Shown: piece after piece, positions 1 to 64,000 of the stretch
How the letters are laid out: the number at the start of each line of letters is the position of its first letter
Position numbering within the stretch: position 1 is the stretch's first letter
Origin: Octopus vulgaris
Lineage: Eukaryota
Direction of reading: 5' to 3'
Length of the DNA stretch: 64,000 nucleotides
NCBI GenBank assembly: GCA_951406725.2
Contig: OX597815.1
Location: forward strand, 127,968,001 to 128,032,000
Translations under genes and position numbers: made by a program
Notes under the pieces: model-generated
Databases searched by the model: none
Told to the model about the DNA's origin: nothing
The model's input: only the letters and a program-made list of their open reading frames with translations

Positions 1-70
1 TTCATAATATTGAGTGGAAATAGGGGGTGCAGCAGTTCCGCAGTGCCTATACATGAGTCGCCACTGACTG

Positions 71-259
71 TTAGGTTATTAGGTGTTGTTTCCAAATCAT
101 CTCAACAGACTGAATATTATTTAGTTACTAATGTTGGTATGAACCTGGACCAGAGGGTAATAGGTTGTATAAACCTGGCCCAGGTTTATACCAAAATTAG
201 CAATTAAATGATATTCAGTCTGTTGAGATGATTTAGAAACATAACATCTGATAACCTAA
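71..259. repeat. Imperfect inverted repeat (about 78-bp arms) directly upstream of a hammerhead motif
   Basis: ttaggttattaggtgttgtttccaaatcatctcaacagactgaatat...aacctgg (71-148) is the reverse complement of ccaggtttat...atattcagtctgttgagatgatttagaaacataacatctgataacctaa (180-259). Confidence 0.85.
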
Positions 260-275
260 TGTTATGTCTTTTCTA

Positions 276-357
276 CTCCTCTGATGAGATTTTGCCCAGT
301 ACATTGATTTAATTATTAGAATTTAATCTTTGGGCAAAACTGAAACAGCTGTAAGAG
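276..357 (+). ncRNA. Type I minimal hammerhead ribozyme with extended stem II
   Basis: CTGATGA (281-287), stem II TTTTGCCCA/TGGGCAAAA, GAAA (342-345), palindromic stem III CAGCTG, GUA cleavage triplet. Stem I is weak. Confidence 0.7.
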
Positions 358-384
358 AATATGTTGGATTTTTGCACTTAATAA

Positions 385-3300
385 ATTGTTCTTGTCCACC
401 TGGAGGTCTGGACTAAACCAGACCCCGAGCAATTTAACTGGTTCTTCCATCCAGCATTGTACAAAGCTGCTGGTTGGCATGGACCTGTCTCTCCAGGTGC
501 CAAGTTGCAGGCCTGCTGCCCTGTCCTGATTAATCTTTGCTCTTGTTACTGCTTCATACTCCCTTAAGGTAGTGCCCACCACCTTGATTTCCAAGCTGTC
601 CGACACTATTGCAGTGATGTCATCCGCTTAAGTCAACACAAACCTTCTGCATCCTAGACCATGTGGAATGCCCCTCCAAATATCCAACTTCCTTAGTAAT
701 AGCTTGAGAGTAGCATGTACAGAAGAGATAAAGGAGGGCATCCTTGATGGACTGAACGAGTAATGCTAAACAATTCCAATAGGTGGCCATTTACTTTGAC
801 AACCGAACAGATGTTACTGTACATTGCAGTGACCCACCCTCTGAAAACAAGACCAAAACCAGCTGCTGCAAGGATGGCCTCCAATTATTGGTGATCAACC
901 CTGTAAAAAGCTTTTGATTGATCCAAATTGATCAGTGCCTCACCGATGCCAAGTTCTTTACTTACCCTCTCTATGATGTAGCACATGAGGTGGGGGTTGT
1001 TCTGGATAGATCTGTTTGGGATAGTACATGTCTGCATGCTACTGACCAGCGTATCTCCGATAGGTGCAGACCTCTTGGCTAACATCTTGTCCAAAATCTT
1101 ATAATTTGTGTTCAGCAGAGTTATGGACTTAAAATTATCTATTTGTTCCCCCTTGTTCAGGTCATTTATCAGCAGCACCACCATACCATGGCTCACAGTA
1201 CTGGGTATTCTGCTGCTAGTTGCGGTAGACATTCACAAGTCTTGAATATAAAGATACAACTCGATGGGCAGACCACCCAGCCCCGGAGACTTCTTTCTTG
1301 TGCAGCTCATCATCGCATCTTGCACGTCTTCAGCTGTTATTGGCATTTTACAGAATTCCATATCCTTAGCCAAGAGGCACAGCATATTGTCAAAGTAGGG
1401 GGTGAAATCCACCTCCATTCCCAACACAGCACATGCTACATACAGTTCGGCAAAGTGCCACTGGAATTCCATTCATATCTGCTTGAATTTGTGTAGCATG
1501 TGCCCATCCCAGCCTATCAAAAACTGTACTGTAGATTTGTTGCCACATTGCTCCTCTTCTACCTGGAACAATCGAATGGCTTTTGTTCCTTCATATCTTA
1601 GCACACATGCCCTAGCTCTGACAACGCAACTATCGTGCTTGACATTGAAAAATTGATCAAGAGCCAATCTCACTACCAGTTGATACCTGTCGGCCAGTTG
1701 GAAGTGGCTGAGCAGGTTTGTGAGGCTTTTACACCTGCTTCTCTTCTAGGTTATCCCCACCATATCTTGGTGTGTATCCAAGATGGCATTCCAATTGCCC
1801 ACTAGCACTAAAATGCAAGAAAAACCTTCAGATCTCTGAAGAAATCCAGCTGCCCTGAAGAAATCCAGCTGAACACACACAGAGACTAGTCTAAAAGCAC
1901 CACCTTCCCTATTGCTCACATCCAGGACCACCAACTTACCATCTGGGTCCAGAAAGATCGTCTGAACCTCAAGATCCAGGCCTTTCTTAAATACTATTGC
2001 CACCCCACCTCCCATTCCAGGGTGACTAAGAGATGCGTAGATCTCAAAATTATTGAAAATAGAGGCTAGATCGTGTCTGTCGGAAATCCTGGTTTTGCTG
2101 ATGGCTGTCACGCCCAAAGCTAGTGACTTGAAGTCTTTAAAGAGGCAACCTTGCTTCCAGGGTAACCCCAAGTCATGAAAATTTACGCAACCCACTCTAA
2201 TCATCACCATGCCAGCCAGAACAAGCTGTGTGAAAGAAAAAGAGAGGAGTTACTTAACCTCCAAGTGCTGTTGGCAGCCAGATGGCCTGGCTTCTGGATC
2301 TGGTTGGAGGTTCTCTGGTAACCCCTTTAAAAGCCTTTTGGAGGCTGTTATATTGAGGGTTCTCACATTGTGGAGGAAGACCACCTGAATATTTTTGTAA
2401 GTTATTAATGGCACACGTGCTAACAAAAGCTCTTTCGGCACTTTAAGAGTGCTCATGTTATGTATTGCTCCCCCTCTCTCAATCTCTTTATTTTGAGTTA
2501 TGAGGGCCTTAAGATCTTTATTTGCTCTCTCTCCACTGGGGTGTGTGAATTTATCATTTCTTCAGAAAGCTTTCTTTTGCGGGTTAGGTAGGATTATGGT
2601 GCTGTTGGTTGTGCTGGTGGTAGCAGCTTTTTTGTGTTGACGGTTGTGGGGCTGGAGAGGTTATCTGTGTGCTTGTGTTCTTGTGGGTTTTTATGTGTTA
2701 GTGTGTGTTTTAGAAGGGAAGAAGGAGAGCTGGGTTGAAGAAAGCCCTGGTTGGTCCTCTCAGTTGAAGTTCTTGTCAGTTTTGGTGGTAACAGTGGTGG
2801 TGGTGCAGTATGGGGCTGTTGTTACTGATGCTACTGCTATTACTGCTGTTTCTGATACTGGCCCTTTTCCTGCTACTGGCAGTCTTTCCGCCTTAGACAG
2901 AGCCACCACTATGGTTCTGCCTTGAGACGCTGTTGTTGCTTCACTCTTCTTTACCCCTGTAGGTGATAATGTTGTTGTGGCAATGGCTGCGACATTGGTG
3001 GTGGGGCCCTCCTCTCGTTTTTGTTTTGTGGACAGAACACCCGTAAATGATGTCATGCCACAAACATGGCATCTTGAACATCTGCTTTCCACAATCACTC
3101 TCAACTCAGTTCCATTCAGCAAGGAGATCAGGTCAAGGATCCTCTGCAGCTGGAGCAGCACCTCCAGTATGATCCCTGTCCAGTTCTCCCTCCTTGATCT
3201 CTTAACCTCCAGGAGAGTGTCAATCTTATTTATTACCACACAAGCGAGTGCCCACCACAAATCTAGTTCTGGTGCCACCCTGGTATGGTAATATTTATCA

Positions 3301-3650
3301 CCTTTTTCTCATATACATGGGAAGAGCACAAATTCCTGTAGGGCCCTTTCTATATGAATGTTCATTGCTGTTTCAATTTAGTCGCTATTTTCTGGCTATA
3401 GTTGTCAATGATTCAAGTGGTGGAGATATCTCTGCCCTACTCCCATCAATTTTTCAAAATTTAGCCACATTTGCCAATTTAGAGGCTTTGTTCTCTAGAG
3501 AGAGGGCAAAGAGTTATTTTTAGGTTGAAAGAAATCTTATTGTTGCTGTTGGTAATGGAGTTGTAACCAGTTTCAGTGGTTACAGAATTTTTAATTGACC
3601 TCACAAAACTGTTGTCCATTGAGTAAATAATACTCTCCCCAAACCAGAAA
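385..3650 (-). mobile_element. Decayed Tx1/L1-clade LINE (ORF1 remnant, APE endonuclease and RT; 3' truncated)
   Basis: ORF pieces: APE-like CVNFHDL...LVGNWNAILD (1746-2210); RT pieces KSPGLGGLPIELY, ITLLNTNYKIL, LDQSKAFYRVDH, VHQGCPPLS; C-terminal LGVWFSPDLQ. Cys-rich RCSRCHVCG in the ORF1 region. Many stops and frameshifts. Confidence 0.85.
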
Positions 3651-4399
3651 TGATAACCTATTAGACCTCTATTTCACCAACAATGTAGATCTTATCCAAC
3701 AATTTTCTCAGACTACAACATGGTAGAACTGACGATACATGGTCCATAACCAATTAATGAAGTATCCCATGCAGACAGCACCCAAAGTCTGTCTAGACTG
3801 AACTTCCACAAGGCTGACTAGAAGTCAACTGAAAAATTAATTGTTCAGCAAAATTGCCCCAAAAGTCTCTCTATGCAAAATACTGATATCAAACTTCAAG
3901 AATTCATGTCAATAATGTGAGCCATATGCATTAAACTTGTCCTAAAGAAGAGAGCAGTCACATACAAAAACATCATTCTTCAAGACAGAAGAGTCCTTAT
4001 GAAACTTACCATCTCAGCAGAAAGCCATAGAATGAGGAAATAGATATCCCTGGATCAATTGATTTCAAACTTTGTGAGTTTATCTCCCTTAATTCTCAAA
4101 AGTTGGTCTCCCTATATACTTAGGGTTAAAAACTTTGCTCGATTGATGGTTTTCTAAGAGGATTTTTCAACTCTGATTTTCACAATAATGTGTGCCCTAT
4201 TATAATTATAAATTAAATATAAAATTTTGGATTTGGTTGTTGGTCACCCATATTCTTGTTATTATTCATTTTACTAATGTTGATGATTAATAATAATATC
4301 TATATAAATATTCTTAAATATTTAATCATTTAGTGTATGTATATATATATATATTCATACATACACACATGTACGTGCACAGCACACACATACATACAT

Positions 4400-5710
4400 A
4401 GCTTTTATCTTTTAATTGTTTCAATCATTAGACTGTGACCATGTTAGGGCACCACCTTAAAGAACTTTAATCAAATGAATCAACCCCCAGTACTTATTTT
4501 CTTTTTTTAAGCCTGGTACTTATTCTACCAGTCTTTTCTGCCAAACGCTACATTATGGGTACATAAACACAAATACATCAGTTGTCGAGCAGTGAGGGAG
4601 GACAAACACAGGCACAAAAGATGCACACACACATACACATGCACAAACACACACACAAACAAATATATATAAATATATAGACACAGGTGTGGGGCTGTAT
4701 ACATGATCATGACAGGATTCTTTCAGTTTCCAATTACTAATTCCACTTACATGGCTTTGACCAACCCAAACTATAGTAGAAAACACTTGCCCATTATGTC
4801 AGGCAGTGGGACTGAACCCAGAACTACGTGACTGGGATGCAAACTTCTTAGAATACAATCACATACATATATATTCTTTTATTCTTTTACTTGTTTCAGA
4901 AATTTGACTGTAGCCTGTTGGAGCACCACCTTAAAGGGTTTTAGTCAAAGTAATCAATCCCAGGACTTATTCTTCGTAAGCCTAGTACTTATTTGCCAAA
5001 CTGCTAGTTTAAGGGGACATAAACACACCAACATCAGTTGTGAAGCGATGGTGGTGGTGGAAATACAGACACATATATGCATAAATATATACACACACAA
5101 CAGGCTTCTTTCAGTTTCTGTCTTCCAAATCCACTCACAAGGCTTTAGCCGACCCAAGGCTATAGTAGAAGACATTTGTCCAAGGTGCTACGCAGTGAGA
5201 CTGAGCCCAGAACCATGTGGTTGGGAAGCAAGCTTCTTACCACACATCCACACACACACATACATGTATATATATATATCACCATCGTCATTTCAACATC
5301 CACATTTCTATGCTTGCATGGGTCAAACAGAATTTGTTGAGGCAATTTTTTTTACAAAAGGATGTCTTTCCTGTCACCAACCCTTACATGTTTCTAAGCA
5401 AGTTAATATTTCCAATGATTAGACATGTTTTTTGAAAGTCTTGAAACGGACAACATCACTTGTATGATGGCAATGCACACTTACAATCCTTATGTGATGT
5501 CAGGACAAAGATATACACACACTCATGCATCTATGCATGCACACACACACACACACACACACACATACTTACAATGGGCTCTTATCAGTTTCCATCCACC
5601 ACATTGACTCATAAGGCTTTAGTAGGCCCAGAGCTATAGCAGAAAACACTTACTCAAAGTGCTGCACAGTGGGACTGAACCCAAGAATACATGGTTGGGA
5701 AGCAATCTTC
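4400..5710 (-). mobile_element. Cluster of tRNA-head SINE copies and fragments
   Basis: Recurrent gactgaaccca.aaccatgtggttgg and ctatagtagaagacacttg motifs, shared with 9085-9205, 23825-23960, 36945-37475, 57235-57595, 63190-63310 and 63880-64000. Confidence 0.75.
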
Positions 5711-5859
5711 CTGTGATCTCTAGAAATGGTGTACTCAGTTTACACCAGAATACAATATGGAATTTCTACCTACACCTTTCCTATATATTGAGTAGGGCCA
5801 TTTTCCTTATTTGTTTTCTTGCCAATTAGAACTTTGGTCTTTGCTAAGTTAACTTTAAA

Positions 5860-6560
5860 ACCTGCAATTCCAGGTTTTGCTTCTACACCTAGAATTTCTT
5901 CCTTAATCCTACTACAGATTCTGTTATACGAATGAGATCATCAGCATATAGTAATTCCCAAGGGCAACCATTCCTTAATTTTTCTATTATGACCTAGAGA
6001 ACAATGTTGGATAGGAGGGGGCTGAGAACCAAATTCTGGTGAACCCTGACCTGCATTAAATTCATTGTTGCACTCGTTGCTAACTTTCACCTTACAGACA
6101 ACACTTCTGTACATAGCTTGTATGGCTTTCAAAAGTTATTTATCTATCCCTAACTTCCTCAGGGACCACCAGATCACAGAGCAAGGACCCTGATGAAGGC
6201 ACTTTCCAAGTCAACAAAGGCAAAGCACAATAATTTACTTTGATGTAAATACTTCTCTTGTTATTATCATATTGGAAAGAGAACATCAGTGGTACTTCCC
6301 ACTGGCATAAAAATCTTTCCTTAACTTTCATGACATTGTCCAGCAATTTGATACCACTGCAATTACTTCTATCTAAGGTGCCTCCTCTATGCTTGTAATA
6401 TCATTGGGTAAAATACCTTCCTGTAAACCTTGGTTAACTATATGGGTGACTAGGCTGTATCTTGCTCTGCCATGCATTTTAAGAATCTCAGCCTTTCCTT
6501 CCTTCATTGCTTAATCTATCATACTATTGTTGCATACGATAACTAGTTCCTCTATTGAAC
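5860..6560 (-). mobile_element. RTE-type LINE RT remnant
   Basis: Minus strand encodes YADD (5940-5952), QGS and SGIKLLDNVMKV fragments; similar to 55050-56640. Confidence 0.7.
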
Positions 6561-6862
6561 TTGTGTTGAGAAATCACTTTCTCCAACCATAGTCTACATT
6601 GCATTTATATGTATGTGTGTGAGTGTCGGTGTGCATGCATCCACATGTGTGTTTGTGTCTGTATGTATATATGAATGTGTGTTTGTATGTATAAATGAAT
6701 ATGCATGTGCATAAATGTAGGAGTGGGTGAATATATTTAAGTAGAAGTAGAAGTATGTGTATATTTTCGAAAAAAATGATGCCTTTCATCTTGCTATCTT
6801 CTTCTCTTTTCTTCCCCATGCAATAACCATTCCTTCAGTGCTCTGCTTGTTATAACCAGAAC

Positions 6863-6951
6863 TGGCTTTGATGAAAGTAACATCAATAGACCAACTGAGT
6901 AAACCAATCAGTATTGTATATATAACAACAACTAGAAACAGCTGTAAGCCA
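6863..6951 (+). ncRNA. Degenerate hammerhead ribozyme (C3U core)
   Basis: Stem I TGGCT/AGCCA, core TTGATGA (6868-6874), GAAA CAGCTG TA (6935-6946), long stem II insert. Confidence 0.6.
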
Positions 6952-7699
6952 AATTTGCTCCAATAAAGAAAAAATATGTAATGACCATTATTTTTAACTT
7001 CTTTCTTATATATCATTCTGTGTAAAAATCAGTTTGTCTGGAGACCACCCACGGATTTACAATACAGAATTGTGATGAACCATAACCTTGGACCCTGCCA
7101 CAAGATTACCTAGAGTTCTTCATTAATCTAAATATTTTTAGCCTGAGGTGCAGAGAGCTTTTGAAATATTTTTTCCCAGATTGATAATCCCTCACTGTGT
7201 GTACATGTCAAAACAAATACATATGAATAAATTATGCCAAGCTACATAGACAACAAATACATAAATGTTAAATGTTTTAATTACCTACTTGGGGTCAAAT
7301 AAAAGTATATATTAAAAAAACAAATCATTCTAAGCGCTAACATCAGCTATCTTAGATCTACATCTATCAATTAATCTGTTTGGATGGCAACAGAACACTC
7401 TTACCATGTTTTCTATTGTGATAAGAACCATCTGTCCTTACTGTTTAGGTATTTAAATAAAGTCTTTGACCTATTTCACTACAAAAATTAAATTCTGTAA
7501 ATAGCATGTAGCTTTCAAATTGCTATAACAACCCTTCATCTTATTTTTTGGAATTGCAATACAATTTCCAATGATTATACAATGTACTCAGATTGCAAGG
7601 TTATAGGTTATTCCTTGATAATGAAAATGTAAATTTTCATTCAACACATGTAAGAATGTATTGAATAAAAGTAAAATACTTTCTCCATTCGTGTCATAT

Positions 7700-8640
7700 A
7701 TATCATCATTATCATCATTTAACGTCCATTGTCCATGCTGGCATGGGTTGGATGGTTTGACCAGGGCTGGCAATCTGGAAGGCTGCACCAGACTCCAGTC
7801 TGTTTTGGCATGATTTCTACAGCTGGATGCCTGTCCTAACACCAACCACTCCAAGAGTGTAATGGGTGCTTTTACATGCCACCAGTACGGGTGCAATTTG
7901 CATGGCACCAGTATCTGCCATGACAGCAGTTTTATTTGGCTTGATGGGTCTTCTTCTCAAGCACAACATGATGCCAAATGGACTTGGTCATTGTCACGTG
8001 ACGCTCAATGCTTGAAGCCCAAAATAATGCCAAATGGTCCCGGTCCTTGCCTCAGTGAGACCTAATGTTTGAAAGGTGCTTTTACATGCCACAACTGTGA
8101 TTTTACTTGGCTTGATGGGTCTTCTACTCAAGCACAACATAATGCCAAAGGTCTCAGCCATTGCCTCTGTGAGGCACCTCATCCCGTGTCTCCCTGAGTT
8201 TACCTCTATCACAGATTCCCTCCATAGTTAGAGATCAGCACAGCTGTCTTCGTCTATATGCATCACATGACCATACCAGCACATTCGTCACTCTTGCACA
8301 CCACACTTGATGCTTCTTATGCTTAACTTTTCTCTCAAGATGCTTACACTCTGTCAAACATGCACACTGACATTGCACATCCAGTGAAGTATATTGGCTT
8401 CATTTCTTTCAAGCTTATGCTCTCCTCGGCTGTCACAACCCATGTTTCACTGCCATGTAGCATAGCTGTTCACACACAGGTATCATACAATCTGCCTTTC
8501 ACTCTGAGAGAGAGGCTCTTTGTTGCCAGCAGAGGCAGGAGCTCACTAAACTTTGCCCAACCTAACCTTATTCTGACAGCTGTGCTCTCGAAGCATCTAC
8601 CTCTGCTACTAACTTGATCACTTAGGTAATCGAAGTTATC
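7700..8640 (-). mobile_element. RTE LINE 3' end with 3' UTR and (ATG)n tail
   Basis: ORF 8470-8676 RIRLGWAKFSELLPLLATKSLSLRVKGRLYDTCV; the UTR matches 22400-22700, 26330-26735, 50617-50885 and 60765-61355. Confidence 0.8.
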
Positions 8641-9682
8641 TACTACATATATATATACATATATATATATACACATACAGAGAGAGGTGGGGAGAAACTA
8701 GTGAGGGATTATCAATCCGGGCTAAATACTTTCATAAGCTCTCTGTAGGCACAACAGGCTAACAAAATTAATTAGATTAGTGAAGCACTCCCAGTAATCT
8801 TTTGGTAGGGTTCCAAGTTATGGTTTATCACAATTACACACAAAAACACACACACACATATATATGCAACAAAACCTCCCAAAACTAGGAACCCAAGAAA
8901 AAAGTAATACCTTAACCATAATTAGAATCTCTGTGTGGGACAATATCATGCAGTATCAATGTATGATATGATATGAAAAATAAAACCAATAAAACCATAA
9001 GAAACCAAGAATCCCAAAACAAGTTCAACGCTATGAGAATGAAGGGTAAACAAACAGACAGACACATATATACACATAAACATCGTGTGGTTTCGGGTTC
9101 AGTCCCACTGCATAGTACCTTGCGCAAGTGTCTTCTGCTATAGTTTCATATCAACCAAAGCTTTGTCATTGAATTTAGTAGATAAAAACTGAAAGAAAAC
9201 CATCATATGTATATATTCATATAAATATATACACACATATATATATATATGTATGTATATATATATGTATGTATGTATATATATGATGGGTTTCTTTCAT
9301 ATATATATATATATATTAAAAATAATATGTTTACTATGGACTTCCTGTAACGCATGCACAATCATACACAGTAACCAACCTGGCTTAGCTGAAGCATACC
9401 TACATATATGTGCCCCAACAAAATTCTTTCCTCATAACTTTCAGATACATGGATATTTATTAATGAATTTTTTTTAGAAATATGCTTCAGATGACGGAGA
9501 TATGGTGTAGATTCAGATTATATTAGGATTTGTTGTGATAATAAATTTTAAGAAGAAAAAAAGCGATATCATTATGTAAGTGTGCTATCCCACTATTTGT
9601 TGTTTGTGTATTAAATTCTGATATATTCATAATCTACATTCTCCAAAAGGTATTTTTCAAAATCTTCATTTAAAAATACCTA

Positions 9683-10903
9683 TGTAACAGGATGAGAGAT
9701 TCCTGCACTGGATGGGTGCTGCTTGCATCCTTTACATTAAATATTAATTGAAGAAAGAGTCAAGATTTTCCGTCAACTTTAACAGTATAAATATTTATTC
9801 TTTGATTTGCAATATAAACATTTCCTTCCTCTGGGCGAACCGGCAACCTAGGAGCTTATCGGCAGTAGTCTAGTGGAGTGAGTCAATCCTGCCTGTTCAA
9901 GCATAGTGGGGATGTGCCATGAGGTAGCAGCTCTCTCGAGCTGCTGGAGACACGTCTGTATCATTCAGCTGCTAGCGTCAAAAGATAGAGATACCAGAGA
10001 ATTTCACTGCTGCTAGTCTTCTGCGCATGTGCATGAGGGAATTTCCGGCAAGCCTTCCAGAAGATTCCAACCCTGTGCATGCGTGCTGGAGATTTCCAAG
10101 ATAGCATCACTACAAGGGTCCCCCTCGAGTGTGGAAGCACGAAACAGAAGATTGTAGTGGCTCCAGAAAACAAGATGGCTACCGATCACCCAAAAGATGT
10201 GGCACACAATATGACAACTCAAATAAATATTAATGCAAAAAGAAATAAATATGCACAAAAGTTGTTTATTTTTTTTTATAAAATGTCCAAGACTAAAACA
10301 TGAAACGGACCAGGAGAGAAAAGAGAATGTCAAATGTAAATTGTTTTTGAAAATTTCTTGGGCCAGTGAACAGTTCTGTCTGATCTGGTAACATAAGGTT
10401 TGCTCGAGGTGCTTTTCGAAGACGGAGGTGGCGTTGTGGGCATTAGTAGAGGCAAAGGTGCCTGTGTAGGTGAATGTGTTGGGGTCACCAATTGTAACAG
10501 GATGAGAGATTCCTGCACTGGATGGGTGCTGCTCACATCCTTTACATTAAATATTAATTGAAGAAAGAGTCAAGATTTTCCGTCAACTTCAACAGTATAA
10601 ATATTTATTCTTTGATTCACAATATAAACATTTCCTTCCTAGGAACTTATTGGCAGTAGTCTAGTGGAATGAGTCAATCCTGCCCATTCAAGCATAGTGG
10701 GGATGCGCCACGAGGTAGCAGCTCGAGAGAGCTGCTGGAGACATGTCTGTATCATTCAGCTCCTAGCGTCAAAAGAGAGATACCAGAGAATTTCACTGCT
10801 GCTAGTTTTCTGCACATGCGCATGAGGGAACTTCCGGCAGGCCTTCAGGAAGATTCTACCCCTGCGCATGCATACTGGAGATTTCCAAGATGGCGTCACT
10901 ACA
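9683..10903 (-). mobile_element. Non-autonomous LTR retroelement (TRIM-like, Gypsy-type)
   Basis: Direct repeats 9683-10114 and 10493-10903 with TGT...ACA ends; 4-bp TSD CCTA; PBS TGGTGACCCC (reverse complement of 10481-10490); purine tract GAGGGGGA next to the other LTR; internal region about 380 bp. Confidence 0.88.
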
Positions 10904-11219
10904 CCTACTTTTCAGAAAGTAATGAGGAAACAAAGCCAACCTGAGTGAATTTTCTGAATCGCTCCACCTCCCAACACACTTTTTTTCCCAACAAATTCAG
11001 ATATAATCAGAATCTATACCATCTGGAGCATATTAGTAGAAAATTGTATCGAAAAATATCCATTTATTTGGAAGTTATGACGAAACACATTCTTGTGGGG
11101 GGGGGTTATTTGTTTATTCATGCCTATTGCTTAACAATGATTCCCAAACATTTTTTGAGCTGCCGCCTCCTTGACATCCATGCCACATTCCTAGCAACCC
11201 CAATTAACTAACCATCACA

Positions 11220-11447
11220 AACATAGACCTCTTTCTGAAGCAAATTCAAAGCAACTGTATTTCACAAATCAAACTTAACCTAATGAACCCATTATTTTAC
11301 TGTTTTTACATAAATCTATACCCCATTATCGCCCCACTTTTTACATGAATCGCTGCCCCATTATCGCCCCACTTTTCTTCAATGCCCCCTTGGAACTTTC
11401 CACCCCCCACCCCCCGGGTGGATACCACCCACTTTGGGAACCACTGC
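11220..11447. mobile_element. hAT (Charlie-like) terminal fragment
   Basis: Ends ...cccactttgggaaccactg, the reverse complement of a CAGTGGTTCCCAA-type TIR. Confidence 0.55.
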
Positions 11448-11483
11448 TTTAACATAGGTAATATTAATATTACATTGCTATAT

Positions 11484-11700
11484 AAGGTGGTGAACTGGCA
11501 GAATCGGTAGCACGGCAGGCAAAATGTTTAGTGGCATTTCATATGTCTTCACGCTCTAAGTTCAAATTCTACCGAGGTCGACTTTGCCTTTCATCCTTTT
11601 AGAGTCAATAAAATAAGTACTAGTTGAGTACTGGAGTTGATGTAATCGACTAACCCTCTCACGGAAATTTCTGGCCTTGGGTCAAAATTTGAAAACAAAA
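11484..11700 (+). mobile_element. Meta-domain-like SINE
   Basis: tRNA-like head (gttcaaattc B-box) followed by gactttgcctttcatcctttt.gagtcaataaaataagtac; related copies at 15540-15640, 24270-24430, 29380-29480 and 62110-62600. Confidence 0.65.
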
Positions 11701-12036
11701 TTACATTGTTATTAAATGTCTACAAATCAGCTTGCTTTGCTTGACTTTCATTTTGTATTTAACGATCTCTATTAGCGGTTCAGCAAAAATGACTGATAGA
11801 ATAAGTACCAAGCTTAAGGAATAAACTGTGGAGTTGATTTGTTTCACTAAAACCCTTCAAGGCTTAGCTCCAACATGGCACGTGTGTGCGTGTGTGTTTA
11901 CCCACCACCACTGCTTGGCAATTGGTGTTGGTTAGTTTACATATATACATATATATATATTAAGACATACATATTCATACACACACACATGCATACATAT
12001 GCACACTAACTGCAGTACCTAGCCTAGACAGCTTTA

Positions 12037-12582
12037 GGATCTTTTCGGTTTGAACGGCAGTTTTTTCTAGCGGTGTCATATGAAATTGTCACCCACAATT
12101 ATGACCCAAGAATCGATCTATTGCAGTTCAATCTCTTTTAGGGTTAGGGTTGGGGGAAGGGTATCTTTTTTTCGGATCTTTTCCTTTTGAACGGCAGTTT
12201 TTAACATAATTTCTAGGTAACTAAAAAATTTTTAACTTCGTATACTGGTAGAATGTGTTTATAAAACATCTTTTTCTCTTGGCTTTATTGAGAAAATTCT
12301 ATAGTTTGTAAGACATGTGTTGTTTTTTTCTTCAATTTCTGCAATTTCAACCAATCAATGACGTCTATTGAGGTGAAAACATTCTGTGCTGCATGAATAT
12401 GTCCCTCGTTTAAGAAACAGATTGGGTTTATTTATATTTCTGAAGAAAAAAAGATACCCTTCCCCCCACCCCTAACCCTAAAACAGATTGAAACGCAATA
12501 GATCGATACTAGGGTCATAATTATGGGTGACAATTTCATATGACACCGCTAGAAAAAACCGCCAGTCAAACCGAAAACATAC
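12037..12582. mobile_element. MITE with about 135-bp TIRs (GGATC terminus, TTAGGG units in the TIR), Merlin-like
   Basis: 12037-12172 is the reverse complement of 12447-12582; the interior shares aacttc.tatactggtaga with 49272-50616. Confidence 0.8.
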
Positions 12583-12906
12583 ACAATTTTTTTTTTGTCA
12601 AAAGTTTCTTGTGTTTAAAATTTAAAATGTTTTAAATGTTGGAGATTATGAGTCTGCAAGAAATTTGTGCAAATTCAATTTTATTTGACACTTCTTTCTC
12701 CATTTAACTCTTATTCTAGTCTTCTTACCTTAAACTTTAATCATAACCTAACCCCAGTCTATAAACCCTAGTTTATTTTGTGCAAAGTTGAAATTTCCAA
12801 TTTTTGAAATATAGAAACATGAAGAAAATTTCTAGAAAATGAAAATAGGAAAAGTGAAAGAACCGCTTATTGCACAACTCAATGAAAACATGGCGTTCCT
12901 ACACAA

Positions 12907-13540
12907 GTGCCTCCTTCAACATTGTTTCCTAATAATTTCCAGAAAAGTGGATATAATTTTTTTATGAATTTCTTTTACAAAAATGCTTGTTGTGAAAACA
13001 ATTTTTTATGGAGGAGAGAGAAGTTTCGGAAAACTCACACTTGTCTCATAACTTTCAGAAAAATGGATATTTTTTTAATGAAATTTTCTACAGATATCTT
13101 TTAGATGGCATCGATTATTGGAATTTAATATGAAAGAAAATGGTGGGCTCGGAAATATACATACTGACACACGACATCTATAAAATGAAACTTGAAATTT
13201 CGTAAAAAAAAAGCGTGATGTATGTCAGTATGTTTGTATATGTGCTCAACAATTATATTTTTCACATTAAATTCCGATATAATAGTAATCTACACTATTT
13301 GAAAGGTATTTGTAAAAACAAAAATCATAGAAAAATATCCATTTTTCTGAAAGTTATTAAGAAACAAAATTCGTGTGAGTTTTCCGAAACTCCGTTCCCC
13401 TCTTTTGCAAAAAAATTTCTTCACAACAAATTCCGATGTAGCAGGAATCTACATCATCCGAAGCATACTTGGAGAAAATTTCATTATTAAAAATATGCAT
13501 TTTTCTGGAAGTTATAAGGAAATGATGTTGGTAGAGGCAT
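12907..13540. mobile_element. Fold-back DNA element with internally repeated arms
   Basis: Termini tgcctccttcaacattgtttcct / aggaaatgatgttggtagaggca; inverted blocks cataactttcagaaaaatggatat / atatccatttttctgaaagttat. The same family flanks the LTR element (9420-9560 and 10905-11090). Confidence 0.7.
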
Positions 13541-13915
13541 AATTTTGTAGGTATGCCGAAAATATTCATATTCAAGAATTGCTTGTAAGTTGGTTGTAAG
13601 CAAATAGCTAAATATAACAATTTTATATATTATTCGATAGGTTCTTACCTTTAAAAATCAAAATTCTAGAGTGACATGAAACTAATTTTTTTTTAAAAGT
13701 GTAAAAAATACAAACGTGTAGATCTGAAGATGTGGCGCAATAGACTTCTTGTCGCTCAACCTCATAACAAGCAAACAATTGCAGACGACACATTTGGAAC
13801 ACAGTGAATACCAAAACCGAATACGATTAGTCGTAATTATTTTTATTCGTTTCCCCCACCCACCTCATCACCATCACTACCTAATCAGGCATATCTGCTT
13901 AGGTACAAACATGAA

Positions 13916-15447
13916 TCTCTATATATAAACGGCAGTTTGTCTGTCTGTGTGTCTGTCAGGTTGTACCCTCACCCTGACCACGGCTTTCAACCGATTCTGA
14001 TGAAACTTGACACACACATAGCCCAATGTCATAATTCAAAACTAACGCAGCGAAAATTTTGAAAAGTTCCCCCAGTTCTGAAAATAATCGATAAATTCGA
14101 CATGGGGTCGAGAATCTAAGCTTTTTATATGCAACACATTTTCTGTTGTAGTTTTCGCAACTTGCAATCGATTTTCACCAAACTCATGGTGAAGCTTAAT
14201 GTTACCCTAAAAAACTTAATTCTGACGTTAGTTTTCCATGCAATACCTTACCATCAGAAAAAATCGATAAAATCATGCCATTTTGGGAAATCGTGTTCAA
14301 ATTCAAGATGACATATTTTCGACAATATTTTTCACAAATTGGCAGGAATTTTTTTTGAAATTCACAGCGAGCATCATGTCTGCTCCAAGGAGCTACATGG
14401 CCCTGTTTATTCCAATAGGATACTTTATTACTAGAAAAAATCGGTTAATTAAATCATATGTGGCACACACAGCAAACCAATTTGTGTATTAAACACAAAC
14501 CACAGACTGTCTAGGGGACGCAACTCGACCTTTTTAACTCTCTTACACTCCCAAATAAATATCAAACAGCTATCGATAATTCAACCCAACCAATTCCTAT
14601 CAGGAAAAAATTACATTCGAGACTTTACCCCCAACACTTCTGCTAATAGCTGCTGCAGCCGCAAGTTATTTGAATACATTTTTTGTTTAAACTTTCTTTA
14701 TAACTACCACCCCAAACGTTTTACCTTAAATTTTTGACGTACCCTAAGGGTCCTTGGACACTACTTGCAAACTCTTGGTTTATTTTGTCGTGTGCACCAA
14801 AAAACCTTTTCCATTCGTTTGTTCAGTTTGGTCACTTTTCACTTTTTCGTTGTTGTCAGTCACATTGTTGCCCGCTTTTTTGCCATTTTGGTACATTTTT
14901 ATACATTTTGGGATACTTACCCCACATGTTCCTTTTTATTACACCTTTGCCAAACACATTGCTTCCACCAAAATACTTACCCCACGTGTACCTTTGTATT
15001 ACACCTTTGCCAAACACACTGCTATCTGCCAAAATGCCACCCAAGAAGAGAAGGACCCTCCTCAGCCCTCGGACGGCCAAGGCATCGGCTGCTAGGGCTT
15101 GAAGGGCACGCGAGACCCACGAGGAAACCGCCTTGCGCCCCTCACAAAAAGCTTAAATCCCAAGGCCAAACGCTACAAGTCGCTGGGTTACATTTGGGCG
15201 AACAGTGCTTCGCCCACGGTCAACTCTATGTGGGCTGTTCACGCGTTGGGAGGCGCAATGATGTTTTAATGTTTTCGCCCAAAGGGACAGCTAGGAACAT
15301 CGTATACACAGAAGTATTCGAGTGAAGAGAAGACATTGCAACCTACACATGCGCCTTCGTTCCCTAGAGGGAAAGGACTAGATCGGGATTAGTCGTTACC
15401 CACTAGGGGCTCTTACATACCCGGGCAACGCCGGGCTATGCTGCTAG
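13916..15447 (+). mobile_element. Non-autonomous Helitron (internally deleted, mosaic)
   Basis: A|TC start; 3' hairpin CCCGG-gcaacg-CCGGG and CTAG|T end; PIF1 helicase tail KSQGQTL...HGQLYVGCSRV at 15155-15325. Confidence 0.9.
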
Positions 15448-16249
15448 TATTTTAAAAGATTGAAACTTATTTTCTTTCTACGTGTGAATTATAAGCAGAA
15501 AGGTGTGGGGGAGAGGAACGAATTAAGCATTTACATTAAATTCTTTGCCTTTCATACTTTTGGGGTCGATAAATTAAGTGCCAGTGTAATCGACTAGTCC
15601 CCTCCCACCCAAATTTCAGACCTTGTGCTTTTAACAGAAAGGGTTGTTGTTGTTGTTTATTTATTTATTTTCCCATTTATTGAAAGATAGACCGTCGACT
15701 TCTAGCGTTTAAGACAATTCAATTTATAAACTCAGTCTTCATACTCTGAAAATATTCAACATTTAAAAACAATTTCCTTCTTTCACGAATATAGCACTGT
15801 AGTATATCAGTAATTAATAAATTTAAGATTTTGCAGGAATTTTTTTAAAATTAGCAAATGTGCCATATCACCGGTGATATTCTCTTTTAAAAGATGAGCC
15901 GTTACAAAATTTCAGGTCCCTCGGTTGAAATAGTGTGACCTACAACATACAACTTGGACACACGCGTGCATCATCAGCATCATTATTTCACGACCGCTTC
16001 CTATGCAGGTATGCATTGGACGGTACATGAAAGAGATAACGATGAAGGTGGCGAGGAAGATATAATGAGAGGGTTAGTGGCTGAAAAAGATGTGAGAGTA
16101 GGGAAGACAGCGTCCATGCGACAGAGAAGCCACGAGGAGAAGGGCAGTAAGGGTAAAGAGCTGAGGGAGAAAATTTTAGAGGAGCGTTGCGGAGCTAAGG
16201 ATAAAGGCTGCCATCTTCACTACCCATATTAGCGTTCCTTGTGCTAAAC

Positions 16250-17060
16250 TTGTACTAGTGTGCTGATTTTCTCCAGTACCAAAAGTTGCCAATTGTTGCA
16301 GTCACTTACCATCTCTTTTGAGATTTAGCATTATGTCAGGAAGAGCACCCACCCGTTTTCACAACTTCGTCTCATGACTCTCTAGGTCTTTCTCTTCAAC
16401 TAACATCATCCACTTTAAGCGCTCGGTATTTTTTAAGCAGTTGTCGTCATCCACACTAACGCAGTCTTTTTTCTTGCATATTTCATGTTTCCTCTTACAG
16501 CTTTTCTCTCAGGTCATTTTTTTTTTCTCCGTCCTTCATGCATACTAACGCTACACAACCAGTGACGCATGTACACTATATTCCTTTCTACCCTTCGAGG
16601 CCTATAAATACTGGACTAAGTAAGCAACGTACTCTGCACACAGATAACAGTCCGACCTCCATTCTGAAGGAAAGGCACTTTGTTACTAACACAATTTGTA
16701 TTTTCCAGAACTTTTCCCCATCCATTCGTTCTCAGGCTAGTATACTTTCAGAGTACCCGATCCCAGCTGCTAATTAGGTTATGTGACAGAAACTCTTGAA
16801 TACTTCTAAGGAACTACCTAGGCAGATCGAGATAGTAATATTCAGATTTAATTTTCCAAGAAGTTCCTATGTATGGAACTGATTTTAGTAAATGAAGAGT
16901 ACACACAACTGCATTCACATTTTAGATAGAACAGCTTTCCTCTTGGTGTTCCATGTTAGCTAGGACGATATGAACTTCAATGATCCCCAGTTTTTCATGT
17001 GTGCCCTTTTCCTAAATGCTTGTCTTAACAAGAATTAGAGCTCCATCACTCCTAGGGGGT
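16250..17060 (-). mobile_element. Old RTE LINE fragment
   Basis: Degenerate similarity to 7700-8640 and 53820-55300 (for example gtcgtcatccacact and ccttctacccttcgagg). Confidence 0.55.
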
Positions 17061-17329
17061 CCAGCGGCGCATTCGTTCACCATGACGCGTATTTCTATGA
17101 CGCGCACTCGTTCACCATCACAAGTAGTTAGTTCTATGACTCCGCACAATTGCTAGATAGTCGTTGTCCCTACGATGGACTCATCCGACCCTTTAAGTGG
17201 TATCGGTAATTTATTTTTATTTTATCATCTATTTATTTTTGTCCTGATGAATTTCGAGCAAACACTCTCAATTTGCCGAGCCTTGTTGAGAGAGTTGGTT
17301 TAGTTGACAAGTCGTCACAATCCAAAACA

Positions 17330-17790
17330 GTTCTTATTAGGAGCCATTGTTCTCCTTGAAAGGTATGGAGGTGATATCTCACTTGCCCGTTCCATTTTTC
17401 CTATGGTTTCTAGAGACAAATGCCCTAAAACAGATCTAATCTAAGAGACAATAGCTTAAACCATAAAGATATTATGTCAATAATGCGAGCCATGTGGATT
17501 AGATTTGTTCTAGAGAGAAAAGCTAACGTGTACAAAAGCATTCCTAAATAAGGTAAAAATCCACATGAAACGAAGAATAAGGGTCTTGAATCACTTAAGT
17601 AAACAAAGTAAAAATAGTGAGGAGTCTGGTTTAAAAGAAAGCGAGAGCACATTTATACTTAACTATAAAAAAGATAGGGAAAAAGAGTAATCAGGGCTGT
17701 AGAGGATATAAAAAAGAATCCTAATTCTTTCTATAAATTCATAAAAGAATCAGCTTCAGTGCGTTACAAGATAGAGCCATTGTGTGATGG
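17330..17790 (+). mobile_element. CR1-type LINE ORF2 linker fragment
   Basis: Translates to ...VIRAVEDIKKNPNSFYKFIK...KIEPL, typical of the CR1 endonuclease-RT linker. Confidence 0.5.
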
Positions 17791-17979
17791 AACTAGCCCA
17801 AAAGAGTAAGTGAAATACTGAATAAGACCAAAAGGTTTTCACCTATCACCATGGACTTATGGAAATGTTTGTTTTCCGACGTAACAGCTCTATATCGAGA
17901 AGCGGTAACCATTACACAAACTCTCAGAAAAGAATTGCTTGGACCAGTATTCCGTTTGTGATATGCTTTTAAAACGGAA

Positions 17980-18681
17980 TGAACGCATGCCTTTCTTGAA
18001 ACAACTTGTGACTGGAAATGAAAAATAGATTGTGTACCAAAACGTAGTGCAAAAAAGATCCTGGAGTTTGCGTAAGTATCCCTCAAAACAGCAACCAAAG
18101 ACAAATATCCATGCCAAAAAAGCTACCCTTTGTGTTTGGTGAAATCATAAAGGTATTATTTATTATGAGCTTCTCCCACAGAGCCAGACCAATTAATCCT
18201 GGTGTGTACTGTCGTTAGCTGGCTAATTAAAGAATTGAGGCCGGAGATTGCCAACAGAAAAGGGTAAAATTACAGTGTATACCCAGAAAAGGGGTAAGGT
18301 TCCAACAAGACAATGCCCGACCACATGTGTCTTCGGTTACCCGAACAAAGTTACATGAATTTGGCTGGGATCTCTTATCCTATCAACCATATTCTCTTGA
18401 TATTGCGCCATCCGACTACCACTTGCTTTTATCTCTACAGAACTCATTGCAAGGAAAAGCATTTAGCGATTTAGATGGAGTCAAAATGCATCTAGATAAC
18501 TTTTTTCTTCAAAACCAGTCAAATTTTAAGCTGATGGAATATTTAAATTGCCTGATAGATGGGTAAAGGCCATTGATAATAATGGAAATTATTTCATTGA
18601 ATAAAATTTATTGAAAGGTCAATTATTTATATTCCTTTCTGCATATTAAAAAACGCTCAGAACTTTCCGGACAACCTAATA
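17980..18681 (+). mobile_element. Decayed mariner transposon (3' half plus right TIR)
   Basis: GIIYYELL, QQDNARPH, PYSLDIAPSDYHL and LPDRW...NGNYF motifs; terminal cagaactttccggacaacctaata. Confidence 0.88.
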
Positions 18682-18830
18682 ACACCAAAGATGTAGTGAG
18701 GACAACGATTATGGCAGCATTCACAGATAAGGAGACTGTCCAGAAAAGTTGCAGAAGATCCGAAATCGTCTCGAGGCCATGGATGAAGCCAATGGCGATT
18801 TTATTGAATAAATTGACTCTTAAGTATTTC
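18682..18830 (+). mobile_element. Tc1/maT-like transposase 3' remnant
   Basis: Translates to ...RNRLEAMDEANGDFIE* ending at aataa (about 18810). Confidence 0.55.
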
Positions 18831-18835
18831 AAGAT

Positions 18836-19046
18836 ACAATAATCCCCCGACTATCACAAGTGTTACATTCCCAAACCCCTCACGATAGGTGAAAAGCCGC
18901 AAAGAAGAGACAGTACTGTACTATAAATCTTTTAAATTATTTTTATGATTTGTATATATCTATTTTATTATAAATGCAGAACAACGCCACGGAGGAATCG
19001 ACGTGAGCTTACATAATAAACCGCGATATAGCGAGGGATTATTGCA
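18836..19046. mobile_element. Tigger/pogo-like MITE
   Basis: TIRs tacaataatcccccgactatc / gatatagcgagggattattgca. Confidence 0.65.
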
Positions 19047-19235
19047 TTTTTATGTAATTTTGGTAAATATATCTGTTAAAATGAGATGCCAGTGTTATAT
19101 TCATTCTTGCGTAATTTAAACAATTTATTCAGGCTCGAAACATAAAAGACTTTCTCACCTTCCCAAGCTTTAAACTAACAGACTTGTTTGTTGTTTATAC
19201 ACCTGCCTTGGTCTATTGTTTTCTTTGTAAATTCC

Positions 19236-19284
<49 letters not shown>

Positions 19285-19342
19285 TGCATGTACGTATATA
19301 TGTATATATATATATATATGTAATGTGTATATATATACGTGG

Positions 19343-19373
<31 letters not shown>

Positions 19374-19384
19374 AATATATTATA

Positions 19385-19960
19385 TTAGAGACAAAATATA
19401 GGTTTTCATCATATACAATCGTTTATAGAGTTTATTTTAGATCTTGATTATAATATTTATATATATTTTCATTGATAATTTATATATATTAGTCATTTCA
19501 AATATCTATAAAAGTAGATATAGACTAAAATGGATATTAGAATATGGATTTTCTACCTTATAAATTAAAGTTAATATTTAACATTATAGTCGATTTCGAT
19601 ATAATCATATTTAATAATAGAGTTTGTTATAAGTAAATTTTTATTTAGATTATATAGATTATTTATATCTTAAAAATATTGATTATATTTTATATTTTAG
19701 GTTTTGAAACCACCTGAAGAATGTCTCAAAGATGTGATGACACGAAACGATCGTAGTGGTTATTTATAATTGTTAAATTTTACTTTATATAAATTATTTT
19801 ATGTATTGGCTTAAGTCTTTCTTTGTTTGATTTGCATAATAGTGGTTTTGTCTCTAATAATAATATAATATAATATTTTACTATAAAATTGGATTCAATC
19901 CTAAATCTGATTTTTCCCTGTAAATTTGGATTTATTCCCTAATATTTATTATTATTATTT

Positions 19961-20017
<57 letters not shown>

Positions 20018-20345
20018 GTATGTATATATATATGTATATATATATGTATGTGTGTGTGTATATATATATATATAATAAAATATTAGGGAATAAATCCAAA
20101 CTTACAGGGAAAAATCAGATTTAGGATTGAATCCAATTTTATAGTAAAATATTATATTTATATTAAATTAGAGATAAAACCACTATTAGGCAAATCATAC
20201 AATGAAAAATTTAAGCCAATACATAAGATTAATTAATTTATATTATTTTAAATATATATCAAAATTATTAAAAAAGATAATTAGTATTGGCTTAAATTTT
20301 TCATTGTATGATTTGCCTAATAGTGGTTTTATCTCTAATTTAATA
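19385..20345. mobile_element. Two tail-to-tail AT-rich Penelope-derived (pLTR-like) units separated by (TA)n
   Basis: 19870-19946 is the reverse complement of 20079-20156; the second unit folds back on itself (20160-20222 versus 20284-20345). Same family at 33075-33380; related units at 29815-30050 and 44430-44550. Confidence 0.7.
19708..19761 (+). ncRNA. Type I minimal hammerhead ribozyme
   Basis: Stem I AACCAC/GTGGTT, CTGAAGA (19714-19720), stem II TGTC/GACA, GAAA, palindromic stem III CGATCG, GUA triplet. Confidence 0.85.
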
Positions 20346-20472
20346 TAATATATGTATATATGTATATATATATGTATATATATGTATGTATATATATATA
20401 TATATTTATGTGTATATATATATATGTATATATATGTATGTATATATATATGTATGTGTATATATATATATG

Positions 20473-20515
<43 letters not shown>

Positions 20516-20651
20516 ATATATATATATATACATATATATATATGTATGTATATATATACATATATGTATGTATATATATATGTGTGTGTATATGTATGTA
20601 TATATATATATACATATTTATATATTATATATATGTATATATTTATATATG

Positions 20652-20701
<50 letters not shown>

Positions 20702-20719
20702 TATCTACACACACATACG

Positions 20720-20780
<61 letters not shown>

Positions 20781-20797
20781 ATACACACACACACACA
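20346..20797. repeat. Long compound (TA)n/(TATG)n/(CA)n microsatellite
   Basis: Direct reading; it produces the spurious YIYI ORFs. Confidence 0.97.
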
Positions 20798-21013
20798 TAA
20801 GTTCAGTAAAAATTTAGATTCAGATGAATACGGTACTTAAGTTGAAGGCACCAGAATTTGGTATGGTATGATCCATATAATTTAAAATAAGGTGATTATA
20901 ATCAAAATAAGCAACAAGGATATCCTTGTTGCTTATTTTGATTTTATACACACACACACATATATATATATAGACAGACACATACACACACACACATGCA
21001 CATATATATATAT

Positions 21014-21047
<34 letters not shown>

Positions 21048-21139
21048 GTACATAGACATATATTTACGTTTGTGTATATATATATATTTGTGTGTGTGTG
21101 CGAACATGTATGCGTATATGTATGTATGGATGGATGGAT

Positions 21140-21315
21140 GGATTTTAACGTGTATAAGGAACCCTTTTCCGTCCCAAATTAGCTTTTAAAAATATGGAAG
21201 TTTCTTATACATGGATAGTATTATAATCCTTTACAAAATCTTTTCCACATTTTAAGCCCCCAAAATTATGGGCTTCCTTATACACGAGCGTTCCTTATAC
21301 ACGTTAAAATACAGT
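21140..21315. mobile_element. Small Tc1/pogo-like MITE
   Basis: TIRs gattttaacgtgtataaggaac / gttccttatacacgttaaaatacagta. Confidence 0.65.
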
Positions 21316-21709
21316 AATTATACGTTTCTGTCATATGTAAACACTCACTCAAAACAGCACATGGTATTGAATATAAAGAAAAATATCCGTGAGATCATTT
21401 TTAAACAAAGCTTACCTTATAACGAGATCCGTTTATTTACTTAAAATTCCATGATGTTAGAGATAAAACTTCTCAAGTTAAAATGGCAGACGTGTTATCG
21501 AAATTTCTTATCTATCACACCCCGGAAGATAAGCAAACCGACAATATAATCTTAAGACAACAATTGTTGCGTTACGTATTCGTTTATTTAACCAATGCAT
21601 AACGCCGAAAATCTATACCTACAGTAGTGAAGCTTATGCAGACAGCATGAAAGTATAGCTAACATAAAAGAAATTACAATAATAAATTTTGTTTTTCTAT
21701 TTAGTTTTC

Positions 21710-22170
21710 AAAATTCTTGATATGAACTGGTGTGTTGAAACATATTTTGCAGTATCTAGGGAGGATCATGTGCCAATAATAAACACTGGTTGTATTTCAC
21801 TTATTTATTTGTCAACTGGTTAATTATTTAACCAATTAACTAATTTCTAGTTTAATCGTCCAATCACTCGATCAATCAATCAATCAGATAGGTTTGGTAA
21901 AGTCCTTTTGTCACCATTCTGATTCAAGTAGACCAAGAGGACAGAAGATCTGTCATTCACGAGATTACAAAAGTCAGCAAAAGGACTTAGACAAACCTAA
22001 CCGATTGATTAGTTAATTGAACAATTAATCAAGCAGTTAATTAGTAAATTAGTAAAATGTTAATGAACTGATGAATGATAATAAAAGAAGTGAAACAGAA
22101 CCAGTGTGTGTGTTTATTATTGGCATAATGACCCTCTTGAAATTCAACAAAATCATAATAAAGATTTCTA
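21710..22170. mobile_element. Degenerate fold-back element
   Basis: tgccaataataaacactggtt versus aaccagtg...tttattattggca; taggtttggtaaagtccttttg versus caaaaggacttagacaaaccta. Confidence 0.6.
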
Positions 22171-23629
22171 GGTACAATGCCATACATGTTTAAGAGAGGG
22201 GAACCAACTCCACTTCTACGTAAGATATATCCCAGAAGGTGAAAAGACAACGTCCTATTCCAGTGGTGTCTGGGTTTGAACTCAGAACATAACTGTTTCT
22301 AAACTAGATGTTGTTTGGTACTACTGGTTCATTTTCCCACCATAACCACCACTTCAACATTTTGGTCTTTTGGCCTTTATTAGAATTGATTAAGGATGTT
22401 GGATTTGCAAACTCAGATCAAGATTGAAGCCTGGTGCAACCATCTGGTTTGCCAGCTCTCAGTCATCCATCCAATCCATGCTAGCATGGAAAGTGGACAT
22501 TAAACGTTGATGATGATGATGATTAGAGTGTTGAATGAAATGCCTTTGTTCCAAATTTTTTTATTAGGAAGACTTGGGATGAGATTGTGAAGCAAGATCT
22601 TCAGATGTTGGATCTCACAGGGCAATAACAAATGATTGAGATCTTTCATGGTTAGCTGTGCTTAAGAAGATTCGTCAGGCTAAGTGAAATTGTAGTCATG
22701 CTATAGATCTGTAATGCATCTTACGGCTGTACTGGTCACCTGCATGGTGAGGAATCCTACATTGGGGAGTGGTAACAACTAGGGTAGGGTAGCTAACTGC
22801 TTATTGTGATCATTTGTCCTTTCGGTTTGTAGAGAATCGACCGTACGTAAGGAGTTGGTGACAAATGTCTCCTTTTGAATGCCGCACGGTTGTCCCTAAC
22901 AAAATAAGAAGCCAAATACATGATATAAAATACAGTGCCAAAGGAATGAATGATGGACGACAAAACCGTTCTACTGTTTGAGAGAGAAGAAGACGTTATT
23001 TACAATGTGTACAAAGATAGTGTGTTGTGAGTGCTATCGAAGTGTTGTGTATGTGTGCATGCGACAAGTGTTTGTGTCTGTGTGTTCGTGTGTGTAACAG
23101 AAAGTGTATGCGTATAACACAGAAAACAGAGCATAGGATGAATGTCTCAGCATATGAGTTAAGATGGAATTTGTTTACCAGTTCATAAGTGAGGTATACA
23201 ATAGCAAGTTCTATAACAAGATGTTGGGGGTCACGTGGCAGAGGCCAGTTACTACACATGTAGAAATTGTGGCTATGATGTTGTGCCAAGTCTCTTGATA
23301 CAGAAAGTTCTTTTAGGTAAACTGGAACTGTTTTACTGCGGTGAAATATACACAAACAGTGTGAGTTTAAACCTGTGTGGACATTGATGTGTACATGTTG
23401 TTGAAGTTGACGGAGATGGAGACGCTGATGGTGATGACGGTGGCGGAGATGGAGAACATCCTGTTTGTCGCTGGTGTATAATAGTGTCTTCATGGCTGGA
23501 GCAGTAGCATGGCTGGCTGGCTGACTGGTCGTCTGTCACTCGAACTGGAACATAGCTGAGTAGCTCTGTGATCAGCGACTAGACCTTAGAAGGTCTAAAG
23601 CCGAAAGACCAGGAGTAGTGAAATGCTGG

Positions 23630-23772
23630 CTTATTTATAGGGTTAAAGTGGCTCAAACAGAGCATAGGAAAAACAGTGTCACGAGACCCCATCCAAAGGC
23701 TGTGATTGGTTGGCTTACACACTGACGCGAAATAAATCGAAAGACAAACTACACCGAACACCAACCAATCAG
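23630..23772 (-). promoter_or_regulatory. Candidate Pol II promoter (TATA plus CCAAT boxes)
   Basis: TATAAATA on the minus strand (23632-23639), CCAATC on minus (about 23704) and on plus (about 23765), TGACG half-site; unique, non-repeat context. Confidence 0.45.
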
Positions 23773-24199
23773 AGCAGTGGATACAACAGGGTCTCTGCTA
23801 GTATATATATATATATATATACATGATGGGCTTCTTTCAGTTTCCATCTACCAAATTCACTCAAGGCTATAGCTGAAGACACTTGCCCAAGATGCCATGC
23901 AGTGAGACTGAACCTGGAACCATGTAGTTGGGAAACAAGCTTCATACCACACAGCCATGCCTGGTATGAGTTTATTCCTGTATTTTTGGAGTGTTGCATA
24001 GTAGTTGTGTGTAAATCATAAATCAACAATTTCTTAGTATTCTTGGTTATCTCTCCACCATTCTTTCTCTTTTGATTGGTTTTGTTATGGGTCCATTTTA
24101 ACAGCATTTACTTTTTTACTGAACACTGCCCATGGACAGCGTTGATGTTTCTTACCTAGTTATAATTACTATTGATGTATCAGCAAGTATTATTATTAC

Positions 24200-24260
<61 letters not shown>

Positions 24261-24432
24261 TTATTATTGACAAGGTGGCAAGCTGGCAGAATTGTTAACA
24301 CGCCAGGTGAAATGCATGGCAGCATTTTGTCTGCAGCTACATTCTGATTTCAAATTCCACCGAGATTGATTTTACTGGTGCCAATGTAATCAACTAGTCC
24401 CCCACTCAAAATTCCAGGCCTTGTGGCTTTAA

Positions 24433-24690
24433 TAATAATAATAATATAATAATAATAATAATGAAATTATTGTATACAGTGCTCAGGTTCACCACAACTT
24501 TGTCAAAAGTGCATATAAAGCATGTGCCTTAATGTACAAATGTCTGGGAAGTGAACAGTGTATGAGTCAGATACATGCTTACGTGTGTATGGAGTGGAGA
24601 AAATCAGGTCTAGTGTTGGGGAATCTCAGGAAGCATGGAAGTTTTGAAGGATGCAGTGCTCCGACAACTAACAACTGATGCCGGCAGTTT
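24433..24690 (-). mobile_element. CR1-type 3' end with (TTA)n tail
   Basis: Near-identical to 54728-55047. Confidence 0.75.
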
Positions 24691-24714
24691 AGTAGAAAGA
24701 ATTATTATTATTAT

Positions 24715-25260
24715 TGATTTGACTTAGGTTCAGTTTTATTCTTGTTAGGATTTATGTGGGTAGTGGGTTACTACTCATAACCTTAGGTATCCACAATCTT
24801 TCAATAGTCCTTCAAATGCTTAAAATCTTCTTGATAATCTTTCCTATCCCCAAGAGGCAAACTCTCCATAGAAGCTCTACAGGACATTCTATTCCAATCT
24901 CCTTCAGCCATTTGTTTATATCTTTGCTTACAGTTCCCAATACACCAATTATTATAGGCACAGCCATTACTATTTTCATATTCCAAATTCTTGCAATTTC
25001 AAATTTTAAGGGATTGCTTTTTGGGTTTTTTTTATATCTTTTTTCTTTACAATCCTGTAATCAAATGGGCATGATGGATCAATTAGTAAGCAACTTCACA
25101 TTTCTTTGTCTATTATTATGTCTGGTCTATTACTTTTTAGTTTCTTGTCCTTTTTTTTTTTTATTTAATTTCTATTTATTTATTAATTTTTTGTCAGTTC
25201 ATTATTAGATGCTTGTCACTGTATTATCCCCTCATCCTTCGCCTTTGTGGCAAATAAATA
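24715..25260 (-). mobile_element. Dong/R4-clade non-LTR element 3' end (restriction-like endonuclease)
   Basis: Minus strand translates to RPDIIIDK...LIDPSCPFD...LKFEIARIWNMKIVMAVPIIIGVLGTV...CLLGIGKIIKKILSI*; flanked by (TAA)n, the known Dong target. Confidence 0.8.
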
Positions 25261-25304
25261 AGATCATTATTATTGTTGTTGTTGTTGTTGTTATCATCAT
25301 CATC

Positions 25305-25335
<31 letters not shown>

Positions 25336-25694
25336 AGCTGATCTGTGCTTTCAAATTACTCTTCAAAGCTCTGTAGTTTAGTAAGTTTAAACTGCATCAA
25401 CAAGCAATTTCTTGGTGATTTTCAGAGGATTTAAAAGTCTGCCCGTACAAAATGAAGATGGGAAACTAGTCTGCTGTTAAGGAAGTTTTATTTTATTTTT
25501 TCTAGTTTTTTTTTCTACACATATATACAACATGGGCGTGAGAAAAAAATAGCCATACCTCAAAAGAGAGAAAAAAATAACAAAAATAATCACATACAAA
25601 ATAAAAAGAAATAAACAAAAAAATATGCTGCAAACACATGTTTTTTAAGTATCAACATTGACATACTAGGCAACAACATCAACTCTTACATGCA

Positions 25695-26251
25695 TCATCA
25701 TCATCATTGTTCGACTGTGGTCGAGACAATGGAATTTACCATGCTACGCCAGACTTCACGGTCCATCATGGCATTACGGAGGTCCTGTTGCTGGATGCCT
25801 GTATCCCTGGAGATTACATCAGGGTAGGAGAGTGTGCGCCCTCTGGTATTGTGAGTAGATGGCTTCCAGAGGAGAATAGTAGAAATTACTTCTTTTTCAA
25901 CAATGTCCAGCAAACTGGACTCTCCTACCTTTCACAAGAGATGACACAGGTGGTAGTTTCCCATATATTTGCATTTTGGTTGGATGGCGCTTCCATAAGA
26001 GATTTTGAGCTCTCATAAGGAGGCGAGTGTAGGTTCCATCCAACCGCCTCTCAAGCTTCTTTGGGTCATACATATCATCATCTGGAAAAGACTTTCTAAC
26101 TAGAAAGGGTATGGCCTGGTCAGCCTGTAATGACATGCATAAGATCTGGTCATCAAATCTAAGTAGAGACTTCAAACTTGAAATATTCAAAGCCACAGTC
26201 GAACCAATTCTACTATATGGCTCAGAAACCTGGACGTTATCAAAGAAGCTT
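25695..26251. mobile_element. RTE/RTEX-type LINE 3' fragment with 5' inversion
   Basis: Minus arm KKLERRLDGTYTRLL...FAGHC with (ATG)n tail; plus arm AWSACNDMHKIW...LLYGSETWTLSKKL. Confidence 0.8.
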
Positions 26252-28442
26252 ATATGCATACATACACACATGATTTGTCAAGTGCAAATAACAAAAATCT
26301 GAGTACAGCACAAGTTTCATCTTAGAAGACCTGTGAAGCCAAGCGAAATCTAGTTGTAGCCAATGCCAGTGCTGTCTGAATGGCACCTGTGCTAGTGGCA
26401 TGTAAAAAATACAGTTAAAGTGTTGGGCCTCATTGAAGCAGTGACAGGTGACTGAGACCTTTGGTGATATTCTGTGCTTTTATAGACCTGTCAAGCCAAG
26501 TGAAATCGTAGTCATGGCTGATGCCGGTGTCATGTTAGTGACGCCTGTGCCAATGGCACATAAAAACACTCTTAGAGGGGATGGTGTAAGGAATAGAATC
26601 CATCCATAGAACCTTTGCCAAATCGGATTGGAACCTGATGCAGCTCCTTGGCTTACGAATTTTCAGTCAAGCCATCCAACTCATGCCAGCATGGAAAGCA
26701 GACATCAAATAATGATGATGATGATGATGATGAAGAATTTCCCATTGAGGAAGTTTAAACAATGGAACATTTAGATAAAAGTAAAAATATGACAGCATTA
26801 TTTAACAAAAACAGACACTTCCCCAGCTGATGTTATGACAAAGACAAGGAAGGCAACTTGTTTCTGCATTGTCAAAGTCATAAAGCCTTTTCTTATACCT
26901 CACAAAGAACAATTAAAGTCTTCCTTCATTGATACAAAAAGTAAAACCTTTTATGTGAGGTACAGAGGAACATTAAAGCACCATATGTGTAGTTTTTAAA
27001 ATTGAGAACAAGGCAGAGGCAAGATCAATTCGTATATCACACATGTGAACAGTATGCTGTGGTCAACTTAGCCTTTCATCGTTCTGGGCTTAATAAAATA
27101 AATACCAGTCATAACTAGGGAGTAACTGTGGTTAAATCAACAAATTTAGGAATCCAAATCAAGCAAACAAGGAAGTCTCTACAGGATTGCTTGACTTGCA
27201 AGAACTAACAGCTTAATATCCATAAATGAGAAAGAGAGAGAAGGGAAGGGAGAAAGAGAAAGGGGGAGAAAGAGAACTAGACAGTCACAGCTGGAACATT
27301 TTTGATCTTAGAAGTGTTCGATCAAGACTGAACAGTAACATATGTGGCCTAGTGCCAAAACAAGAAATCTTTATTTATATATTTAGATAACATGCATTAT
27401 AGTGGTAGAATATTACTTAGGTAAAACAGGGAATTGAAAAGCTCTGGTAAAATGAGATTATCCTTGCAGTTAGAAAATAAAATCTTCCTCTAGAGATGTT
27501 TAGAATCTAAAAACAACAAAGAACAAACCCAATTTCAGCTAATTAATATTTTTGGAAAATAAAGACAATAGTGATTAAAGCCAATTTGTGAATGTAATAG
27601 ACATGTTTTAGCCTTATTAGATCTCCTCAATAAAACCTATTCAGCCCTGATAGCATGACTTATAAATAATGAGTATATATGATTGGGTGGGTGTCCTTAG
27701 ATCCCCTTCTAAATTTTAAGATTTTACTTTTTATTATGCAAAATATAATAATATATAAATTTTGCTAAGTTTTGGTTAAATTTTTTCACCCCTATAATGC
27801 CCATTTAGATATCATTGTGACATCCTTTATTTTCTATTTTAGGCTCCTTTAACTGAGAATAATAAAACAGTTTATGCCACTCTTTCTGGGCATTTACCAC
27901 TATCTTATTGACTTCTGAGATTTGTTTCTTTATGTGGTCATAGGGAATATATAATCATAATAAATTAGGGTTTGGGAAAGTATCTGATAGCAATTAATTT
28001 GTTATCAGCAGTTAGAACTTAACTGTCAAATCTTAGTGGTTTTAATTCTTAGCATACTGACTGTATTAGATCTTTTGATAGTGATAAGGAGATAGATAAA
28101 AATTGTAACTATATTACCATCTCATGACCCCCATTGTTATTCTCTTCTGCCACTCTAAATTATAGTTGGAGTATTTTCCTCCCTAAGTCCATTCTGCCTC
28201 AATAATAGCAGCTTGTAATTCTTTCATTCTCTAGTTCTGATGAAATATTTACTAAAAATTATAATGGAATATCTTGTGTTCAAAACCTATATGGCATTAT
28301 GCATCTAAAGATGGCAGTGTATTTCAAACTGATGTAATGCTTGCATTGTTTGGTTAAATGGAGCTGCCTAAAACGGCCGTAATGCACTACTACCTTGACA
28401 TCCTTGTTACTTATTTGCTTTTTATATACATATATATACTAC

Positions 28443-28953
28443 ATGGAAAAATGCGAGCATAAAAAGTAATATTCTTAAAATTATAAACCTGGAGAAGTAC
28501 AGGACAAGTCATTGCACCTGTAAAAGTATAGGACAAACTATTACTTCAAGTAAAGTAAAGAATAAGAAACTTTTTACTTAAAATATTTCAGCAAAGAATG
28601 CCAATTCTTCTAATTTATCACTCCTTACAGTTCTCATCTTTTAAATTTATTGTATAAAACTGTTCAGCTAATTTGTAAGTTTGTCTAATTAGTCACTTTT
28701 TTCTGAATTTAAGGTAGTAAATTAGCCAAATTCTACTTAAATAAGTATAGTGTTATTTGTAAACTATAATAAAATAATTCTTAATATTCAAATTTTAATT
28801 TTAGTTGCAATATTTTAAGTAAAAAGTTTCTTATTCTTTACTTTACTTGAAGTAATAGTTTGTCCTATACTTTTACAGGTGTAATAACTTGTCCTGTACT
28901 TTTCCAGCTTTATAATCTTAAGAAAATTACTTTTCATGCTCGCATTTTTCCAT
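28443..28953. mobile_element. MITE with about 145-bp TIRs
   Basis: atggaaaaatgcgagcat...cttaaaatatt is the reverse complement of aatattttaag...atgctcgcatttttccat. Confidence 0.85.
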
Positions 28954-29708
28954 AATTAATAATGTGTCAATTAATAAATTAAGATTTTTACCTTATAAAA
29001 TACTGGATAGGGGGATACATTGGCTGCTATTTTTAGCATGTTGAGCAACCAGGTAGAAGCTCTTTCATTGGTTTGATTGCATGATGAGATTATTTTACAG
29101 ATATATGTAAAATATGCATACATATCATTGGCAGAAGTTAGAGAGTAAATCAAAAGCTGAGAGCTTCATGTATTGGCACTTAACAAACATGAATTTGTCC
29201 ATTGTCAATCTGTAACTTGTGACAAAATAACTTCTAAAATACAAAATTTTGTCAAAAACGTTAAGAGTAAACACTGTTGTATGTGACACATTGTATCAGT
29301 ATCGGAAGTTTCAAAATGTTTAGTTAAAAAAAATTAATTAAATAATCTGTACGTCAAATTGAATAGATCCGAAATGGATAAAAGGCAAGGTCGACCTCAG
29401 CAGAATTTGAACTCAAAATGTAAACACAGGTGGAATACCCATAAGCATTTCGCTAACATTTCTGCCAGCTCACCACCTTAGAATGTTAACTTTCATTTTA
29501 GCAATATATTCTTTATTCTTATTTGTAAGCATTACTTCCTTACTTACTGACATAAAATTTCATGGCATTTTACTCCATAACTTTTCTTCTATTAATTTTT
29601 GTTCAATGTAACTAATAATTCTGAATTCTGAATATGTTTATTTATTTTAGTAGTTTTGACTTTAAGAGTCCCTCCTAGTGTGTGGTATTTATGTGTAATA
29701 ATGCCCTC

Positions 29709-29815
<107 letters not shown>

Positions 29816-30066
29816 ATATGAGGGAATATTATTCCAAACTTACAGGGAAAATTCAATTTAGAAATACAAAATCAAATTTCACAAAATATAATATATATAT
29901 ATAAATTAGAACAAAAACACCTTTTGTCAATTCAATAATGAAAAATTAAATTTATACCATTTAGAAAAAAATATATTATAGAAAGATTAAATATAAGATA
30001 AAACATACAATTATTGAATTGATAAAAGGTGTTTTTGTTCTAATTTATACACACACACACATGCAT

Positions 30067-30106
<40 letters not shown>

Positions 30107-30118
30107 ACACACACACAC

Positions 30119-30153
<35 letters not shown>

Positions 30154-30174
30154 TGTATGTACGTATGTATGTAT

Positions 30175-33030
30175 TCTTTCTACCATGCTTTGAAGGGCAT
30201 TATAAGAAATATCCCTCCGGCAGACAAAGTCATTGTACTGGGTGACTTTAATGCTAGAGTGGGTAGGGATTTTAACACGTGGACTGTAATTGGAAAGCAT
30301 GGGATGGGAAAGTGTAATAGTAATGGCATGCTTTTGCTGCAGATGCATGAGGAGCTGAGTCTGTGTGTTACCAATACCATGTTTCAACAAAAGAATAAGC
30401 TTAAGACTACATGGATGCACCCTGCATCTAAAGAATGGCATATTCTGGATTACATCCTAGTTACGGTGCATGACAGACAGGATGTGCAGTGTGTTCGTGT
30501 TCTTCATGGAGCTGAGTGTTGGACTGATCACCGCCTAGTACGCGCAAAAGTGAAATTAGTCACCAAACATAAAATCTGAGCTGCAGGGATTACCTTGCCT
30601 AAAAGACTGAATGTTGATTGTCTTAGGTATAATAGTGTGAAGAGAACTTTACGAGAGGAAATGAATGCTGCAGATATTGGGGAGGATTGGCCGACCCTTA
30701 AAAAGTCAGTTTATGATATAGGCAAGAAAGTTCTAGTTTGGTTCAAAGAAAATGATGAACATATAGATGATTTATTGGCTGATAAAAGACGTACTTTGTC
30801 ACGCTATTTGTCAGCAAAGCCACAGGAAAGGGAAGTGTTGCATAGGGAACTCAAGGACGTAAAATCATGTGTGAGGCAAAGGCTCTCTCAGATGAGGGAT
30901 ATGTGGTGGAGTAAGAAGGCTGATGAGATACAGGCGGATCAGATTCCAATAACACAAAGCTATTGTATGGTCTCTTGCGAGAAGTTTATGGACCAACATC
31001 TTCTCTGATGACACCACTTCGAAGCAGGGATGGTAAAGAACTTCTTCGTGATTCACAAGGAATTCTGCGAAGGTGGCAAGAACACTTTGATGAACTTTTG
31101 AATCAGCAGTCTGTAGTTAGTGAGGATGTTCTCAATCTCATCCCTGGATTGCCTGTGATGGCAGCACTCGTGGAACCACCAAAGTTGGAAGAAGTTGCAA
31201 TGGCTGTCTCAAGGTTGAATAATGGGAAGTCTCCGGGTATGGATGGCATACATGCGGAGTTGTTACAGCATGGTGGTGAGAAACTTCTGCAGAAACTTCA
31301 CTCTTTGTTTGGTAAGATATGGACTTGTGAATCTGTACCTGAGGACTGGAGAGATGCAGTAATGGTGGTCCTGTATAAGGGAAAGGGCAACAGGAATGAT
31401 TGTGGTAATTATAGGGGAGTATCATGGCTCTCTGCTGTAGGAAAGGTTTTATGCAGGATACTTCTGGATCATCTGCTGAAATACATTGCAGATTGTGTAC
31501 TTCCAGAAAGTCAATCTGGCTTTTGTGTGGGACGTGGCACTGCTGATATGATCTTTTCAGCTAGACAGCTTCAGGAAAAGTGTGTGGAACAGGGTCTGGA
31601 TTTGTATCAGGTTTTTGTCGATCTGACAAAAGCCTTTGATACCGTCAATAAAAAGCATTGTGGAAAGTCCTCCAGAAATTTGGGTGTCCTGAAAAGTTCC
31701 TTGCTTTGGTTAAGTCTTTTCATGAAGACATGCATGGTAGGGTGAATGTTAGAGGGAAAATGTCAGAGCCCATTTCAATACAAAATGGAGTGAAACAGGG
31801 GGATATTCTGGCACCAACCCTATTTTCCATATATTTCGTGATGGTGTTCTGTATTGCATTCAGAAACTGCAGATACGGTGTTTACATCCATTATCGAACC
31901 CCTGGCAGCATATTTAATATCAGGCGCCTTGCTGCAAAAACAAAGGTATTTACCTCTATCATAAGAGACCTTTTGTATGCAGATGATTGAGAGCTAGTAG
32001 CACACACAGAGATTGATATGCAACACATTTTGAATGCATTCTCTGATGCTTGCACTGCCGTAGGATTGACAGTCAATATCAAGAAAACTGTTGTCATGCA
32101 TCAACCTGCCCCTGGTAAGCAGTATAGTGTACCAAATATCTATGTGTATGGTAAACGACTTGATGTAGTTGATCAGTTTGTTTACCTGGGAAGCACTATT
32201 AATAGATATGGCAATGTGGATGATGAAATTCCATATAGAATTAGGAAAGCAAGTGTTGCTTTCAGAAGGCTAGAAAAGCACCTCTGGAGTCGGCAAGACA
32301 TGCAGAAAGACAAAGATAAAGGTGTACAAGGCATGTGTGCTCCCTTCTCTTCTCTATGCCTGCGAGACGTGGGTCACATATCAATACCACCTTAAACAAC
32401 TGGAGCGTTTCCATCAGACGTGCCTCAGACAGATCTATGGCATTAAGTGGAAGGACCGCATCAGTGATCTTGAAATACTTAAAGGCTCTCAGTGTGAAAG
32501 TATAGAAGCTCTTGTGTTAAAGCAAAGGCTCAGATGGAGTGGTCATCTGGTCAGAAGGAAGGATTCAAGGATGCCAATTAACTCTTTTATGGAGAGTTAG
32601 CTAAAGGAGAACGACCTCCACATAAAACAAAAAAAGAGGTATAAGGACTTGCTGAAGGCTTCCAGAAGGGAAGGGTCTTCCTTTGATGCTGACATGCAGT
32701 GTCTGTGCAAGACCCTGCCTCAGTAAAGCTAGAGTCATCTTCGTAGTCATAAAACGCGACAGATGAGTGACAACCTGGCCACTGGTGGTGGTGTAACACA
32801 CCATACTAATCATAGCTGTCGGGCATGTGGAAGAGAGTGTAATTCAGCAAGAGGACTTAAACGATATGCAAAGGTACATGAAGCCCAGTTACAACTACAG
32901 CCGGCTATTACCAGTAAAGGTTTTAGTTGCCAATTTTGTACAAGACATTGTAGATCTTTAGCTGGGCTAAAAAGTCACATTCGATCACAGCACCAGTAAC
33001 AGTTAAGCTTTGTGCAATAGCCATACTCAA
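30175..33030 (+). mobile_element. RTE-clade (BovB-like) LINE, 5' truncated, frameshifted
   Basis: APE: GDFNARVG, WHILDYI, TDHRLV. RT: QSGF, FVDLTKAFD, GVKQG, YADD. C-terminal WSGHL and two C2H2 fingers (32763-32999). Confidence 0.95.
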
Positions 33031-33041
33031 TAATATGTATG

Positions 33042-33076
<35 letters not shown>

Positions 33077-33253
33077 ATAAATATTAGGGAATAAATCCAA
33101 ATTTACAGGGAAAAAATCAGAATTAGGATTAAATCCAATTTTATAGTAAAATATTATATAATATTAATTCGAGACAAAACCACTATTTTGCAAATCAAAC
33201 AAGGAAAGACTTAATCAATACATAAAAAATTTTAATATAAAGTAAATAAACCG

Positions 33254-33297
33254 CCACTACAATTGTTTCATGTCTTCAAATGACATTCGTCAGGTGG
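33254..33297 (-). ncRNA. Canonical type I minimal hammerhead ribozyme
   Basis: Reverse complement reads CCAC CTGACGA ATGTC atttgaa GACAT GAAA CAATTG TA GTGG; all core bases and all three stems are intact. Confidence 0.92.
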
Positions 33298-33392
33298 ATT
33301 TCCGATCTTCTAAACAGTTTTAATCAGTTTCCTTGTTTGATTTGCAAAATAGTGGTTTTGTCTTGAATTAATATTATATATATGTATATATA

Positions 33393-36300
33393 ACGGGAAG
33401 CTTTATGAAAATAGACAAAAGACGAAGGCAGGTTTACGGAAATAAACAAAAGACGAAGGCAGGTGGAATACAAACAAACAATTGTATTAGTATGGCGCTC
33501 AGGAAATATAAATAAAACAAGTCTTTAACGTTTCGAGCCTACGCTCTTCAACAGAAAAATACACAGAGAAGAAACAGAAAGAAGGAGAGAAAAAAATGCG
33601 TGCAGAGGCTAGCGAATCAACATGGCGATCTGATTTCGGCAAGAAATCAAAGATCAAACGTGAGACGCAAGAGCGAAATTAGGGGAGATAATAGGGTTAA
33701 ATGACCTCGCTCCAACATAAGAGTGTGTATGTGTGTATGAGAGAGTATTAGTGCATATGAGAGGTCTGGACGTGTGTATGTATATATGATGTGATGTGTA
33801 AAGTCGTATGGTGTAGTGTAGAGAGAGGAGATGAGGGAAGAGGGGGAGGGGAGGGGGAGTGGAGGGGAGAAAGAAAGGGGAGAAGAGGAGGGGGAGGGGG
33901 AGAAGGAAGGAGAGGAGAAGAGGAGGGGAGAGAAGGGGGAGAAGGAAGGAGAGGAGAAGAGGAGGGGAGAGGAGGAGGGAGGAGAGAGGGAGAGGAGGAG
34001 AGAGAGAGAGAAGGGGAGTGAGGGAGCAGAGAGGAAGAGGGAAGGGGAAGAGGGAAGAAGGAGGGAGGGAGAAAGAGGGAAGAAGGGAAGAGGAGTAGGG
34101 GTGAAAGGGTGAAAGGATGAAAGGATGAAGGACTGAAGAGAAGTAGGGGTCGGGGGGAGGTTAGATGAGGAGGGGGAGAAGGGGGTTAGATGAGGAGGAG
34201 GGGAGAGTTGAGACCAAATGGCATATAAGAGTGAAGAGAGAAGATTAATTCCTGTTCACGGCGCAAACGGGAATCCGGATGGCCTCTGTGCAAGGACAAA
34301 CCGAACACAGACAGGTGTTGCAAGGAGTGACCGGTGGAGCGGAAATGGCGTGAGACCGGTGTGTCGTTGGCAAGGTGGATGTCACGGAGGTGTTCCGTGA
34401 ACCGGTCAGCCAAGCGGCGTCCTGTTTGTCCGATGTACAGGGAATGGCAGAGAGAGCAAGAGACGTAATAGATAATATTGCTGGAGGTGCAGGTGAAGGA
34501 GTTGATGATGCGATAGGGTCGATGATGGGTGCCAGTGAGGAGGGTGGTGCTGGAGAGGTAAGGGCAAGTTCGGCAACGTGGGCGGGAGCAGGGGAACGAG
34601 CCAGGTTGGGAGGTAGGGTCAGGGAAGGAGCTATGGACCAAAAGGTCTCGAAGGTTATGGGCTCGTTTGAAAGAGGGGAGGGGTCGGTTAGGGAAGAGGT
34701 GTGAAGTGGATGGGTCGGACTGGAGATGACGGAAAGCTCGAAGAATGGTGTGTTGGAGAGGTAGGGTCGTGGGGTGGTAAGTGAGGGGAAAAGGGAGGCG
34801 GGAGACTACAGGGCGGGTTCGGGGAGAGAGAGCAGATACACGGTCCACGGACCGTGCTCTGGCAAGGGCGGTGTGGATAGTGGTGAGGGGTATCCACGTA
34901 GGATGAAGTGGTGAGCCATACGTTGAGACTGAGTCTCAAAGTCATGGTCGTCACTACAGATCCTACGTAGACGGAGGAATTGGGAATAGGGGATGGAAAG
35001 CTTGGTGTGTTCTGGGTGGGAGGAAGAGAAGTTGAGGTATGAGTGTGAGTCTGTGTGTTTGTAGTGAATGGAGGTGGTCAAAGTGGAGTGAAGAATGCTA
35101 ACCGAAATGTCGAGGAAGGAGACAGAGGTGTTGGAGATAGTGGAAGTGAAGTGGAGGGCTGGATGGAAAGATTGAACGAAAGAGAGGAAGGAATCTAGAT
35201 GTTCACGGGAGAGTGAGGTGGCACCGATAATGTCGTCAATGTAACGACTGTATAGTTCAGGAGTGGGACCAGTGAAATTAGAGAATATTTGGGCCTCAAC
35301 ATAGCCAACGAACAAGTTCGCATAGTTGGGGCTCATTCGCGTTCCCATGGCCACTCCCGAGACCTGATGGTAGAACTCGCCCGTGAACGAGAAGCAGTTA
35401 AGAGTAAGGACAAATTCGGCCAGATGAATGAGTGTGGAGTGTCAGGTTCAGGGTTGGAGCGGAGGTCGAGAAAGTGTTGAAGTGCCTGCAGTCCTTTGTG
35501 GTGAGGGATAACGGTATAGAGGCTCTGGATGTCCATAGTAAAAAGGATTTTCGAGGAGCCGGGAGGAAAGGAGAAAGAGTTGAAAAACCGGAGAGCATGG
35601 TTGGTATCGTGGATGTGGGAGGGAAGAGACGCCACTAGGGGGGCAAGGACACGGTCGAGGTATTTAGAGATGAGCTCCGTGGGGCAGTTACAGGCGGAGA
35701 TGATGGGGCGGCCAGGGTTGTTGGGTTTGTGGATTTTGGGGAGGAAGTAAATGGTGGGGGTACGTGGGGTTCGCACAATTAGGTTGGATGCGGTGTGGGG
35801 GAGACGGGAGGACGAGATGAGGTCGTGGACAGTAGAGGATACCGTCTGTTGGTAGCTATGTGTGGGGTTAGAGGACAGAGGGGAGTAGAAGGTGTCATTG
35901 AGTTGGCGGAGAGCCTCGGCCCTGTAGAGGTCCACGTGCCACACCACTACAGCTCCACCCTTGTCAGCTGGTTTGATGATAATGTCAGCGCGCCGTTGGA
36001 GGGAATGAAGAGCCAAGAGCTCGGTCGGGGAGATGTAGAGGCGGCGTTGGCACCTGGAGAAGTTGAACCGCTCCAATGCACGCTGACAAGCGCCCGCGAA
36101 AAGATCCACTGCTAGGAACTAGCCGGGGGCAGGCGTCCACGGGGATGGTCGGCGGCCCAGGTCAGTGAAGCAGTCCTCTATGTTGGATGCGGCGCACAAA
36201 GCTGTGGACATCAACTCGCGTCTGGAATTCCTTACAGGATGGAGTGAGGGGGATGAAACGCAGACCCCTACGAAGGATGGAGCATTCCGCCGCAGAGAGG

Positions 36301-36600
36301 GGAAGATCGGGGGGAATGGTAACAACAGACGGAAGTGGAGAAGGGGTGGGTGGAATAGAAGTAGGAGGGGTGGTAGGGCTCGTGGATGTCTGAGGGGGAG
36401 GGATTGGGGAGGTGTGTGGGGGGTTGTTGGGAGGGGCAGTAGGGTTAGGTGTAGGTGGATGGAGCCTATCAGGAGGGGAGAAGGGGTTGTTGGGAGGGGC
36501 AGTGGGGTTAGGTGTGGGTGGATGGAGCCTATCGGGAGGGGAGAAGGGTAGTGGAGGAGTTGGGGTGGTGGCGTCGGGTGTGGTGGAATTGAGGAGTGAT
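33393..36600 (-). mobile_element. Penelope-like element (Neptune-like): RT, GIY-YIG and pLTR
   Basis: IIKPADKGGAVVV, YFLPKIHKPNNPGRPIIS, DIQSLYT, MAMGTRMSPNYANLF, RYIDD, CSRPRCRTC linker, NIIY...YIGQT..R..EH; few frameshifts; purine-rich spacer followed by the terminal repeat. Confidence 0.95.
33523..33557 (-). ncRNA. Variant hammerhead-like motif in the PLE pLTR (A6U core)
   Basis: Reverse complement reads TTT CTGTTGA A GAGC gtag GCTC GAAA CG TT AAAG; a second copy lies at 48714-48751. Confidence 0.55.
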
Positions 36601-36874
36601 ACATATATATATATCAGCAGCAGCAACATTGTTTTTACATCCACTTTTCCAAACTTGCATGTGTCAAATGGAATTTGATGAAGCAGATTTTCCACAGCCA
36701 GATGCTCTTCCTGTCACCAACCCTCATCTGTTTCTCAGCAAGGTAATATTTCAAAATGGTCAAACATGTTTTTGCAGAAGATTACAAACAAAGAACACTA
36801 CTTATATAATGGTGGGACTTATTTACAACTGTTGCATGATGTCAAGTGAAGGAGACACAAACACACATGCATGC

Positions 36875-36928
<54 letters not shown>

Positions 36929-36944
36929 ACACATGATGAGCTTC

Positions 36945-37475
36945 TTTCAGTTTTCCTCTCCTAAATCCACTCTGAAACCTTTGGTTGGTCAAAGGCTTAA
37001 AGTAGAAGACATTTACCCAAAATGATACACTGAGATTGAACCTAAAACCAGCTGATTAGGAAACAAACTTCTTAACCACATAACTCTATGGCTGTGGTAA
37101 GAAGTTTGCTTCCTAACAACATGGTTTTGAGTTCAATCCCACTGTGTAGCACCTTGGACAAGTGTCTTCTACTCAAAGCCTTGGGCTAATCAAAGCCTTG
37201 TGAGGGGATTTAGTGGAAGGAAGCTAACAGAAGCCTGTCATGTATGTATGTATATGAGTGTTTGTGTTTTTGTGTTTGTACTTGTTCCCCACCACAGTTT
37301 GACAACTGGTGTTGGTTTGTTTACATTCCCATAGCCTAATGGTTTGACAAAAGAGACTGATAGAGTAAGTACCAGGCTTTACGAAATAAGTACAGGGGCT
37401 GATTCATTTAACAAAAAACCCTACAAGGTGGCCAGTGACTGAAACTAATAAAATATAAAAGACAAGATAAAAGAT
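36945..37475. mobile_element. Head-to-head pair of tRNA-head SINEs
   Basis: 36945-37085 (minus) and 37088-37475 (plus) share the head sequence in inverted orientation. Confidence 0.7.
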
Positions 37476-37884
37476 ATATAAATTGATTGAACATAGTGTT
37501 GATTATGAATACAAACAGCTAATTTTCATATAGAATTGCAATTTTTGTACATCAATTTTTTTTTTTTTTTTTGTTACAGTGATGAGCTGTCAGGTACCAT
37601 GGCTGACATCCTCTCTAATCAATGCTGACCATGCTAGTTTATTGCATCAATCAACAGTCAATACCTATATGTGATTCTATCAACCCCAGAAGAGCAGAAT
37701 TTGCTACTTCTATGGTGGATGCTGAATAATAATTTGACAGTTAGCTAGGTCTGCAATTTTGGTTTCTGTTCAAACAGTAAAATCTTTCATTGCTGCCTCC
37801 CTTAAAAAGATTACATCAGGTCTTATGCCTTCAGTAGAATCAGTTTTGTGTATGTAGCTTCCATCAACATATTTTTATTCCTGA

Positions 37885-38917
37885 CTAGCAGCATAGCCCG
37901 GCGTTGAACGGGTATGTAAGAAACTTTGTCGATAAGCAATGCCCTTTACCTTTTTACCCTTTTTTGTACTCATTGAACCGTTATTTTGTAAAGTGAAGCC
38001 TAAAATGCATTAAGGCATTCAAGGCATGCATGACTACAGCCCAACATTGCTTGGATTTGAAGCAAAAGGAAAACATGTGCCATTTCTAGTAACCTTTATG
38101 ATAAAAGCGGCAAAAATCGACTAAATCGCCTGAAATCCACCAACTATTTAACAAAAGTCAGTTTTATAGGGTTCGCATGGTCGGTCTCAAAGTGATATGG
38201 TTTTGTCAATTTCTCCCAATACTTGTTGACTGCATTGACAAAAGGTCGTTAGTTTGACATTTAATGCAAAGTTGATGTCCAACATCGGTGTAGGGAAAAT
38301 CTATGTGAACTTTCAAAAAATATTGCGGAAAAATCAGTTTGCTATGTGTGCCACATATGATGTAATTAACCGATTTTTTCCAGTAATAACGTATCCTATT
38401 GGAATCAAAAGGGCCATATAGCTCCTTGGAGCAGACATGATGCTCACTGTGAATTTTTAAAAAAAATTCCTGCCAATTTGTTAAAGATATTGTCGAAAAT
38501 ATGTCATCTTGAATTTGAACGTGATTTCCCAAAATGGCATGATTTTATCGATTTTTTCTGATGGTAAGGTATTGCATGGAAAACTAACGTCAGAATTAAG
38601 TTCCTTAGGGTAACATTAAGCTTCACCATGAGTTTGGTGAAAATCGATTGCAAGTTGCGAAAACTACAACGGAAAATGTGTTGCATATGATAAGCTTAGA
38701 TTCTCGACCCCATGTCGAATTTATCGATTATTTTCAGAACTGGGGGAACTTTTCAAAGTTTTCGCTGCATTAGTTTTGAATTATGACATTGGGCTATGTG
38801 TGTGTCAAGTTTCATCAGAATCGGTTGAAAGCTGTGGTCAAGGTGAGGATACAACCTGACAGACACACAGACAGACAGACACACAGACAGACAAACTGCC
38901 TTTTATATATAGAGAGA
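37885..38917 (-). mobile_element. Non-autonomous Helitron
   Basis: Same 5' TC end and 3' hairpin plus CTAG as 13916-15447; inserted at A|T; no helicase remnant. Confidence 0.9.
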
Positions 38918-40369
38918 TTCATATTTGCTGTACACATAAGAAAGCATATACAGCACAAAGTAATCTCTTCTAAAAATATTTAATGTGTCATGACTGTGTA
39001 TAATAAATTTATTTACGCCTTTGGAAATGACAAAAAAAAACTCTTACAAACTGAAAATTAAAATGCATACAAAAGAATAACTGATGTAATATACTTTCTG
39101 TAAATGAAAAACAGGTTTATAAGTTTATTTTCATTGAAAGAAACACCCTGACTGGCTAGATCATTTAATGATAGTTACCTAAGCAAACCCTACTCCACTA
39201 GGTGCATGTTTATGCTGACAACTTTCCCATCTGATTTTTTTCTAGTGTTGAACATACTGAGCAACATGTAGGAAAGAACATTTATTAACAAACAAATGAG
39301 AAGTGTTCATGTGTACCTCAGGATTTCCAATAGTTTTACAAAATTTTATGGTAGTCATTGTTCTATCAACTCAAGAATGGCTGAGTTTAAAACTATTCTT
39401 ATTAACTCAGGCATGACTGAGTAGTTAAAAAGTTTGCTCCCAGGTTCAATTTCACTATGTGACATCTTAGGCAAGTAATTTTAGCTTACCCTCAGATGAA
39501 CCCAAGTCTTGCAAGTGAAAGTGAAGAGATGGGAACTGTATAGAAACACAAGAGGATGGATTGCACTTGTGATTCGAAGGTCTAGCTTTATCACACTGTC
39601 ATGCTTATTCTATTTGAAAAATATATTAAGAGATATGCTATGGAATACTCAGCCACCTCACTCACTAACTCAATGAGAAGGTTGTTCAGTTGATGGAATA
39701 ACTGGACACACATAGTAAAATTGATGGGAATATCTCCATCATTAAGAACAAAGTAAATTATAGAAGACACCATTATACAGTGCAAAAATTATTAAATTCT
39801 AAATTCAAAAATAAGTTAAGTCTTGCTGTGAAAAAACAATAGAGTATAAGATACATAATGATGAAAAGTGGAGAAAGTGTATGAGGCAACTAATTATAGG
39901 ATTGTAATCAGAAATCATATGGTCACTAATCTGAGTCTTGACAAACTCAGTCCTAGGTTGCAATGTTTTTGATGCTTTTAAGCAAGAATGTTCTCAATAA
40001 AACTAAATGTTTTGAATTGATTAACTCAGATGTGTTTTCCATAATTTCCTCTCAAAAGCTTTTTCTCAAACCTACACAAGTTGCTGATTTTTATTATTAT
40101 TAATGTTTTCTAAAGAATTTATTTCTTGTACAAAAAGTACAAGAATTCAACAACATTGTAACAAAATGACATGGCCTTAATATTTTATACTAGACTTTAG
40201 ACACAGAAGTCCACTGCCAGCAGTATTCAGTATATAATGCTTGAAATTAAATCAACAATAGATTTTAACAGGTTTCAGCATTAAATTTGCCTATTTTGAC
40301 AGGAATAGCTATTATTTCTGAACACCTTATCTTGATGATTTCTCAAAACGAGCATTTCTAGACCTGGGT

Positions 40370-40420
<51 letters not shown>

Positions 40421-41496
40421 CAATTCTCAAATTTATTATTAAAGTCACAGAAAAAGAACTGAGAAAACAGCATTCTCTGATAATCATGATCTGTATTGGT
40501 TGCAGACTTTTCCAAACTTCAGATTGAATCTAAAAATAGGATTTCTGTTACAGTTCAACAGTGCTAAAACCAAAGACTTTGCTATTTGATCTTACAAAAA
40601 AATTATTACTCAGACTCAAAGGTATGAAAAATAGCTGTCTATGCTTGTCTTTGAACTGACACTTCCTGCATCACATTAACAATCTGTCTGACAGCTCAGT
40701 GTTGGACATGCTTAATGTACCTTACTTGAAAAACAATGGTTGGAATTGGGAAGGCATGCTGCCATAGAATATTGCTTTCTTCAAGAAGTCTCATCTAACG
40801 AGTGTGTACTGCATGGGAAAAGTGGACATAAAAATGATGACAAAATTTATGACAAAGGTATGCAAACATACAAATTATGGATACTACTAACTTGAACACA
40901 ATTTACCTGAGTAAAAACATCAGGATCTAATAAATTGAAAACCTTAATGAATATACTTGAATGACCTAGTTATATTCTCTTAGAAATTGTGCAGTATACA
41001 ACTAGCAAATATATTGAACCCACAGAAGCGTAACCTATTGTGCTTCACTGTGAATACCTTCTCATGCATTTAGGTGAAGGCCACTACAATGATGACTAAA
41101 AATGCTTCTATATGAATATATCAATGGATAAACAATTACCTTGTTTAATATATGTGTAATATATAAATATTATTTAAATATCATAGAAATAATCGGTACT
41201 TAATGATATATATATATTAAATTGTATTTGAGTATAAAATAGATTATTTAATTTTATTGTTTTTTTATAATAGTTAGTATTTCATTTGTGTGTTGTATTG
41301 TTATAGTTTGATTAAATTGATTTTAGGTATGTATTATTTTAGAATATTATATAGTATGTGTTGTATATATAGTATGTGTAGCATATAGGTATTAGGTATT
41401 CTTGATTATTATATTTCAATTTGTATTTGCTTGCTTGTTTCTTTATACTAAAAGATACATGCTGAGATTAAACTTCCTTACTCAGTTACTTGATTC

Positions 41497-41718
41497 AAAT
41501 ATACAAACAGCAACACTGATTGGTGAACAGAAGTCAGATACTAAAAGTGTAAGCCTGAAGTACTCAACCATTTTTACTCAAACATTTGACTTGTAAAATC
41601 AGAGGTGACTTCTCACTAAATATACAAACAGCAACACAGATTAGTAAATAGAAGTCAGATACTAAAAGTAAGCCTGAAGTACTCAACCAGTTTTAATCAA
41701 ACATCTGACTTGAAAATC
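41497..41718 (+). repeat. About 120-bp tandem duplication
   Basis: aaatatacaaacagcaacac...gaagtcagatactaaaagt...gcctgaagtactcaacca occurs twice. Confidence 0.85.
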
Positions 41719-42647
41719 ATCAATGCCCCACTAACATAAAGCAGTTTATTTTCTGTTTTCTTCTAGCAACAGTATTATTAATCTTCAATGTAAAGCTCAG
41801 AGGTGACTACTCACTAAATTTTTCACCATACCCCCAGGAAATAGGAGATATTTTGCTTTGGTTTTTTTTTTTTTTTGTAAATCAGTTGTCTAAGTTAACA
41901 CGAAAAAAATAAGACTGACCTCAGTGATGAATTACTGAATTACTTTTAAATTTATTCTGATATTGTTGTACACATACACATATAAACAAACCATTGCACT
42001 TGTTAACAGTAGCTACAGTGTTTATATGTATAATGTGTATGTATGTAACATTTGCCATCTTGCTTTTGAGGCGGGACACCTAACTTACACAATTTCATCC
42101 GAACTTATAGCGGACACATACCTAAAACAGCTGTCTAGATACTACTTTACATAATTCTTTTTTCTTTTTTTTTTCTTTATTCTGTAGACTGTATTTTGTA
42201 CTCCATGTAAATATACATCTCAAGCCTACAGGTGTTATCTACATTTTTACCTATATATTGAATGGGGGCAAAAGACGAGAGCAATGTGGGAGGAAGGAGA
42301 GGTAGACAACAGTTGTAAAGCAGGGCAGAGTTGATGTGTGAATGTAGGAAGTGATGTATCTGGCAGTGGGAGAATAGCCAATGGTGCATAAATTGGAAAA
42401 AGTAGAAGGGTGTAAGAACACAGCAGGAGAAGCCAGAAGGATAGCAATGATGATAGAGTTGATAGGGGAGGACAAGTGATAGATAACATGTGGTTGGTTA
42501 GGCTCAGAGGAAGAGGAGAGAAAGGAAGCTCTAGTGCATGAGGAGAGATAATTTGGAGGTCCATATATTTAGCTATCTACCTATCTATCTATGTCTGTCT
42601 GTCTTCCTACTTGCCTCTCTGTCTGTCTGTCTGTCTATCTATCTATC

Positions 42648-42694
<47 letters not shown>

Positions 42695-42698
<4 letters not shown>

Positions 42699-43743
42699 TG
42701 AGAGGTTTTGGTAACCAGAAGACCCAAAAGGCAGCCAAGGCTATGTACGTGCTATGGATGTACCATTGATAGACTCCTGGTTCAATAATAGTATGAGTGA
42801 GGAGTCTAATGTGGGTCATGTGTGAGTATGTATATGTTAAATAATATGAGACAGCAAAGCCAAGGCAGTGTGAAATTTCTAGGACATTTATAAAGAAAAA
42901 GGTAGTCTTACAGCTTTTTCAGGGATATAAAAGATATCCCATCATTAGAGGCGATATGAGAGAGTTAAATAGAAGGAAATAGTAGAGTTCAATATAAGAA
43001 GTTATTTTGGAAAGGGAGAGATAGAAGAAGTACAAAGAGAAGCATGAGGATAAAAAAGTATATGTTGGATGTTAAAGTTGCTGTTCCATTATCCTAGGAG
43101 TGTGCTGTATAACAAGGCTAGAGAGGATTCTTGTTCACGATATGTAAATTCCGATAGGAGTTCATATTTTATTATTACAGCTGGATAGTTTGCAGATATT
43201 AATTCCATGTGCTGTTCATTCAAAGGGATCTTGATGTGTAACTGAAATTGTGAGAATATACTGGTAAGAGTAAGTAGACTGAGAGAAGAGAATAGATATG
43301 TATGTTAGAAGGAAGAAAATGGTATTGGTCAAAAGGATTAGGGGAGGAAAGAAGAAAGAAAGTGGAAGCAAAAGGGGAAAAAAGGAGTGCTAGATGGTGG
43401 CCAAGATGTTTTGAGGAGGTGGGAGAGGAAAGCTACCAGTAGATAAAAGGAATAGGTGATATAGAAGGAAGAGATAAGAATGTAAGGAAGAAATATGTGT
43501 GAGAAGTGGGCGGGGGGATTAGAGGATATGTTTGAAAAGGCACTAGGGTAGAGAGACAAATAAAGAATTATTACAAAGGTGGGTATTATAAGTGAGTAGT
43601 AAGCCCCCAAAAAGGAAGGGATCAATAAGAAGATATAATGGTCAAGTTTGTAAAAATAGATGTAGGCATTTATATAAAGTCAGAGATTGTTCTAGCAAAA
43701 AGTGATAGCGGGGACTGATGAAAAGGTGAAAGAAAGAAAAATA

Positions 43744-43745
<2 letters not shown>
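42695..43745 (-). mobile_element. PLE terminal repeat (pLTR) copy with a degenerate hammerhead (42906-42951)
   Basis: Reverse complement of 46845-47760; the core is mutated to CTAATGA and GAAAAAGCTGTA. Confidence 0.8.
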
Positions 43746-43785
<40 letters not shown>

Positions 43786-43943
43786 GATATGTACATATAT
43801 ATATATATATATATGCATACATACATAAATGAGTATAAGTACTGTTATATAGGCCGACATACTCACATATGTATACATACGTAAGTATCTATACATATAC
43901 GCATAAAAGTGTGTGTGTGTATGTATATATATATATATATATC

Positions 43944-44002
<59 letters not shown>

Positions 44003-44066
44003 GCAGAATAATGAGATAACAAATCCAAGGCTATGAGTAGTTTTCAGGACATTTATAATTAAATAG

Positions 44067-44112
44067 TCTTACAGCTGTTTCTGAGATGTTATGGATATCC
44101 CTTCATCAGAGA
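44067..44112 (-). ncRNA. Type I minimal hammerhead ribozyme in a pLTR copy (44000-44420)
   Basis: Reverse complement reads TCT CTGATGA A GGGATAT ccata ACATCTC A GAAA CAGCTG TA AGA. Confidence 0.82.
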
Positions 44113-44544
44113 TGGTGTGGGAAAATATTTGAGTTCGAATTATTGGGGAAAAGATAGGGAATATAGAGAGAAATAAGTAAATGAAAGCAGAAATAAGATC
44201 TATAAAGATATTGTAGATGCTGTTCTATTATTTGAGGAAAATGGTGTATAGAAGTGATAAAAATGTTTCCTGTACATGGCATGTAAGATCCAATAGCAGT
44301 TCATATTTATTCATTTCAAAGCATGGAGCTGTGGAATCAGTGTTGATAATTTGAAAGGGTTTTGTGGTGTGAATGAAAATTTGAGAATGTGTTGGTAGTA
44401 TTTAGGGATAGATGGAGAGAGGATATATATATAAATTAGAAAAAACACCTTTTATCAATTCAATAATGAAAAATTAAATTATTCCATCTAGAAAATTACA
44501 TATTATAGAAAGATTAAATATAAGTTTGGAATAATATTCCCTCA

Positions 44545-44624
<80 letters not shown>

Positions 44625-44754
44625 GCATACATGCATACATACATACATACATACATACATGCATACATACATACATATATACATATATACATGCATTTAA
44701 ATATATTATTAAACTATTAAAAAATTAAAAATTAAAGAATCAAGAAAAAGAAAG

Positions 44755-45338
44755 TCAAATAAGATTGTTGAAGGTTACCAAAAGGGTATTAGGTTTATGT
44801 ACTGTGTGGTGATTTAGGTTGCATTTAAATCTGTGGTAAAATTTGAAGGTATGAAAAAAGCAGTAGTTACATGTACCTTGGGCCTCATTATAATTATTTA
44901 GTAGTAGTGAAGAGTTATGTTTTACTAAGTGGAATGCTTCTTTTAAGCATAACTTACAGCCTGACTGTTGACCCTGGTATGGAAGTCCTGAATTTATTGT
45001 GGACCATGCTAAGTTATAGGGAATACCCCTATTTTTAAGGTGATGTATATGACTGGAGAGGTTTGTGGATTTATTGTGTCTCTCATATTTAAATGAATTG
45101 ATATGTGGGGAGTATCTCTGTTTAAAATTTATAGTTGACCCTATATACATGGTTGTAGAGTTGTGTAGCATGCTGAAGGCAGTGCATTTGTAAATTATGT
45201 TAGACTTTCTGTTATGGGTTTGTAGAAGGCAAATGGTTCCAAGGCAGAATTTACATGCTAATGCATTGTGGGGATTATTCTCTGGAATGGAGGAAGTAGT
45301 ACTCTGTAGGGAGAGGTTAGATTGGTCTATGTAATTAA

Positions 45339-45403
<65 letters not shown>

Positions 45404-46730
45404 CTATCGTTATTATTTATCCTATCTGTATTTGTAGTGGCTGTCAGGGTGCTATTATTCTGGTTAGTGTTAGTAGGATTGGTAGGGTTTTCATTATGGT
45501 CTAAAGTATTGGGTTCGATGTTGGAGCTATGAATGTGTTGGGTGTTTGTGTGTTCAGAGTTGTTTCAGTGTATATTTTGATAATAGAGAGAAAGTTTTCA
45601 TCTATTTGAGGCTGTTACAATTGACTTAAAGAATAGAGCATCCACCACATGTTTTTGGTTGCTTAGGGGTAGTCATCATCATCATCGTTATAATCTATAT
45701 TTTTAGAAATTAGAGATGGGTTATAGGGCCCATTATTGTTAGCTGTTTTAGCTTTTGTCCTAGTGTTATACATGTACGCATGAGATCTAAATTGTCTTGA
45801 TCTGTGTTCTACCAGGGTTCTAGTAAAATGCATATATGGTCTGTTATGTTTATGATGGTTAGCATGTCATGGTGATATGTCTTGAGATATATTTTGCTTG
45901 AGCCTAGTATTACAGAAGTATTTTATTTGTTGAGAGAAGCCACTGGCAGTGAGTGCTTGGCTGTAATATGGGCCGTGGTTATTGAATATTTTTTCAGTGG
46001 CTGAGAGGTCAGATATATGAATTAAAATACCCTTAACTATATTATCGAAAGTGGACTTATGGTAATTAGAATTCATGTACACAACAGGTTAGGTTAATAA
46101 TATGGCGAGTATTGGGAGGTCTGTAATCTTAAAATAACATCGTAAAAAAATGGGCGGTTTTAAGGGAATTTTCAAAAGTAATGTATAGGTTGAGGTTAGA
46201 GAAGAATTTGTGTAGATCTTTCCTAAGTCGTTGTAATGAGGATTTATTAACACTCTTGGTGACTAGCAAAGTGTTATCTCTGTATAGACCTCCCTTGATA
46301 TTAGGGAAGTGTGTTCCAAGCTGATGGAGTAAGTATAGTCCAATAAGGTCTGTGACTGGGGCAGAGTCTGATGATCGCATAGTGATGTCAAAGAATTTGC
46401 TATAATTATTGTTAGTGTTATAGTGTTTGGCCCAGCACCAGAATTTGTCTTTGAAAGAAATGAGAGTTTTCCTGGCATTGAGAATTATGTTAATTTCTAG
46501 TAGGGTTAGGCTGGTTAGATTCCTGGCTAGAAGGAGGAACTGATTTAGAAGTTTGGAGGAAATAAATGAATAGTAATTATTTATATTGAATTGTAGGAAT
46601 AAAGATTTTATCCAGAATGCTCTTGCTTATTCTTCTCATGTCAGATATGGTAGGGCATATGGAGTGTATAGATGGTTTTGTTGTGAAGTCCTTATGATCA
46701 ATAAGGTTGAAGTGTGGGCCTATATAACAG
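44755..46730 (-). mobile_element. Decayed Penelope-like element, Naiad-like (RT plus C-terminal GIY-YIG)
   Basis: DHKDF...ISKSILDKI, SDSAPVTDLIGLYLL, GLYRDN (GLYRDD-type), NIIYKC...YIGST..FKQRY..H..SF, CKLCLKE. Confidence 0.85.
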
Positions 46731-46744
46731 TACATATACACATG

Positions 46745-46823
<79 letters not shown>

Positions 46824-46844
46824 ATATGCACGTGTGTGTATATC

Positions 46845-47760
46845 TATATACATATTTTTCTTTTTCTCAACTTTTTGTAACTCCCCACTATCAATTTAGC
46901 TAGTTCAATCTCTGACTTCATATAAATGCCTACATCTATTTTTAGAAACTTGACTGTTATATCTTCTTATTGTTCCCTTCCTTTTTGTGGTTTCCTACCC
47001 ACTTATAATACCCACCTCTGTACCACATTCTTTATCTATCTCCCCACCCTACTGCTTTTTCAAACATATCATCCCATCCCCACTTCTCACACATATTCCT
47101 TCCTTACATTCTTGTCTCTTCTTTCTATCCCCCCTCCTATTATTTTTATCTTCTGGTAGGTCTCCTCTTTCCACCCCTCATAACATCTTGACCACCATCT
47201 AACACACCTTTTTCCTTTTTTCTTCCTCTTTCTTTCTTTCTTTCTTTCTTTCTTCTTTACTCATCCTTTTGACCAATACCATTTTTCTTCCTAACATACT
47301 TATCTATTCTCTTCTCTCAAGCTGCTTACTCTTACCAGTATATTCTCAACATTTCATGTACACAACAAGATCCCTTTGAATGAACAGCACATGGAATTAA
47401 TATCTGCAAACTTTCCATCTGCAATAACAAAATATGAACTCCTATCGGAATTTACACACCATGGACAAGAATCCTCTCTACCTTTTCTATACAGCACATT
47501 CCTTGGATAATGGAACAGCAACTTTAACATCCAACATATACTTTTTTATCCTCATGCTTCTCTTTGTACTTCTTCTATCTCTCCCTTTCCAAAATAACTT
47601 CTTATATTGAATTCTACTATTTCCTTCTATTTAACTCTCTCATAGCACCTCTGATGATGGGATATCTTTTATATTCCTGAAAAAGCTGTAAGACTACCTT
47701 TTTCTTTATAAATGTCCTAGAAATTTCACACTGCCTTGACTTTGCTGTCTCATTTTATTT
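46845..47760 (+). mobile_element. Inverted pLTR copy with hammerhead (47648-47693)
   Basis: CTGATGA (47651-47657), stem II GGGATAT/ATATTCC, GAAA AAGCTG TA AGA. Confidence 0.8.
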
Positions 47761-47855
47761 AGCACACACAGACACACACACACACACTCACACACACACA
47801 CATATATACAGAGAAAGAGCTAATAAAAAAACATATATCAGAAAGAAGCATACTC

Positions 47856-48838
47856 ATGGAACACCTCCGAAACATTCAACTCGGCAATGACACCCCGTTC
47901 TCACACCATTTCCACTCTACCGGTCACTCTTTGCAACACCTGTCTGTGTTCAGATTGTCCCTGTACAGGGACCATCCGAACTCCCGTCTTCACCATGAAC
48001 AGGGATTAATCTTCTCTCTTCACTCCTTTGCACCACATGGGCTCAACTCTCCTCCCCTCTTCATCTAACTCTCCTCCCCTCTTCTCTCTTCCTCTCATAC
48101 CTACTTCCTTCCACCCATCTTTTCTCTCTTGCTCCAACTCCTACTTCTTCTCTTCACTCCTACTCTCCTCTCTTCTCTTCACTCCTACCCACCTTCCCCC
48201 TTCCCCCTCTCCCTTCATCATTACCACTCCCTTATAACCCCACCCCTACACAATCCAGCCCCACCTTCCTTATCCATCCCATCCTATCCACACTCCATCC
48301 CTTACACTCACTCCCACATACCCCACCTCTACTCCCCTCAGCCTAACCCACACCCCACCCTTGCTTTCCCCACTCTTGCTGCCCCCACATCCTAAGACCA
48401 CCACACCACACACCACCATATCATCCAACACCACATCACATCACACCACCATGCACATTAGTAGTGACCACTTCCCAGCACCCACACCATTATCCACACA
48501 CGTACACATGCACACTTCAAGGTCACCAGCCCTCTTCCACACACACATACATGCTCTCTTATACATGCACACGCACCTTCGTTTTGAGATCACCACTACT
48601 TTATCTCCCCTTCTTCCTAGCTCTTCTGTGCGACCCCTCTGTCCAGCATTCACCATGATAGATCACTAGCCACTACACATTCTTTATTTTCTCTTCCTGT
48701 TTCTTTCTGCATTTCTTTCTGTGGAAGAGCGTAGACTCGAAACATTAAAGACTTTTCATTTCCCGAGCATTAAACTAATACATCTGTTTGTCGTCTACAT
48801 CACCTGTCTTTGTCTTTTGTTTTTTTTGCGAATTCTCC

Positions 48839-48845
<7 letters not shown>
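47856..48845 (+). mobile_element. 3' fragment of the Neptune-like PLE family
   Basis: EHLRNIQLGNDTPFSHHFHSTGHSLQHLSV matches ORF 34186-34848; the pLTR matches 33393-33620. Confidence 0.9.
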
Positions 48846-48874
<29 letters not shown>

Positions 48875-48877
<3 letters not shown>

Positions 48878-50885
48878 ATGAGGAGAGATGTGTGAAGAAG
48901 TGCCACTCCCAAACAATTGAAGGAATCCGGGGTAGAGGTAGACCCAGGAAGACATGGGATGAGGTGGCCAAGCATGACCTTCGAACGTTGGGTCTCATAG
49001 AGGCAATGACAGAAGACTGAGATCTCTGGAGATATGCTGTGACTGCGAAGACCTGACAAATAATGTGAGTTCATGGCTGTTTCCTGCACCAGCTTCACAT
49101 AGAAGTCCCAGTCCTTCCAAAATGCCTTGGATCATAGGACGGCCTGCTGTACTTACCTTGGATCATAGTCCGACCTGCTGTGCTTGAGGAGACTTATTGA
49201 GTCAAGTACATCAGCATTAAAAATCAAATGGAAATTGTGGTAGCGATACCTGTGCCGGTGGCAGTAAAATGGGATCTTTTCATTTTCAAGGCCTGATTGT
49301 CAGATTTTTCTAGTCAACTAAATAATTTGAAACTTCATATACTGGTAGAGTGTCTCAAAAGAAAACACTAGTTTCAACTTGTTTATTTGAGAAAAATGTA
49401 TTTTATAACTTTAAACGGAGATTAAATCTGCGAATTTTAACCAATCGTATTGTTTGTTTTCATTTGAAATAATTAACTGCATTATCTTAGTGTGACGTAG
49501 AAAGTTATTTTGTGACGTAGACAGCTGTGCGTAGGTCTGTGTTTTGTGTTTTTATAGAGCATTGATGTACATGTGTGTGTGTGTGTGCTTGATGGGGTGT
49601 GGGAGACAGAAAGTATGTTGTGTAAGTGAAGTACTTCTGTTAGTGTGTGTGAAGAGACAGAGAGAGTAACGTGTGAAAGAGAGAGATAACTGAAATTTTT
49701 TACTCGGTGTATGTGTATATGTATGTATGCATGTATGTGTGTGTGTGTGTATGTATCTATGTATGTGTGTGTGTGTGTGTGTATGTATGTGTATGTATGT
49801 GTGTGTATGTATGTGTGTGTGTATGTATGTATGTATGTATGGCCGATTCAGTGTTTACATTATTTCGAGTTAAAACGAAAGATTACCAAAAAAAATTTTG
49901 TCTATATCTTCGATCACTGTCATTATTCCATTGAGTCAACCTCATTATTTTCTACATAGCAAAGGTAATCTTTCGTTTTAACTTGAAATAATGTAAACAC
50001 TGAATCGGCCATACATACATACACACACACATACATACACGCACATACATACACATACACACACACACATACATAGATACATACACACACACACACATAC
50101 ATGCATACATACATATACACATACACCGAGTAAAAAATTTCAGTTATCACGGAAAGGTCTACTACAAACGAAAGATTGCCAAAGATAAAAAGTTACAGAA
50201 ATAAAAGTTACACGAATAAAGTAAGGAATAAAAATCACAGAAAATATACAAAAATTTACAAAAACTAAGTTAGTTATATAATATATAAGTTAGTTAATAA
50301 TATATTTAAAAAATGTGAATAAAAACGAAAGGAATACGGTAACCAGATGTTTACATTTCACGTATGTTAACTATGTCAGCAAAACAGCCGTTTACGTCTA
50401 TTGAGACGGAGTAAATAATATGAAGCCAAAAGACCGAATACCATTGGTTAAAATTCTAATTATTAAACAACGTTAAACTTAGAAATTACAATTCCGTTTT
50501 CATTCTGGTTTACAATTATGTTTTCTTTTGACACATTCTACCAGCATACGAAGTTTCAAATTGTTTGGTTAAGTAGGAAAAATCTGACAAATCAGGCCTT
50601 GCAAATGAAAAGATCCGTAAAATGCACCATCCGTATGTGGCCAATGCCAGCACAGCCTTGACTGGCTTCCATGCTGGTGGCACGTAAAAAGCACCCACTA
50701 CACTCATGGAGTGGTTGGCGTTAGGAAGGGCATCCAGCTGTAGAAACACTGCCAGATCAGACTGGAGCCTGGTGCAGCCTCCTGGCTTCCCAGACCCCGG
50801 TTGAACTGTCCAACCCATGCTAGCATGGAAAACGGCCGTTAAACAATGATGATGAAGGTGATGATGATGATAATAATGATGATGA
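48875..50885 (+). mobile_element. RTE 3' end interrupted by a Merlin-like MITE
   Basis: GRGRPRKTWDEV... followed by the 3' UTR, which resumes at 50617 and ends in (ATG)n. Confidence 0.8.
49272..50616. mobile_element. Merlin-like non-autonomous DNA transposon
   Basis: About 95-bp TIRs GGATC...GATCC; exact 8-bp TSD GTAAAATG (49264-49271 and 50617-50624). Confidence 0.85.
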
Positions 50886-50899
50886 TGACACACACACAC

Positions 50900-52190
50900 A
50901 AGAGTTATGGAATGGAGTATGGTGAATCCAGGCTACATATGTTTCATAGTGAGTGGAACCTCAGAAGTGGTAAGATCCAAGTATACCACTGACTACTCTG
51001 CAGACCAAGGATATCTTGATTAGATTAAAGTCTACATTGTCACAAGGAGGTACATGTTGACAAAAAGAAGACTCAATCAGAATATGTGGAGGGCACAGTG
51101 TGTGAGGGGTATATAAATGAGGGGAGAAATAATAAAAGAAGGGAAGAAAAAAGATAAAAATAAATAAATAAAATAAAATGAAATATGGGGAATGAGAGAA
51201 AGGAGTAATTGGACAAGTTGGTGGTAGATAATATAATAGTTTTAGGTTAATCACTGAACTCAGTAATGGCATTAGCATTTGAAGAGAAGAGAAATTGGAG
51301 GGGAGAAGATGGGGAAAGATTTTTGGTTGTTGGGGAAAAAGAAAGTATGTATGAATAAAGCAAGGTAAGGTGGGGAGTTTAAGAGTCGATAGTGGTTATG
51401 GTCACAATATTTTAGGTAATAAGTAAAAATACAGATAGAAAATTGTAATTTATTAACCCTCATATATTCTTTCTCCCACTCATCCACCCTCACTACCACA
51501 GCATTTCTCCCCTTTTAAGTCCTTAATGGTCAATTACAATTTTCTATCCTCATTTCTACTAATATTCTTCTCTCCTTATATTTGTACTCTTTCTCCCCTC
51601 CTACCCCTCCACATGTAAATGTACAAATACATAGACCTTCATACACTTTCACCACTTCATTTGTTTATTTTTTTTTTGTACCAATTTATGTCTTTTGACC
51701 ATAAAACCACTAACCACTCCCCACCTTACCTTGCTTTATTCATACATACTTTCTTTTTCCCCCAAGCCCAAAAACAATTTCTCTTCCTTTCAAATGCCAA
51801 TCCCACTATTGAATTCAGTGATTAACCTAAAACTACTATATTATCTACCACCAACCCATCCAATTCTTCCTTTCTCTCACTCCCCTATATTATATATTAT
51901 TTATTTATTTATTTTTCTTTCTCTTCTTTTTTCCCTTCTTCTATTACTTTTTTCTCCTCTCATTTATATACCTCTCACATACTGGTCTCTCCACACATTC
52001 TGATTGAATCATCTCTGTCAACATGTACTTCCTTGTGACAATGTAGCCTTTAATCTAATCAAGATATCCTTGGCCTGAAGAGTAGGTGGTAGTATGCACG
52101 TCACTTGGGTCTTACCACTTCTGAGGTCCCACTCGCTATGAAACATATGTAGCTTGGATTCCCCGTACTCCATTCCATAATTCTTGTATT
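50900..52190. mobile_element. Fold-back element with about 500-bp arms, each ending in a hammerhead
   Basis: 50900-51400 is the reverse complement of about 51690-52190; hammerhead motifs at 50931-51006 (minus) and 52072-52154 (plus). Confidence 0.82.
52072..52154 (+). ncRNA. Type I hammerhead ribozyme with long stem II
   Basis: GGC CTGAAGA GTAG...CTAT GAAA CATATG TA GCT. Confidence 0.75.
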
Positions 52191-52199
52191 CCTTGTATT

Positions 52200-52670
52200 G
52201 CTCTGGTAATGATCATGCTCGGATGGTGCTCTTAGTGCTCCACTAGTATGGATGCCCATCATCGAATTTGATTTCGATTTCACTTGCCTCAACAGATCTT
52301 CACAAGCAGAGTTTAGTGTCCAATGAAGGAAAGGTACGCATAAGTGGGTTGGTTACATCCCTGGCATAGGTCATGAGGTTATGGTCTTACTTGGCTTGCT
52401 GGGTCTTCTCAAGCACAGCATATTTCCAAAGGTCCTGGTCACTAGTCATTGCTTTGGTGAGGCCTAATATTCAAAGGTCATGCTTCACCACCTCATCCCA
52501 GGTCTTCCTGGGTCTACCTCTTCCACAGGTCCCCTCAACCGCTAGGGTGTGGCACTTTTTCACACAGCAATCCTTATCCATTCTCACCACATAACCATAC
52601 CAGCGCAGTCGTCTCTCTTGCACACCACATTTGATACTTCTTAGGTCCCACTTTTCTCTCAAGGTACTGA
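52200..52670 (-). mobile_element. RTE LINE 3' end
   Basis: ORF 52471-52662 ERRLRWYGYV...GRGRPRKTWDEVV. Confidence 0.85.
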
Positions 52671-52674
52671 GAGA

Positions 52675-53110
52675 ATTACTGGGACTGTCTTAAAGCACTG
52701 AAATTCTATTCTCTCCAGCACCGCTGTGAGTGATACATCATTTGCATGATATGGAGAATATACCTCCAGCATTGCTCAAATGGTCTCAACATAAGTTTCA
52801 GAATTCATCCAAGCCTAGGACCACAGGCCATACATTCCCTACCCAATTCAAGATCACAACACTTAAATACACTGCAACACAATTTTTTATCCTCAACAGG
52901 CCCCGCCCTATTTAATTTTGTTCCAAAACAGATCAAAGAAGAAAAGGATCCCATCACCTTTAAATAGAATGTGGATAAAATTTCTTCAAGGGATACCAGA
53001 TAAGCTGTCTATACCTGGATACAACTCAATCAACAAGAAATCTCTACTTGAGTGGGCCATGATACCACAAAACTTGACATAAAAAAAGGATTTAACAAAT
53101 CATATCAGGA
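52675..53110 (+). mobile_element. CR1-type LINE 3' end
   Basis: YWDCLKALKFYSLQHR...IWRI...GPALFNFVPKQIK. Confidence 0.7.
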
Positions 53111-53187
53111 CCAATCTTTGATCAAAACATATTTAAGTCATCTAAATTTTATATATATACATATATATATATATGTATATATATATA

Positions 53188-53253
<66 letters not shown>

Positions 53254-53497
53254 AAATTAGAAAATGGAGAAACATACTTAAATCAATCTGATTTAAGTAT
53301 GTTTCTCCATTTTCTAATTTTGTATTATTAATTTACGGTAATATTTTTACCCTTGCCCACATAATACAGTAGATGAATTAATTGCATGGCAATTTTTAAC
53401 ATTTATGTATTAGTCTTGTTGGGTACCTCTCTAGCAGTATATTGGATATATGTTATCCCATGGTGGGTTGAATTTTCAACCCCTATCTCATTTTATA

Positions 53498-53562
<65 letters not shown>

Positions 53563-53750
53563 CATATATATACATATATATATATGTATATATATGTATG
53601 TATGTATATATGTATATATATATATATGTATATATATGTGTGTGTATATATATAAATCATCGACAATGATGATGATATATATATATATATTTATGTATAT
53701 ATATATAAATCATTGACAATGATGATGATGATGATATATATATTTATATA

Positions 53751-53790
<40 letters not shown>

Positions 53791-53819
53791 CACACAAAGA
53801 CACACACATGTATATAGAA

Positions 53820-54726
53820 ATTGGCACTCTTTATGCAGCTGTCTTCATCCATATGATGCATCACATAACTATACCAGTGCAATCTTCTCTCTTGCACACT
53901 ACCTTTGATACCTCCTATACCCAGTTTTCCTCTTCAATCATTTACACTCTTGTCATATGTACACACTAATATTACACATCCAGCAGAGCATACTGGCTTC
54001 ATTTCTTTCAAGCCTTCACTTGTCCTCTGTAGCCATAGTCCATGCTTGACTACCATGTAGCATAGGTTGGACTCCACAATGAGGGGTCTTATCGGAATGC
54101 TCTGCTAAAGAACCTCCCTGTACCTGTACCTCTTGCCGCATCTAAGACCGCGGTTTCTGCTACCCATGAAGTTATTGCCATTGGGGTGCCAGAAGACATG
54201 GCTGATCTTCAGGCATTTGCTGCCAATTCATCTCCATGTGTCTAACACACGTGGACATGCCTACAAAGTCAGAAAACAACACAGCTCCCATGACTTTCGG
54301 AAACATTTTTTCACGCTCAGAGTTGCTGAAGCTTGGAATAAACTGCCTGCATCAGTTGTTGACTGCCATGACACTGTATCCTTTAAGGCCCTCATGCTTT
54401 CCGAAATCCGCCGAAACTACACCTGATTATATATACACTTTAGATGAGTTGTAGTGCACCTGAGCACTGTACACAATTATTATTATTATTATTATTATTA
54501 TTATAGCTGTACATACACAGGCATCATACAATCAACTTTTCCATGTGAAGGAGAGGCCCATTGTTACCAACAAGGTAATAACTCTCTGAACTTTGCCCAG
54601 CCCATTCTTATTCTAGGATCTACACGTTAGAGCATCTATCTCTACTGCTAACTTGATCTCCAAGGAAATAGAAGCTATCTACTACTTCTAAGGATCCTCC
54701 CAAGCATTTCATGAAGTCTATTCTCC

Positions 54727-54795
<69 letters not shown>

Positions 54796-56640
54796 AATTA
54801 TTGTATACAGTGCTCAGGTGCACCACAGCTTGTCAGAAAGTGCGTATAGAGTATATGCAGTAATGTACAAATGTCTGGAAAGTGAACAATGTATGAGTCA
54901 GATACATGCTTGTGTGTGTATGGAGGGGAGAAAATCAGGTGTAGTGTTGACGAATCTCAGAATGCATGGAAGTTTTGAAGGATGCAGTGCTCCGACAACT
55001 AACAACTGATGCCGGCAGTTTGTTCCATGCTTCAGCAACTCTCAGCATGGTGTTTGTTGTACTCACACATTTTCCACACACAAAGACTATTTTCTCTGTT
55101 AACCTCTCTGTAATACTGCTGCACTTCTTATGTATCCAAAGCTAGCACTGGGTATAACATATGGAGTTTCTACCAAGACCCTTCTTACATATCAAGCAGG
55201 GTCATCTCCCTGAAGTAATTTGAGATTTGTTTGTTTTCCTACTTATTAGGACTTTGGTCCTTGCTAAATTAATTCTAAGGCCCTAAGATTCCAGGCCTTG
55301 CTTATATACCTGAAATTTCTTTTCTAGGTCAGGTAGTGATTTAGCTATAAAAACAAGGTCATCAGTGTAAAGGATGTCTCAAAGGCAGCTGGTCTTAAAT
55401 TCCTTTGTTATGGCCTGGAGGACAATACTAACAAAAAGATGATGATGAACTCCTACTGGTGAAATTCTACTTGTACACTGAATTCATTGCTATACTCATT
55501 GCTGACCTTCACCTTAATAGCAGCACCCTCTGTACATAACTTGTACAACAACTCTTACCACTATCTTTCTGCCTTGACCACCAGATAAGGGAGTAGGAGA
55601 TCCTGTCAAAGGCTTTCTCAGTGTCAACAAAAGCCAAGTAAAATTGTTTATTTTTGGCGAAGCTACTTCTCCTGAAGTTGCCTTACCTGGAATATAGCAT
55701 CAGTTTTACTTCTTCCTGGCACAAAACCAAACTGCATCTCATCTAGGCTAACTCTTTTCCTCATTAGTTGAACTATAACCCTCTCTATAAATTTTACCAC
55801 CCAGTCTAATAATTTGATACCTCAGTAATTATTTCAGTCTAAGATGTCATTCTTAGCTTTGCAGCAGTTGACTATGATACTGCTACACAAGTCTTTGGGT
55901 ATAACTCCTTTATGGACAACTTGATTAACTATATAGGGGACTTGGCTACATTCCACTCCGCCAGATATTTTAAGCATCTCAGCAGTGATTCCTGAGGGCT
56001 AGGGGCTTTTCCTGTATTTATATCCTTAATTGCTTTATCTACCAAGCTACTGTCTATTCGGATGGCTGGTTCCTCAGCTGGATCTATATTAGGCACACTT
56101 TTCTTTTCCCATGCATTCTCTGTATTTGATAACCTTCCAAATTTCTTTCTTTGTAGAATTACTAACTGCAAGTGAACCATCATCCATGTTGACACACTTC
56201 TCTCCTACAATGTCATGATTTTCTCTCACATACTGTCTTGCAATTCAAAACACTTCAAGCTTCTGGTCCGGCTATCACAGAACTTCTTCCTTTCTGTTTC
56301 TCCTCTGGCTAAATATACCTGTCTCCTAACCTCCCTTCTAGCTGACTGAAATAGTTCCATGCTACCACCACACTTTCAATACTTTCAGGCCCTTTTCTTC
56401 ACTCTAATGGCCCTGTCAACTACACTGTTCCACCACCATGTCACCTTAGGTCTAGGAGAGATCTTGCATCAGCCAGATTTCGTCAGTAGCCCTCAGCAAG
56501 TTGTCCAATAGGAACCTCCAGTTGTCTACCTCATATGTGACTGTATCCTCCTCTTTTCCATCTAATGCTTCAAGTAACACATCTCTAAATTTCTGACCAT
56601 TTAGAGCGTCCTTAAGCTTCTGGACCTTTCTTTATCACAC
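53820..56640 (-). mobile_element. Decayed RTE LINE interrupted by two CR1-type 3' ends
   Basis: RT remnants (GKAPSP, QFGF, FVD.EKAFD, YTDDL) and QERRLHWY. Insertions at 54066-54503 (plus; RGHAYK...FFTLRVAEAWNKLP, (ATT)n tail) and 54728-55047 (minus). Confidence 0.8.
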
Positions 56641-56874
56641 TGCAAATGCCTAAGCCAATATAGCTAAGACTAAAGTCTTAGTAAGTAGAAAAAGTGACAA
56701 ATCACAAGCTATGGACACATAAGAGGTGCAGCAGTATCAGAGAAAGTTTAACAGAAAAAGTAGTCTTCATATGTGGCCGGTGTATAGGTACAATAAATAC
56801 TAGTAATGTACAGAAAACAGACTTCATCAAATGCCCATCAAGATAGACAGATAGAAGGACAGATAGACAGACAA

Positions 56875-56875
<1 letters not shown>

Positions 56876-56950
<75 letters not shown>
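56876..56950. repeat. (GATA)n microsatellite
   Basis: Direct reading. Confidence 0.95.
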
Positions 56951-57144
56951 ATAGACAGATGTATCATTAGCATAACTAAGGGGGAGGGGGCATCCCTGCT
57001 GGTACTTTTATGGAGGTGGTACTTTTATGGGGGCAGTACCACTTTTGGGTCTGCTGTAGGCAATATGTATTTTTTTGTTGGGGCCCAAGGTTGCAAACTG
57101 AAGAATTGCCCCAGCTGACACACTCAAGCTACACTAGTGATATG

Positions 57145-57180
<36 letters not shown>

Positions 57181-57722
57181 TGTATGTATGTATGTATGTA
57201 TGTATTTACATGTATACATGTATGTGTATGAATCATGGTTGTGTGGTAAAGAAGGTCAGTTTACAGCCACATAGGTTCAGGTTCAGTCCCATGGCTCAGT
57301 ACTATATCTCCAGGAAATCTAATGCCTTGTAAACAAATCTGATAGACAGAAACTGTATGAAATCCATCATGTGTATGTATGTAAACCCATCATGTGTAGG
57401 TGCGTGTGTGTGTGTGTGTGTGTGTGTGTCCTGCTCCCACTGCTTGACAACCAATTTTGCTTTGTTAGCAACCCTGTAAGTTAGTGGTTCTACAAAAAGA
57501 AACCAATGGAATAAGTACCAGATCTAAAAACTAAATAATGACTGCCTCAGTATAGCTACAATCTCATATGACTAAAATAAATTAAAGATAAAAGATGTGT
57601 GTGTGTAGATCGTCAGCAAATTATAAATCCCAAATGGAAGCACACTCTACGTTATAGAACAGTAGAGTAACCCCACAGACCAGCCATGTCTATTTCTCTC
57701 TCTCACCTACAGTGGGTGGGTG

Positions 57723-57822
57723 NNNNNNNNNNNNNNNNNNNNNNNNNNNNNNNNNNNNNNNNNNNNNNNNNNNNNNNNNNNNNNNNNNNNNNNNNNNNNN
57801 NNNNNNNNNNNNNNNNNNNNNN
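57723..57822. other. Assembly gap (100 N)
   Basis: Run of N characters. Confidence 0.99.
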
Positions 57823-59315
57823 AGGCCTTAAGGGACTACGAAGCGGTGGCAGGAGTGAAAGTCAACTGGAATAAATCGGTCGGCTTGCAACTCGGCACCT
57901 GGAGGGGCAAGTCGATGTCTTCCGACAGCGTCGTAGGACGTTGGACGGAAGGGCCGGTGAAAATGTTTGGATTCTGGTTAGGTCCAGATCTCCAGAAAGA
58001 GAAGAATTGGAGCGAGGTGGTGAAAAAAGTGGCTCTCCTAACTCAGACCTGGTCTGAGCGGAAGCTGTCCTTGAAAGGGAGAGCGGAGGTTGCAGAGGTG
58101 TTTATTGCCTCTGTAATCACTTACCGCCTGACCGTTGTGCCTTGCCGCGATTCGTGGCTGAACAAGCTGGAACACATGCTCTTTCACTTTTTGTGGAGGG
58201 GCAGCAGACCTCTTGTAAGGTGCTCTATTTGCTGCCAAAAGCCACTGAAGGGTGGGTTAGGGATGCTGTGGCTAAAAATGCGCTCAGGCTTAGGCACCTC
58301 TGGCTTTACCTGGACGGTGAGCAAGTGTGGTCTCCATTCGTCAAGCTGTTATTTCCACAGTTCACATCGTTTACCAAACTGAATCCATGGATCAAGTGTA
58401 GACCGAGGTTGGGCGTGTGGCATGTAGAGTGCCATCAGGCACTCGTGCTTCTCTCCCAGTCGGGCAACGCGGGGGTAGTACCTCGTTCTTCTATAGAGGG
58501 TTAGTAGAGTTTAAGTGTGACGACGTCCTGGGAGAAACCCTGGGCTTCGACGAAAATCAACTGGCCAGCCTGTTCCAAAGAACATTCAGTCCGGGGCCTA
58601 TGGATAATTACCAAAAGTCCCTGGCCTGGCAATGTTACAGAGGAACTTTACCGGTTCGAGATAAGCTCTTTAGATATGGGTGTGCACCTTCGCCAGTTTG
58701 TGCAAGATGTGAGAGGGACAGTGAAACTGTTCTGCACATGATTGTGCAATGCCCCAAGGTGACTGAACTCTGGGCTTATGTCGAACACCTGCTGTCGCAT
58801 TTGACAAGAGTACAACTGTCGAGCGAATCTGTAATTAAGATAGTTCCGCCGACCTCCCTGAATAGGGAAGAGCGAGCCTGTTTTCTCTCGGTAGTTGCTG
58901 TGACGAAAGAAGTAGTATGGAGGACGAGAGTAAAAGGAATTGCAACAGGCATGTTTATCTCCAGTCTCGAGCTAATCGACTTTTTCATTTTCCACATGAA
59001 ATGGAAAATAAGGCTGGAGAAGAAATGCCAAAGTGTGTTTCGTAAAAGATGGAAGTCTATAGCAAGTATGTTGCGAGTGAAAGAACCTGTTTAATCGAGA
59101 ATGTAAAAAAGGAGAAAGCAAAGTCTTCAGTGTGAGTATGTGGTTTGTGGGGTCAACCACGTCCTCCGTTTCATTTTTTGTTATTCACTCATTCTCATTT
59201 AATTGTATATATTTTAATTGTTTGTTTATTCATATGTTTCGTCTCATTCGATACCCTGACCTCAACGTTTGTTTTGTCCCCTCTTTTTCTCAACCTTATG
59301 GTGAATAAAGAAATA
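57823..59315 (+). mobile_element. Tx1-clade LINE 3' half
   Basis: GVKVNWNKS, LSLKGRAEV, KGGLG, zf-RVT CARC...ETVLHMIVQC; AATAAA at about 59304 followed by (TC)n. Confidence 0.9.
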
Positions 59316-59358
59316 CTCTCTCTCTCTCTTTCTGTCTGTCTGTCTCTCTGTCTCTCTT

Positions 59359-59397
<39 letters not shown>

Positions 59398-60322
59398 GGC
59401 AGTTTGTCTGTCTGTCTGTCTGTGTGTCTGTCAGGTTGTACCCTCACCCTGACCACGGCTTTCAACCGATTCTGATGAAACTTGACACACACATAGCCCT
59501 ATATCATAATTCAAAACTAATGCAGCAAAAATTTTGAAAAGTTCCCCCAGTTCTGAAAAAAATTGATAAATTCGACATGGGGTCGAGAATCAGAAACACA
59601 AACCACAGACTGTCTAGGGGGCGCAACTCGACCTTTTTAACTCTCAACTCCATCAATATCCAGCTACTTGAAGCTATTCCTGGTGATGTCCACGTCTACA
59701 AATCTATTGATAGGACAGCAGACCCCGCCGAGCTTGCCGATTATCCTGTTGAATTCCTGAATTCACTTGAACCGCCAGGCCTGCCGCCACACATCCTGAA
59801 GTTAAAAGTCGGTGTGTCCATTATGCTCATCAGGAATTTGGTTCCACCTAAACAGTGCAACGGCACACGTCTGGTTGTGAAACATTTGCCACCACATTTA
59901 ATAACGGCCACAATACTTACCGGCTGTGGGAAGGGAGAGGACGTCTTCATTCCACGCATGCACCTTCAACCGTCGGGCGCTGACCTACCAATACACTTCA
60001 GGCATTCTCAGTTTCCTGTTAAACTCTGCTTTGCAATGTCCATCAATAAATCCCGAGGCCAAACGCTACAAGTCGCTGGATTACAGTTGGGTGAACAGTG
60101 CTTCGCCCACGGTCAACTCTACGTGGGCTGTTCACGCGTTGGGAGGCGCAATGATGTTTTCATGTTTTCGCCCAAAGGGACAGCTAGGAACATCGTATAC
60201 ACAGAAGTATTCGAGTGAAGAGAAGACCTACACATGCGCCTAGAGGGAAAGGACTAGATTGGGATTAGTCGTTGCCTACTAGGGATTCTTACATACCCAG
60301 ACAACGCCAGGCTATGCTGCTA

Positions 60323-60323
<1 letters not shown>
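59359..60323 (+). mobile_element. Helitron derivative with PIF1-like helicase C-terminus
   Basis: EFLNSLEPPGLPPHILKLKVG, CNGTRL, QFPVKLCFAMSINKSRGQTL, HGQLYVGCSRV; 3' hairpin plus CTAG|T. Confidence 0.95.
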
Positions 60324-60365
<42 letters not shown>

Positions 60366-60592
60366 GAAATATTATTATTTTTAAATCTCTCTAAAGGAGA
60401 CTGTAGATATTAATACTGGATATTAATAGTTATCACCAAGCTAACATGGCAGTCCAGAAAAATAGGACAAATCCTGCCATTCATTAGCTCCAAGAGGCCA
60501 TCGCCTCTAGCTAGCTATATAACACACAAACCTGAGTTCATTACAACCTTTGAACAGGGGAGGTCATCAGCTTCCCCATGCTGGTTCAAGCA

Positions 60593-60635
60593 TCTACAGA
60601 CTAGTTTCGAGGTATTTGCCCCTTATCAATGTGGA
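60593..60635 (-). ncRNA. Hammerhead-like motif with U3-A8 core
   Basis: Reverse complement reads TCCACA TTGATAA GGGG caaata CCTC GAAA CTAG TC TGTAGA. Confidence 0.6.
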
Positions 60636-60764
60636 GTAGCCAAACACAGCAGGCGTCACTGTTGAATATCTGTTCGAAGGTTTATATATATTCAGTGGAA
60701 CACATCTACTGGTTTTCAAAAATAGAAAATATTATGTTATATATATATATATATATATATATAT

Positions 60765-61355
60765 CATCATCATCATCATCGTTTAATGTCCATTTTCCAT
60801 GCTAGCATGGGTTGGACGGTTTGACCAGTGTCTGGGAAGCTAGGAGGCTGCACCAGGCTCCAGTCTGATCTAACACCAACCACTCCATGAGTATAGTGGG
60901 TGCTTTTTACATGCCACTGGCACAGGTGCCAGGGGAGGCTGGCAGCACCACAATCGGTTGGTGCTTTTTACATGCCACCGGCACGGAAGCCAGTCAAGGT
61001 GGTGCTGGCATCGGCCACGTTTGGATGGTGCTTTTTACATGCCACTGGCATAGGTATCACAACTACAATTTCCATTTAATTTTTTTATTTTGATTTTGAT
61101 GTACTTGACTCAATAGGTCTCCTCAAGCACAGCAGGTCGCCTTTCGATCCAAGGTAAGCACAGCAACCGTTCTGCGATCCAAGGTACTTTGGATGGGCTG
61201 GGGCTGCTATGTGAAACTGGTGCAGGAAACAGCCATGAATTCACGTTATTTGTCAGGTCTTCGCAGTCACAGCATATCTCCAGAGATCTCAGTCTTTCGT
61301 CATCGCCTCTGTGAGGCCTGACATCTGAAGGTCATGCTTGACCACCTCATCGCAT
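60765..61355 (-). mobile_element. RTE 3' UTR fragment with (ATG)n tail
   Basis: Matches 48950-49260 plus 50617-50885 in reverse orientation. Confidence 0.75.
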
Positions 61356-61363
61356 GTCTACCC

Positions 61364-61411
<48 letters not shown>

Positions 61412-62907
61412 ACACACACACAAACTCACACTCACACTTAGCAGCTATGTTGAGGAATAGCATTAGAAATCTCTTAAGTTCACTTTCAATTTTAATTTCT
61501 TTTGATGACATGTCAAAATTTTCAATGCATAATTTCAATTTAGTCAGTCACACAGTACTTCGGCAATTATGATGATGATGATGATGATGATAACAAGAAA
61601 AGATATAAAAATATATTAAAACATGACATAAGAAACCCAATAAAGAGGAAAGGCAAACTGAGTCACGAAGAAAAATCTTTTATTCACAAATCTAACAGGA
61701 AGTAAAATTGATATTTTTCATGGTAGTAAGCTGCCCTCCTTTCAAACTTGCAGGCCTTGTACAAAATTAGAAAGAATATTTTTCAACAGATGAACTACCA
61801 TTTTCAATGAGAATTTATTGACATTTGCTCACCATAACTTTCAATAGCATTTAGATATATTTTTGAGATATTATTGAACCTGTGCATTCATCAATGAAAT
61901 TCTTTAAACTTCAAAATTGCTTGGAGTTTTCCATAATGTTTTTGTGCTATCAGCAGCATAATTTCAATACATTTCTCTGTATTAAACAGCATTTTTGAAT
62001 TCTGTGCAATATCTATAAAATAAATTGGAAGGACATCTGGCCATAGAAAATTTTCCTGAACAAATTCCATCTATCTCATGCAAACATGGAAGAATAGATA
62101 TACTTTTCAACTCTAGGCACAAAGCCTGAAATTTTTGGGAAGGGCGCCAGTCAATTAGCTTGACCCCAGTATACAACTGGGGCTTAATTTATCAACACCA
62201 AAATGATGAAAGGCAAAGTCGACGTTGGTGGAATTTGAACTCAGAATGTAAAGGCAGACAATGGAAAAGTAGATATTAAAATGATGAGGACAACAATGAG
62301 AAGAAAGAAGTGGAGGAGGAGGAGGAGGAGGAAGAGAAGGGGAGAAAGATGAAATAAAATAGAATCAATAAAACAAAACAAAATATTGGTTTCAAATTTT
62401 GGCACAAGGCCAGCAAATTTCAGGAAGGGGTAAGTCAATTACATCAACCGCAGGGCTCAACTGGTACTTATTTTATCAATCTCAAAAGGATGAAAGGCAA
62501 AATCAACGCTGACAGAATCTGAACTTAAAATGTAAGGGCAAACAAAATACCACTAAGTATTTTGCTCAGCATTTTAACAATTCTGCCAATTCACTACTTA
62601 AAAATAAAACAAGATATTAACAAATGTTTCACTTATTATTCGATATATTTTCTTATTCCTTTATTCTTTTACTTGTTTCAGTCATTGGACTGTGACCATG
62701 CTGGAGCACTGCCTTGAAGTGTCTACTCAGCCCAATGAAGCCTAGTATTAACTTATTTAAAGCTTGGTACTTATTTTATTAGTGTCTTTTTTTTTGTTGA
62801 ACTACAAGATTGTTTAAAAGTAAACAAGCCACACCAGTTGGGAAGCAGTATGAGACAAACACAAGCACAAACATGAACACAGCCACACACATATACATGC
62901 ACACACA

Positions 62908-62943
<36 letters not shown>

Positions 62944-62954
62944 CATGCACACTC

Positions 62955-62996
<42 letters not shown>

Positions 62997-64000
62997 AGGC
63001 AGTTTCTTCATGTCTGAAGATCATGAGTAAGTGTGGTGGCACACCCTCAAGTGGATTTATTAACTTACTCTTGACACTGCAGGACTTTTCTTCTTATCTG
63101 CACTAAATAATGAGAGCCAGCACCACCATTCTAATCCCACTCTTTATGTATGTGTGTCTGTATGCATGTGTGTGTGTATGGACTCCCTCACAAATTTTTC
63201 TCAACTAAATTCACTCAGGAAGCACTGGTCAGGCCAGAGTTCCTCATTGTCACATGGTGGGACTGAACTTGAAACCATATGGTTGTGAAGCAAAATTCTT
63301 ATCCACACAAACATAACTAGACCTATTTGTTCATGTAAAAAAGTGTACATATATTGCTGTCTTCATTTTGGTGTTTCAAAAGTAATTACTATTTTATATA
63401 CACCAGTATATAAAATGTGTATCTGTGTATATTTGTATGTTTATGCGTATGTGTATCTATATGTGTGTGTGTATCTATATGCATGTGTGTGTGTGTGAGT
63501 ACCTCAGTGTTTTTTTATTATTTATTGCTTGTTTTCATGTGCTTATATAAATATATATTTAGACAGATCCATAAGAATGTACATATCAGAACACAGGTTA
63601 TTTCAATAGCTGAGTGTTGATATAAATCAATAATAGGTGATACATTTTTATTTGAAATAATTATGAATCATTAGATTGGAATGTAGAAAATCTAAAAGAA
63701 AGTTAGATAAACCTGTTTAAAATAGTATGTAACAAAATGGATCAATAGCTCTTTATTCTGTCACTAAACAGGATATGTTTTCTTATGCCATGACAGAACT
63801 ATATGTCATACGTAAATATGTGTGTGTATAGGGGTGGGGTTATATGTCTATATATTTATTATATAGTTGTAGCAATGGCAATGTGGTGAAGAAGTTTACT
63901 TCATAAACATGAGATCTCAGGTTCAATCTCACTGCATTACACCTTGGGCAATAACCAAGTGTCTTCTACAAATATGTTGGGCCATTCAATGTTGTATGAC

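Follow-up and report, generated by a model that had tools for sequence, protein, structure and literature searches.

A hammerhead-bearing fold-back unit in the octopus genome as a probable spliced-leader by-product of a Penelope-like element

How Penelope-like elements (PLEs) retain introns whilst passing through an RNA intermediate is a question that has stood since 2003. In Drosophila virilis Penelope, as set out in PMC2377424 and PMC4209133, the promoter lies in a pseudo-LTR with a short first exon, copies are arranged in tandem, the intron ends beside helix I of a hammerhead ribozyme, and inverted, 5'-truncated arms occur; all of these features recur in the octopus element described below. 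Adineta vaga Penelope leaves solo pLTRs and head-to-head palindromes (PMC3846280), much like the isolated terminal repeats and head-to-head arms seen here; for both palindromes and intron retention, that paper proposed an antisense template, gave an unspliced sense template as the alternative, and left the choice undecided. For Anolis Poseidon PAc, in vitro work (PMC11167929) has the PLE protein begin reverse transcription internally, at two sites with a ‘tail’ between them, extending both DNA strands at AT-rich targets on uncleaved RNA, and the octopus copies would fit the same pattern.

The unit at 33075-33380 of the window (the whole 64,000-nt stretch of Octopus vulgaris DNA analysed here) reads on the minus strand, and consists of a type I hammerhead (33297-33254) together with an inverted repeat in which 33155-33207 pairs with 33328-33380 over 53 bp with a single mismatch (Table 1). 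A preliminary description, made from the window's letters, had seen a non-coding, PLE-derived, ribozyme-bearing unit with a near-perfect 53-bp inverted repeat around the hammerhead, and this is borne out, with the ribozyme placed on the minus strand. Because of the inverted repeat, the predicted fold is more stable than any of 100 shuffles (z = -10.8; 0/100 equally stable). Over the hammerhead region, the unit shares 97.8% identity with a PLE that has Hydra-clade features (an ORF of about 840 aa with RT and GIY-YIG), and its exon 2 part matches unspliced long copies (L176, L180 and L183) at 227 of 232 nt; exon-1 positions +10 to +27 are kept (33324-33307), and the three nucleotides of filler would fit a short slip on exon 1. 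Two neighbouring features deserve mention in their own right: a second, unrelated PLE at 33384-36118 (minus strand; RT and GIY-YIG pieces with weak Pfam matches) ends in the same TA repeat, and its 3' region resembles a hammerhead near 33530-33560, though the core there is altered; and a fold-back unit with arms of ~50 bp, possibly the short form of another element family, sits within (TGTA)n/(CATA)n at 49784-50059, where an Rfam match falls on simple repeats, below threshold.

Table 1. Features of the unit and of its relatives, in window coordinates
Feature	Position	Strand	Basis or remark
Inverted arm	33328..33380	+	53-nt second copy, ends at the inner, tail-less start site
Filler, 3 nt, at head-to-head junction	33325..33327	-	sequence
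Exon 1 remnant (of a 27-nt first exon)	33307..33324	-	exon then GT at 5 genomic loci
Splice junction	between 33307 and 33306	-	exon 1/exon 2 border
Exon 2 portion of PLE 5' leader: hammerhead, spacer, tail	33075..33306	-	match to long copies
Type I hammerhead, PLE kind, palindromic stem III loop	33254..33297	-	predicted cut between 33258 and 33257
80-nt ‘tail’ between two putative RT start sites	33075..33154	-	mechanism from PMC11167929 (available part)
Target repeat, (TA)n/(TATG)n, where a decayed LINE ends	33033..33074	.	
Unspliced, 5'-truncated copy of sister long element (~300 nt of intron, hammerhead, tail)	19385..19960	+	
Head-to-head copy truncated 3' of hammerhead	20075..20345	-	
More distant relative, truncated before hammerhead	29815..30050	-	72-78% identity over tail region
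Same subfamily as 29815-30050; short inverted arm carries tail	44430..44550	-	

The type I PLE hammerhead has the CUGAnGA core, stem I (4 bp), stem II (5 bp), GAAA, the GUA triplet, and a stem III of 1 bp around a palindromic loop. Ten core-like matches occur in the window and only two, the target and one at 19714 on the plus strand, have a complementary stem I. The motif had been called fully canonical, which goes too far: the G10.1-C11.1 pair, highly conserved according to PMC4209133, is missing, no hammerhead appears among Rfam's 109 window matches at E <= 1, and the hammerhead stems are absent from the unit's predicted minimum-energy fold. Across 11 relatives, core and stems are nearly invariant, with 93.9% of cells paired and the first pair of stem II unpaired in seven. 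As to covariation, a check proposed at the outset, 2 of 12 pairs vary on both sides, one being the CAAUUG/CGAUCG palindrome whose two forms had already been remarked upon, and 32 of 500 shuffles do as well; covariation support is thin, since most pairs never vary. The short palindromic helix III of this predicted ribozyme suggests weak, dimer-dependent cleavage, following PMC4209133 (in part). A neutrality count on the dispersed copies (changes in the core 1/348, stems 1/521, rest 33/1413) was dropped, as overlapping loci had been counted twice and subfamily differences taken as mutations; private changes in the dispersed ribozyme copies are too few for a selection test.

Searching the genome with the DNA sequence turned up 1,943 candidates, of which the best 40 were scored, yielding 30 loci. 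Among these listed matches all 30 loci have a common 3' end followed by (TA)n; the inverted arm begins 77-81 nt from that end in 27 of them, and runs from tens to nearly 200 nt in length, such that the 53-bp repeat is one value of a variable insertion feature and not, as previously supposed, a conserved structure. Given the ranking bias of that search, we also took every exact match of a 33-mer (75 genome-wide, all read; control 0). This set has two 3' ends, 80 nt apart, and a sharp 5' boundary at an initiator-like site: 17 arms begin exactly at +1, three go 1-6 nt further, and 55 begin within exon 1. The preliminary description had predicted a defined short form, and held that it would fail were all copies random truncations of a coding PLE; none of the 75 passes this one fixed 5' point by more than 6 nt, and what it had missed is that this fixed point marks where a first exon, later spliced, begins. 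An extra G at the 5' end, such as a cap would leave, is seen in 7 of the 17 (p = 0.02), though in about half of these it could equally belong to the partner arm. Inspection by eye found no downstream promoter element at the canonical spacing. Head-to-head pairs combine one tailed and one tail-less arm in 90 of 91 cases, part of them coming from searches that favour tailed copies, and pairs with two tailed arms were never seen.

A position-ordered sample (97 arms from contig C1, in genome order, out of the first 100 of the genome's 4,098 exact matches to one 30-mer) contains 43 spliced arms (38 by rule and 5 by eye) and 16 unspliced, the remainder being truncated at or before the junction; no locus in this sample mixes a spliced with an unspliced arm. 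Just one of the 97 begins precisely at the hammerhead cut. Ends within 30 nt after the cut are enriched (27 of 77 at-risk arms, as against 5 of 50 within the ribozyme itself and 7 of 84 beyond, on the 3' side; Fisher p 0.0015 and 0.00004, in bins picked after seeing the data), which is only suggestive that cut RNA is copied as well; AT-rich microhomology and trimming could produce the same pile-up. We also note a small palindromic array at G000:C6:72319127-72319452, with five hammerhead-junction matches at 69-nt spacing in two orientations.

What lies upstream of the hammerhead distinguishes the short units from the long copies. Where short units have their 27-nt leader, long copies carry a pyrimidine tract and AG; the leader itself, followed by GT and preceded by an initiator-like TCA+1CTT site, occurs at five genomic loci, in four of which an intron of ~1.1 kb ends with AG exactly at the short-unit junction. 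The 3' region of long copies runs from an initiator-like start through an exon of 23-27 nt and a GT..AG intron of 1.0-1.8 kb to the hammerhead and tail, and the exon-intron-hammerhead layout is common to five or more subfamilies. Exact junctions, counted per arm and not per insertion with search patterns of unequal length, number 75 spliced and 26 unspliced, plus one with a third junction, in the target's subfamily, and 414 spliced and 371 unspliced in the sister subfamily; reversed-pattern controls gave 0. The sister subfamily has two GT donors 4 nt apart, both in use, among the matches listed, where both exist; for another variant, 56 counterparts are unspliced and exon 1 matches, and each of the short variants checked could be traced to an unspliced parent sharing its diagnostic letters. 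The 1.1-kb intron is missing exactly at its splice signals, so the units were likely copied from a spliced mRNA; this precise loss of the parent's GT..AG intron is what marks a processed retrocopy.

Splicing seems not to be confined to transcripts from the exon-1 start. At 5 of 43 ORF ends, this acceptor is instead spliced to a donor ~190 nt past the stop codon (21 retain the donor; 17 unclassified), and 3 of 30 spliced sister arms, at two loci, have 100-300 nt of upstream promoter region attached, so that not every spliced copy came from start-site mRNA; together these suggest that read-through RNA is sometimes spliced too. Loci L132, L135, L140, L146, L152 and L170 are compact, the whole 3 kb 3' region having been spliced out from the ~190-nt post-stop donor, and in L170 the compact form flanks the ORF on both sides. 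In contigs from four presumed-RNA runs, compared with the sister exon 2-ORF sequence (that is, without the intron), cover of the short unit is far above that of the ORF; one contig has a spliced junction with 154 loose letters and may be a genomic retrocopy, and none of those listed bridges junction and ORF.

The coding partner that the preliminary description had recommended looking for is present. A GIY-YIG domain search returned 18,415 candidates, and among the best 150, which were scored, are many open frames of 820-862 codons with RT and GIY-YIG. We read 20 ORF-bearing regions and five exon loci in full; in most of the 20, hammerhead and tail stand before the ORF and/or again ~3-3.5 kb after it, and in tandem copies the tail leads into the start codon (ATG) of the RT/GIY-YIG ORF, which is 820-860 aa long (in intact elements the tail continues into the 5' UTR and ATG). 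The parent has this single ORF, with RT followed by a C-terminal GIY-YIG, on motifs read by eye; its translations show DKT, a CxCx5C linker and CxxC plus CxH around a conserved E/N, with no CCHH, and have KWK where the RWK motif of the Hydra clade is expected. Pfam gave no match on the 421-aa C-terminal piece, and 40 protein homologues were recovered, 39 at 31-42% identity, the named ones from Argonauta and Octopus. In the ORFs of L156-L171 the RT thumb and the endonuclease are separated by an asparagine-rich insert whose length varies, a feature also known from Adineta Penelope ORFs (PMC3846280). The (TA)n insertion, hammerhead in a pseudo-LTR, tail and inverted truncated arm are all present as well. 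Promoter region plus an open ORF (839-841 codons) occur together in L163 and L165, of the sister subfamily; within the 20 ORF regions and five exon loci, no single copy of the target's own subfamily combines promoter and unbroken ORF, and L183 is frameshifted and without the upstream exon.

The four relatives in the window that were previously listed are all where they had been placed. That at 19385-19960, listed then as having the same fold, is a copy of a long, coding, intron-bearing element: it matches L063 at 91% over 590 nt, and its homologues reach upstream to variable lengths, into an ORF end with the CxCx5C linker and GIY-YIG. The other three do lack the ribozyme, as described, being copies cut short before it. 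Both distant relatives end at an identical 5' position (29997 and 44524), which could be the hammerhead cut site or a subfamily hotspot, and a decayed Hydra-like PLE ORF (44755-46626, minus strand; an RT piece, asparagine-rich linker and GIY-YIG) stands upstream of the unit at 44430-44550.

Synthesising these observations, we propose that the unit is exon 1 joined to the hammerhead-bearing exon 2, and very probably a dead-end cDNA of the PLE's spliced-mRNA 5' leader, made by the element's own RT; it resembles a processed pseudogene of that leader. The best-surviving alternative, which we nonetheless consider improbable, is that the spliced form was derived from mRNA on one or a few occasions only and has since multiplied by itself, from short masters, as a SINE-like, non-autonomous PLE. 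Its defined ends and high copy number would suit such a family, PLE promoters are partly internal (PMC2377424) and non-autonomous PLEs have been described from Chlamys (PMC8557442); but exon 1 lacks its start in 55 of the 75 copies, two donors are in parallel use, and each short variant checked is accompanied by an unspliced parent bearing its diagnostic letters. For this last reason the unit need not be the non-autonomous family of its own that it was first taken for, and the parent element accounts for the ribozyme's conservation with no need of a self-propagating family.

Far less plausible is a non-LTR retrozyme or satellite, in which monomers would be cut by the hammerhead, circularised and reinserted, close to the retrozyme-like satellite of the preliminary description. 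The type I hammerhead, length of ~260-300 nt and AT-richness do recall non-LTR retrozymes (PMC7229834, in part), but unit ends lie at the exon start and tail sites and not at the site of cleavage, where the single arm mentioned above begins, and a lone hammerhead whose stem III is just 1 bp should act poorly as a monomer (PMC4209133). The 333 loci examined, which overlap in part, contain 344 hammerhead cores, with two same-strand neighbours within 600 bp and no tandem arrays among them, which argues that this is not a retrozyme. Equally hard to credit is a DNA deletion of the missing 1.1 kb in one master copy, without splicing: transposons often carry internal deletions and genomic sequence alone shows the junction, but the GT..AG borders are exact in several subfamilies, and two alternative donors and a third, distant one are joined to the same acceptor.

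Returning to the spliced-leader reading, we suggest the following, speculative, route. A promoter at exon 1 would supply the mRNA for the next tandem copy downstream; the PLE protein would bind near the tail and begin reverse transcription internally at two sites, as seen in vitro for another PLE, and on an mRNA that starts ~260 nt ahead of those sites this would yield short units, internal initiation being what would keep the by-product cDNAs short. Two nicks, one on either DNA strand, could then prime one cDNA from each start site, and the two, joined head to head at their 3' ends, would produce the inverted repeat; the almost strict pairing of tailed with tail-less arms points to just such an arrangement. 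Full-length copies would need read-through RNA, which, if spliced, would lose either the intron or the promoter region, and intron-bearing copies may persist mainly since only they can found new generations; the loss suffered by spliced read-through copies fits selection as the reason why intron-bearing copies dominate the long elements, and a selective argument for Penelope's intron has been raised before (PMC2377424, in part). Within the 333 loci, no spliced leader continues into an ORF. The position of the transcription start, the twin priming and the role of selection are what we infer from the pattern of copies. Splicing can affect both arms of a palindrome; only a sense template allows this, and it stands against the antisense model considered in PMC3846280.

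More broadly, we lean, if only slightly, towards reading the genome as a record of the RNAs that the PLE RT copies (capped spliced mRNA, giving the short leader units; read-through RNA, giving the long copies, mostly unspliced but in some cases spliced; possibly hammerhead-cut RNA), one that would show a sense template, twin priming of each insertion from both start sites and intron retention through selection for the promoter, not through any failure to copy spliced RNA. The hundreds of copies with exact splice junctions, together with palindromes spliced in both arms, speak for a sense template and indicate that splicing does not block copying, which suggests that PLEs, known for retaining introns, may readily copy spliced RNA too. 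The strict tailed/tail-less pairing is genomic support for the joint working of the start sites seen in vitro (PMC11167929, in part). Short hammerhead-bearing families that repeat libraries list as ‘SINE’ or ‘retrozyme’ may have the same by-product origin, and their ends would then map a PLE's promoter and splice sites without RNA data. The open literature yielded no account of spliced retrocopies of PLEs (listings and abstracts; subscription papers, including the PLE papers of 2003 and 2005-2006, and Repbase fell outside this scope), nor, for the Hydra clade, any mention of spliced by-products in the available part of PMC8557442.

Set against known systems, the parent shares with Hydra-clade PLEs (Craig et al. 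2021, PMC8557442) the C-terminal GIY-YIG, DKT, CxCx5C, CxxC/CxH, (TA)n and hammerhead, and its N-terminal half aligns by eye with Hydra-1_Obim. It differs in its length of 6 kb or more, where published elements are mostly under 3 kb, in a 3-3.5 kb 3' region with promoter and intron, in KWK for RWK, and in the asparagine-rich insert; judged by its motifs and by comparison with Hydra-1_Obim by eye, we regard it as a new PLE family with Hydra-clade features. The intron, 75 nt in D. virilis Penelope, is 1.0-1.8 kb in the octopus element, and whereas genomic Penelope copies keep it, about half or more of the junction-reaching copies here are spliced. Compared with Poseidon PAc, the octopus tail is 80 nt long and lies upstream of the ATG; spliced templates and the pairing of start sites within one insertion were not covered by the PAc study, in its available part. 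Unlike the Adineta vaga model, octopus arms can both be spliced. Non-LTR retrozymes (PMC7229834; bioRxiv 10.64898/2026.07.22.740005) are likewise short, non-coding, PLE-related and equipped with a type I hammerhead, but form head-to-tail tandems, whereas the octopus units are dispersed, single or head-to-head, and bounded by a splice-defined exon and by putative RT starts.
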